Of a stretch of DNA of 64,000 nucleotides, positions 1 to 64,000 are shown piece by piece (the first letter of the stretch is position 1; each line of letters opens with the position of its first letter). The notes beneath the pieces were generated by a model that saw nothing but the letters and a program-made list of their open reading frames with translations, was not told where the DNA came from and made no database searches. The DNA comes from Mobula birostris (taxonomy: Eukaryota): assembly GCF_030028105.1 (NCBI RefSeq), contig NC_092379.1:87841006-87905005 (forward strand). Direction: 5' to 3'. The translations under genes were made by a program, and so were the position numbers.

Positions 1-384
1 GCTAAATTATTGAGTGAAATGCACATCTGACTGGTTGCAAAAATAACAGCTGCTGTATTTATGTAACACCTTTAGCAGAGTAAAAACATCCCTAGTGTCT
101 TCATAAGACCAAAGTTACTGTTGCTGATAGTCAAAAACAAAAATTACTGGGTTACTGAAATTCAGAAATTTAAAGAGTAAATCTTGGAGGTAACCAGCAG
201 GTGGGAAAGCACCTGCAGAGAGAGAAGCTGAACTGATTCACTCTGTATCCTTGATTACAAGGATGGAAGTTCTTTGGTCTGAGCCCAGATGCTGTCACCC
301 CAGTTAGGTATCTCATACACATTCTGTTTCTATTTCAGTTACCAGTGCTGCCACTGCTAAATTCAACAACAGTCAGGAAAGTAC

Positions 385-1262
385 GTAAGAAGATAAGAAT
401 TAGGAACAGGAGTAGGCCATCTGGCCTATCGATCCTGCTCTTCCATTCAAAAAGATCATGGCTGATCTGGCCATGGATTCATCTCCACCTATGTGTCTTT
501 TCTCCATAACCCTTAATTCCTCTACTATGCAAAAATCTATCCAACCTTGTCTTTAGTATATTTACTGCTTCATTGGGCGAAGAATTCCACAGGTTCTCCA
601 CTCTCTAGGAAAAGAAGCTCCTCCTCATCCCTGTCCTATATCCACTCCCTCAAATCTTGAGCCTATGTGCCCTAGTTTTTGTCTCACCTATTAGTGGAAA
701 CAACTTTTCTGCCTCTATCTTATCTATCCTTTTCATAATTTTATATGTTTCTATAAGATCTCCGTTTATTCTTCATGAATTCCAGTGAGTACAGTGCCAG
801 GTGACCCAGTCTCTCCTGATAGTCTAACCCCCTCATCCGTGGAATCAACCTGGTGAACCTCCTCTGCACCACCTCCAAAAGTAAGTATATCCTTCCTCAA
901 GTAAGGAGTCCAGAACTGCACACAGTACTCCAGCTGTGGCCTCACCAGTACCTTGTACAGTTGCAGCATAACCTCTCTGCTCTTAAATTCAATCCCTCTC
1001 TCAATGAAGGCCAACATCGCATTTGCCTTCTTGATAGCCTGTTGTACCTGCAAACCAACCTTTTGTGATTCATGCACAAGCATTCCCAAGACATTCTGCA
1101 CAAGAGCATGCTGCATTTTTCCCAAATAATAATCTGCTCTTTTATTTTTCCTTCCAAAGTGGATGACCTTGTAGTTACCAACATTGTATCCATCTGCCAG
1201 ACCTTTGCCCACTCAATTAACCTATCTATATCTCTCTGCAGATTCTCCGTATCTATTGCACA
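385..1262 (-). mobile_element. CR1 LINE, 5'-truncated 3' fragment (RT C-terminus and 3' UTR)
   Basis: ORF 766..1212 contains KKANAMLAFIERGIEFKSREVMLQLYKVLVRPQLEYCVQFW, typical of CR1 ORF2; CR1 tail near 385-430. Confidence 0.9.
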
Positions 1263-1711
1263 ATTTGAAATTGTGAAATTTGAAAAGTGAAATTGGAGGA
1301 CAGCTAACATCTCAAGGGTGTATAAAACTGGAGAAGTTTACAAATCTAGGGAGGAATGAAGTGATGGAAGGAGTTGAAAACAAGATTTCATTGTTTAGCT
1401 GGGAGATAGTATAGTTCAGCTTATGGTGGTGAAGGAAAGTATAATTGTTCAGAGGTAAAGAATAAAGATAGCTTGCAACTTGGAGTTCCAGAGTGGATAG
1501 AGTTTAGGCATTTGGCACAGGAAACAAGTGTAGTTATAGATAAGCAGACTTAAAGTAAGATAGCAGAATGACAGTCTGGATGACCTGAGACCGACAGAGT
1601 GTAAATAAGAAAAATTAGTCATTTTTAGTTCTCTTAACTAGTATAAATTTTAATGAATTAAATTGCCATCCACTGCACAAATCATTTGCAAGAGAGGCCC
1701 CTTTCCTCAAG

Positions 1712-1882
1712 GCTCAAATTCAAAGTTCAAACTACATGTTTTATTAAAGAATGTATAAATTATATAAGCTTGAGATTTGTTTGCTTACAGGTAACCAGAA
1801 AGTAAAAAAAAACCCGAAAGAACCCAATTAAAAAAAGATCAACACCAAATACACAAAAAACACAAATCATGGAAGCAATTAA
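1712..1882 (-). mobile_element. 3'-terminal fragment of a Rex/Babar-associated non-autonomous repeat
   Basis: (ttcaaa)n tail and downstream sequence recur at about 36340 and at 49097/50080. Confidence 0.5.
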
Positions 1883-3034
1883 AGTCAAATTTATTCTCAT
1901 TTAACTATATACATGTATATAGAAATGAGACATTTCTTCAAACAATGGTGTAAAGCACAGTAGTACACTTCACCTACATAAAACATGATAACTTAGAAGG
2001 TATGTAAAAAATCTACAGATGAATCACACATAAATAACCAACCAAAGTTCATTAATTTGAACTATTGGAAGGTACAGAGCAGATTCACCAGTGGCACATC
2101 AAATGCAATGCGGCCAGGAGCTCAGAAGCTTAAAGGCCTGGGTGAAGAAACTGTTTCTCACCCTGACTATTCTTGTTTTTATACATCATAGTCTCCTGCC
2201 TGATGGTAGAAGGTCAAAGTGGATGATGAACGGATGGGTGGGATCCTTAACAATACCAGGGGCCATGCACATGCGGTGCTCCTGATAAATGTCCGCAGTG
2301 GATGGTGTGGAGACCCCTATGATCCTCTCAGATGTTCTCACAATCCTTTGTAGGGACTTCCAGTCCATGACTTTGCAGCTCCTGTAGCAGATGGACATGC
2401 AATTTGCCAAGACACTCTCAAAGGTGCTCCTGTAAAATGCAGTAAAGATGGAGAATGGGAACGATGCTTGCCTCAATATTCTTGGAAGCGGAGATGATGC
2501 TGTGCGTTCTTGTTAAGTAGGGTGATATTAAGGGACCAGGTGAGGTCATCTGTCATGTGATCTCCCAGAAACATAGTGCACTTAGCTCTCTCTACGGGGC
2601 AGTCATGTATTTGCACAAGGGGATGGTTATCTGCATCTTCCTGAAGTCCAGAAAGATTTCCTTTGTCTTTTCCACGTTCAGGCTTAGGTTGCTCTTCTCA
2701 CACCAGCCCACCAGCTGCTCTATTTCCTCTCTATCTCCGTCTCATCATCGTTCTTAATTAGGCCATCCACTATTGTGTCATCTGCAAACTTGATGACACA
2801 TTTTGAGCTGGATCCTATGACACAGTCATGCGTCAGCTATGTGAACAACAGTGGGCTGAGCACACAGCCTTGGGGAGTGCCAGTGCTCTGCATAATGGGA
2901 CTAGAGACATTGCCACCCACATGGACTGATTGTGACCTTACTGTTAAGAAGTCCACTATCCAGTTGCAGATTGAGGTGTTGAGACCCAATGAAGACAGTT
3001 TCCCCACCAGTTTTTTGGGTACGATATTGTTGAA
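1883..3034 (-). mobile_element. Rex1/Babar LINE, 3' part (RT C-terminus), interrupted by CR1
   Basis: ORF 2837..3100 has [30 protein letters not shown]...[14 protein letters not shown]; ORF 2186..2476 has FYRSTFESVL...LLPSGRRL. Confidence 0.88.
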
Positions 3035-6000
3035 GACCACAAGGCATAGGAGCAGAATTAGGCCATTTGGCCAATCGAGTCTGCTCCGCCATTCAATCAT
3101 GGCTGATCCTTTTTCTCCCCCTCCTCAGCCTCACTCCCCGACCTTCTCTCCGTAACCTTTGATGCTGTAGCCAATCGAGAACCTATCAATCTCAACCTGA
3201 AGTACACCCATGACCTGGCCTCCACAGCTGCCTGCGATAACAAATTCCACAAATTCAGCACAATCTGCTTAAAGAAATCTCTGTTTTAAATAGATGCCCC
3301 TCTATCCTGAGGCTGTGCCTTGTTGCCCTAGACTGCCCACCATGGGAAACATCCTTTCCACATCTACTCTGTCTAGGCCTTTCAACATTTGAAAGGTTTC
3401 AATGAGATACTCCCTCATCTTTCTAAGCTCCAGCGAGTACAGACCCAACGCCATCAAATTTTCCTCATATAATAACCTTTTTATTCCCAGAATCATCCTT
3501 GTGAACCTCCTCTGAACCCTCTCCAAATCCAGCACATCTTTTCTTCAAATAGGAGCCCAAAACTGTTCACAATACTCAAGAAGAGGCCTCACCGGTGCCT
3601 TATAAAGCCTCAACATCACATCCCTGCTCTTACACTCTAGACCTCTTGAAAGGAATGCTAACATTGCATTTGCCTTCCTCATCACTGAAAGGTACTTGAA
3701 TGCAAGTAAACCTTTAGGTTGATCTGCACAAGGACTCCCAAGCCCCTTTGCATCTCAAATTTTTGGATTTTCTCACACTTTAGGAAATAGTCTACTCATT
3801 TATTTCTTCTACCAAAGTGCATTTTCCAATATTTTATTTCATTTATCATTTTCTTGCCCATTTTCCAAATCTTTCTAATTCCTTCTGCAGCCTTCCTGTT
3901 TCTTCAACACTATCTGTCCCTCCACCAATCTTCGTATCATCTGTAAACTTGGCAATAAAGCCATCTATTCCATCATCTAAATCACTTATATACAGCATAA
4001 AAAAAATGGTCCCAATACCGACCCTGGCAAAACACCACAAGTCACTAGCAGCCAACCAGAAAAGCATCCTTTTATTCACACTTGCTGCATCCAACCAATC
4101 AACTAATGCCCTAACCATACCACTAAATCTCCTGAAATACCATGGGCTCTTAACTTGGTAAGCAGTTTCGTGTGTGGCACCTTGTCAAAAGATCTTCTGA
4201 ACATCAAAATATACAACAATTATTGCCTCCCCTTTATCTATCTTACTTGTAATAAGATAAGACCATAAGATATAGGAGCAGAAGTAGGTCATTCGGCCTA
4301 TCGAGTCTGCTCCATCATTTAATCATGGGCTGATCCAATTCTTCCAGTCATCCTCATTCTCCTGCTTTCTCCCTATACCCTTTGATGCCCTGGTTAATCA
4401 AGTATCTATCTATCTCTGCCTTAAATGCACCCATTGACTTGGCCTCCTCAAGGAATTCCAACAGGTTCATCAAGCAAGATTTTCCCTTAAGGAAACTTGC
4501 TGACTTTGTCCTATCTTGTCCTCTCTCACCAAGTACTCTATAACCTCATCCTTAACAATTAACTCCAATATCCTCCCAACCACAGAGGTCACACTAACTG
4601 GTCTACAATTTCCTTTCTGCTGCCTCCCCTTTTTTTAAAGAGAGGAGTGACATTTGCAATTTTCCACTCCTCTGGCACCATGCCAGAGTCCAATAATTTT
4701 GAAAAGATCATTACTAATGTCTCCACATTCTCTACCGCTACCCCTGTCAGAACTCTAGAGTGCAGTTCATCTGGTCTGGTTAACCTATGTACCCTTATGT
4801 CTTTCAGCTTTTTGAGCACCTTCTCCTTTGTAATAGTAACAGCACTCATTTCTGTTCCCTCACACCCTTCAACATCTGGCACACTGCTAGTGTCTTCCAC
4901 AGTGAAGACTGATGCAATATATTCATTTATTTCATCTGCCGTCTCCTTGTCCCCTGTTATTATTTCTTTAGCCTCATTTTCTAGGTTCTATATCTACTCT
5001 CATCTCTCCTCTTTTTCATATACTTGAAAAAGCTTTTTCTATCCACCTTAATATTGTTTGCTAGCTTGCTTTCATATGTTATCTTTTTCCTCCTAATTAT
5101 TATTTTAGTTGCTTTCTATAGGTTTTTGAAAGCTTCCCAATCCTCCATCATCCTTCTAATTTTTACTTTATTGTATGCCCTTCTCTTTGCTTTTATATTA
5201 GCTTGACTACCCTTGGCAACCATGGCTGTACTATTTTGCCAGTGCATTTCTTTGTTTTAGGTATACATCTATCTCGCATCTTCTTCATTTTTCCCAGAAC
5301 TCAAGCCAATGCTGCTCTTCTGGCATCCCTGCAAGCATCTTCTTCCAATTTACATCAGCCAACTTATCTCTCACACCACTGTAATTTCCTCTACTCCACT
5401 GAAATACTGGTACGTCAGATTTTACTTTCTCCCTATCAACTTACAAGTTGCACTCTATCATATTGTGATCACTGTCTCCTAAAGGTTCCTTTACCTTAAG
5501 TTCCCTAATCAATTCTGGTTCATAACACCCAATCCAGCATTGCTGATCCCCTAGTAGGCTCAATGACAAACTGCTCTAAAAAAGCCATCTCATAGGCATT
5601 CAACAAATTCACTCTCTTGAAATCCATTACCAACCTGATTTTCCCAATCTACCAGCATGTTAAAATCTTCCATGACTATTATAACATTGCTCTTTGAAAC
5701 ACCTTTTCCATTTTCTATTGTAATCTGTAGTCCACAGCCTAGCTACTATTGGGAGGTCATCAGGGTCCTTTTACCCTTGCAGTTTCTAAAGTCAACCCAC
5801 AAGGCTTCAACATCTGCTGACCCTGTGTCATATCTTCCTAGTTCTTTACCAGCAGAGCCATGCCACCCCTTCTGTCTACCTTCCTATCCCTTTGGTACAA
5901 CGTGTAACCTTGGATATTAAGCTCTCAACTATAACCATCTTTCAGCCACAATTCAGTGAGTGCCACAACATCATACCTGATAATCTGTAAACGTGCAACA

Positions 6001-6070
6001 AGATCATCCACTTTATTTCTTATACCCCATGCACTGAGATATAACACTTTGAGTACTGTCTTTGCTACCC
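3035..6070 (-). mobile_element. CR1 LINE ORF2 (APE-RT) fragment nested in the Rex1/Babar RT
   Basis: ORFs 3302..3535, 3846..4118 (KFTDDTKIGG) and 4589..4900 (PEEWKIANVTPLFKK). The Rex motif LFIDF/FNNI is split on either side of the insertion. Confidence 0.9.
4252..4446 (-). mobile_element. Short CR1 3'-end fragment nested in the older CR1
   Basis: Second CR1 tail (aagaccataagatataggagcag) interrupts host sequence cttgtaat|ctcctcaaggaattcc. Confidence 0.8.
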
Positions 6071-7708
6071 TGAAGTCAATAAACAGCAGTCTTCCATATT
6101 CCATTTTCTAGGTGGAGTAGGACAGAGTGGAAGGCAGAGGCTATAGCATCATCAGTTGATTGATTTGAGTGATAAACGAACAGGAAAAGTTCCAGTGTAC
6201 CTGGGAGAAAGGCTTAAATGTGCTCTATGACCAGCCATGATCAGCGCGTAATGGTTGATGTTAATGTCACTGGACAATAGTCATTTAGGCAGGTTACTTT
6301 CGTCTTCTTTGATGCTGGAATGATGGTTGCCACCTTGAAAACCGAGGAGACAATGGATTGTTCCAGAGAGATGTTTAGCCTATCTGTCAGCACTTCCATG
6401 AGCTGGGCTGCACTGTCTTTCAGACACTGATCTGCTATAGTACAGAGTTAATTCCGGCAGCTTTGCATGGGTTGACTCTGGCCTGGGTCTTCCTCACCTC
6501 AGATTCAGCCAGATGGGGTGTCTACTACCATGGGGTGAGGGTGCCTTCTTTGCCCGCACATTGTTCTGTGCATCAAGCTGGGTGTGGAAGACAATCAGCC
6601 TCTCAGGGAGTGAAGCATCCTAGTCACTCATGTGCAGGGTAGGCTTGTAGTCTGCAGTCATCTGAATTCTCTGCCACATGCGCCTCGTGTCTCTGGTATT
6701 GCAGAAGTGGCTGTAAATTCTCTGAGAATGCTCCCATTTTGCCTTCCTGATGGAGCGGGAAAGCACAGTGCTTGCTTCCCTGAGAGCTGTTGTATTTCTT
6801 AATCTAAAAGCAGAATCATGATCCCTCAGCCCGCCACCCTCCCTTTGCAGTCATGGCTTCTGGTTTGCTCTCACAAAGATGTGTTTCATGACGGTACGTT
6901 CCTCAGTATACATCTCGATGTAGCTGGTCACAGAGTCCACATATTCCTCAATGTTAGCTTGGTTGCCATGGGTAGCAGCCTCTTTGAATATTCTACCGTT
7001 TGTATTATCAAAACAGTCCTGCAGTGCAGAGATTGCACCCTCAGGTTAGGTTGTCACCACCTTTAGAACTGGTTTGGTCCATATGATCACTAGTTTGTAT
7101 GCTGGAATTAACATCACAGATATGCGACCTGAGAGTCTAATGTGGGTTCAAGGGACTGCTTTTCAGGTTTATAGGCACATGGTATGTTAGTGTAAACCAG
7201 GTCTAGTGTATTTTCACCTTGGTAGCAAAATCAGCGGAATTTAGTCAGGACTATCTTTAGGTTCGCAAGGTTAAAATCATCTGCGATAATGAAGATACCA
7301 TCAGGGTGTTTGGTTTGGAGAGAGGATAAAATATTGCAGAGTGCGAGCAAAATCAGCTTGTCTCCAATCTGGGCCAGTATTCAAGTTGCACTAGGACCCG
7401 GCTGCAGCAACCAGCAACTCATCCAGCCAGCCTGAAGCTGCTCTCAGGTTCTTCAAATCAACTCAGTGCCCAGAGTGATCCAACCTTGCTCCTGAGCCTG
7501 TCATATGGGCACCGGAACTCCATCTTCAATGATTCTTCAACACACCATCTTGGCTCATCCCCTGAACTCGCCCCTACGCTATTTGTGGCAATAATTTAAC
7601 ACAAATTACCTCATAAAAGGTACTTTTAGTTATGTTTACGGTTGGAATTCTTAGCTTTTTGACTACCAAAAAGCTGTTTCACACGTTTGGTAGCACCATC
7701 TTAACTGG
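6071..7708 (-). mobile_element. Rex1/Babar LINE, 5' part (RT N-terminus, APE remnants, 5' UTR)
   Basis: Continues the RT split at 3034; degenerate APE motifs near 7200-7300; 5' end ccagttAAGATGGtgc. Confidence 0.75.
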
Positions 7709-8299
7709 TCATTCATCCTCACAATGAATAAATTATTCCAAAGCTGTCCTGGGCATCCTGACTCCAATTGTAAAGAAAAAAATCACTTGCCTGAAACTCC
7801 TCCAACAAACGTTCAGGTCCAATAATTGTCTTGAAAATCCAAAACCTCTTGGTAAAAACACTTCTCATCCTTCTCTATGCCAAAGAATACAAACATAATT
7901 TATGTTTGAATTGACAGTTTCATTATGGGATGAGCTAAGAATAGACTTGATCTTATGATAGAGGGAAATTATAGCTGAAGCATTTGAGAATGGTTCTTCC
8001 AATGATTATTGTCTGACAAACTCCTGCATTGTTGTCTTGGGACTATAATAATTTGCTTCCAAAAACTACAACCATTCCTTATAATCCCAATGGTCTCAAT
8101 TTTGTTAGAATTCTTTCATGCTATTCTCTCCTGAATTATTTACTCAATGGAGAAATTTACTTGATGGAGCAATCTTCCCTGCTCATCTGGAATTCAGTTT
8201 TTGTCTTTGTGTCTGGAACAGGCTTGGATGAGTCTGCAGTTGAGTAACTCTAGTGAAACTCAAACTGGACATCTTTCAAAGGGTTCATAGTTGCTTGAG

Positions 8300-10700
8300 G
8301 GGACTATTGCAAATGATTCTTTCTGTGACTTATGTAAAGACAGGAGAGAGGCAAGTTGTATAGGAAATGGGCTGTTTTCTTTTATATGTGTACAAAAATA
8401 GTGGTGCACGTTCCATCCAGGTTAACTTCAGGCAGGCACTGGAGGAGCAAAGCTTCATAATCAATAGGCACAAAACAGCACACTCTGATGCCTTCCCTGT
8501 CATTGTGCAGGGTTTCAACCAGGACAGTTTGAAGAAGTCTCTGAAGAACTGCCACCAAAATATCACCTGTGGAACCAGAGGAGCCAACACACTCGGCTAC
8601 TGTTATACCGCCTTCCAGAATGCTTACCGTTTCATCTCACGTCGACACTTTGGAAAATCCAATCACCTGACTGTACTTCTATTCGTAGCGTACAGGCAGA
8701 TGGCAGTACCAGTGGTGAGGACCAAGAGGGCGTGGTCAAGGAAGATGGAGGAGCAGTAACAGAGCTGCTTTGAGCTGGTGGACTGGGTAAAAATCAGAGA
8801 TTCATCTTTGAGTCTCACTGAATATAGCACAGTTGTCACCGACTTAATCAGAGCCTGTGTGGATGAGTGTGTGCCTTCAAGAAAATACCACATATACCCA
8901 ACTCAAAAGCCATGGATGAACCAGGGTGATTCATAATCTGCTGAGAGCTAGATCTCTGGCATTCAAGACCAGTGATCCAGAGCTATAGAAGAAGTACAGG
9001 TATGACCTATGGAGGAATAACTTAAGAGCATAAAAAACAATTCCAGTTGAGATTAGAGAGGGAATTAGATCCTCACCAGCTCTGGCAGCGTTTACAGGCA
9101 TTAGTTCCTATATAGTGAAACCTAACATCTCAAATGGCAGCTCACTTCCAAATGAACTCAACACCTTTTATGCTTACTTTGAAATGGAGACTAAAGCTAC
9201 TTCTATGCAAATCCCTGCAGCATCCAGTGATCCTGTGATCTCTGTCTTGGAGGCCAACTTTGAAACAGCTCTCGAAAGGGTGACCCCTCAAAAGGCCTCG
9301 GGCCCTGATGCTGTACCTGGTAGGACACTGAAAGCCTGTGCCAACCTACTGGTGGGGGTGTTCAAGGACGATTCCAATCTCTCACTGCTGCAGTCGGAGG
9401 TTCTGACCTGCTTCAAAAGGGTGCCATTCATACCAAATGCCCAAGGAAAGCAGAGTGAGCTGCCTCAACAACTATCACCAAGTTGCACTCACATCTACTG
9501 TAATGAAGTGCTTTTAGAGGTTGGTTATGGCTAGAATCAACTCCTGCCTAAACAAGGACCAAGACCCACTGCAATTTGCCTATTGCAAATGCAATCTCCC
9601 TGGCTCTCTACTCGGCCCTGAATCACCTGGACAATAGTAATACTTACATCAGGCTGCTGTTTATTAATTACAGCTCAGTGTTCAACACAGTCACATTGAA
9701 TCTGAATCCTTGATTTCCTCACCAGTAGACCACAGTCTGCTCAGATCAAAAAAAAACCTCTCCTTCTTGCTGATAATCAATGCTGGCATACCTCAAGGAT
9801 GCATGCTTAGACCACTATCAACTCTTTCTCTGCCTATGACTGTGTGGCTAGCACAGCTCAAATGCCATCTATAAATTTGTCATCAACACAATTATTGTTT
9901 GCAAAACTGGGTGATGAGGAGGTGTAGAGAAACAAGATAGATCAGTTGGTTGAATTATGTCACAACAACAGCAATGCAATGTCAGTAGGCCAACCATTTG
10001 ATTGTGGACTTCAGAAAAGGTAAGCTGAGCCATCATCAGTCATCACCAGCCATCATCAAGGGATCAGAAATGGAAGGGGTGAGCGGTTTCATCAACATCT
10101 GTGAGGATCTATCCCGGGCCAATTACAAAGAAGGAACAACAGTGGCTGTATTTCATTAGCAGTTTGAGGAGAATTAGTTTGCTCTCAAAGGCACTCGCAA
10201 TCTTCTACAGACATGTAATGGAGAGAATCCTACTGGTTACATCACCAGTTGGTATGGTGGGTCCACTGCGCAGGATGAGAAAAAGCTGCAGAAAGTTGTA
10301 AACTCAGTCAGATCCATCATAGACAATAGCTTCCCCATCATCCAGGAAACCTACTAAAGGCGATGCCTCAAAAAGGTGGATTTGATCATTTAGGACACCC
10401 ATCACTCAGGAGACGCCCTGTTCTCATTGCTACCATCAAGGAGAAGGTACTGGAGCCTGAAGACACACACTCCATTTCAGGAACATCTTCTTTCCCCTCT
10501 GCTATCAAATTTCTGAATGGACAATGAATCCATGAACACCTCAATACCTTTACACCCTTCTTTTGGCATTACTTATTTAATTTATCTTTTATATATACTT
10601 CTTACTGTGATTTATAGGCCTCATTGTTTTGTATTGCAACGTATTGCTGCCGCAAAACATTTCACAACAGATATGATGGTGATATTAAACTTGATTCCAA
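8300..10700 (+). mobile_element. Rex1/Babar LINE, degenerate
   Basis: ORF 8367..8759 (FNQDSLKKSL..HQNITCGTRGANTL), ORF 9115..9534 (KASGPDAVPGRTLKACANLL), ORF 10101..10301; tail attaaacttgattc. Confidence 0.88.
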
Positions 10701-11198
10701 TTCAACCCTCTCTAATCTTTTATATTTGGAAAGTGAATAGGGCTTTCAGTCAACGTACTGTCAGGGTCCATTATTTATTTTATTTGATGGGTAGTTACAT
10801 GATTCTACAAAACAACTTTTAAGCAAACTTGCTTATTTGGTTTAGGTTATGCTTCCTTCGCCTTAATGAAATATTTTCACTTCCTGTTTGTAAATTCAGA
10901 ACATCATATCACTGTTGAAAGTAGAATTGAAGCAATATGCTTTCACTGTGTTAATTATAAGGTTAGTAAATTACTACATAACGATCTTCAAGAAGACTTG
11001 ATATTTATTTGTGCTTTAAATGTGAACAACGATAACAGAGCCAGTCTGGCTTGTGGGTATTAACTCAACCAAATATCCTGGGACTGATATCAGCTATATT
11101 TTAAACTAGTTGTGACAAAGGAATCAATTGTTTTTTTTTTCCCCTAATCTGATAACCTTTGTAATCACTTCCCTAGTACTGGGCAATCATTATTAAAT

Positions 11199-12610
11199 CA
11201 ACACCCACAAAGTGCTGAAGGAATTCAGCAGGCCAGGCAGCATCTATGGAAAAGAGTAAACAAGTACAAGGTAGTAGGTGATAGGTGGAACCAGGAAGGA
11301 GGGGGAGGGTTGAAGTAAAGAGCAAGCAAGTCAATTGATGAAAGAGATAAAGGGCTGGGGAAGGAGGAATCTGATAGGAGAGGACAGAATGTCATGGAAG
11401 AAAGAAAAGGGTAAGGACCACCAGAGAGGGGCGATGGGCAGATAAAGCAAAATGGTCAGAGAGAGAAATGGGAATGGGGAATGGTGAAAGCGGTGGGGGG
11501 GGGGGGCGCATTACTGGTAGTTTGAGAAATTGATGTTCATGCTATCAAGAATACCCAGACAGAACATAAGGTGTTGCTCTTCCAAACTGAGTGGGGCCTC
11601 TGGACGGCAGTAGACATGTCGGAATGGGAATTGGAAGTGGTATTAAAATGGGTGGCCACTGGGAGATCCTGCTTTTTCTGGCTGATGGAATGTAGGTGCT
11701 CAGCGAACAGGTCTCCCAATCCACGTCGGGTCTCACTGATCTATAGGAAGCCACACCGCGAGCACGTGACACAGTACGTGACCTCAACAGACTCACAACT
11801 GAAGTGTCACCTCACCTAGAAGAACTGTTTGGGGCCTTGAATGGTGATGGAGGAGGAGGTGTAGTGGCAGGTGTAGCAGTTGTTTGGCTTGCAAGGTTAA
11901 GTGCCAGGAGGGAGATCAGTGGGGAGGGACGAATAGACAAGGGAGTCGTGTAGGGAGCGATCGCTGGGGTGGAGGGATCCTGCTGGAGATGACGAAAGTT
12001 ACAGAAAATTATGTGCTGGACACAGAGGCTAGTGGGGTGGTAGGTGAGGACAACAGGAATCCTATCCCTGGTAGGGTGGCTGAAGGATTGGGTGAGGAGA
12101 GGCTTGTGCAAAATGAAAGAGATGCGATTGAGAGCAGCATTGTTGGTGAAGGAAGCCCCTTTCTTTGAAGAAGGAGGACATCTCCTTCGTTCTGAAATGA
12201 AAAGTCTCATCCTGAGAACAGATACAGTGGAGACAGAAGAATTGAGAGAAGGAGATGGTATTTTTACAAGTAACAGGATGGGAAGAGGTATAGTCCAGGT
12301 AGCTGTGAGAGTCAGTGGGTTTGTGATAGGCATCAGTTGAAAAGATGTCTCCAGAGATAGAGACAGAGAGATCGAGAAAGTAGAGGGAGGTATTGGAAAT
12401 GGACCAGGTAAAGTTTAGGCAGGGTGGCAGTTGGAGGCAAAGTTCATGAAGTTGGTGAGCTCCGCATGGGTGCAGGAATCAGCACCAATGCAGTCATCGA
12501 TGTAGCGTAGGAAAAGTTGAGGAGTGATACCATTGTAGACTTGGAACATAGACTGTTTTACGTAGCTGACAAAAAGGCAGGCAAAGCTGAGACCCATGAA
12601 AGTGCCCACA
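11199..12610 (-). mobile_element. Penelope-like element (Neptune type): RT C-terminus, GIY-YIG and pLTR, degenerate
   Basis: ORF 12415..12708 has GTFMGLSFACLFV...FLRYIDDCIG; ORF 11537..11719 has GDLFAEHL...DLPVATHFN. Confidence 0.9.
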
Positions 12611-13124
12611 TTTTGTTTGAAGGAAGTTGGAGGAACAAAGGAAATATATTTGTGATTATTATCATTGGATTCCTTTTGTTCACTAGTAGGATTTGAACTC
12701 AAAATCATTTATTAGCTTAACCAGTATCCTTAGCTACAGGCTTCCTTTTCTTTAAAGGAATAATTACGTTCTTCACAATCATTTTTTTTGGGAATAAGCA
12801 CAGAGCTGTGGGAAGACAAGGGACAATGGGAATAGTTTAGAATTCTGAGAATGTAATAAAGTAAACATGTTGTATTATGTGTGGGTTGCTCAGTAATACA
12901 ACCTATAATTTTTTTTAAAGGATGCACTTGCAATACCTGAAGAACTCAATGGATTCAACTTACGCTGCAATTTCAATAAGAACTCAAAATTATAAGCTAG
13001 GACCTTCAGAACACTAATAAACAAATCAACTGAAAATACGGATTTGTTTATTTCAGTAAAATCACAAATCAGTTTAAGATTGTTTACTAGATTGCAATTA
13101 TCATTTGAGGGAAACATAGAGTGG

Positions 13125-13510
13125 GATTGTTGAAAAGAAGAGGAGATGACTTGATTGAATCAAATAAGATTCTGAGCATAGTAGACACAGTAGACATGAG
13201 CACAGATGCTTCCCCTAACGGGAAAATCCATTAGATTTGAACTGTGGGCAAACCTCAGATACAGAATGCTCACTTAAAAATAAACTAAGATGAGGAGGAA
13301 ATTTTCGAAAAGGGTCATGAATTTATAGAAATTTCTATGCCAGAAGCAATAGGTGCTGTGACAATAAATACTTTAAAGGCTGAGGTAGATTTTAATGCTA
13401 CAATAGATCTGGATGTTGTGTGATTATCCATCAAAGTGTTGTTGATGAGATCAGCCTTATTGGTACTGAATAAAAAGACTCAGGATTTACAACGGTCTGT
13501 TCCCACTGCA
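13125..13510 (+). mobile_element. Old CR1 3' fragment
   Basis: Degenerate gaggagatgacttgattgaa...gatgaggaggaaatttt...tttaaaggctgaggtagat motifs shared with other CR1 3' ends here. Confidence 0.6.
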
Positions 13511-15014
13511 ATTTTGACATTCTTAATAGCTTAATGAGATCAGACAAAACATTTTAGATCAACATTGTAGGTAAGAATGTTAAGCAGGAAAGATCTTCTA
13601 CAAAAGATCATTAAAAATAAAGCTGCAATATGAAATAAAAATATTGGAAAGCTCAATTCCAAAAATTCACAGTTACAAAGGAACCCTAATTAATAAGTAA
13701 TCAAAATACAATAAAATTGTGGATTAATGTAAGTTTAGGAATGAAATCACAAAAGTTACATATCATTTTCAGAGAATTAATTTCAATATTTTCAAATGTT
13801 ATCAGTTTTCAGATAAAAAAGGACAGTGTACTTATTTTGACGAAATAGTTCTGAAGAGATACTGTGCTGACAAGACATGCCTCTTTGAAAGAGAGACACA
13901 GGACATGACCCAGGAGCTCAATTCAATATGTTGAATGTTCCTTGCCTTCCACAGATGTTGCTTAGCTGTCTAGTTACTCCACATGCATGGAAGTTGTAAT
14001 TGTTATATGTGAAGAATATTGGTAATTGGGCATTGAAATGCTGCAGAATTCTACATTATCAATGCAGTCCCTTGACAATCTAAGTTCATAGAACAGAGTT
14101 GACACAATGCTCAGATTTTCATGTTGCTCTTTAACTTCTCATGTTTCAAGCAGACCTATGTGTTTATATGTCATCAGCGTCATATCCAAAAACACCTCCA
14201 TTTTTTCTGTATGTTTGCGGACCATGCTCAACTCCACTTTTGGCCCTTCTATTGCCTTCAGATTGCCAGGCTGTTTATCTGATATCTAGCGCTAGAAAAG
14301 CGTTTCTTTCACCTAGCTTTTGGGAAGACTTAATCCATTAACATTAGCTGCTATCACAATCTTTTTATTCCCTACTTATAAAATCCAACAAATTGCACAC
14401 CCTTGGCATGATGTCTAATGCTACGACCTGTTTTGGGTGATGCTTTGATGCACCACACTGAACGTTGACGGAAATCAGCAGGTCAGGCAGCAGCTATGGA
14501 GTGTAATGGACAATCTACATTTTAGTTTGAAATACACCACCTGAACCCATACTTTCCTACCGTAACCTGAGATGCCACCTACCCGCATTGCTTGACTTCA
14601 ACTTCCCTCAACTTCCCTTAACTCCTGTTGCTGCTATCCTTAATTTAGCCATTATTATATCTATACTTGACTATTCCAATGCAGTTGTATTTACATTCCC
14701 AAGTCTGACTCTCTGAAAACTGGAAGTTACTGTATAGTTCCTCATTACCAGCAATTACATTTCTTAATCACTTATTGTTCTTTATAGATCCATAGAGTTT
14801 CAGCTCCCTCTTGCTACGCTTAATTTCCCTAAACCACTCATCTTCTTAGATTCTATTCTCCTGTGATGTTTGTGTATCTCTAATTGTAATTGATCCATTA
14901 CTGTAAGCTTCTGCCAAGGCTTTCTGGTCTAGAATTTGTACTTGCATTTTTACTCTCTTTAATCTTCCTCTCAAGAACCTGTTTCTTTTGGTTTTTTGCT
15001 TTTATGGCTACTTA

Positions 15015-15480
15015 GGAACAATGGGAAAAGATGTTTCCTCATGAGAAAAGCTGGCGCTGACTTCTCTGGAACAAGGGAGGTTGCAGGGAGACTTTAGTAG
15101 AGAGCTTCAAAATGTTGAGGGGCCTAGTAAATAGGTCTATTTTTTTTTTCCTTTCAGGGGAGTCATAAACTCTAGGACATGCCTTTAGAATAATTGATAT
15201 GGCAATTGAAGTGGATAAGAAAAAAATAAAAATCACACAACAAACAGTAAATAAAATTCACACAGCAAGTCCTCAGGTGGGGTGCTGTCTATAACATATT
15301 TGCTGAAATAGCAGTAGAAGCAAGAAATCTTGTTACTCTTAAGCACTGCTTGGATGGATTCTTGAAAAGGTATAACTTGGAAGCCTTAGATTTAGTGTTT
15401 GAATTTGGCTTAAGATTACTTAATTCATTTCTGACTCACGCAGACACAATGGACCTCTACTAGTACTGTAAATTTTCATA
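15015..15480 (+). mobile_element. Old CR1 3' fragment
   Basis: Degenerate gaggttgcagggagacttt...tctaggacatgcctttag CR1 3' motifs. Confidence 0.55.
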
Positions 15481-18242
15481 TAATTAAATGAAGTTTTACA
15501 ATTTTTAGTTATTATGTAACTTGAATACAGTTTTATAATATTCATATTAAGCATCTTGTTTTGATACTATGCTAAATAGATAATATACTTTATTGCAGAA
15601 ATAAAAGATGTGTCTATATTTTAAAATAACGTTCAAACTGATTAATGGAAACAAAGCACTCTGCCATCATTTAATTGGATGCAGAGCATGTAATTATTAT
15701 AGCATTTAAATAAGTAATGTCAGCTGTCATCAACATTGTAATATATTGAACAATCTGATAATTACTTTTATAGGCAGCAGTTGAAATCTTATTGAATAGA
15801 AAGTTATGAACAAAATTATTTCTGTTGACTGACTTCTGAACATTTAAATATTTGTTCCTGTTGTCTCTTATGCCTTTCCCTTACATTTACAAACCTACAT
15901 TATTAATCGTTGACCTCATAAGTCAATAATTAATCTGTAACTGTTATGTAAGACTCAGCATATTGGTTGCACAATTCATTTTACTGAGTGTAATTCTGGC
16001 AGTATTATTAAAAGGACATTGACCCATTTCCACATTGACACTTCATCCACACTATGACATTTGGAAATATCTGAAATTCAATAGGCTTTTAATACACACG
16101 ATTTCCTTGGTTCAGCAATTGAAAGCCCCATCTGTTTCCAAAAAAAAATTTACAACTGAAACATATATTTTAACAATGGAATGATTGGTATTTTACCTCA
16201 AGATAATCCAGTGTTACAATGTTTCAATTAAAAAATAATCAGAAAGGTTGTATAATATTAAAGTTTAATTTTCTTGTAGCAATTAAGAAATAAAAGGTAA
16301 AAATTAATTTTAAATGAAGTAGTGAAAGATGACTGCATTTGGAAACATATTTCTGCTCAATTTATGTGCATTTTTGTATGTCCTGCAGATAATAAGGAAT
16401 TATGAAGAAATCAATGAATATGTAAGATTTAATAACAGTTATTTAAAAGTTAAACATATCATTAAAGAGAAACAAGATACCAACAACCCCCCAAATAATC
16501 TGTGCTCTTTACTGATTAATTAATTAACTAAAATCTAATTAGAAGAAAAACTTTATTACAAATGTCAATGTTAATTGTATTCCTCCAAAAATGAAGTACT
16601 AAAAAAAATAAATGAGGTCAGGCTGATTTGAAGTATAATTAGCTAAGTACTAGATACTTTAAAAGCTGAGAGAAGTAAATTTGGAAGAACATGCCTATAT
16701 TTTGTATGATTCAAGGATCTAGCTATGAACAAATCAAACGTAAGTGGCTATAGCAGTTGGAGCAGTATTTTGCATGTAAGTACTATGCTGACAATTAGAA
16801 GAGTTGGTTCTAACATCTCTGAATTCAGTTACAGGCACCTGCTGTGCCAAATGCCATTTACATTTAGCAGGTCGTCATTTACTTGCTCAGAGAAGTACTG
16901 TATAGGATGCAGGGTGTAAATGACTATTAGTCTAACTGAAACACCTTGATTGGAGCCACGTCTGCAGCAGGAAATGTGAAAGCTGTACCTATGTTAGCAG
17001 AGCTGAGTGGTTGAATAGTAAAGGCAGTTAGTGGCAGTTTGTACACATCTCTATTTTAAAACACTTTAAATGTGTCCCATCACTTAATTATAGTTTTGTC
17101 TGCAAAGTTGTGATTGCAATATATTTAGTTTATTGTTCTTATCCTTTTCAAATTGAACTTTCTGCAGTTGACTGTTTTTGCCCGGGGCTATATATCTCTG
17201 TTCATAGCTATTTCAAACATCTGATATTTTGATTGCTGTTTTCTAGATGTTCCCCCATTGATCTTTGCACCATTGGCTCATTTCCCAGATTCACATCATT
17301 TCCATGGATCAGCGCCTCCTGGAGAATCCTCTGCAATTTAATTGGATTTTAGTTCAATAGTCTTCCCACTAATTGGCTGTGCATAGTTTTGTCCCAGTTG
17401 TACAATCATATATTTGTTGTTTCTTAATTCTGAACAGATACATTCCGTTTTTAATTGTGTATTTCACTTTTGCTTTACTGTAACTTGATCTAACTTTTCA
17501 TGTAAAACCTGATGCAGATGATGCATGGCATCTTTTACGCAGTTTAAAAATATGTCTGCAGGAACACGGTTGCTGATCATTGATGAAGAAATAGAGGAAC
17601 TCCGTTTATCACTACATATAAATCATGGGGCATTTAAAGGCTTAAGTTTGTGACCCATAAATGCAAACAAGTTATTACAGTGATATGCAATGTAATTCCT
17701 GATGTATCTAGTTGGCATATTTAGCTGAATATAAAATAATGCATGTTTTGCTTTGCCTCTGATACTGATGAGAGAGATGAATAACAGTAGAAATTAAAAT
17801 AGAGTTTGTGCTTTTACTTATAACATCTAGCCCTATACCTAACAATATTTGGAACATATCTAGTTATTGCATTATCTGAAGTGCATCCTATTATCTCCAT
17901 GGCAATAAACTTTTGTTCAATAAAAATGGCCATGTGAACTATTCTCATTGTTCAGCATTAAAGTATATAAGTAATGAGAATGCCATATTTTCCTTTCAGA
18001 ATGTCGTGTATATAGTCTTACTTGTTTTGAAATCTCATTGAAAGTTACCATTTTTATCTCCTTCTAGTATAGCAATGTAATAACATATGCACTATAACAA
18101 GAACAGAATTTCTGAACTTCATTCCGTTCTCTACAATGCTATCACATTCATGGGAAGCTTGAATTTTAATTTAATTTTTTTTAATTTAAAATGTTCACTG
18201 CATAAATTGTTTGGTGTTGCTTAGATTTATACTGCACATCTA

Positions 18243-19882
18243 TGCTCAGTGGCCACTTTATTTGGTAGCATCTAATATTTAATAAAGTGGCCACTGAGTG
18301 TATGTTTGCAGTCTTCGGCTGCTGCAGGATGATGATATTGGATTTGCTGATGATAATGTTCTCAACTCAAAGAAATACTTTATGTCCTATCCAATATACG
18401 TGCATAGCTACAGGTAGTCAATATAGGGAGGTTATAGTAGTATAACAACTTGCTCTTCGAAAACATCTTCACTTCCCTGTTTATCCTCCATAGTGAGTTC
18501 AGCTGCCAGCACCAACTATTTGAAAGATGCCCCCCCCGACAAAGGAGGAGGTACTTCCAGCTAACAAAGTAACTTAAAAATAGTTCTTTAGAAATACATG
18601 TCTAAATCCAGACAAAACCCTTAAACTTTTAAAACTCAGATCTTAAAAAACACAGGTGCAATTCCTATAAGCTAAAATGACATAATAACAATAGAGACAA
18701 ATGAATCATCTGTCGCAGAAATCCAACGCAGAGGAATAGACTCTTGTCACCCTGTCTTTCTATCATTCTTCTTGCTGCTCTTTAACCATTCCTACATATA
18801 TACTATTTTTCTGCTTCTTGGGTGATTTCACAAAATGAAGAAATATGATATTTCTACAAATATCCTTTATGCACATTCCAAAAGCCTCTTGGAGACAGAG
18901 TTCCTAGGTACCAATAATTAATGCTGTGATGCTGACTCTGTGAGCATAAAAACCTTCCAACTATTAACAGACCAGCTGTTTGATGTGCTAAGTGATAGTG
19001 TCAGTCTGATCTGCAAGCTTCCTTGAACTAAATAACTTGGCCAACTTTGTCTGGTTTGAAACAAGCAAAATCAAATAACTCATTGCCTTACACCACAACT
19101 TTTGAGATGTCAGTTCAGATGCTGTGACCCAACATCCTGCATTCTATAGACAGTGCACCTGTTTGCAAAGCCATTCTTTCAAATTGAAACTGACTATTAA
19201 TTGCTATTCACATTAAAAACTGAAGACTGGCTCCCATTTATGAGAAGGACCTACACAAATTATAATAATTTGAAGTTTATTTTATTCAAAAGCAAACCTT
19301 TGATCTCTAGCCATCAGCTGCTGTGTTTAGAAAGCTAAGCTTGGCAAAAAGAAAGAGCCCACCTGCCTTAGACAGGAACTATCTATCACAGTAGCCCAGC
19401 ACATGGAAGGTCAACATGTTGCACATTCAGAGATGCTTTTCTGTCCAACACTTTTGTAACACATGATTATTTCAGTTATTGCTGCTTTCCTGTCAGCTTG
19501 AAATAGACTGGCCATTCTCCATTGATGTCTTCCATCAACAATGCATCTTTGCCCACAGAAATGCTACTCGCTGGATGTTTTTCTTTCATTTTTCACACTA
19601 TTTTCTGTAAAGCTCTAGAAACTGGTGTATCTGAAAATCCCAGGAGATCAGCAGTTACTAGGGTACTCAAACCACAGTGTCTGACACCGACAATCACTCT
19701 ACGGTCAAAATCACTTAGAACACATTTCTTTCCCATTTTGATGTTTCATCTGAACAACAACCAAACCTCTTGACCATGTCTGCATGTTTTTGTGCATTGA
19801 GTTGCTGCTACATGATTAGCTGATTAGATATTTGCATTACCATGCAGGTGTACAGATGTACTAAGAAAGTGGCCACAGAGTG
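18243..19882 (-). mobile_element. Tc1/mariner deletion derivative, split by about 1.06 kb of other DNA (18328-19390)
   Basis: TIR ctcagtggccacttta at 18245 and aaagtggccacagagtg ending at 19882, with flanking TA; 19390-19880 is homologous to the copies at 48050 and 59289. Confidence 0.8.
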
Positions 19883-21009
19883 TATACTATATTGTAAAAT
19901 GTCATGACTTGCTAATTCTTGGTGGGATTGAATCTATACAACTTCTTCTGACGAAATGCACTAAGCTGAGGAAAGAAGAGCAGCAACGAAAACAACTATA
20001 ACTAAACAAAATTGACTAAATTGATTACTCAAATCTCTTAATACAGCTTTAGTAAGAATACCTGACAGTAAGAGATGATTGTCAAAAATGAATGTGTAGG
20101 AATAGCCATTTTATCTGAAGAGATAAGGTGTTCATAGTATGCCCCTGTATTCAGATACCCAAATTTTAATCGGAAATGTTACCACTTGGTTAAATCAAAT
20201 TATATCTGTACTTTGCCATGATTCATTTTAGAATAAGCAGTGTAGGAAGGAACTACTGCTGGAGCATCAAGAATTTGTTTACAAATTAAAATAAAGCAGA
20301 ATTTTGAGGGTAATAATCTCTGAACTATTGTCCAAGACATATACATGTTATCATGGAAGTAGGCACAGCAGTTAGAAAAAGCACTAGTGTGAGAAAGAAT
20401 ATTTTCTATTAAAGCAGTACCAGCACCTGGATTTGGAAGAGAAAGAGTTTTTATTAATGGAATGGGTTCCACGTGGACTGGGAAATGACTAGATGTCTGA
20501 GAGGAAAGATTAAGTAAGGAGTTAAATGGGAATCTGCAAAACATGTAACTAGCCTATGTATACACTAAGTAGGACCGTTTGTATTGGAAATATTGGAATA
20601 AAAGAATAAAATGAGAGGAAATAAGGTTATAGAACAGGAATCTAAAATGATTAAGATATGTTATTTAAAATAAATTAAGATAGCTCACTTGAAATAAACT
20701 AAACTGCCTCGATAGCAAAGCATACATTGCCCATAATAATGCTGGAGACCTGGAAGCAGAAGTAGTTGGAAGGAGTCAGACATGGCCAGATTTGTTAATC
20801 TAGGTTACTGATTGTAGCTGAGTACAATTGCTCCAATATTAAATAGACTGAAGAGGTAAATAAAGAGAAAACATAGACAGAATAGAATTCCTCCTTAATT
20901 GAAAAGAAAGAATCCCATATTAGATCTGAAAATGGGGAATAAAGCAAAGCAGGGACAAACCTCTGACCTTAATAAACTCTAAAATTACAATAGTACAATT
21001 GTTCCATCA

Positions 21010-21600
21010 CTCAGAGCCATAAAACCATTGATGAATACAGCATATAAATAGGCTCTTGACCCTATTCATCCATGTTGACTAGGATGCCTATCTATGTAAG
21101 TCCCATTTGCTGAGTTTGGCCCACATCCCTCTAAATCTTTTCTATCCATATACTTATCAAATATCTTTTCAATGTCTTTACTGTAAGTGTCTCACATTCT
21201 TTTCTGGCAGCTCATTCCATGTACACACTCCCATCTGTGTGAAAATTCTGCCCGTGGTCACATTAAAATCTTTCCCCTCTCACCTTAACTTATATCCATT
21301 AGAATTTGGTTTCCTTTCACAGGGAAAAAGATTGTGTGCATTCATCCTATCTATGCCCTTCAAAAATTATCCACATGTATAAGGTCACCCCTCATTGTCC
21401 ACATTATCAGGAATAAAGTCTTACCCTCCTCAACCTCTCCCTGAATCTTGCCAACATCCCCATAAATCTTCTTTGCACTACATCCAACTGATGACATCTT
21501 TCCTATAACAACATGACCAGAAATATAAATAATACTCCATATAATATTATAAGCCCACCAACAGTTTGTACAACCATAACATAGTGGAGTGACTCAATAT
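21010..21600 (-). mobile_element. Old CR1 3' fragment
   Basis: Degenerate CR1 3' UTR and RT-end motifs (ataaggtcacccctc, catgaccagaa). Confidence 0.65.
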
Positions 21601-21665
21601 TATGAGGTGAATATGGTACTTCCTATCCCCAAAAATTTTGCCCGGTCACTTCTCTCAAAGATAAT

Positions 21666-21806
21666 CATGAAATCCACAGTTGAGTTCAAGTAACACACAT
21701 CAAAGTTGCTGGTGAACGCAGCAGGCCAGGCAACATCTCTAGGAAGAGATACAGTCGATGTTTCAGGCCGAGACCCTTCATCAGGACTAACTGAAAGAAG
21801 AGATAG
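21666..21806 (-). mobile_element. Short PLE pLTR insertion with hammerhead motif (21753-21788)
   Basis: Reverse complement agtcCTGATGAagggtctcggcctGAAAcatcgact; candidate TSD aaagataat at 21657-21665 and 21807-21815. Confidence 0.85.
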
Positions 21807-21819
21807 AAAGATAATGTTC

Positions 21820-23725
21820 TACTCATGCTAGTGTCTTTCCTGTCACACCATGGGTTCTTATCTTGTTAAAAAGGCTCATGTGTAATGCCTTATCAAAGGT
21901 CTTATGATAATCCAAATAAGCAGCATCTACTGACTCATCATTTTCCATCCTTCTTGTTATTTCCTCAAAGAATTCCAACCGATTAGTCAGGTAAGATTTC
22001 CCCTTGAGGAAACCATACTGACTTTGGCCTATTTTATCATGTTCCTCCAAGTACCCCAAAACCTCATCCTTAATGAAGGACTCCAACATCATTCCTAGCC
22101 ACTGAAATTAGGCTAAATGGCCTACAATTTCCTTTCTTCTGCCTCCCTTCCTTCTTAAAGAGTCGAGTCACATTTGCGGTTTTCCAGTTTTCCAGACCCA
22201 TTCCATAATCTAGTGATTCTTGAAAGATCACTACTCCTGCCTCCACAAACTCTTCAGTTACCTCTTTCAGACACTGGGTGTAGTCCATTTAGTCCAGTGT
22301 CATATTTACCTTCAGATCTTTCAGCTTCACAAGCACCACCTCCTCAGTAATACCAATTACGTTCACTTCTGCCCCCTAACACTCCCAAAATTCTGGGCAT
22401 ACTGCTTGTGTCTTCCACTTATTAAGTTTTAAGTCCTTAAGTACTTAACTTAGTAAGTACTTATTAAGTGTGTCCACCATTTTTTTGTCCCATATTACTA
22501 CCACGTCAGCATCATTTTCCAGTGGTCCAATATCCACGCTTGCCTTTCTTTTAATCGTTATATATCTGAAAAAAATCTTATGGTATCTCATTTTATATAA
22601 TTGGCTAACTTAAGTTCACATTTCATCTTTTGTCTCCTTATGGCTTTTTTAGTTATGTTCTGCTGGTTTTTAAAAGCTTCCCAATCCTTGAATTTACCAC
22701 AAATTTTTGCCAGATTATGTAGCCTCTCTTTTGCTTTTTTGCTGTCTTTGACTTTCCTTGACAGCCACGGTTGCCTCATCCTCCCTTTAGATTACTTCTT
22801 CATTTTTGGGATTTACCAATCCTGCACCTTCTGAACTGCTCCCAGAAACTCCAGTTATTGTTGCTCTGTCTTATCCCTGATAATGTCCCCTTCCAATCAA
22901 CCTTGGCAAGCTCCATTCTTGAGCCACTGTAATTTCCTTTACTCCACTGTAATACTGATTTATCTGGCTTTATAATAGCCCTCTCAAACTGCAGAGTGAA
23001 TTCTATCATATTATGATTACTGCATCATAATGTTCCTTTACCTTAAGATCCCTCATGACATGTGCTTTGTTATACAACGACCAATCCAGAATTTCCTTTC
23101 TCTTAGAGGGCTCAACCACTAGCTGCTCTAAAAAGTCATCTTGCAGGTGTTCTACAAATTCACTCTCCTTGGATCCAGCACCACCCTGATTTCCCTTAGT
23201 CTACCTGCATATTGAAATTCCCCATGATTATTGTAACATTGCCCTTAATACATGCTTTTTCTTTTCCCCATTGTAATTTCTCCTCCGCATCTTACCTACT
23301 GTTCAGAGGCCTGTCTCTAAATCCCATCAGGGTCTTTTTATCCTTTCAGTTTTGTAACACTAACCACATCTTCCAAGCCTATGTTACTTCTTTCTGAGGA
23401 TTTGATTTCATTGTTTTGCAACAGAGCCACCCCATCCCCTCTACCAACCAGACTATCCTTCTGATACAATGTGTGCCCTTAGATGTTAAGCTCCCAGCAG
23501 TGATCTTTTTTTCAGCTATGACTCAGTTATGTCCACAATGTCATCCCTGCCAATCTCTAAACGTGGTACAAGATCATCTACCTTATTCCATATACTGCAT
23601 GAATTCAAATATAACATCTTCAGTCCTGTATTCATCACTCTTTTCAACGTTCCTCCATGCTGCACTTCACCTTATCCAGCTGATAGCAATTTTGCTGTTA
23701 TCTACCTGTCCTTCCTCGCAATCTA
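21820..23725 (-). mobile_element. CR1 LINE ORF2 fragment
   Basis: ORFs 21823..22092 (SQYGFLKGKSYLTNRLEFFEE...YLDYHKTFDK), 22070..22288 and 22588..22779. Confidence 0.9.
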
Positions 23726-24143
23726 TTTGTCCTATCCTCAACTCAAGCACTACTTACATAACATATTAACAATCTACTTTAGAATTAAGAACACAATTTC
23801 TAAATGTGTGGATAATAATGCTAAATTTGAAATGGCAGGGAGGAAAGGAGTGCAGATTATTTTATACTGAGTGAGGTTGCAATGAATTTCAAGAGGACAT
23901 TGACAAACCTGCAGAGTATGCAGCTATCTGGGAGATGAGGTTTAATACAAACAAATGTGAGATAGCATGTACTGAAGGGAAGAATATGAAGGAAACTTAC
24001 AACATGAAGTTGTGAGGTTAGGGAGCCTAAAGAAGTAAATAAATACACCAAATACAAAAGGTTGTGGCATGTGATAGCACAATCAACAAGAAAGCAAACT
24101 GGGCACCAGGTCTTACTTTTAGATAGTCGAAACTGAAAAATGG

Positions 24144-24967
24144 TGTAATCCTTAGGTTCGCTGATGGCGTTAGTCTAGCCCTTACATACTGTTCAGGTCA
24201 AATTTGACCCGTTTTGACAGTTGACAGCAGTAAAAACACTCTAAATGTCATTTTTTAGCCAAAATTTGATAACTTTTATTAAAGTGACTCAAAATGTGCA
24301 AAAATAAAAATATTCTAAAATTTGATACTTTTGTACAGGTGCTACACATTTTTGTACACTGAGGCTGTTCCGGGTCAAATTTGACCTGTATCTATTGAAA
24401 TGGATATTAAATCTCTGAAATATTAATTAAGGATTAATCACCCATTTATTAATGCCGGATAGGCTATTTATACATTCTAAATAGATCTGTGGTTCAAAAT
24501 ATGGTATAGACACTGTTACAAATCAGTACCACAAAATAACAAACAGTACACCATAGGCAATTAAATGATTGAGTTTTATAATTCTTAATTTGACTATACG
24601 GTTAGCAAAGAAAAAAAAGGAAACAGGGTCCAATTTACTGAAACAGTCTAATGTGCACATTGGATCTCATGGTTTTCCCGTCAGTTCGTTCTCCATCGAT
24701 TTCCCCCGGGTGTCATCGACTCCCGACCCCATGCCAAGTCCACTCTGTCCTGCAGTCTACAACCTCTCCATTCTGGCATCTTCTCTCTCCATCTTCTGCC
24801 AAACAAAAGCCTGTGAATACCTGGCTCTCAGGCACACAAGAAAAAAAAAACACTCCCCTCATTGGATGCTGCAAATTCCGAAGCCCCCATCATCTCTAGT
24901 CATAACCCAAACGCAGCTGCTACAGAGAAATCATTACATTAGCAGTGAAATCTTCCCAGAGCATTAC
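24144..24967 (-). repeat. 3' LTR (interrupted at 24179-24512)
   Basis: tgtaatcc...gcattaca; aligns by eye with 25684-27707. Confidence 0.85.
24179..24512. mobile_element. Single end of a piggyBac-like DNA transposon
   Basis: Starts CCCTT directly after CTAG; palindromic ggtcaaatttgacc motif near 24196 and 24373; no second terminus found. Confidence 0.5.
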
Positions 24968-24979
24968 ACTCTCCCCCCA
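24968..24979 (-). other. Polypurine tract
   Basis: Minus strand gtggggggagag immediately before the TG of the 3' LTR. Confidence 0.8.
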
Positions 24980-25102
24980 CCAAATTTACTCATGTCCTCA
25001 TGACTTTGAGATAATTTGCCAACCCTTCCTGCAAAACACAAAGTCCAACTCAGGTGTAAAAAAACAGTGACATAGCTACCCAAAACAGTAGGAACCACTC
25101 GG

Positions 25103-25417
25103 TTACCCCGGTGCTACATATTGCAGCCTATCCAGTGGTTCCAGTGGTCTCCTGATTACATGAGACCTCCCTACCCCCTCATCTACCTCTTCATGTTCCG
25201 ACACTATTGGGGAAACTTCTGATTTACCTGGCAAGGCTCCCCCCGGCCTATCATTCCTGCCCACCTGCAACTCAGACAACTTACTCCTCCGAAACAATAA
25301 AACCCTGTCTTTGAAGTCTCCGCCCCCAGCTACAGGAAACTCAACTTGTGATTCGGCCCACTCTGCTGCCGTTACATCAGTGCTCGTCTGCAGTAAAATG
25401 GGGGCTGCATCCGCCAT
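25103..25417 (-). pseudogene. 104-aa gag-start/pol-end fusion ORF of the deleted LTR element
   Basis: Starts aaaATGGcg downstream of the PBS; ends GVGRSHVIRRP...DRLQYVAPG*, resembling the RRSxRxRxPPxRL tail of Gypsy integrases. Confidence 0.55.
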
Positions 25418-25661
25418 TTTATCAATCCTCCATCCTGCAGTCGTAATTTAGCCGACAACTTTAACAGTACTTAACAGGCAAATTAACAATTCACCCAGAG
25501 TACGAATATCTACCACACTCAACACACACAGATTAGTTACCGGTAACCCCCCGGATGAACACCACCACTCCACCCTGGCAGCATCCATACTAACACAAAC
25601 TTAAAGCACACAACCCACCAGTTCAAAGCTCAGGGCAATCACGCAGTATCCAATGAACTCA

Positions 25662-25679
25662 ATCCTGTCCGAGCCCCCA
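25662..25679 (-). other. Primer binding site, tRNA-Pro-like
   Basis: Minus strand tgggggctcggacaggat versus canonical TGGGGGCTCGTCCGGGAT (15/18), 4 nt from the CA of the 5' LTR. Confidence 0.75.
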
Positions 25680-26001
25680 CAGTTGTAACCCTCAAGTTTG
25701 CCCGGCGGCATTAAACTAGGGGAAGACAGTCTCTGGCCCTGCTAAACTTGTGAAATCTCATTTGTGTGGATGCTGTGTGATGTTTTCCCCTGTTACAAAT
25801 CAGTACCATGGAATAACAAACAGTATACCACAAGCAAAACGATTGAGCTTTATAATTCTTAATTTGACTACAGAGTTAGTAAAGAAAACAAAAAGAAAAA
25901 GAGAAACAACAGGAATTCTGCAGATGCTGGAAATTCAAGCAACACACATCAAAGTTGCTGATAAATGCAGCAGGCCAGGCAGCATCTCTAGGAAGAGGTG
26001 C

Positions 26002-26037
26002 AGTCGACGTTTCAGGCCGAGACCCTTCGTCAGGACT
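26002..26037 (-). ncRNA. Minimal type I hammerhead ribozyme (PLE-associated)
   Basis: Reverse complement agtc CTGACGA agg-gtctcgg-cct GAAA cgTC gact; stem I agtc/gact and palindromic ACGT stem III. Confidence 0.85.
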
Positions 26038-26336
26038 AACTGAAGGAAGAGTGAGTAAGGGATTTGAAAGTTGGAGGGGGAGGGGGAGATCCAAAATGAT
26101 AGGAGAAGACAGGAGGGGGAGGGATGGAGCCAAGAGCTGGACAGGTGATAGGCAAAAGGGATACGAGAGGATCATGGGACAGGAGGTCTGGGAAGAAAGA
26201 CAAGGAGGTGGGGGGGGGGACCCAGAGGATGGGCAAGGGGTATATTCAGAGGGACAGAGGGAGAAAAAGGAGAGTGAGAGAAAGAATGTGTGTATAAAAA
26301 TAAGTAACAGATGGGGTACGAGGGGGAGGTGGGGCA

Positions 26337-26663
26337 TTAGCGGAAGTTAGAGAAGTCGATGTTCATGCCATCAGGTTGGAGGCTACCCAGATGGAATATA
26401 AGGTGTTGTTCCTCCAACCTGAGTGTGGCTTCATCTTTACAGTAGAGGAGGCCGTGGATAGACATGTCAGAATGGGAATGGGATGTGGAATTAAAATGTG
26501 TGGCCACTGGGAGATCCTGCTTTCTCTGACGGACAGAGCGTAGATGTTCAGCAAAGCGGTCTCCCAGTCTGCGTCGGGTCTCGCCAATATATAAAAGGCC
26601 ACATCGGGAGCACTGGACGCAGTATATCACCCCAGCCGGCTCACAGGTGAAGTGTTGCCTCAC
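26337..26663 (-). pseudogene. PLE GIY-YIG endonuclease domain (open frame, 5'-truncated)
   Basis: GVIYCVQCSRCGLLYIGETRRRLGDRFAEHLRSV...LEEQHLIFHLGSLQPDGMN. Confidence 0.9.
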
Positions 26664-27035
26664 CTGGAAGGACTGTTTGGGGCCCTGAATGCCTCCAACC
26701 TGATGGCAAGAACATCAACTTCTCTAACTTACGCTAAGGCCCCACCTCCCCCTCGTACCCCATCTGTTACTTATTTTTATGCACACATTCTTTCTCTCAC
26801 TCTCCTTTTTCTCCCTCTGTCCCTCTGAATATACCTCTTGCCCATCCTCTGGGTCTCCCCCCCCCCACCCCGTCTTTCTTCCGAGACCTCCTGTCCCATG
26901 ATCCTCTCGTATCCCCTTTTGCCAATCACCTGTCCAGTTCTTGGCTCTATCCCTCCCCTCCTGTCTTCTCCTATCATTTTTGATCTCCCCCTCCCCCTCC
27001 AACTTTCAAATCCCTTACTCACTCTTCCTTCAGTT

Positions 27036-27071
27036 AGTCCTGACGAAGGGTCTCGGCCTGAAACGTCGACT
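27036..27071 (+). ncRNA. Minimal type I hammerhead ribozyme (PLE-associated)
   Basis: agtcCTGACGAagggtctcggcctGAAAcgTCgact, intact core. Confidence 0.85.
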
Positions 27072-27290
27072 GCACCTCTTCCTACAGATGCTGCCTGGCC
27101 TGCTGCGTTCACCAGCAACTTTTATGTGTGTTGCTTAAAAAGAAAAAGGGCCCTTTTTTTAATGAAACAGTCTAATGTGCACATCGAGCTCACAGATTTC
27201 TGTCCATTAGTTTCCCATCGATTTCCTCCGAGCATCATCAACTCTCAACCCCATTCCAAGTAGCACTCCATCCTGCAGTCTATGACCTCT

Positions 27291-27507
27291 GCCACAGGAA
27301 GCAGTTGAGGCCAGTACATTGTCTATATTTAAGATGGAGTTAGATATGGCCCTTGTGGCTACAGGGATCAGGGGGTATGGAGGGAAGGCTGGGGTGGGGT
27401 TCTGAGTTGGACGATCAGCCATGATCATAATAAATGGTGGTGCAGGCTCGAAGGGCCAAATGGCCTACTCCTGCCCCTATTTTCTATGTTTCTATGTTTC
27501 TATGTTT
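27291..27507 (+). mobile_element. CR1 3' end nested in the LTR
   Basis: CR1 3' UTR ending in an 8-bp (ttctatgt)n tail; the LTR resumes at cattctggc. Confidence 0.85.
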
Positions 27508-28444
27508 CATTCTGGCATTTTCTCTCTCCATCTTCTGCCAAACAAAAGCCTGTGAATACCTCACTCTCAGGCACACAAGAAAGAAAAACACTCCCCTCAT
27601 TGGACGTCACACATTCCAAAACCCCCATTATCTCTAGTCATAACCCAAACACTGCTGATACAGAGAAGCCATTACATTAGCAGTGAAACCTTTCCCTGGG
27701 CGTTACATATAGAATTAAACCAACTGTGTACTAAAACTTGGTAAGACTGCACTTGGAGTATCATATACGGGCTTGGTCACCATCAAGCTCTAGAGAGGTT
27801 GCAGACATTTACAAGGAGAAAAAGATTTGCTTATCATGGAAAGAAAGGAAAGCTGTGCAGTGACCTTAGCAGGTCTATAAATGTTTTAATTGAGCAAAGA
27901 GAGAGAGATGGAGGGGGTTAAATGAAATTGCAGGCCATCAACATGAAAGACCACAAATAAACCTATTAGGGAATTCAGAAGAAATGTGCTATCTGAACAG
28001 AACTAGAATGCAGAAATTGCTCTCAAGGGGAACGGATAATCTAGGTTCATTTAAGTCACAGCTAGGAAATCTGCTATCCTTATTTATTCTGGTATACAGT
28101 ACATGCAGCTCATGACCCATAAATGTTGTCAACTCTTAACTGAATTCCTATTTCAGGCACAATTAAAGCTCTTAATTGGCTGGCAATAGCAGGACAATAT
28201 AGTCTGTCATTGCCAGCTATGCCCATGTCCACACTGAATGCATTAAAAAAAAACATCAACTCCCAAAGCAGAATGATTTCCTGAAGGTTTGACATTGGTG
28301 CCCCTTTAGTCATGATCTCATTGACTGGCAACAACTCAGTCAGAGAAATATCAGATACAGTGATCTGCTTGTAAGGCATTACAATGAGACTATGTGATCT
28401 GAATGAATATTCAGTAATGAGTAATGTCTCTCTGTCCACTATAA

Positions 28445-29055
28445 AATGCAGGATCTCCCAGTGGTTACAAATTTCATTAATCTTCCCATTCCCCTTTGGA
28501 CTTTTGTGTCCTTGTCCTCTTCTGCCATGATGAGGCTAAATTCAGGTTCAAGGAGCAACACCTTATATTCTGTCCGGGTAGCCTCCAATCTGATAGCATG
28601 AACATCCATTTCTCGACTTCTGGTGATTTCTTCTCCACCCCCACATCCTCTCTTTTCCTATTTCCAATTCTGGTTACTTTCTCACGCCTGATATTCTCCT
28701 CACCTGCCCATCACCTCCCTCTAGTTGCTCACCTCCTTTCCTCATGGTCCTCTTATCAGATTCCTTTTTATTCAGCCCTTTACCCTTTTCATCTATCCCC
28801 TCCCTACTTCTTACTTCATCCCTTCTCCCACACATGTCCACCTTCTCACCTCATCTCACCCATCACCTGACAGATCGTGCACCTCCCCACCCCCACCTCC
28901 TTATTTTGGCTTTTACCATCATCAATGTTCAATCCTGATAAAGGGTATCAGTCCGAAACATCGACTGTTTATTCTGTTTACAGATGCTGCTGAGTTTCTC
29001 CAGTATTTTCTGTGTATGGCTTAGGAATTCCAGCATATGCAGAATTGTTTGTTTT
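28445..29055 (+). mobile_element. Older PLE: GIY-YIG end and pLTR
   Basis: ORF 28496..28870 begins ..FKEQHLIFCPGSLQSDSMN; decayed hammerhead cctgataaag...ccgaaacatcgac near 28932-28966. Confidence 0.85.
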
Positions 29056-29159
29056 CTTTAAGGTAATATGTCTTTCAGCATATACCTGCTACATGTAGCT
29101 TGCTGTGACTTCTGTTATTCTGGCAGCTATTGGAAGAATTCCAGTAAACCTCTCAATAT

Positions 29160-29630
29160 GAAGACACACGAAAGGCTGCAGATACTGGGAACCTGGACAA
29201 AACACAAAATGCTGGAGGAAATCAGAAATTCAGGAAACATTCACAGAGGGAAAAGCACAGTTAAGATTTCAGGTTGACACCCTTCATCAGGGCTGGAAAG
29301 AAAGAGGAGAGATTATGGTCTAGAAGTGTTGGGGGGAATGGGTGAAGCTAGAGCTGGTGGGAGGGGAAGATGTGGAGGACAGGGGAGAGTGAGAATGATG
29401 GGAGGTGATGGGTGCAATTGACAAAGGGCTGAAGAAGTTGGAATCTGATGGAAAAGTGAGTGGATCATGGAATAAAGGGAAAGGGATCAGGAGGGAGGAA
29501 AGTATGTGTGATGCATAAATTGAGAGGGTAGGAGAGGGGAAAGAGAAGGGGTGATGGACCAATGTGATAAGGGGAAACAAGAGGGGGAGGGGAGAGGGGA
29601 GTAGTTACCACAAGTCAAAGAAATTAATGT
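29160..29630 (-). mobile_element. Older PLE pLTR
   Basis: acacaaaatgctggagga...cccttcatcagg (hammerhead remnant) followed by purine-rich pLTR body. Confidence 0.75.
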
Positions 29631-30519
29631 CCTTCACAAAACAAATTATCTTTTGTTACATACTTTGTTTCAGTAAAAGTCAAAATTAGATAAAAGGAAG
29701 ACAATCCACAATGTATTTTGTGTGTCTTTCAGTATCAGCTCAGGAAGTGGAATAAATTAATCCAAACATTTTTAATCCACGTCTCTTGTACAAAATTGAT
29801 TGAGCTAACAGGAATTTGCTGCATTCATCATCTAACTCCTGCTGCCTGTGATTATTATTTTATGGTCCCAATCTGTCTCGTTTAACCTTTATCATGATCC
29901 TTATATACACAGATATATGTAACCTCAGACTGTGCACTCATCATTGTCAAAGTGACAGGGATAAATAAAACATGAATTAAGTTATTTCTGACTAAAAAAA
30001 ATGATTTCAGTGAACAAGTGGCGACTCATTTTCTTGCATGCTTGATTTTCTGTTGTAAGGAAAACATTGAAAATTGGTGCACAGCTGGCTAACAAACCCT
30101 TGGTTAGCTGTGAAACTGTTCCTCCAAGGTAGATGGGTTAATTCATATTGCTGTGAATGAAGTACCTGCAGTGAACCAGATGAACACCATTGCACCAAGC
30201 CGCTTCCTCTGTAGTGCTCTCAAATTTTCTGTGATCTCGCACTTAGTTCTACAACTACATAATCCAAAAGAACATCTGTTCCATGTGACCTGAGAACCAG
30301 AATCCAGAGAGACACTTCAGATACTTTTCTCACAAACCTTTGACTTACAAGCTGTCAGTAAAAGTGTGCTGCTGTCAACAGAGTGCTGAAAGTCAGGGAA
30401 ATAAGCTATCTCTTTGGTTAGTATGTGGCAAATAGTTAAGGTCTAACCTGCCTCTAAGATTTAAACTGGGAAAGCTTTGATGGTAAGATAATAAAAATAG
30501 GAAATCAAAATAACTTGAA

Positions 30520-33500
30520 GTTACAAGTTATTACAGAGTTATACAGGAGGGAAACAGTACCTTTGCTCCAACTAGCCAAGTAAATCAAGGCTCCTTTCTG
30601 AGTTTGTTTGCATTTGGCCCATAGCCCTTTAAACCTTAACTAACTATATAGCTGTTTTAATCTGAATTATTGCAATTGCATTCACCTATATCACTTCCTC
30701 TGGCAGTTAATTCCTTATTCACACCACCCTCTGTTTAAAAGGGTTAGCCCTCTTTAATTATTTTCCCTCACACTCATTTCCTCTGATTTTAGATTCAGTT
30801 CCTCTGGGAGAACTATTGTGACCAACTACCTTATTTATGTCCCTCATAGTTTTATGACATCTATAAGGTCACTCCTCAGTTTTCATCTGTCCCGGAAAAA
30901 CATCTAGCGTCTCCTTATGACTCAAACCATCCAGTCCTGTTAACATCTTTGTGTGTTTTTTTTTCTACAGCCTCTCTAGCATAATCAAACCCTGCCCTGG
31001 GGTATGGTGAGCAGAACTGCAGACAGTATGCCATAGGTACAGAATTAGGCCACTCAGCCCATCGAGTCTCCTCCAGCATTCCAGCATAGCTGACAAATTA
31101 TCTCTCTCAAAACCATTATCCTACCTTCTCCCTGTAACCGTTGATATCCTGACTAATAAAGAACCTATCAACCTCAGCTTTAAATGTACTCAATGACTTG
31201 GCCTCCATAGTCATCTGTGGCACTAAATTCCACAGGTTCATCACCTTTTGGCTAAGAAAATTCCTCTTCATCTCTGGTCTAAGTGGATGTCTTTCCATTC
31301 TGAGGCTGTGACATCTGGTCCTAGTCTCACCCACTATTGGAAACATCCTCTCCACATCCACTCTATATAGGTCTTTCAATATTTAATAACTTCAAAGGGA
31401 TCTCCCCTCTTGCTTCTGAACACCACCAAATGCTCCTTATATGTCAACTCTTTAATTCCTGGAATCATTCTTGTGAAAATTCTCTGGACCTTCTTCAATG
31501 CCTGCACATCTTTTCTTAGAAAAGAGGTCCCAACTGCTCACAATACTTCAGGTGGTCTGACCAATGCCTTATAAAGCTTCAGAATCACATCCTTGTTCTT
31601 ATATTCTAGTACTAGCAAAATGAATGCTAACCTTGCACTTGCCTTCCTTACCACCGCTTCAAACAGCAAATTAACCTTTAGGGAATACTGCACAAGGAGT
31701 CCCAAGACCCTTTACACTTCAGATTTTTGAATTTTATCTCCATTTAGAAAAAAAGTGTATGCCTTTATTCCTTCTCCCAAAGTGCATGAACATACACTTC
31801 CCTACAGTATATTCCATTTGCCACTTCTTTACTTATTCTGCCAATCCATTCTGCAGACTCCCTGCTTCCTCAGCACTACCTGCCCCTCCACCTATCTTTG
31901 TATCATCTGCAAATTTGGTCACAATGCTATCAATTCTGTCATCCAAATCATTGACATATAATGTGAAAAGAAACAATCCCAATACCAGCCACTGCAGAAA
32001 ACCACCAGTCACCAGCAGCCAGCCAGAATAGGCTCTCTTTGTTCCCACACTTTTCCTCTTGCCATTCAGTCAATCTTCTATCCATGCTAATATCTTTCCT
32101 GTAATATCATGGGCTCCTATCTTGTTAAGCAGCTTCATGCATGGTACCTTGTCAAAGATCGTCAGAAAACCCAAGTAAACAATATCCACCAACTCTCCTT
32201 TGTCTATCCTACCTCAAAAAACTCCAACAAATTTGACAGGAAAGATTTCTCCTGGAGGAAACCACACTGACTTTGATTTATTTTATCATGTGCCTCAAGT
32301 ATCCTGAAACCTCATCCTTAATAATGGAGTCCAACATCTTCCTACCAACTGAAATCAGGATTACTGGCTTATATTTTCCTTTCTTTTGCCTCCCTCCCTT
32401 CTTAAGCAGTGGTGTGACAGATGTAATTTTCCAGTTCACCAGAACCATTACAGAATTTACTGATTCTTGAATGAACACTACTAATGCTATTACAATCTCT
32501 TCAGCTAGCTGTTTCAGAACCCTGAGGTGTAGCCCATTTCATCCAGGTGACTTATCGACCTACATACCTTTCTCCTTCTCCTTAGTAATAGAAACTGCAC
32601 TCACTTCTTCCCCCTGACACTCTTGAATTTCTGGCATACTGCTAGTATCTTCCACAGTGAAGACTGATGCAAATGTGTACTAAGTTTGTCTGCCATTTTT
32701 TCTCCCCCATCAATACATCTCCAGTGTCATTTTTCAGTGACCTAATAAGCACAATTGCATCTCTTTTTCTCTTTATATATCTGGGAAAAGTTCTTTAGAT
32801 AACCTTTGTTATATGATTGGCATATTTCATCTTTTCTCTCTTTATGGTTTTAAGTTTGCCTGTTGTTTTTTTAAAAAATTCCCAATCCTCTAACTCCCCA
32901 GTAATATTTGCCATATTATATGCCTTCTATTTGCTTTCAAGCTCTCTTTGACTTCCCTTGAGAGCCACAGTTGCTTCATCCTCCCTTTGGAATACTTCTT
33001 CATCTTTGGGATGTATTAATCCTGCATTTTCCAAATTTCCCCCAGAAACTCCAGCCATTGCTGTTCTGCCATCGTCCCTGATAGTGTTCCCTTCCAGTCC
33101 GCTTTGGCCAGCTCCTCTCTTATGCCTCTGTAATTATCTTTACTCCTCTGTAATATTCATAGATTTAACTTTATCTTCTCCCTTTCAACCTGCAGGCTGA
33201 ATTCTATCATATTATGATCAGTGCCTCCCTAAAGAACACTTTGCCTTAAGCACCCTAATCAAATCCGGTTCATTACACAACAGCCAATCCAGAATTGCTT
33301 TTCTTCTATTGGACTCAAACAAAAGCTGCTCTAAAAAGCCATCTTGTAATCATTCTACAAATTCCCTCTCTTGGGATCCCGCACAAATCTAATTTTTTCC
33401 AATCTACCTGAATAATGAAATCCCCCATGACCCTCATAGCATGACATGCCTTAACTATCTCCCATTATACTTTACATTCCACATCCTGGCTACTATTTGG

Positions 33501-34215
33501 TTCAATGGCTCAATTGTTCAATTCAATATCAGAAAATCTGCATAGTATACAACTTGGAATTCTTACTCTTCACAGACATCCATGAATCAGAAGAAAAACC
33601 CCAAAGAACGAACGACAGAATACCTTAGAACTCCACAGTCCCAACTCCTCACTGCCATGTAGATGTAGCAGCAAAAGCTGCAAACCTCTTCCACCCATCA
33701 TGCAAATAATAGCAAATCCCACCCCCAGAGTCCATCAAAAAAACTACTGTCCATCCCAAGACTATGACATCTCACAGGACCATCCTCTCACTAATGAAGG
33801 AGAGAGTGATATCACTCCTGCGACAGGAAGAGGGGAGAGCAACAGCTCAGTGTTTCGATGTTACAATCTGTAAATTTGTTTATTTGAGTTTGGGGGCCTG
33901 TATGTAACTCCCATTAGTGTCTCTTTATCCTTGCAGATTCTTAACTCTACCTGCAAGGATCCTACATCTGTTGATCCTCTAGCTTATTCCATATACTGCG
34001 TACATTCAAATATAACACTTTCAGTCCTGTATTCATCACCCTTTTTGATTTTGCCCCCTATGTTACACTTCAACTCATCCCACCGACTGCAATTTTGCCC
34101 TATCATCTGCCTGTCCTTCCTCACAGTTTCACTACACAATGCATCAAGCTGTACACCAATTGCCCCCTGCTCAGCCCTATCACTCTGGTTCCCATCCGCC
34201 CCAAATTAGTTTAAA
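30520..34215 (-). mobile_element. CR1 fragments (30520-31030, and 31030-34215 ORF2)
   Basis: ORFs 31116..31379, 31833..32048 (KFADDTKIGG) and 32278..32478. Confidence 0.88.
33499..33885 (-). mobile_element. Non-autonomous LINE-tailed repeat nested in CR1
   Basis: (ggttcaat)-like tail; host CR1 is split at ctatttgg|gggcctgtatg with tttgg on both sides. Confidence 0.55.
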
Positions 34216-34379
34216 CACTCTGGACGGCAATTTTCCAGATGTTCTCTTACTTGAGTGATCAATCTGAAAACCAGCTCTCGACTACTGCCCTCTGATTCCT
34301 ACCACTGATATAACTGCACTTATGCCCAAGAAAAAGACATGACAATGTCTCATGTTTGAGTTAAATTTTTAAATCTTCA

Positions 34380-35450
34380 TATAGAAAATAGAACATAGAG
34401 CATTACTTCACAGGAAGAGGCCTTTTGGCCAATGATGTCTGTGCTAATCGTGATACCATCCCATCTGCCTTCACATAGTCTATATTTCTCTAATTGCTTC
34501 CAGTATATGAGTTCATTTGAATGGTTTGATCATATTTGCTACTCCCACCACCCTTGAGAGTGTACTTCAGGCACCTAACTTCTATTGTGTTAAAAAAAAA
34601 CTTGTCCTGCACATCTCCATTGAACTTCTTACTTCTTACCTTAATGCTATGCCCTATAGTATTGGCCATGTTCACCGTGGTAAAAGGACTAACTATCCTA
34701 TGTCTGTCTCTCAAAATTTTATAAGCTCCTATCCTGTTTCCCCTCAGCATCTGATGTACCAGAGAAAACATGTTTATCTGACCTCTCCTTAGTGCTTATA
34801 CAGAACATCCCAGTGAACTTATTCTACATCTGTTCCAAAGTCTCCATATTCTACCTGTAATGTGACCACTAGAGCTGTATACAGTATGCCACAGAGAGCT
34901 TCATCAAAGTTTTATTCCAAACTTTCATGCTGAATTCCCCAGCTGATGAAGATAATCGATTCATATGATTTCTTGCCATCCTAACTGTGTTTCTAATTTC
35001 AGAACCTATAGATTTGAACCCCAAGATTGGTCTACATTTCAATACTTCTAAATGCTCTGGAATTTACTGTTAATTTGCATTTGACCTCCCAAAATTATCA
35101 GCTCACACATATCCGGATTAAAACCTATCTGCCATTTCTCCACCCAAATTCCAGCTGATTTATATCTTACTATATCCTTTGACAACCTTCCCCAATATCC
35201 ACAGCTTCACCAACGCTCATGTGGTCTCCAATTTACTAATCAAGACCACCTGCGTATTCATTCACATAATTTATATATATATTACTAAAAACTGAGATAA
35301 TATCAATGATTCTGTAGGAAACATTGGTCACCATCCTCCATGCATAAAATGAACTTCTTTTTTGACCAGGCTAACTTTGCTTCCAAATTACCAACTAACT
35401 GAGGATGCCAATGGACATGAATGTCTTAATCTGTGAAGATAGTTTCCTTT
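34380..35450 (-). mobile_element. Old CR1 3' fragment
   Basis: Tail atagaaaatagaacatag; ORF 34490..34771 has LRGNRIGAYKILR. Confidence 0.75.
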
Positions 35451-36699
35451 AATCCTCTTTCAAACTCTTTAATTACCTATCATTCTTCTATTCACTGTGA
35501 TTGTTTTTTGAACCAGAGCCCAGACAACTAAAAGGAGCATAGTTGATTCAGATAGAATGCATAATCTCTTTCCCACTAGAGATCCTTTTCTGCCTTTGAT
35601 CTGTGCTTAAAGAGGATGATGACTAGAAGGTGGGGTAGTGCAGGTGCCTCCTAGGCAACATTAGAGCATGAAGATGGTCTCCCTTTCTTCATTTTTGTGC
35701 CAAGTGTGCAGCAACCTTCCCTCCCCACTTGCCAAGCATATTCATGTCTTGCTGGTGGAGGCTACTTCCAGACTTTCTGTCTACTGATTTGAGATTAGTT
35801 TATGTGAATTTTTGAAACAGTTGCAACTTTATTTTGCATTTAGTACATGTGACTGGGGACAAATTTCTAACATCTTTTCGCTTCTCTTTAACATCATGCC
35901 ATCAATCTTGGAACTTTTCTCTTTTTATGTTTATTAATTTTGTGTTGGTGATGCACAGACAACCCTCTTCCTGACTTCTCTGCTTTAAATATTTGATGGA
36001 TGGATGCTGAAGTTTCTGTCAAATAGAAGTGCCTTTCCAACCTGTAATGACAAGCATAATTCAGATTAAGCAGGCAAATCATTTTAGTAATATCCACTTT
36101 CGATTAGTTTAAGTCCTTTCCACTTTGCTTCCTTGAGATGATAATTTGTGATGAATCTTAATCTTAATCTTTTTCTTTCCAGTATCAATAGAGGTAAGTT
36201 ATAGGGAAAATCTTTGAAGCTAACAATGAAGATGATATTGCAAGAAACTTGGAAATATTCAAAATAAACTCAACATGGCTTTAAGACAGAGGAAGCTTAT
36301 TTGACCAAGTTTTTGGAGGTCTTTGAAGAACTAAAATGTGGTTTCAAAATTCAAATTACATTTATTATCAATGCATATATATACAGATTACATCTCTGAG
36401 ATTTATTTTTCTGTAGGCAGCCACGAAAAAAAGAAACGACATGGAACCTGTTCAAAGAAAACTTCAAACACTAAATGCACGAAAAAAAGAACAAATTCTG
36501 CAAATGGCAAACAGTGAGTGAACAGCACATAGGATGTTAAACATCAATCCGGGAGTCTGGGAATCTTCCATTTACTTCAGTTCAGTACCACACCACGAGC
36601 CCAGTACAGTCTTCACCAGAGCACCCAGTCTTCACCGATCGCCCTGACCAAACCGATCAAAAACAGCAAAAAAGAGTAACCAGAATCCAGAAACGCATA

Positions 36700-36993
36700 C
36701 AACACACATCAAGGTTGCTGGTGAACGTAGCAGGCCAGGCAGCATCTCTAGGAAGTGATACAGTCAACGTTTCAGGCCGAGACCCTTCGTCAGGGCTAAC
36801 TGAAGGAAGAACTAGTAAGAGTAAGATCAAGTCTCTTACTAGCTCTTCCTTCAGTTAGTCCTGATGAAGGGTCTCGGCCTGAAACGTCGACTGTACCTCT
36901 TCCTAGAGATGCTGCCTGGCCTGTTGCGTTCACCAGCAACTTTGATGTGCATTGCTTGAATTTCCAGCATCTGCAGAATTCCTCGTGTTTGCG
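36700..36993. mobile_element. PLE pLTR inverted repeat (122-bp arms, 11-nt spacer) with two hammerheads
   Basis: Arms 36700-36821 and 36833-36954, tail 36955-36993; flanking duplication atccagaaac(g/a)cat(a/g)caac at 36685-36703 and 36994-37012. Confidence 0.92.
36857..36892 (+). ncRNA. Minimal type I hammerhead ribozyme
   Basis: agtcCTGATGAagggtctcggcctGAAAcgTCgact. Confidence 0.85.
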
Positions 36994-37374
36994 ATCCAGA
37001 AACACATGCAACCTTAAGCTCAAAGTCCCCCAAAACAAGTCCACAGCCACAAGCCAATCAATCCTTGCAATGAGGAACCCAAGACTCGATTATGGGGGAC
37101 CAGTGTACACTATATACTTGAAGCTTCTTTAAATGTTATTGAAGGTATTGATGTAAAAGCTCTTTGTGTAGGAGGTAGCATACAAGTAACAAAGAATGGG
37201 CATAAAGGAAATCTTTCTGATTTAAAAGATATCTTGAAAGGTCTGCCACTGCAATCAGAGCTGGACCTTAAACTTTTATAATTTTCTGTATATAAATTAC
37301 ATAAATAAAGGCAAGACATTTACTGATGACTGAGAAATACAAAGGAACGTAGGTAACTTAGAAGGGTACAAAGT

Positions 37375-38810
37375 CATAGGAGTCCATAAGACCATAAGAC
37401 ATAGGAGCAGAATTAGGCCATTTTGCCCATCAAGTCTGTTCCCCATTTCATCATGGCTGATCTTATTTTCCTCTTAGCCCTAATCTCCTGCTTTCTCCTC
37501 ATATCCCTTCATGCCCTGATCAGTCAAGGACCTATCTACCTCTGCTTTAAATATACATAAGGACTTGGCCGCCACAGCTCCTTGTGGCAAAGAATACCAC
37601 AGATGCATCACTCTTTGGCTAAAGTTCCTCCTCACTTCTGTTCTAAAAGGAGACCCCTCTTTTCTGAGCCTGTGTTCTCTGACTCTCCCACCATAAGGAC
37701 TTTGCAATTCAGCTTTTCTGTTTTCTCTCCATTTAGAAAATAGTCAATCCTTTCATTTCTTCTATCAAAGTGCATGACCATACAGTTCCCATTACAGTAT
37801 TCCATCTGCCATTTCTTTGCCCAGTCTCCTAATCTGCCTAAAACCTTCAGTAGGCCCTCTACATCCTCTAAACTACTTGCCCCTCCATCTATCTTCAGAT
37901 TGTCTGCAAACTTTGCAACAAAATTAATTCTATCTTTCAAATCATTGACATATAACTTTAAAAATACTGTTCCCAACACAGACCCCTTTGGAACACCAGT
38001 AGTCTCCGGCAGCCAGCTAGAAAAGCCTCCCTTTATTCCCACTCTTCGCCTCCTGCCAGTCAGCCACTGCTTTATCTATTTTTGAATCTTTCATGTAACA
38101 CCATGGCCTCATAGCTTGTAAAGCAGGCTCATGTGTGGAACCTTCTGAAAATCCAAGTACACATCATCAACCAATTCTCCTTTGTCTATCTGCTTGTTAT
38201 TTCTCCAAATAATTCCAAACAATATGTCAGACAAGATTTTTCCTTGAGGAAACTATGCTGACTACAGCATACTTTATCATGTGCCTCCAAGTACCCTGAA
38301 ACCTCATCCTTAATAATCAAGTCCAACATCTTCCCAACCACTGAGGTCAGACTAACTAGCCTATAGTTTCCTTTCTTCTGCCTCCTTTCCTTCTTGAAGA
38401 GTGAAGTGATATTTGAAATTTTCCAGTCTTCCAGAACCATTGAAGAAACTAGTAGTTCTTGAAGGATCATTACTAATGTCTCCATGATCTCTTCAGCCAC
38501 CCCTTTCATAACTCAGGGATGTATACCATCTGGTCCAGTGACTTCTCTACCTTCAGAACTTTCTGTTTCTCAAGAACTTTCTCTCTAGTTATGGTAACTT
38601 CACACACTTCATGACTCCGACACCTGGAACTTCCACCATACTATTTGTGTCTTCCACAATGAAGACTGATGCAAAATGCTTATTCAGTTTATCCGCCATT
38701 TTGTTGTTCCCCATTACTACCTCTCCAGCATTGTTTTCCAGCAGTCCGGTATCCACTTTCTCCTCGCTTTTACACTTCATGTACCTGAAGAAACTTTTGG
38801 TATCTAATCT
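37375..38810 (-). mobile_element. CR1 LINE RT fragment with internal deletion
   Basis: ORFs 37480..37707, 37632..38042 (GVPKGSVLG..KFADNLK) and 38186..38509. Confidence 0.9.
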
Positions 38811-38819
38811 AACTTAATC

Positions 38820-39480
38820 TATGTGGATAGATTAGATCAGTGGGAAAAGATATAGCAAATGTAATATAATGCAACCAAAAAGTCAAAAGTGTCTATTTTG
38901 GCAGGAAAATAAAATGCACATGTTATCAGAAATTTTAAGAGCTCTGAGATGCAGATGGGTCTGGGTGTCCTTGTATTGATTTGCGAAAGAAAGTATGTGT
39001 GGACAACCAATAATTTAGCATGGGTAAATTGTTTTATGTGCAACAAATAGACATAATAGACTTTTATCTGTTGAAGTTTAAAGGAACAAGAACGTATTGG
39101 ATTAAAATATTGCATATAAGACCTTGATGGTTTTAAAGATAAGAGGTAAATACTTAAAAATAAGGGATCATTTAGAGAAAACTGTTTTGGTTTTCTCTCT
39201 GATAAAGGGTTATGTATGGTCCGTGCCATTACTTTCCGTAAAAGGCAGTGAAAACTGAGGTTTTGAATATTATTCCTGACGAAGGGTCTCGGCCCGAAAC
39301 GTCAGCTGTACCTCTTCCTAGAGATGCTGCCTGGCCTGCTGCATTCACCAGCAACTTTGATGTGTGTTGTTTTGAATATTATAATGGTTGAAGTAGATAC
39401 TAGTTTAATTAGCAAGTGGGATAAAAGGTTAGCATTGCAGAGTTAAGGTTACAATTAGATTAATCATCTCACTAAGTGGC
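38820..39480 (+). mobile_element. Old CR1 3' fragment (likely continuous with remnants at 36185-36335 and 37070-37340)
   Basis: Degenerate gatagattag...ggtctgggtgtccttgta motifs. Confidence 0.55.
39274..39368 (+). mobile_element. 95-bp PLE insertion consisting of hammerhead core and pLTR end
   Basis: tcCTGACGAagggtctcggcccGAAAcgtc...gatgtgtgtt, flanked by a perfect 14-bp TSD gttttgaatattat (39260-39273 and 39369-39382). Confidence 0.92.
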
Positions 39481-40529
39481 AGAGCAGCCAAGTAGTCTCA
39501 TCGTAAGACACATATTTGTGTGAGCTTGCACGCCACAGCTCTCGTTGGCTTGTTGTGGAATAAACGTCTATCTTTGCTCCCAGGTCAAAGGAAGCACTGA
39601 TGCCTGGAGTCCGAACTTTGTTGATGCCAAGACCTTTCCTCAGCAACGTTGTTATTTGTTCTGGAACTTTGTGAAGGTTTGTGGTTTTGGTGTATCATCA
39701 AAATGCCTTTTATTATGCTTATTATGTTGTTGATGATGAGAAGTTATCTTTACTGTCTGAAGCTTCTTATGTGACTCTTTTCCCAGTTGCTCCCCAGTAC
39801 AAATACGTGGTTCTTCTCAAGATGGGAGAGGAAGAGAGCAGTAGCTTTTGAAGGGATGAATGAGAGAGTTGTGTTTCAGCCACCTGCTTCTCTTTTTTTG
39901 AATTCAGGCGTTCAATGCATGTTGTTGAAATGATGCTTGCTTATGAACAAAATCGTTAAAGCTTTTGTAAGATTTTGACTTTGTTCATCACCATGATCAT
40001 AGCCCATAACTTGTGATGAATATGCATGAGGTTTGGAAAAACTAGTGATTGTACAAAAATTAAATTAATGAAGTTATTTTCTGACTATTTGACAATTAGT
40101 CATACTGCAATGCCACTTGCATTTAGCAGCTGCCATACAGCAGAATGGTGTTAATGTTCGAAATATTACCAGGGCTATTAGAAAAGTTTTAATGAAAGCT
40201 GTGCAAGTGGAATAAAGTATTGCCAAATAGCACAGGCTAGGAAACCAAAACCATGTTGTTAATGCTTTCAGGCTCGGATCTGTAAATACAACTACAACTG
40301 AAGTGGTGGTTCTGTTTTGGGTGTAAAATTGCATTTGTCTGAGAAGTGTTCTCATTCACATACATCTGTACAATGCTGTAAATGGAAGTTCAAAAACATG
40401 CCATCACAATTAGGAAGTATTTCAACAGATAGCCGTATTAAAATGCTGGGAATTTGCTGCAGTCAGTTAGCTCTAACCTCAGTGCTAAGACAATTGAAGC
40501 AAGAGTTTTCTATTTGTAAGCCACATCAT

Positions 40530-40830
40530 GGAGCAGGTGATCAGCTTTGATGTCACACAGCTCCCAGGACCTAGGCTTTTTCCTGACCTATGCTGCTGTC
40601 ATGTTTATATTTCTCTCTATGACTGTCTGCCTTCCTCTCATACCCAAAGATGTGCTGATTCTTAGGTTAATTGTCTACTCCAAAACGGCCTTAGAGTAGA
40701 TGGGAGACGGGAGAGGCAGAAGAGACTTGAAATGAGAGTGAAGAGGTCACCCAGAAATAGATGGGGGAATAGGACTGATAGAAATACTTTGATTGCCAGC
40801 ATAGATTTGATGGCCCAAATAACTTTTACC
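40530..40830 (+). mobile_element. Old V-SINE-like element
   Basis: Degenerate cacagctcccaggacctagg head, ttcctctcatacccaaagatgtgc body and CR1-like tail gatggcccaaata. Confidence 0.5.
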
Positions 40831-41499
40831 ATGGCCTAAAAATGAAAATAATACAAAAACAATATAATATTAAACAATCAAAACATTCCATATTTATTAA
40901 AAACAATATAAAACAACACATAACAAAAATAATGCAACACTCAAATATTCAAAATATAGTAATCTTAAATACCTCAATTGGGAGTCCTCAATTATATAGC
41001 GACAATTAATCTCAGAACTTCTTACAGACATGCAGACATGAACAGACAAATCTCAAACTCACTGAAACTTCTCCAACATGATGTTTCATGAAAGTACCTT
41101 TAAGATGAACAATTTCATCAATGACTTAAGCTACCTGCACTTTTTTTAATCATAAGTGTCTTTCCTATTGACACTTGAAAATAGAAAATGCATTAAACTG
41201 TCTAGAGACATTTACATCTCCAGTGGGAGCAATTTTAACCCAGACAATTACATGCAGTTATATCCCTTACCTGCATCCATAAAGTAAAATACAGTGAAAT
41301 GATCCCTGGCTTAGAATTATTAAATGCATGTAAACTTGCAGAAGCCTGGGAGACTTGTGATCAAGTTATAATTGATAAGGGGGATTGACATCAAATATAA
41401 TTTTCATGATTGAAGTCATATGAAGCCAAAGAACAGAAGTCACAATGATCAGTTAGGATCAATGCTAGACTATATCTAGAAAACATTTTGTCTCTAACT

Positions 41500-42165
41500 A
41501 TCGGAGTCATAAAGTCATACAGCAATATAACATGAGTTAAGGTCTTTTGGCCCAACAAGTCAACGCTGACCACAGTGCTCACCCAGCCAGTCCCAATTTC
41601 ACCTCCAAGCTTCAATCCTTCATGTACCTATCCAATAATGCTTAAATGATACTATTGTACCTGTCTCAACCACTTCCTCTGGTAGATCATTCCATATGCC
41701 CATTCCCCTCTGCATAAGAAAACTCCTTCTCATCTTAAACTTATTCCCCTTCATTTTGGATGCCCCTACCCTGGGCAAATGGTTGTTAACCATGAACCTC
41801 ATCAATGCCTCTTAAGATTTCAATCACTTCTATAAAGTCATCTCTCATTATCATGTTCCAAAGAACAAAGACCCAGTATGTCCAATATTTCTGTATAAAT
41901 CAAGTCCTGGCAACATCCTTGTAAATCTCTTCTGCACTCTTTCCAGTTTAATGGCATCTTTCCTATAACGGGGTGAACAAAACAGCATACAGTCCTCTAA
42001 CTGCAGCCTTACAAATGGTTGTAGAACTGCAAAATAATACTCCAACTCCTATACTGTCAGTGTCCTGACTGATGAAGTCCAGCATCTATCTTTTTCATCA
42101 TCCTGTCTACTTGCGACACTATTTTCAACAAACAGTACACTTGTACTCCCTGGTCGCTATTGTGT
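41500..42165 (-). mobile_element. CR1 3' fragment
   Basis: ORF 41851..42045 VRLQLEDCMLFCSPRYRKDAIKLERVQKRFTRMLPG; ORF 41620..41805. Confidence 0.88.
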
Positions 42166-42534
42166 GTGCATTAACAACTGTTCAACTTACTTTGATTTAG
42201 TGTACGTCATTGTACTTTCATGCAAAATAGAAACAGGTTCTTGTTCTTTTTGATCCATGGGAGTAGACTTCCTTTTGGAAAAGGTTCATTTATAGAACCT
42301 ATGTGTTTGTAGTTTAGCAAACCTTTCACGTCCATTTTGATTAGTGAACAGTTTGAACATCTTATATGTACTTTTGTGATTGTATAGTAAATCTACTGTA
42401 TGTATTTCAGTACCTTTCCCTTTGTTTGGTCGTTTCACAATTAGCATGACCCGGTTCTTGCATTGTCTACTTGGTGGCATATTTTTCATGAAAATGGATA
42501 GTCATGAACTAATTGAATTATGAAAAAGGATCTA

Positions 42535-42925
42535 GTCCTTTCCCAGCGTATATGATGACTAAAATCTTCTCCGGCTACCAGCCAGGTATAGGTATCAATT
42601 TTAACTGATGTTTCAATCACAAACTCTGCCATCTTCATCAGGGTTGATGCCAAGGCACGTCTACTCTGGTGGTATAAAAAACAAGGGGTTTTTGGGATTG
42701 CCTGGTGAAAGAAGCCATTGGAATAAAACTAGAGGAAAATAATGTGAACAAAGACGAAGGTCTTGCTCTAAGTAAGAACTGGAATTTATTGCAAACAAGG
42801 TGGAACAGCATAAACCTGATTGGTTGAGGATCAATGGGGGTATATATACCAATAGACTAGATGTGCCTAGGCAGCATCCCTGATGGAGATGGCAGCTGTT
42901 GTCATCAAAATGTCGGTTAAAATCT
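42535..42925. mobile_element. Poseidon/Penelope-type PLE remnant with inverted hammerhead-bearing pLTRs
   Basis: Plus strand about 42708-42790 translates KEAIGIKLEENNVNKDEGLALSKNW (GIY-YIG C-terminus); hammerheads near 42603-42644 (-) and 42877-42918 (+) with a longer stem II. Confidence 0.8.
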
Positions 42926-44316
42926 GAAAAGAGTTTATTCATAATTGAATTATATTTATCTCCTTTGCCACAGCATGTAAAAATGTGCATATGCCATAGA
43001 GAGATAAGTGCACCTTTTCCATCAAAAGAGTGGCATTGTTTTTAAGTTTTTAGTAATCCCCAGGGCATTTGTAGATTTAATAATACTGGTGACAGTTGGT
43101 TAATCATAATCCATCCAGACTGAGATATTAGCTATTTTTATTCTTATCTCAGAGAATTCCAACAAATTCTTTTTGCAATTAAAGTAAACTTTAATTTAGC
43201 TAATTAAGAGGCTATTTGCCATTGCACAGTTTTCAAATTATCATAGTAAATTCAGTCAAAGATATATGTGCTTGCAAGGAAGGTAATAAACTCAACAATT
43301 TTAAGGTTATTAGAATGTTTCTGCTACATTAAACTCAAAATAGAGAAAAAAAATAAAATACTATTTACAAAGAGCATTTGTGGTTCCATGTAGGATGATC
43401 TTGCTTAAAGTAAGAAGAGTAAATTTGCATTTTATAACTTGCACATCTGTTCACAGATGTCCCAATACATACTATTACATAATGAACTATGTAAAATGGA
43501 TAGATTTTTATGTAGCTAACACACAACTATTTTATCTCATTAAATCCTCAAAATGTCAATGAATGGTCAGTCAATGTGGTTAGTTCTACTTACTGCTGTT
43601 TTGCTATTGTATTGAAAAGCCAACTGCAAAGTTTAAAAATGAGATTAATTGAGGCTGAGGTCAATCTCCTATCTTCATTCTTCTTTAATTGTTCGAAGCA
43701 TTTGATACACTTGGGCACATCATCCAGCCCATTGTCACTCTGTCCATATCTAGCTGGATGAATTTTTGTTCACCAATCCAGCTGCAGCTAGAGTATACCA
43801 GTTAACGGAGTCCATTCTCATTGTTACCTTAGGTCTTTCTCAAGGCTCTGTATCACTTACTGCGTACACACATTACATCTTCTGTAAGTGCGGCAACTTG
43901 AAGATGTCATCCAAAACACTCAGTGAATTTCTGTGTATACAGTATGTTAATGACCCTGGCTCTAATTACCAGCCTTGGTGTGAAGCTTGCAGCAGCATGG
44001 TACATATGAAATTTCAATGGTAAGGATTAACATCTGCAAGTAGGTTCAGTTGCTACAAAAAGACTACAGGATTGGCGAGAACACATCTAGAGTAAATCAG
44101 ACAATGTTGCTTACTTATTTAAATGATAAAATATATACTTGCCTTGCAGGGATTTCAGAGGACATTCACTAGGTCAATTTCTGGAATGAAGAGTTGGGTC
44201 TCACTGAAGTTTAGAAAAATGAGATCAGAGTTTATTGAAAGATAGTGGTATTTGCTAAGAGGATATTTCCCTTTATTGGAAAATGTAGAATTATAGGGCT
44301 TATTTTTGGAGTAAGG

Positions 44317-44573
44317 TTTTTTTTTTGTGTGCCATACTCTGCCAGAGCCTCGGCGACCACTTTTTCAAGTGGTTGTCTTGGAGGAAAGATTCCGTGAGTG
44401 GTCCCCCACGTCCTTCTCACAGCACAGTCTTTTTTTTTATGAAGCTGAGTTACGAGGTCGACGCTCAACCCAGCACGGAGAGCAAGCGTGCCCGGGAGAG
44501 GCCCGACTGGGTTTGAACTCGGGAACCTTCGCTCTGGAGTCCGGCACTGGTGTCACTGCGCCACAACTCGGCT
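44317..44573 (-). mobile_element. tRNA-derived SINE with poly(A) tail
   Basis: Minus strand A box tggcgcagtgac, B box gagttcaaaccc, A10 tail; TSD agtaagg at 44310-44316 and 44574-44580. Confidence 0.88.
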
Positions 44574-44768
44574 AGTAAGGGGTTACATGTAGCAAAAAAG
44601 GATGCTGTGGATTTCTCTATTCTCTAAATTGTGGAGGGTGAGTCTTTGAATATATTCAAGGCTGAGACACACAGATATTTAGACTTCAGAAGTAAGTGTT
44701 GTGAAGTTAGACAGGTAGGCAGAGTATGGTTGAAGATATTGATGAACGGCTGAGGAGATACCATAAGG

Positions 44769-45552
44769 CAGGGGTCCCCAACCTTTTTTGCACCGTGAAC
44801 CGGTTTGATATTGACAATATTCTTGCGGACCGGCAGACCAGTGGGGCGGCGGGGGTGCGGTGTTAATCACGACCGGAATATAGGTGATAAGTCAACTAAG
44901 TCACTTATAAGTGGCTAATACACTCAATTTTGTTTCTAAAAGGGTTATCTAACGAATTTAATATTAAACACACAGCGCATAGTTTCCCAGTATGAACATA
45001 TAAAATTATTTCAACACACCAATATCACTGAATCAGTGGGAGCCCTGGGCTTGTTTCCCTGCAACAAGACGGTTCCATCGAGGGGTGATGGGAGACAGCT
45101 ATACTCAAAGGGGGTTCCTTATGTCCAATCTATTCTGCAATTTAGTTTTCATTGCATTCATTGCAGAAAACACCGCGTCGCAGAGACATGTTGGAAATGG
45201 AAGCAACGTTTTCAGTGCTTTCATGGCTATCTCAGCATAGTCAGCCTTGACTTTGATCCAGAATGCCGGCAGAGATGTTATGTCAAACATACTTTTCAGC
45301 CCACCATCATTTGCAAGCTCAAGAAGTTGATCTTCTTCCCGTGCTGACTTGGATGACGCGTGCATCATGACTTCGTGTGCGTAATGACCTCGGGTGCGTT
45401 CAAGTTCCAACAGTGGGCGTGACAGGGAATGAGGAAAGGTGCAGCTGACTCATATTGTTTCATATCGCCAAATCATATCGTTTCCTCGCGGCCCGGTAGC
45501 ACATGCTTTGCGGCCCGGGACCGGTCCGCGGCCCAGTGGTTGGGGGCCGCTG
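44769..45552 (-). mobile_element. hAT (Buster/Charlie) deletion derivative
   Basis: TIRs caggggtccccaacc and ggttgggggccgctg; perfect 8-bp TSD ccataagg (NNNTANNN); ORF 45105..45410 encodes the hAT dimerisation domain (SLPAFWIKVK...ALKTLLPFPT...KTKLQNRLD). Confidence 0.93.
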
Positions 45553-45599
45553 CCATAAGGTACTCTGATTCCTGATGCTATATCTCACTTTTTCTAATC

Positions 45600-46500
45600 C
45601 TTCTAACCTCAGAGCTGTTCAAGGCCATGCTTTATTTGTTTACTGAAAGGAAGCAATCATTCTCCACCAATGCTGCCATCGCTGAGATGATCTTCTATAC
45701 TGGGAGTAGTAACCCCGCTGTTGCTCTATCAATACTCTCAATAAAGTGAAACAGCTCTACAGGCACCAAGGCAGAGGATCAGCAGAAAAACCAAGACCTA
45801 AAAAGCAGCTGGAGGATGGAAAGAGCACAAAAAGTACATCATCTCAGTGACAACTATGACATTCATGGGTTCTTCAACACTATTAAGCCCATCAATGACA
45901 GAAATACCCAAGCTCTGAACCAGAAACAGAAGCTAATGCATAAGTATATCCCACTGTTAAGTCCAGTTTCTCCAAAGGTACTGACCTTTTCAAGCCCCTA
46001 TCCAAATGAATACAAAACAAGGACTTGGGAAAAGTGGTACCTCCTCTGAGATTCTAGCATTTGGCTGTGAAGATCTTCCATCAAATATCCATAACTTCAG
46101 TGTTCACATCAGGAAAGATGATGATCAAAACTATCTTCAAAACGAGATCTCACTAAAGCCTGAATTCCATCAACCAGGAGGGACAGTGGAGCTCTCTCCT
46201 CAAAGTCATGTTTATAAAGGTATGCATGCAATCATTCTAAAAGACAACCAGCAACAAATCCAAAATAGCCTATGTCAGAGAATACAAGTATGAAACAAAG
46301 CTGCTTCCTTTTTCCCCAATAGATTTCGGTTGCAAAATCACAAATCACCTCAAACAAATATCTTTCTGGAGTGAGCCTCATCTTCAGCAAATATTAGAAA
46401 CTATTCAATCTATGGCAACTATATTCAGAATTCAATCCTCAGAAAAAGGCGGATATCAATGATGAAATTCACCATTGCTTTCAATAGCCTCAAGTTGACC
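45600..46500 (+). mobile_element. Highly decayed RTE-type LINE fragment
   Basis: ORF 45816..46049 begins MERAQKVHHLSDNYDIHGFFNTIKPI, resembling the RTE ORF linker. Confidence 0.5.
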
Positions 46501-47123
46501 AGAGTTTGAAAATTACGTTAGAATGGGGAGACGAGCTATGAGGTGTTGCATTCTTTCTCCAAATTATCAAGGACTTTGTGTGCTGCTGTTCCATGGCCTC
46601 TTGTTTTATTATAACACCACAATTGCTCTATTTCTGCTTTTTGTGGTTATGAGTCAGTGTTCCCAGAAGACAACAAGATGATGTGCATCTTTGAGAAAGA
46701 TTGGAAGAGATCCCTGAAAGTTCCGCTCTGTCTGCATGGAATAGAGTCAGAAAGATATGATGTGATTTACAGTCTGTTCTTGCATTAAGATGGAGGACAC
46801 TGTGGGAATGGTATCCAGTTCAATTCCAATGCAAAGCAAAATTAATGGGTAGTGCCTTCAAAGTAATATGCATAAAGTCAGTGACATAGAAAAGTAAAAC
46901 AAATTCTTCACTCAGCTATATGTTCTCCCAGTCTGTTTTTCTCAACAAGACAGAATTACATATCGCATCAGCTACTACCCCAAAGCAAAGAGGATGTAGA
47001 CTGTGAGATCTGATGTATCTCTGATTCCAGCCTGGAAGGAGCTAAAACTATATAAGTTCACTGATGCAGCACCTTGAAATTTGATCCTTGACCTGATCTG
47101 TGCTGCAGCTATGACAATTGCAA

Positions 47124-47172
47124 GCAACACACATCAAAGTTGCTGGTGAACGCAGCAGGCCAGGCAGGCAGA
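47124..47172 (-). mobile_element. 49-bp PLE 3'-end micro-insertion
   Basis: gcaacacacatcaaagttgctggtgaacgcagcaggccaggca flanked by TSD aattgcaa (47116-47123 and 47173-47180). Confidence 0.88.
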
Positions 47173-47550
47173 AATTGCAATCAGCAAGTTTCAGGAATGA
47201 TATCCTTGCCAAAGTGAAGACACTCTATATTTCAGATTTAGGTATGAGAACTGTTAAACAATGAACGTGTGATTGTTGTGCCCTTCTCTCATTGTCCATC
47301 TCTTAGCAGTTAGCCTCCTATGTTTGAAGACAAAGGAGACTGCAGCTGCTGTAATCTCCAAAAAAAAACAAAATATTCAGTCAACCAGCATGTGTGAAGG
47401 TCAAAGGTGTACATTAATGCTTCAGATCAAGATGTCAACATACCTAATGCAAGCTCCTGACTTAAAATATTGCCATGCACTTTTTGCCTCTGTAGATGCT
47501 GCTCCATTCATTGAATTCTTCAGTTTGTTATCTTGTCCTCTGCTCAATCA

Positions 47551-47832
47551 CATAAACACAAGAGATACTGCAGAAGCTGAGAAATGTTTATTTACAATGT
47601 CTGCAGAATCTCTTGTGTTTATCCCAGCATCTACAGAATCTCCTGTGTTTATTCCTGCATCTGCAGCGTCTCTTGTGTTTGTTCCAGTATCTGCAGGATC
47701 CTTTGTTATTATTTACAGCATCTGCAGAATCTCTTGTGTTTATTCCAGCATCTACAGAATCTCTTGTATTTATTCCTGCATTTGCAGAGTCTCTTCTGTT
47801 TATTTCAGCATCTGCATAATCTCTTGTACTTA
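47551..47832 (+). repeat. 30-bp minisatellite (about 8 units plus 1 inverted unit) derived from the PLE 3' tail
   Basis: Unit ctgcagaatctcttgtgtttattccagcat starts at 47601, 47631, 47661, 47691, 47722, 47752, 47782 and 47812; inverted unit at 47551-47580. Confidence 0.9.
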
Positions 47833-48049
47833 TGATTTGCTTCACCATTGTGAAATATCTTTCAGTACAGTTTACCTACACTGAAAAAGTTTAAATCTTC
47901 TCTTTGACAGAATTCAGTGAAACCCTCTCTCACTGCTCCTCCTCTGTGGTCTCATTCCAGACTCTGTTCAGTCACGCTTTTGAAGTAATATGGCTGCTGG
48001 TGCACTTATACTGTGAGTGGCCAGTCCCCTACCACTTGTGTCTCTTGTG

Positions 48050-48765
48050 TCAGTGGCCACTGAGTGTATGTTTGTAGTCCTCTGGCGCTGCAGCTCATCC
48101 ACTACTTGATCTGATGTGCTGTGCGTTCACAAATGCTCTTCGGCACACTGCTGTTGAAATGCATGGTTATTTGAGTTACTGTCACCTTCCTTGTTAATGA
48201 GCGAGGTCAGAGCAGAATGACCAGGTTGGATCAAGATGACTATTGAACCAATCAGGCCATTCATATAACATAGAACATAGAATAGTACAGCACAGTACAG
48301 GCCCTTCGGCCCACAATGTTGTGCCGATCCTCAAACCCTGCCTCCCATATAACCCCCCACCTTAAATTCCTCCACATACCTGTCTAGTAGTCTCTTAAAT
48401 TTCACTAGTTCACCTCTGACCCTTCTAATTAACAAGGCACTTTCACCCTTAGATTGTCACTCACTGATTTTTTTGTTTATCACATCATTCTCTATAACCT
48501 CTAGAGACTGTTGTGTATAAAATTCACAAGAGATCTGCAGTTTCCGCGAAACTGTAACCACCCATCTGGCACCATGGTTCTATGGTCAATGTCACTGAGA
48601 CCAAATGTTGATGTTTGGTCTGAACAAAAAATCAACCTCAAACTTTTCTCTTGATCTTGTCTGCATGCTTTTATGCGTTGAGTTACTGCCACATGAATGG
48701 CTGATCAGTAATTTGCATTAATAAGCAGGTGGCCAGCTGTACCTAATACAATGGCCATTGATTGC
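48050..48765 (-). mobile_element. Tc1/mariner deletion derivative with a nested CR1 3' end (about 48265-48408)
   Basis: tcagtggccactgagtgta left end; tgtacctaatacaatggccattga right TIR; homologous to the 18243 and 59289 copies. Confidence 0.8.
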
Positions 48766-48915
48766 CTATCTGGAAGTAATTGTTTTCTGCAGAGTCACAA
48801 AACATGACTGCCCAAAGGACAGGCATAGCAGTCAAGACAAATTCTAACTCAAAGAACTGTTGCACTGCTCTCCATTGTAGATGTTTGCAACTCAAAACAT
48901 CTTTAGAAAGCAGAA

Positions 48916-49070
48916 CTCACAACACGCTGGAGGAAATCAGCAGGTCGGGCAGCATCTGTGGAAACGATCAGTCAATGTTTTGGGCTGGAACCCTTCATCA
49001 GGACTGAAGAGGGAAGGGGCAGAGGCCCTATAGTGTTGCTTTGACCCTGGCATCTGCAGAGTATTTTGTG
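48916..49070. mobile_element. Short PLE insertion: minus-strand pLTR plus inverted tail
   Basis: Hammerhead remnant 48970-49005 (-); tail gtgttgc...gcatctgcagagtattttgtg on +; TSD tttagaaagc(a/g)gaa at 48902-48915 and 49071-49084. Confidence 0.82.
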
Positions 49071-49144
49071 TTTAGAAAGCGGAAAACATCAGTAGAAGTT
49101 CAAAGTTCAAAACTTTAAGTACATTTATTATCAAAGTATGTATA

Positions 49145-50072
49145 ATGTGTCAAAATGGTTGTTGTGATGTGTCTAGCATGGTAGTGTTTGCTGCTATCAC
49201 TTTCAGCTTCCACTGCTGGCTAGCAGTCTTGGGAAAATGAGAGGTGAATCTGTAAGTCTCTCCCTGTCAGTACATAGCCTCTTCAACAGCAAGCCTCATG
49301 TAGTGCCTCCTCGCTGATGACACATGGAAACTGAACTCCATTCAGAATCAGGCTGAACTATAGAGGGTGGGGAGGAGATCTGGCCCCTGCACACATAGCA
49401 CATAGTCCTACCAGTGTGTGGACACGCCCCGGTGCTCGTGAACCAGATTCCCAGTTATGGATAAATTATAGGTGTCCGTTAGTCCCGTGAGACCATGGAT
49501 TTGCGCCTTGGAAGGTTTCCAGGGCGCAGGCCTGGGCAACGTTGTATGGAAGACCAACAGTTGCCTATGTTGCAAGTCTCCCCTCTCCACACCACGTTGT
49601 TGTCCAAGGGAAGGGCATTAGGACCCATACATCTTGGCACCGGTGTCATTGTAGAGCAATGTGTAGTTAAGTGCCTTGCTCAAGGACACTCACGCTGCCT
49701 CAGCCAAGGCTTGAACTAGCGACCTTCAAATCACTAGACGAATGCCTTAACCACTTGGCCACGTGCCAACACTATGGATAAGTAGTCTCACCAATTTGTG
49801 CGCAGCCCTGGGAGAGATGAAAGCTACGGGAGTAAACCCAGACAGCAAATCCAGAGTGAGCCCCTAAGGCGTCTGGACGTAATTCTTCCAGCAGCTCCTG
49901 CAGCCAAGCTGGTGCCAAACGTATTGCTTCACAAGCTTTCCTTTGGACTACACTGGTGAGGCCGAAGAGGAATCTTGACAACCGGACATCTCAGGATCTC
50001 CATACCTTCCGTCCAGGCTTGTGATAATGATCTTCATCACCCATTGTCCTTCGAGAAAGACAGATGCCAACC
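49145..50072 (+). mobile_element. Non-autonomous RTE-like element
   Basis: TSD atgtata at 49138-49144 and 50073-50079; RTE-5'UTR-like gggagtaaaccc...gcccctaaggc. The family call is inference. Confidence 0.6.
49465..49772 (-). mobile_element. tRNA-derived SINE
   Basis: Minus strand A box tggccaagtgg, B box agttcaagcc; perfect TSD tatggataa at 49456-49464 and 49773-49781. Confidence 0.9.
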
Positions 50073-51719
50073 ATGTATACTTTATACAAACTTGAGGTTC
50101 ATTTTCCTGCAGGCAGCTACAAAACAAAGAAGCCCAATAGAACCCATTAAAAAGGAAGTCAGTTGAACACCCAAATGTGCAGAAAGGAAACCAAAAACAT
50201 ACAAATAATAAAAGTAAGCAAACAGCATTTAGAACTGAAGTTGACAAAGTCAGTCCGCACTTTGATAGTTGCAGGCCACAGCCGCAGTTTGTTGCAGAGA
50301 TGAATAAACCTTGCGTAGCAGCGAGCTGAAGTTCAGTGCAGAGTCGAGTAAAATGAGCAAAGCAGCGGTTGAACCAGCCCATCCTTTCTTCTGGCCCGGT
50401 CACCTTGACCTCTTTCAATCTGGTTAGACACCTAAATCGTTCAAACCTCAGGTCATTCCCTGCTCTTGGACCTGGGCTCTACCACTTTGATGTGATCTCA
50501 GGCCAGTGCCCTGTCACCTCAATTTGGCCTGTACCCAACTTTTCCAATTCAGCTCAGTACTTAATTCAGTCAAACCTGGGGTCTTTCCTCACTCTCAGGC
50601 CCAGGTCCAGAGCCACCGTCTTGACTCTGCACCACCTCAGTTCTGCTGAATCAAGTCTGCAACAACAATTCCCTCCTCTCCAATCTGGACCCTGCCACCT
50701 CGATTCAGCCCATACACACCACCCCACAATTGTTCTGCACCTTTGAGCCTTCAGTTCCCACTGCAAAAATGTCAGGTCATAAAGGCAGTTCAAAAGCTCG
50801 ACACCCACAGGAATCAGATTATCCCAAATGGAATAATACAGTCCATAGTACGCAGTAATCATCTACCAGAAAAAAATGTAATTCATGAGTATTTAGTTGT
50901 TTTCCTTGATTTATTTGCCACCAAGAAGCAGTCTCTGAGCTTCAACAGCACCATCTTAAACTGGAGGTGTTGCAGCAACCAGGAGTATCAACCAGGAACT
51001 AAAAAGTCCAGCAGATGATAACCAAATAAGAGCTGGTGGGAATTTTTTCACCTGAAATGTGTGCTAGGTTGAACCTGTGTGTGAGAGATTATAGACTAGA
51101 GCATCATGCTTCAAGATCATAGTTCATCATAAATTTAGCATAATGAATTTTCTACCATGCCACTCCCAGTGGGCAGCATATGTAAGGACTAATGTCCTGA
51201 ACAAAAAGAAGTTCATATCACTTTTCCAACACACCCACAAATGCCTTTTTGGAATTCAAAGGGCAATTTTAGCACTGCAAGATTTTAATAATCCTTCGTT
51301 TTGTAATGCATACGTGTCTAAAATATTTTTTGGAAATGTTTCATATGTAGTCTGAAAGAGATTAACCACACTATCCAGCCACTGCTATTCAGTTGAGAGC
51401 TACTGCTTTTGATAGAGAATGTTCTGTATTTATCTCTGCGCTGCTTTTATTGCTGAAGTTTGCAGAATTATAAAAGAAGCCTACAGTGCACAATTTACAC
51501 TAGTCTGGTGATTTGTACTTTGTAATTCTACCCTTCTCGAATCAAGAAGATGCACCATCACTTGCCTTGATCTGTTATTCTGAACACTGGCAGTGGGATA
51601 TATCTCAGCTGGAATAATTAATAACTGGCCCGAATGTGAATTTGAAGACCATAGATTACTTCTTGGCTGAAGGTACACCAGTAAATTTCTACACTTTCCT
51701 CACCATTGCCAGACAGGAT

Positions 51720-52445
51720 TGGAGTAGAGGGTTATCAAAGAGAAGAGAAGAACTCATTATCTCAAGAGCTGGAGAAGAAAGAATCTGATAGGAGAGGAGA
51801 GTGGACTATAGGAGAGAGGGTACTCTGGGGGCGGTGAAGGGCAGGTGAGAAAATATAGGAGGACAGAGTGGGAAATAGAAGAAGAGAGGAGGGGAGAGGG
51901 AAGATATTTTTTAACTGGAGGGACAAATCGACATTCATGCCATCAGGTTGGAAACCACCCAAACAGAATACACAATGCTGCTCCTCCACTGTGAAGGAAG
52001 CCTCATCATAAGACAAGAGGAGGCCATAGACTGACATGTTGGAAAGGGAATGGGAATCGGAGTTCAAGTATTTGCCCATTGGGAAGTTTCACATTTGGCA
52101 GATAGAATGGAGGTGCTTGATGAAGCGGCACCTCAATTTATGACGGGCCTTGCTAATGTAGAGGAGTCCAGATCGGGATCACCAGATGCAATATTCAAAG
52201 GTAAGTATTACCTCACCTGGGAGGACTTTGGGGCCCTGAATAAGAGATGAACGGACAGGTGTAGCACTTTGGCCCTTGCAGAGATGAGTGCTGGGAGGGA
52301 CACTCCTGGGGAGGATCAAATGGACAAGGGAATCATGGAGAGAGCGATCCCTGGTGGGGGGGGGGGCGCGGGGGTGGGTGCGATAAAGTTATGTTTGGCA
52401 GTCGTATCCCTTTGGACGTGATGGAAGCTGAGGAAAATGTGTTGC
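51720..52445 (-). mobile_element. Older PLE GIY-YIG/pLTR fragment
   Basis: ORF 51762..52079 EEQHCVFCLGGFQPDGMN. Confidence 0.85.
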
Positions 52446-52744
52446 TGAAGTCTCTTTTACTATATTCATGAAGGCAGGTAAACCATATTTTTTTTAAATT
52501 GAAGTATTATTATTAAAGCAAATTATTGATACAGTAATTTAAAATTACATCTATTATTTGAACATAAAATATTTGAATAGTAACTTACAATGCAGATGTA
52601 AATTTAAACCCAATATTTGCTAATCTACCCTGAAATACATGAATAAGTATTAACACGTCTCACTTGACATCACCGTAAATTTTTTAAAAAAACCTTCTAA
52701 GTTCATATTACCAATGGACAATCTAGCTTACTGACACATACCTT

Positions 52745-52958
52745 ACAAATTGTCATATTACCTGATTTATCATCTTGTGTTTCTCTCTCCCCTCCCCGCA
52801 CCTTTTAAATCAGTTTTCTTTCTCCAGTCCTGCAGCAGGGTTTTGGCCCAAAATGTCAACTGCACTCTTTTCCCAGATACTGCCTGGCCTGCCAAGTTCC
52901 TCCAGCATTTTGTGTGTGTTGCTCGGATTTCCGGCATCTGCAGATTTTCTCATGTTTG
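52745..52958 (+). mobile_element. Older PLE pLTR end with tail
   Basis: Decayed hammerhead near 52826-52861; ...ttccggcatctgcagattttctcatgtttg. Confidence 0.8.
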
Positions 52959-53197
52959 TGTAGGGAATCTCAGCTATTTTCTCAATATATAGTTTTTATG
53001 TTTGGCTTAATAAAAACTTGAAAAAAATACAAGTTATATAATTCCATGAGGAAAGATATAACCCACATATAACCATATAACAATTACAGCATGGAAACAG
53101 GCCATCTCGGCCCTTCTAGTCCGTGCTGAACTCTTACTCTCAAATAGTCCCGCCAACCCTCCATTCCTTTCCTGTCCATATAGCTATCCAATTTAAC

Positions 53198-55893
53198 TTA
53201 AAATGACAACATCGAACCTGCCTCAACTACTTCTGCTGGAAGCTTGTTCCACACAGCTGCCACTCTCTGAGTAAAGAACTTCTCCCTCATGATACCCCTA
53301 AACTTTTGCCCTTTAACTCTCAATTCATATCCTCTTGTTTGAATCTCCCCTACTCTCAATGGAAAAAGCCTATCCACGTCAACTCTATCTATCTCCCTCA
53401 TAATTTTAAATACCTCTATAAAGTCCCCCCTCAACCTTCTATGCTCCAAAGAATAAAGGCCCAACTTGTTCAACCTTTCTCTATAACTTAGGTGATGAAA
53501 CCCAGGTAACATTCTAGTAAATCTTCTCTGTACTTTCTCTATTTTGTTGACATCTTTCCTATAATTTGGTGACCAGAACTGTACACAATCCTCTAAATTT
53601 GGCCTTATCAATGCCTTGTACAATTTCAACATTACATCCCAACTCCTATAGTCAATGCTCTGATTTATAAAGGCCAGCATACCAAAAGCTTTCTTCACCA
53701 CCCTATCCATATGAGATTCCACCTTCAGGGAACTATGCACCATTATTCCTAGATCCCACAGTTCTACTGCATTCTTCAATGCGCTACCATTTACCATGTA
53801 TATCCTATTTTAATTAGTCCTACCAAAATGTAGCACCTCACATTTATCAGCATTAAACTCCATCTGCCATCTTTCAGCCCACTCTTCTAACTGGCTTAAA
53901 TCTCTCTGCACGCTTTGAAAACCTACTTCATTATCCACAACTTCACCTATCTTAGTATCATCTACATACTTACTAATCCAATTTACCACCCCATCATCCA
54001 GATCGTTAATGTATATGACGAACAACATTGGACCCAGTACAAATCCCTGAGGTACACCACTAGTCACCGGCCTCCAATCTGACAAACAGTTATCCACCAC
54101 TACTCTCTGGCGTCTTCCATCCAGCCACTGCTGAATCCATTCATTTTACTACTTCAATATTAATACCTAACGATTGAACCTTCCTAACTAACCTTTTGTG
54201 TGGAACCTTGTCAAAGGCCTTACTGAAGTCCATATAGACAACATCCACCACTTTACCCTCGTCAACTTTCCTAGTAACCTCTTCAAAAAATTCAATAAGA
54301 TTTGTCAAACATGACCTTCCACGCACAAATCCATGTTGACTGTTTCTAATCAGACCCTGTCTATCCAGATCATTATATATACCATCTCTAAGAATACTTT
54401 CCATCAATTTACCCACCACTGACGTCAAACTGACAGGCTGATAATTGCTAGGTTTACTATTAGAACCCTTTTTAAATAATGGAACAACATTAGCAATACA
54501 CCAATCCTCCAGCACCATCCCTGTTTCTAATGACATTTGAAATATTTCTGTCAGAGCCCCTGCTATTTCCACACTAACTTCCCTCAAGGTCCTAGGGAAT
54601 ATCCTATCAGGACCTAGAGACTTATCCACTTTTGTATTCCTTAAAAGTGCCAGTACTTCCTCTTCTTTAATCATCATAGTTTCCATAACATCCCTACCTG
54701 TTTTCCTTACCTTACACAATTCAATATCCTTCTCCTTAGTGAATACCGAAGAAAAGAAATTGATCAGAATCTCCCCCATCTCTTTTGGCTCCACACATAT
54801 CTATCCACTCTGATTCTCTAAGGGACTAATTTTATCCCTCACTATCCTTTTGCTATTAATATAACTGTAGAAACCCTTTGGATTTATTTTCACCTTACTT
54901 GCCAAAGCAACCTCATATCTTCTTTTAGCTTTTCTAATTTCTTTCTTAAGATTCTTTTTACATTCTTTATATTCCTCAAGCACCTTATTTACTCCATGCT
55001 ACCTATATTTATCGTAGATATGTCTCTTTTTCTGAACCGTTTCCAATATCCCTTGAAAACCATGGCTCTCTCAAACTTTTAACCTTTCCTTTCAACCTAA
55101 CAGGAACATAAAGATTCTGTATCCTCAAGATTTCAACTTTAAATGACCTCCATTTCTCTATTACATTCTTCCCATAAAACAAATTGTCCCAATCCACTCC
55201 TTCTAAATCCTTTCGTATCTCCTTAAAGTTGGTCTTTCTCCAATCAAAAATATCAGCCCTGGGTCTAGACCTATCCTTCTCCATAATTATATTGAAACTA
55301 ATGGCATTGTGATCACCGGACCTGAAGTGCTCCCTAACACGAACCTCCATCACCTGCCCTATCTCATTCCCTAACAGGAGATCCAACACTGCCACTTCTC
55401 TAGTCGGTACCTCTATGTATTGCTGCAAAAACTACCCTCCACACATTTTACAAACTCCAAACCATCCAGCCCTTTTACAGTATGGGCTTCTCAGTCTATG
55501 TGTGGAAATTTAAAATCTCCCACAATCACAACCTTGTGCTTATTACAAATATCTGCTATCTCCTTACAAATTTGCTCCTCCAATTCTTGCTCTCCATTAA
55601 GTGGTCTATAATACACCCCTATAAGTGTTACTACACCTTTCCTCATTCCTCAATTCCACCCAAATAGCCTCCCTAGACGAGCCCTCTAATCTATCCTGCC
55701 AGAGCAGCGCTGTAATATTTTCTCTGATAAGAAATGCAACACCTCCCCCTCTTGTCCCTCTGATTCTATCACTCCTGAAGCAATGAAATCCAGGAATATT
55801 TAGTTGCCAACCACACCCCTCCTGTAACCATGCTTCACTAATAGCGACCACATCATACTTCCAGGTATCAATCCATGCCTTAAGCTCATCCAC
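53198..55893 (-). pseudogene. CR1 ORF2 APE endonuclease-reverse transcriptase, broken by stops and frameshifts
   Basis: Six collinear ORF fragments with canonical motifs (DVVAISEAW, QHGFVRGRSCLTNLIEFFE, YMDFSKAFDKV, SGVPQG). Confidence 0.93.
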
Positions 55894-57151
55894 CTTTCTT
55901 ATAATACTCCTATCATTAAAATATATGCATTTAAGAAATTTTTCACCTCTTACTCTCTGTTTATCACTGATGGTGCAAACAACTTTACTATTTTCTTTTT
56001 CTCCCTTCTCCCCTACTTCTGTTCCTATACCCTGGTTCCTCTCCCCCCTTGTATCTAGTTTAAATCCACTGGAGCCTCTCTAGCAAACCTACCTGCAAGA
56101 ATATTTGTCCCCCTCCAGTTCAAATGTAAACCATCCCACTGGAGCAGGTCTCACCTTCCCTAGAAAACTGCCCAATTATCTACAAATCCGTAGCCCTCCC
56201 TCCTGCACCATGTCTTCAGCCATGTGTTGATGTGCGCTATCTTACTATTTCTAAACCCGCCTGCATGTGGCTGTGGTAGCAATCCTGAGATTGCTGTCCT
56301 AGAGATCCTGTCCTTTCACTTGGTGCCTAACTCCCTAACTCACCTTTCAGGACCTTCTCACTCTTCATAGCCACATCATTAATCCCTACATGGACCACGA
56401 CATCCGGCTGCTCACCCTCCCTCTTGAGAATACTGAGAACTCAATCTGAGATATCGCGGACCTTGGCACCAGGGAGGCAACAGACCATCCAGGATTCTCA
56501 ATCTCTTCCACAGAACCTCTTATCTGTCCTCTTAATTATCAAATCCCCTATCACCACTGCTCTCCTCTTTTCCCTCCTTCCCTTCTGAGCTAAGGACCCC
56601 TCTCGGTGCCAGAGACGCAACCACTGCAACTTGTCCCTGGTAGGTCGTCCCCATCAACAGTGTCCAAAAGCATGTACTTATTATTGGTGGGAACGGCCAC
56701 AGGGGTGCTCTGCTCATTCTGTCTATTCCCCTTCCCTCTCCTGACAGCCACCTAGCTATCTGTCTCCTGACTCTTAGGGGTGACTCTCTCCCTGTAACTC
56801 CTGTTTATTTCTGCCTCTGCCTCCCGAATGATCTGAAGTTCATCCAGCTCCAGCTCCAGTTTCCTAACTTGGTTTGTCAGGAGCTGCAGATGGATGCACC
56901 TTTTACAGGTGTAGTCATCAGGGACGATTGTTCTCACCCTGACTTCCCACATACTGCAAACGGAGCACTCAACTGCCCTAGCTGCTGCCTCCATTACCTA
57001 CTCTTAAGGTAATTAGATTTATTAAAGGAACTTACCTGGCCTTACCTCACTTGGAGTGAAGCTCTTCCTCAGCCTCTGCTCGTCGAAGCCTCAGGAGCCA
57101 AAGCCTTCCTACTCTGTCTCCCACTACTCCGTCGCCCGCTCTGTTAATCTG

Positions 57152-57332
57152 GCTTTTAAACACTCCCGCTGCCTCATGGTCCGACTTACACGTGCTTGCA
57201 CAGTCATGCCCTGTTCAACTGCCGAAGAAATGACCAACCTTCACAACCTTCTCGCTTTTAAACACTCCCGCTGTCTCACGGTCCGACTTACATGCACTTG
57301 CGCAGTCGTGCCCCATTCAACTGCCGAAGAAG
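57152..57332. repeat. Direct duplication of about 78 bp in the CR1 5' UTR
   Basis: gcttttaaacactcccgctg...ttcaactgccgaagaa at about 57152-57229 and 57254-57331. Confidence 0.85.
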
Positions 57333-57849
57333 CTTCATCTCCACATACTGAAATTAGGTTTCTTCGATATTCCTTAGATTTTTGTCCAGCAAGAAACAGC
57401 TTACTACTTATTTACTGTGCAAAGACCATAAAGGGAGAATATTGCTGGAAAATCCTGCAATGATATGATTCTGCACTGATCAGCTTGAATTTATTCCTGT
57501 AAGTTTCAGGAAATTTGGTCGTGCCTTGTTGGAGATTCTCTACCAATCCTGAGATGTTAGATTCCTCATGATATCAAGTGGCAAAGGATACGTTTTTGGA
57601 ATTCCTGTGGCGTTTCTGCTAGGGAATTTTCTCTCTGGACCAATGAACAGGAACACTGGGGAGAAATGTCTGCAAGTGAGAAGCTTGAACATTAATTAAA
57701 TTACATGCTCTGAACTAATTTAATGAAATGTATTGAAAAGTTAAGTGTAACGTTGTGTTAAAAGTTCAAAGGTACGTCTTGTGTACTTTATTTATATTTG
57801 TTCAACATAATATATTTAATTCCTAATTTATTCATCAACTCCATTGGAC

Positions 57850-58020
57850 AGTCAGACACCCTGAGCCAATAGGCTGGTCCTGGACTTAATTCCTGGCATA
57901 ATTTACATATTACTATTTAATTATTTATTGTTTTATTACTATTTAATTATTTATGGTGCAACTGTAACGAAAACCAATTTCCCTCAGGATCAATAAAGTA
58001 TCACTATGACTATGACTATC
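57850..58020 (+). mobile_element. LINE 3' end (Rex1-like) with (tatgac)n tail
   Basis: aatttccctcaggatcaataaagta followed by ctatgactatgactat. Confidence 0.7.
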
Positions 58021-58775
58021 AAGGTCTCATTCAGCCATTTTGTGTGCATTTGTGTGGCTTCTGCTGCTCTCAAGCTATTGACCATTTGGAATTGTAATGA
58101 TAGATCCGGAAAAGTTCAAAATTGACTTGTTACTGACAGCAAGCCTATGGGCAGTTTAGATACTATCAACACATTTTAGCCCATAATTATTCTCTAGGTT
58201 TATTGGAAACAGTGTTTTGATTGTATTTTTGTGTTCTTACTTTCACACTTTCATAATAACTCCAAGATGCATGGTTAACAGTTATCTGTTAGACATGTTT
58301 ATTGCAGACCTGGACAACTTCAATATCACTTAAAAAATGCCATGCTGTCCCAGCTTCAGTCACTTTAATCACTCCCACTGCTTCAAAGAGAATAAATGAA
58401 GCAAAGTATTACTGATGCCTGGAACATGTTCTTCAGCTCAGTTTTGTTTTTGAAGGTTTACAGATTATTTATATTGCATTTTAATCTTCACTTAGAGGAT
58501 AGAAAACTGGCCATTGTACAAATTTGCAGAAAAGGGCATTTTAAAGGAGTTAAATGAAAAAGATTATGAAGTGATTTTACATTAAAAAAAATGATTATTA
58601 TCCTGACAACTGTTAGGCTGTGAATTTTGGTTCCACTGTGCAACAGTGTTGGTTTATTTTAAATTGGCTCCCTTTGGGTGTGCTTGCATGGTTCATGCAG
58701 TCTGACATATCGTGCAGAATAGTGGTGAAGCTTATGTGTACTACAAGTTTGCAAGAAAGACACTATTTCTAAATT

Positions 58776-58829
58776 GGACCCCCAAAATGTAACTAACACC
58801 ACGGATCCCCAAAATGTAACTAACACCAC
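58776..58829. repeat. 27-bp tandem duplication
   Basis: gga(c/t)ccccaaaatgtaactaacaccac twice. Confidence 0.9.
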
Positions 58830-59288
58830 GGCTTTAACTCACAGGGAATACTCAGAATCAACTCACATCGAGTACCCAGCATTCAGACACTTTAATATGA
58901 GCCTGGAGGACCTCTGGGCATTGTTTGAGTAGAGAACTTCCCTCCTCTTTCCACATCATATTTCCATGGGTGTCCGCACTACTTCAGAAAATCTGTATCT
59001 GCTCCAAACTACTAGCCGAATGACCTCCATCATCAGTTCACATCACAGTATACCTCTATATGCCCCCTCTAATCATCATTAGCTACCCTGAACTGGTGCT
59101 AGCCTCTCATTAAATTGGTCCCCATGATGATGTATGCAGCACAGTTGGTGTCGACTGTTAGCAAATCATCATAGTGCACAGGTCAGGTAATATTTTTATA
59201 CCTCCACAGGAGCAATGTGATGACTAACAATAATAGCAATTAAATTTTAAAGGTAGAGCTCAATGCACATGAAATACTGTATCATTTA

Positions 59289-59793
59289 CACTCAGTGGCC
59301 ATGTTATTAGGTACAGGAGTGCACCTAATAAAGTGTCCGCAGAAGTGGAACCTGGTGCAGTCTTCTGCTGTCGTAACCCGCCCATTTCAAGTTTCGACAT
59401 GTTGTGCATTCATAGATGCCCTTCTGTACGACACGATTGTAATGCATGGTTATTTGCGTTAATGTTGCCTTCCTGTCAGCTTGAAGCAGTCTGGCCATTC
59501 TCCTCCGACCTCACGCATTAACAAGGCATTTTCTTCCATAGAACTGTCGCACACTGGATGTTTTTGGTTTTTTTTTGCACTATTCTCTGTAAACTCTAGA
59601 GACTGCTGTGTATGAAAATCCCAGGAGGTCAGCAATTTACTGAGGTACACAAACAACCCCGTACAGCAGCAACAATCATTCCACAGCCAAAGTCACTTAG
59701 GTCACATTCTTTCCCCATCATGATGTTTGATCTGAATAACAACTGAAACCTTTGACCACGTCTACGTGCTTTTATGCATTGAGCTGCTGCCAC
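59289..59793 (-). mobile_element. Tc1/mariner deletion derivative (transposase N-terminal HTH remnant)
   Basis: TA then cactcagtggccatgttattaggtaca TIR; minus strand MGKECDLSDFGCGMIV; interrupted by the Rex LINE. Confidence 0.85.
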
Positions 59794-60629
59794 AGCAGAA
59801 TCAGAATCAAGTTTAATATCACTGGAACATGTCATGAAATTTGTTGTTTTGCGGCAGCAGTGCAATGCAATACATAATAATAAACCAGCACAAATTACAA
59901 TAAGGAATATATATTTTAAAAATTAAATTGAATAATTAGTTCAAAAAGAGAGAAATGAAGAAAAAATATATTGAGGTAGCATCCATGGGTTCATCAAAAT
60001 CTGGTGGCAAAGGAGAAGAAGCTGTTCCTAAAATCTTGAGTGTGTGTTGTTAGGCTCCTGTACCTCATCCTTGAGAAGAGGGCATGCCCTAGGTGTGATG
60101 GGGGTCCTGAATCACAAACGTCACCTTTTTGAAGCATTGCCTTTTGAAGAGATGTCCTCAGTGCTGGGAAGATAGTGCCCAAAATGGAGCTGGCTGAATT
60201 TTGAACTTTTTTGCAGCTTTCCTGATCTTGTGCAGTTGCTGCTCCATACCGGACGTTGATGCAACAAGTTAGAACACTCTCCGTGGTGCATCTGTAGACA
60301 TATGCGAGAGTCTTTGGCCTCATACCAAATCTCCCCAAACTTCTAATGAAATATAGCCACTGCCTTGCCTTCTTTCTAATTGCATCCAAATGTTGGGCCC
60401 AGGATAGATCTTCAGAGATGTTGACACCCAGGAACATGAAACTGTTCACCTTTTCCACTGCTGATCCGTCAATGAAGACTGGTGTCAACTTCCCATTCCT
60501 GAAATCCACAATCAATCCTTTGGTCTTACTAATGTTGAGTGCAAGGTTGTTGTGACGCCTCTCAACCAGCTGACCTATCTTGCTGCTGTACACCTCCTTG
60601 TCAACGTCTGAAAATCTACTAATAGAAGT

Positions 60630-61295
60630 TGTTTATTATTTCCTTATTGAGATACAGCATGGAATAGGCCATTCCAGACTTCGAGCTGTGCCACCCAGCA
60701 ATGCTCCGAATTAACCCTAGGCTAATCACGGGACAATTTATAATGACCAATCAACCTACCAACTGGTACTTCTTTGGACTGTTGGAGGAAAGCCGAGCAC
60801 ACAGAGGAAACTCACACAGTCATGGCGAAAACGTACAAGCGCCTTACAGGCAGTGGCAGGAAATGGACCTGTATCACCTGTACTGTAAAGCAGTGGTTCC
60901 CAAACTCCGGGCCGCGGACCGATACCGGGCCACGAAGCATGCAGGGGTGCAGTGGTAGCCGAGACACACCCAGCACATCTTTAAGGAAAAAAACAAAATA
61001 AACAAGCTAATTAATTAGGTGCCGCATGGCACGTAAATGTCAGCACAGGTCAGAAGCGATTGCCGATTTCACTTGCTCTACGCAATCTGCAATTGCCTCT
61101 GATCTGGGCCGACATTTACGTGCCGGGTGGCACCTAATTAATTAGCTTGTTTATTTCGGCTTTTTTCTTAAAGATGTGCTGGGTGCATCCCGGCTACCAC
61201 TGCATCCCTGCATGCTTTGCTGCCCTGTATTGGTCCACGGTCCGGAGGTTGGGGACCACTGTTGTAAAGCACTGTGCTAACCGTTACACTACCAT
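60630..61295 (-). mobile_element. V-SINE (tRNA head, V domain, CR1-like tail) split by a MITE
   Basis: V-domain ggaggaaagccgagcacacagaggaaactcacacagtcatggcgaaaacgtacaa; head tgctaaccgttacactacc after the MITE. Confidence 0.8.
60891..61261. mobile_element. Foldback hAT MITE, palindromic over almost its whole length
   Basis: cagtggttcccaaac ... ggttggggaccactg; arms of about 175 bp; 8-bp TSD ctgtaaag and ttgtaaag. Confidence 0.92.
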
Positions 61296-61599
61296 GTATC
61301 ATTGGCAAATTAATAAATGACATTTGACATGTGCCTAGCCACACAATTGTGGGTGCAGAGAGAGTAGAGCAGTGAGCTAAGCATATATCCTTGAGATGAG
61401 GCAGAGTTGATTGTCAGTGAGGAGGACATGTTTCTGACCTGAACTGACTGGTCTTCCAATAAGGAGGTCAAGGATCCCATTGCAGATGGAGGTACAGAGG
61501 CCCAGATTTTGAAGCTTGTTGATTAGTACTAAGGGCATGATGACATTGAACGATGAGCTATAATCAACAAACAGCAGCTTGATGTAGGTCTTGCTATTC

Positions 61600-62905
61600 A
61601 ATCTCTGAAGAAAGTTCATCTACTGATCTTTATAAACTCACTGATGCTCACAGCTACCTGAACTATACATCTTCCCACCCGGTCACTTGTAAAAATGCCA
61701 TCCTCTTCTCTCAGTTCCTCCATCCCCACCGTATCTGCTCTCAGGATGAAGCATTTCATTTCAGAACTAATGAGATGACTTCCTTCTTCAAGGAAAGGGG
61801 TTTTCCTTCCTCCACCATCAACACTTTCCTCACATGCATTACTTCCATTTCACACTCATCTGCTTTCACCCTACCCTCTCACCATCCCATCAGGGACAGG
61901 ATTTGTCTTGTCCTCACCCACACCCCACCAACCTCCGTGTCCAGCAAATAATTCTTTATAACTTACACCATCTCCAGCAGGATTCCACCACCAAGCACAT
62001 CTTTCTCTCCCCCCACCATGTTCTTCTTAGGTGAATCCCTCATCCATTTATCTCTCTCCACTTATACCCCTCCTGGTACTTATCCTTGCAAGTGGAACAA
62101 GTGCCACATTGTCCCCTACACCTCCTTCCTCACCACCATTCAGTCCTTCCAGATGAGGTGACACTTCACCTGTGAGTCTGTTGGGGTCATCTACTATATC
62201 CTGTGCTCCCAGTGTGGCCTCCTGTATGTCAGTGAGACTCGATGTAGATGGGGAGACTGTTTTGTCGAGCATCTATGCTCCATCCGCCACAAAAAGCAGG
62301 TTCTCCTGGTAGCCACTCATTTCATTTCTACTTTACATCCCGCTTCCAACATGTCAACTCACAGCCTCCTCTACTGTCACAATGAGACCACACTCAGGTT
62401 GGAGAAGCAACACCTTATATTCCATTTGGTTAGCCTCCAACCTGAAGGCATGAACCTCGATTTCTTAAACTTCTGGTATTTGCCTCCCCCACTCTCCTTC
62501 ACCATCCCCCATTCCCATTTCCCTCTCTCACATTACCACTTTACCTGCACATCACCTCCTTCTTGTGCTCCTCCCACTTCCCTTTCCTCCATGGCTTTCC
62601 ATCCTCTCCAATCAGATTCCTCCTTCTTCAGCCTTTATCTCTTCCAACAATCTCCCTGCTCTTTATTTCATCACTTCCCCTCTCCAGGCATCTTCACCTA
62701 TCAGCTACCACCTTGTACTTCTTCCTCCCCTTCTCCTACCTTCTTACTCTAACTTTTCATCTTTTGTTCCATTCCTGATGAACGGTCTCAGCCCGAAACA
62801 TTGATTATTTACTCTGTTCCATGGTTGCTGCCATGCCTGCTGAGTTCCTCCAGCATTTTGTGTGGGGTGCTTTGATTTCCAGCATCCACAGATTTTCTCA
62901 TGTTG
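61600..62905 (+). mobile_element. Neptune-type PLE (RT end, GIY-YIG, pLTR with hammerhead near 62771-62806)
   Basis: ORF 62351..62752 LEKQHLIFHLVSLQPEGMN; cCTGATGAacggtctcagcccGAAAcatt; ttgctatt duplicated at 61591-61598 and 62910-62917. Confidence 0.88.
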
Positions 62906-63341
62906 GGCATTGCTATTGTCCAGGTGATTCAAGGAAGAGTGGAGAGCCAGTGAAACTGCATCTACTATAGTCCTATTGTACCAAGAGGCACATAGCAGTG
63001 GGTTCAAGTCTTTGATTAGAGACAAGTTGATTCTGGCCATGAACAACCTCTGAAGGCACTTCATCAATGTAGATGTGTGCAACTGGATGAGCATCACTGA
63101 GGCAGCTCACCCTGCTCTTTTTGAACACTGGTACGATTGTCGTCCTTTTCAAGAAGTAGGAACCTCTGACTACAGCAGTGAGAGATTGAAGATGTCTATA
63201 GATGTTCCTACCGGTTGGTTGGCACAGGCTTTCAGTGCCCTATCAAGTACACTATCAGGGCTTGATGCCTTGAGAGGATTCCCTTTTCCAAAAGATGTTC
63301 TGACATCAACTTCTGAGACAAAGATAACATGATCACCAGAT

Positions 63342-63970
63342 ACAAGGAATTCTGCAGATGCTGGAAATTCAAGCAACACACATCAAAGTTGCTGGTGAAC
63401 ACAGCAGGCCAGGCAGCATCTCTAGGAAGAGGTACAGTCGACGTTTCAGGCCGAGACCCTTCGTCAGGACTAACTGAAGGAAGAGCTAGTAAGAGATTTC
63501 AAAGTAGGAGTGGGAGGGGGAGATCTGAAATGATAGGAGAAGACAGGAGGGGGAGGGTTGGAGCCAAGAGCTGGACAGGTGATTGGCAAAAGGGATATGA
63601 GAGGATCATGGGACAGGAGGCCCAGGGAGAAGGAAAAGGCGGGGTGGGAGGGGAACCCAGAGGATGTGCAAGGGGTATAGTCAGAGGGAAGAGGGAGAAA
63701 AAGGAGAGTGAGAGAAAGAATGTGTGTATATAAATAACGGATGGGGTACGAGGGGAAGGTGGGGCATTAGCGGAAGTTAGAGAAGTCAATGTTCATGCCA
63801 TCAGGTTGGAGGCTACCCAAATGGAATATAAGGTGTTGTTCCTCCAACCTGAATGTGGCTTCATCTTTACAGTAGAGAAGGCCATGGATAGACATGTCAG
63901 AATGGGAATGGGATGTGGAATTAAAATGTGTGGCCACTGGGAGATCCTGCTTTCTCTTGCGGCCAGAGCG
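63342..63970 (-). mobile_element. Young Neptune-type PLE 3' fragment with intact hammerhead (63436-63471)
   Basis: Close match to 25905-26540; host Rex resumes at ccatcagatgctgcag. Confidence 0.92.
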
Positions 63971-64000
63971 TCCATCAGATGCTGCAGAGATTCACACAGG

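Follow-up and report, generated by a model that had tools for sequence, protein, structure and literature searches.

The locus at positions 47551 to 47832 of the window (i.e., the whole 64-kb stretch of DNA analyzed here) raises the question of how the short tail of a PLE pLTR came to be repeated in tandem. A preliminary description of this DNA proposed that the PLE RT copied the tail repeatedly by re-priming, in the manner of telomerase, and that a later duplication enlarged the array.

The window consists of AT-rich DNA of vertebrate type with many broken retroelement frames, and its repeat types would suit a cartilaginous fish. One of the six frames tested (26340 to 26714) matched the Pfam GIY-YIG domain above the cut-off (E = 6.6e-5). 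It lies ~300 nt from a tailed pLTR (26044 to 25904), and a frame preceding the pLTR at 62770 is 68% identical to it. The assignment of the local pLTR families to PLEs rests on this match, the 68% identical frame, and the presence of typical inverted pairs. One such pair (48907 to 49073) has a tailed plus arm (49032 to 49073) made of ~15 nt of body and the tail, and is thus a near-minimal two-armed insertion. Two old tailed pLTRs at 28930 to 29300 lie tail to tail, ~105 nt apart, which is a less usual orientation. An Rfam search for hammerhead ribozymes returned nothing at the gathering score, and none of the 10 weak matches was a hammerhead. Weak matches to microRNA families were discarded, since they only reflect the hairpin of inverted pLTRs. 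A motif that we take to resemble a minimal hammerhead recurs 10 times in the window sequence.

TRF placed an array with a period of 30 nt at 47600 to 47827 (7.6 copies; 78% matches; score, 293) and a second period of 121 nt at 47588 to 47816 (1.9 copies; 88%; score, 374); the tail array accounts for 3 of the 18 TRF rows in the window. Aligned in phase, the units start at 47590, 47621, 47651, 47681, 47711, 47742, 47772, and 47802, and the last ends at 47831 (lengths of 31, 30, 30, 30, 31, 30, 30, and 30 nt), in agreement with the approximately eight 30-nt units originally reported. All of them lie on the plus strand. Units 1 to 4 form a first 121-bp block (47590 to 47710) and units 5 to 8 a second (47711 to 47831), which differs from the first at 18 of 121 places. 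Individual units differ from the majority unit at 2 to 7 positions (30 in total over the eight units), and the longest exact repeat within the array is 23 nt. The units are arranged head to tail, belong to the 10- to 100-nt size class, and are at least 70% like a TE, as is the case for TE-derived minisatellites.

The single inverted unit that had been noticed ahead of the array was found at 47552 to 47585 on the minus strand (tail positions 1 to 33). It is 75 to 96% complementary to the direct units and stands head to head with unit 1 across a 4-nt spacer (GTTT; 47586 to 47589), the letters of which are the last four of a unit. The inverted unit and unit 1 form a DNA hairpin (−21.8 kcal/mol; z = −7.4). 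No TSD was recognized around the whole structure; the AT common to its two ends follows from the sequence of the family itself, which has AT after the tail. There is no ORF at the array locus, and the evidence for PLE ORFs comes from related copies. A 203-amino-acid stop-free frame over the array (47273 to 47884) has no Pfam match and was taken as an artifact of the 30-nt period.

The pLTR tails quoted in the preliminary description are present at 36961 and 52929, and the array unit aligns to the segment that separates tailed from tailless arms, as had been proposed. When seven young pLTR arms were compared with the copy at 36850, three ended at tail position 1 or 2 and two reached positions 27 to 31; one of the others ended 10 nt earlier, and one was ambiguous (position 3 by BLAST, position 17 by a gapped aligner). 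These end points indicate a tail of ~30 nt, which the unit matches at both ends. The inverted unit also respects both boundaries. Members of the family consist of a body followed by ATTT...GTGTTT and then by AT and GATT, such that AT occurs at tail positions 1 and 2 and again at 32 and 33. At the internal junctions of the array, tail position 32-33 is joined to position 3-4, within the ATTT.

We aligned contigs from 4 of 16 listed runs (one run per organism) to 47190 to 48240 at 80% likeness. Thousands of paralogous contigs stack on unit 5, and in all four runs the loose ends preceding 47711 yield a single consensus that is 29/30 identical (by eye) to pLTR body sequence at 52898 to 52926. This pile of contigs, together with its pLTR-body ends, indicates that the unit derives from an abundant subfamily. 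Since other loose ends carry GATT before diverging, the 3′ end of the subfamily tail is uncertain and the 3′ register is fixed to within ~5 nt. Thus, the array is built from the PLE pLTR tail, and its units keep the tail register at both ends (at the 3′ end, within ~5 nt); this register is the strongest point in favor of the re-priming proposal.

The variants said to be shared by units 2 and 6, by units 3 and 7, and by the letters before units 1 and 5 are all present, and a further one was found at column 7 of units 3 and 7. Among the seven shared derived columns, five fall at lag 4, one at lag 2, and one at lag 3. The lag-4 columns bear out the proposed later doubling of a 4-mer by a 121-bp DNA-level duplication: the probability of at least five columns at lag 4 was 0.001 by simulation (0.025 for any lag), and permutation of the unit order gave 0.019 for lag 4 and a nonsignificant 0.13 for any lag. 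About 7% divergence has accumulated per block since the doubling. Among the four ancestral units, no substitution is shared, and their relationships are star-like. The lack of any variant common to all of them suggests that amplification occurred early. The ancestral 4-mer has three internal junctions, all of 30 nt and all without the same T; unit 1 reaches position 1. Given that the same T is missing three times, a single junction that was then copied is a simpler explanation than three separate re-primings.

The preliminary description had the RT copying the terminal 30 nt of the element, but paralogous contigs show that the array itself is not terminal. The tail end at 47743 is joined to 47876 to 47913 in 10 contigs of run X1, 12 of run X5, and 1 of run X9 (5 of the 15 joints listed, of 118). 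In addition, 8 of the 12 bridging sequences listed (of 39) link the tail to post-tail element sequence, and one is identical at 26 of 32 positions (by eye) to 47834 to 47865. Contig depth, the ratios of which are not copy numbers, is ~10,800 up to 47945 and falls to 11 by 47982, near that of the unique flank (~10). Since paralogous contigs pass from the tail into the homologue of 47834 to ~47950, the array is internal to an element fragment, and ~115 nt of the same high-copy element (47832 to 47950, plus strand) follow it.

Other contig joints were seen around the array. A high-copy repeat for which no family was named (48052 to 48191) begins 100 nt past the PLE fragment, and two to three contigs per run connect a PLE tail end to its start. 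In run X5, two contigs (joints 47620-47720 and 47624-47721) show a tail, 14 to 17 other letters, and a second, partial tail match, with a spacing of ~39 nt; these are possibly tail dimers at another register or the product of chance.

We considered whether the eight units might be a mis-joined 4-mer. The four units found in organism B are in keeping with such an assembly artifact, but the blocks differ at the 18 places given above, and contigs of organism A match 47190 to 47651 and 47744 to 47904 with 0 differences. These spans include units 1 and 2 and units 6 to 8, although no single contig crosses all eight. We therefore regard an artifact as highly improbable, and the difference-free contigs indicate that both 121-bp blocks exist.

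The organism-B evidence is a single contig (694 nt; depth, 8.8) from one of four organism-B runs. This contig aligns to 47190 to 47688 and then to 47810 to 47942; i.e., it lacks the 121 bp at 47689 to 47809 and carries a hybrid of units 4 and 8 with 7 nt of identity at the junction. Compared with the window, it also carries insertions of 14 nt at 47282 and 1 nt at 47258. In runs X9 and X13, the orthologous array lies outside the coverage. Collapse in the assembly graph is unlikely, since the longest exact repeat is too short for a 31-mer graph (the word size being our deduction). Organisms A and B diverge by ~1.5%, compared with 15% (18/121) between the blocks, and a duplication after their split has a probability of 3e−8. 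On the basis of these values, the 121-bp difference is likely a DNA-level contraction in organism B rather than a recent gain in organism A. Overall, the array is real, derived from the PLE tail, and likely resized by DNA-level events.

A decayed inverted pLTR pair had also been reported just upstream of the array. Its minus arm is probably an old pLTR with a tail (47326 to 47435; tail core, 47340 to 47351). The alignment of this arm to the copy at 29160 gave a score reached by 0 of 300 shuffles (2 to 84 of 300 for other copies), and an organism-D contig covers 47283 to 47368 with 8 letters different. The plus arm (47440 to 47546) is probably an old pLTR that ends about where the tail would begin; its matches were reached by 1 to 21 of 300 shuffles. 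The best matches to other pLTRs were reached by 0 to 2 of 300 shuffles, but 5 of 10 comparisons were equaled by 12 to 84 of 300. An alignment of the two arms to each other was not significant (86/500 shuffles). The pair is therefore plausible but weak.

Three other features of the region were noted. A young 52-nt tailless pLTR fragment (47116 to 47167) lies 160 nt to the left of the old pair, an instance of PLE pieces clustering locally. The unit 2/6 variant, which may be a chance transition or a templated conversion, creates a perfect 13-nt inverted match between the upstream arm body (47489 to 47501) and both 47625 to 47637 and 47746 to 47758. A C-to-A variant near the tail start is common to the old minus arm (47340 to 47354) and units 1 and 5 (47711 to 47719); it could reflect a common template and is not significant alone.

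Recurrence was sought within the window and among the contigs. None of the nine other tails in the window is tandem, and no paralogous piece spanning three units occurs among the longest pieces listed (32 of 26,063). Immediately past unit 5, contig depth drops to ~1% of its value on that unit. This test is a weak one, as young repeats interrupt contigs and arrays of the same age may fall below 80% likeness. Scans for tandem tail cores returned 17 viral and 18 metagenome loci, and none of the 35 is a PLE tail array; most are coding repeats, and one locus has a 30-nt chance-level match lacking a pLTR body. These collections contain no evident host DNA, so they say nothing about recurrence.

How, then, were the first units made? 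In the telomerase-like explanation, they (i.e., the first three or four) stem from one event: having copied the tail, the PLE RT annealed anew at the tail end for another round of copying, with the remainder made at the DNA level. More specifically, a Poseidon-type RT would run from the distal to the proximal initiation site, re-anneal through 1 to 2 nt, and recopy the tail; the 4-mer and the spacer, as a partial fifth round, would be a fossil of repeat addition. The general form is, in our estimation, unlikely, and the specific one is a tentative suggestion that is probably incorrect. The unit keeps its register at both RT-related boundaries, the ancestral 4-mer is star-like, and the spacer matches the four bases with which an additional round of copying would begin. 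Among eukaryotic RTs, those of PLEs are nearest to TERT (PMC12632851), and the LINE UnaL2 uses telomerase-like template slippage on 5-nt repeats (PMC1636434).

However, the array is internal rather than terminal, and telomerase-type addition requires an alignment segment and a boundary element (PMC12632851). The only possible alignment segment (unit end equal to template start) is 1 nt for a 30-nt junction or 2 nt for AT; re-annealing on AT predicts 31-nt units, while the three internal junctions are 30 nt with the same T missing. Protein-free folding of RNA from two decayed pLTR copies, performed in search of a template boundary, was no better than shuffles (z = 0.65 and 0.41). The nontandem state of the nine other tails, the lack of any listed paralogous piece of more than three units, and the drop in depth after unit 5 also argue against repeated addition, and the main text of the in vitro Poseidon paper reports no repeat addition (PMC11167929). 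As for a telomeric setting, the 64-kb window contains no TTAGGG or CCCTAA dimer. Of the original re-priming proposal, the exact tail register and the 121-bp doubling stand, whereas the internal position, an overlap of only 1 to 2 nt, and the 30-nt junctions count against it. A telomerase-like origin of the first few units is possible but unsupported.

A purely DNA-level birth would confine PLE enzymes to the original insertion. Slippage on the 1- to 2-nt overlap (AT at the tail start and just after the tail) would produce the direct units and a fold-back template switch the inverted one. Every dated change at the locus is indeed DNA-level, AT occupies the required positions at both ends of the family's tail, and the spacer and unit 1 together have the form of a 31-nt AT-overlap junction. 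Moreover, many minisatellites derive from TEs (23% of those in humans; PMC3389668), and TRF found other two-copy tandem duplications, unrelated to the tail, in the window (57148 to 57331 [102 nt] and 58776 to 58831 [27 nt]). This explanation needs luck or weak microhomology, though, for the unit and the inverted copy each to hit both tail boundaries. A 1- to 2-nt overlap is also far below the 5- to 20-nt flanking repeats of the slippage model (PMC3389668), and no more than ~10 nt separate the start of the array from the point where a tailless pLTR arm ends. We consider this explanation conceivable but doubtful.

The explanation that we favor, with moderate confidence, is that of an old PLE-tail minisatellite within an element fragment. 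It would have arisen through renewed targeting of the tail site by the enzyme of the element itself, with tail-only pieces as the product, and would then have been enlarged and cut back by slippage or unequal exchange. For Anolis Poseidon, the one PLE studied in vitro, two RT start sites delimit the tail. Cleavage and extension occur on both strands, with ATT as the preferred cut, and the pLTR of the element has itself been proposed as a target (PMC11167929). The array junction, within the ATTT, may be compared with this cut preference. Head-to-head inverted, 5′-truncated, and partial-tandem copies are normal for PLEs (PMC8557442, PMC3846280).

Under the self-targeting explanation, the GIY-YIG nuclease would nick both strands at the ATTT of a resident copy's tail start, and each nicked end would prime cDNA synthesis from the tail end, halting ~31 nt on. 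The product would be an inverted tail, a direct tail, and the resident tail with its downstream sequence; alternatively, a staggered cut at both tail boundaries followed by fill-in would give an identical register. Next, the two adjacent identical tails, lying by a 33-bp palindrome, may have become four early on, with one junction copied. The 4-mer then diverged by ~3% before its 121-bp doubling into eight units, which the shared variants record. Finally, exchange between units 4 and 8 would have removed 121 bp from a sister-species haplotype, in which the length difference is observed and its direction is the probable one. The self-targeting step is extrapolated from one old locus and, by analogy, from the enzyme of a lizard element. 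It leaves unaccounted for the exact stop of both arms at tail position 1 and the GTTT spacer, which looks as though another round had begun, and the absence of a substitution common to the four ancestral units is also predicted by a single-event origin. One old locus cannot separate the self-targeting, purely DNA-level, and RT-reiteration origins. No function is implied for the array.

As best explained, the array is a PLE-derived minisatellite with a datable history (from four to eight to four units), and it hints that the PLE machinery returns to the tail site of its own element. If the first units did result from RT re-priming, the locus would connect the processivity of telomerase with a mobile element; we met no report of repeat addition by a PLE RT in the portions of the literature examined. 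Given the tail register, this question can be tested directly, both across the genome and with the in vitro system already available. A search of open-access literature found no tail-only PLE minisatellite, which is not proof that none has been reported.

Among known systems, repeat addition by telomerase and DRT10 and slippage by UnaL2 (PMC12632851, PMC1636434) likewise yield head-to-tail copies of a short bounded template, but our array has no clear alignment segment or boundary element, is internal with a 30-nt unit, and is a single old locus known from sequence alone. Non-LTR retrozymes, reported in one chondrichthyan as well, are also tandem repeats that arose from the terminal repeat of a PLE and then expanded locally (bioRxiv 10.64898/2026.07.22.740005). 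Their units are 51 to 972 bp long and contain a hammerhead, whereas the 30-nt array unit maps downstream of the hammerhead region. A retrozyme identity was rejected, as the units consist of tail sequence only, lacking the type I hammerhead expected in every unit. TE-derived minisatellites, Alu-derived and others (PMC3389668), resemble the array in their TE-cut unit, local expansion, higher-order duplication, and lineage differences in copy number; here, there is no 5- to 20-nt flanking direct repeat, and the unit is a functional module of the element. The complex insertions of EN+ Penelope/Poseidon elements, with their one-sided 30- to 40-bp tail (PMC8557442, PMC3846280, PMC11167929), share with it the head-to-head inverted copy, the 5′-truncated partial tandems, a tail bounded by two fixed sites, a junction at an ATT motif, and a site in or beside another copy. 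What distinguishes the present array from these insertions is that every piece is tail-only and repeated eight times.
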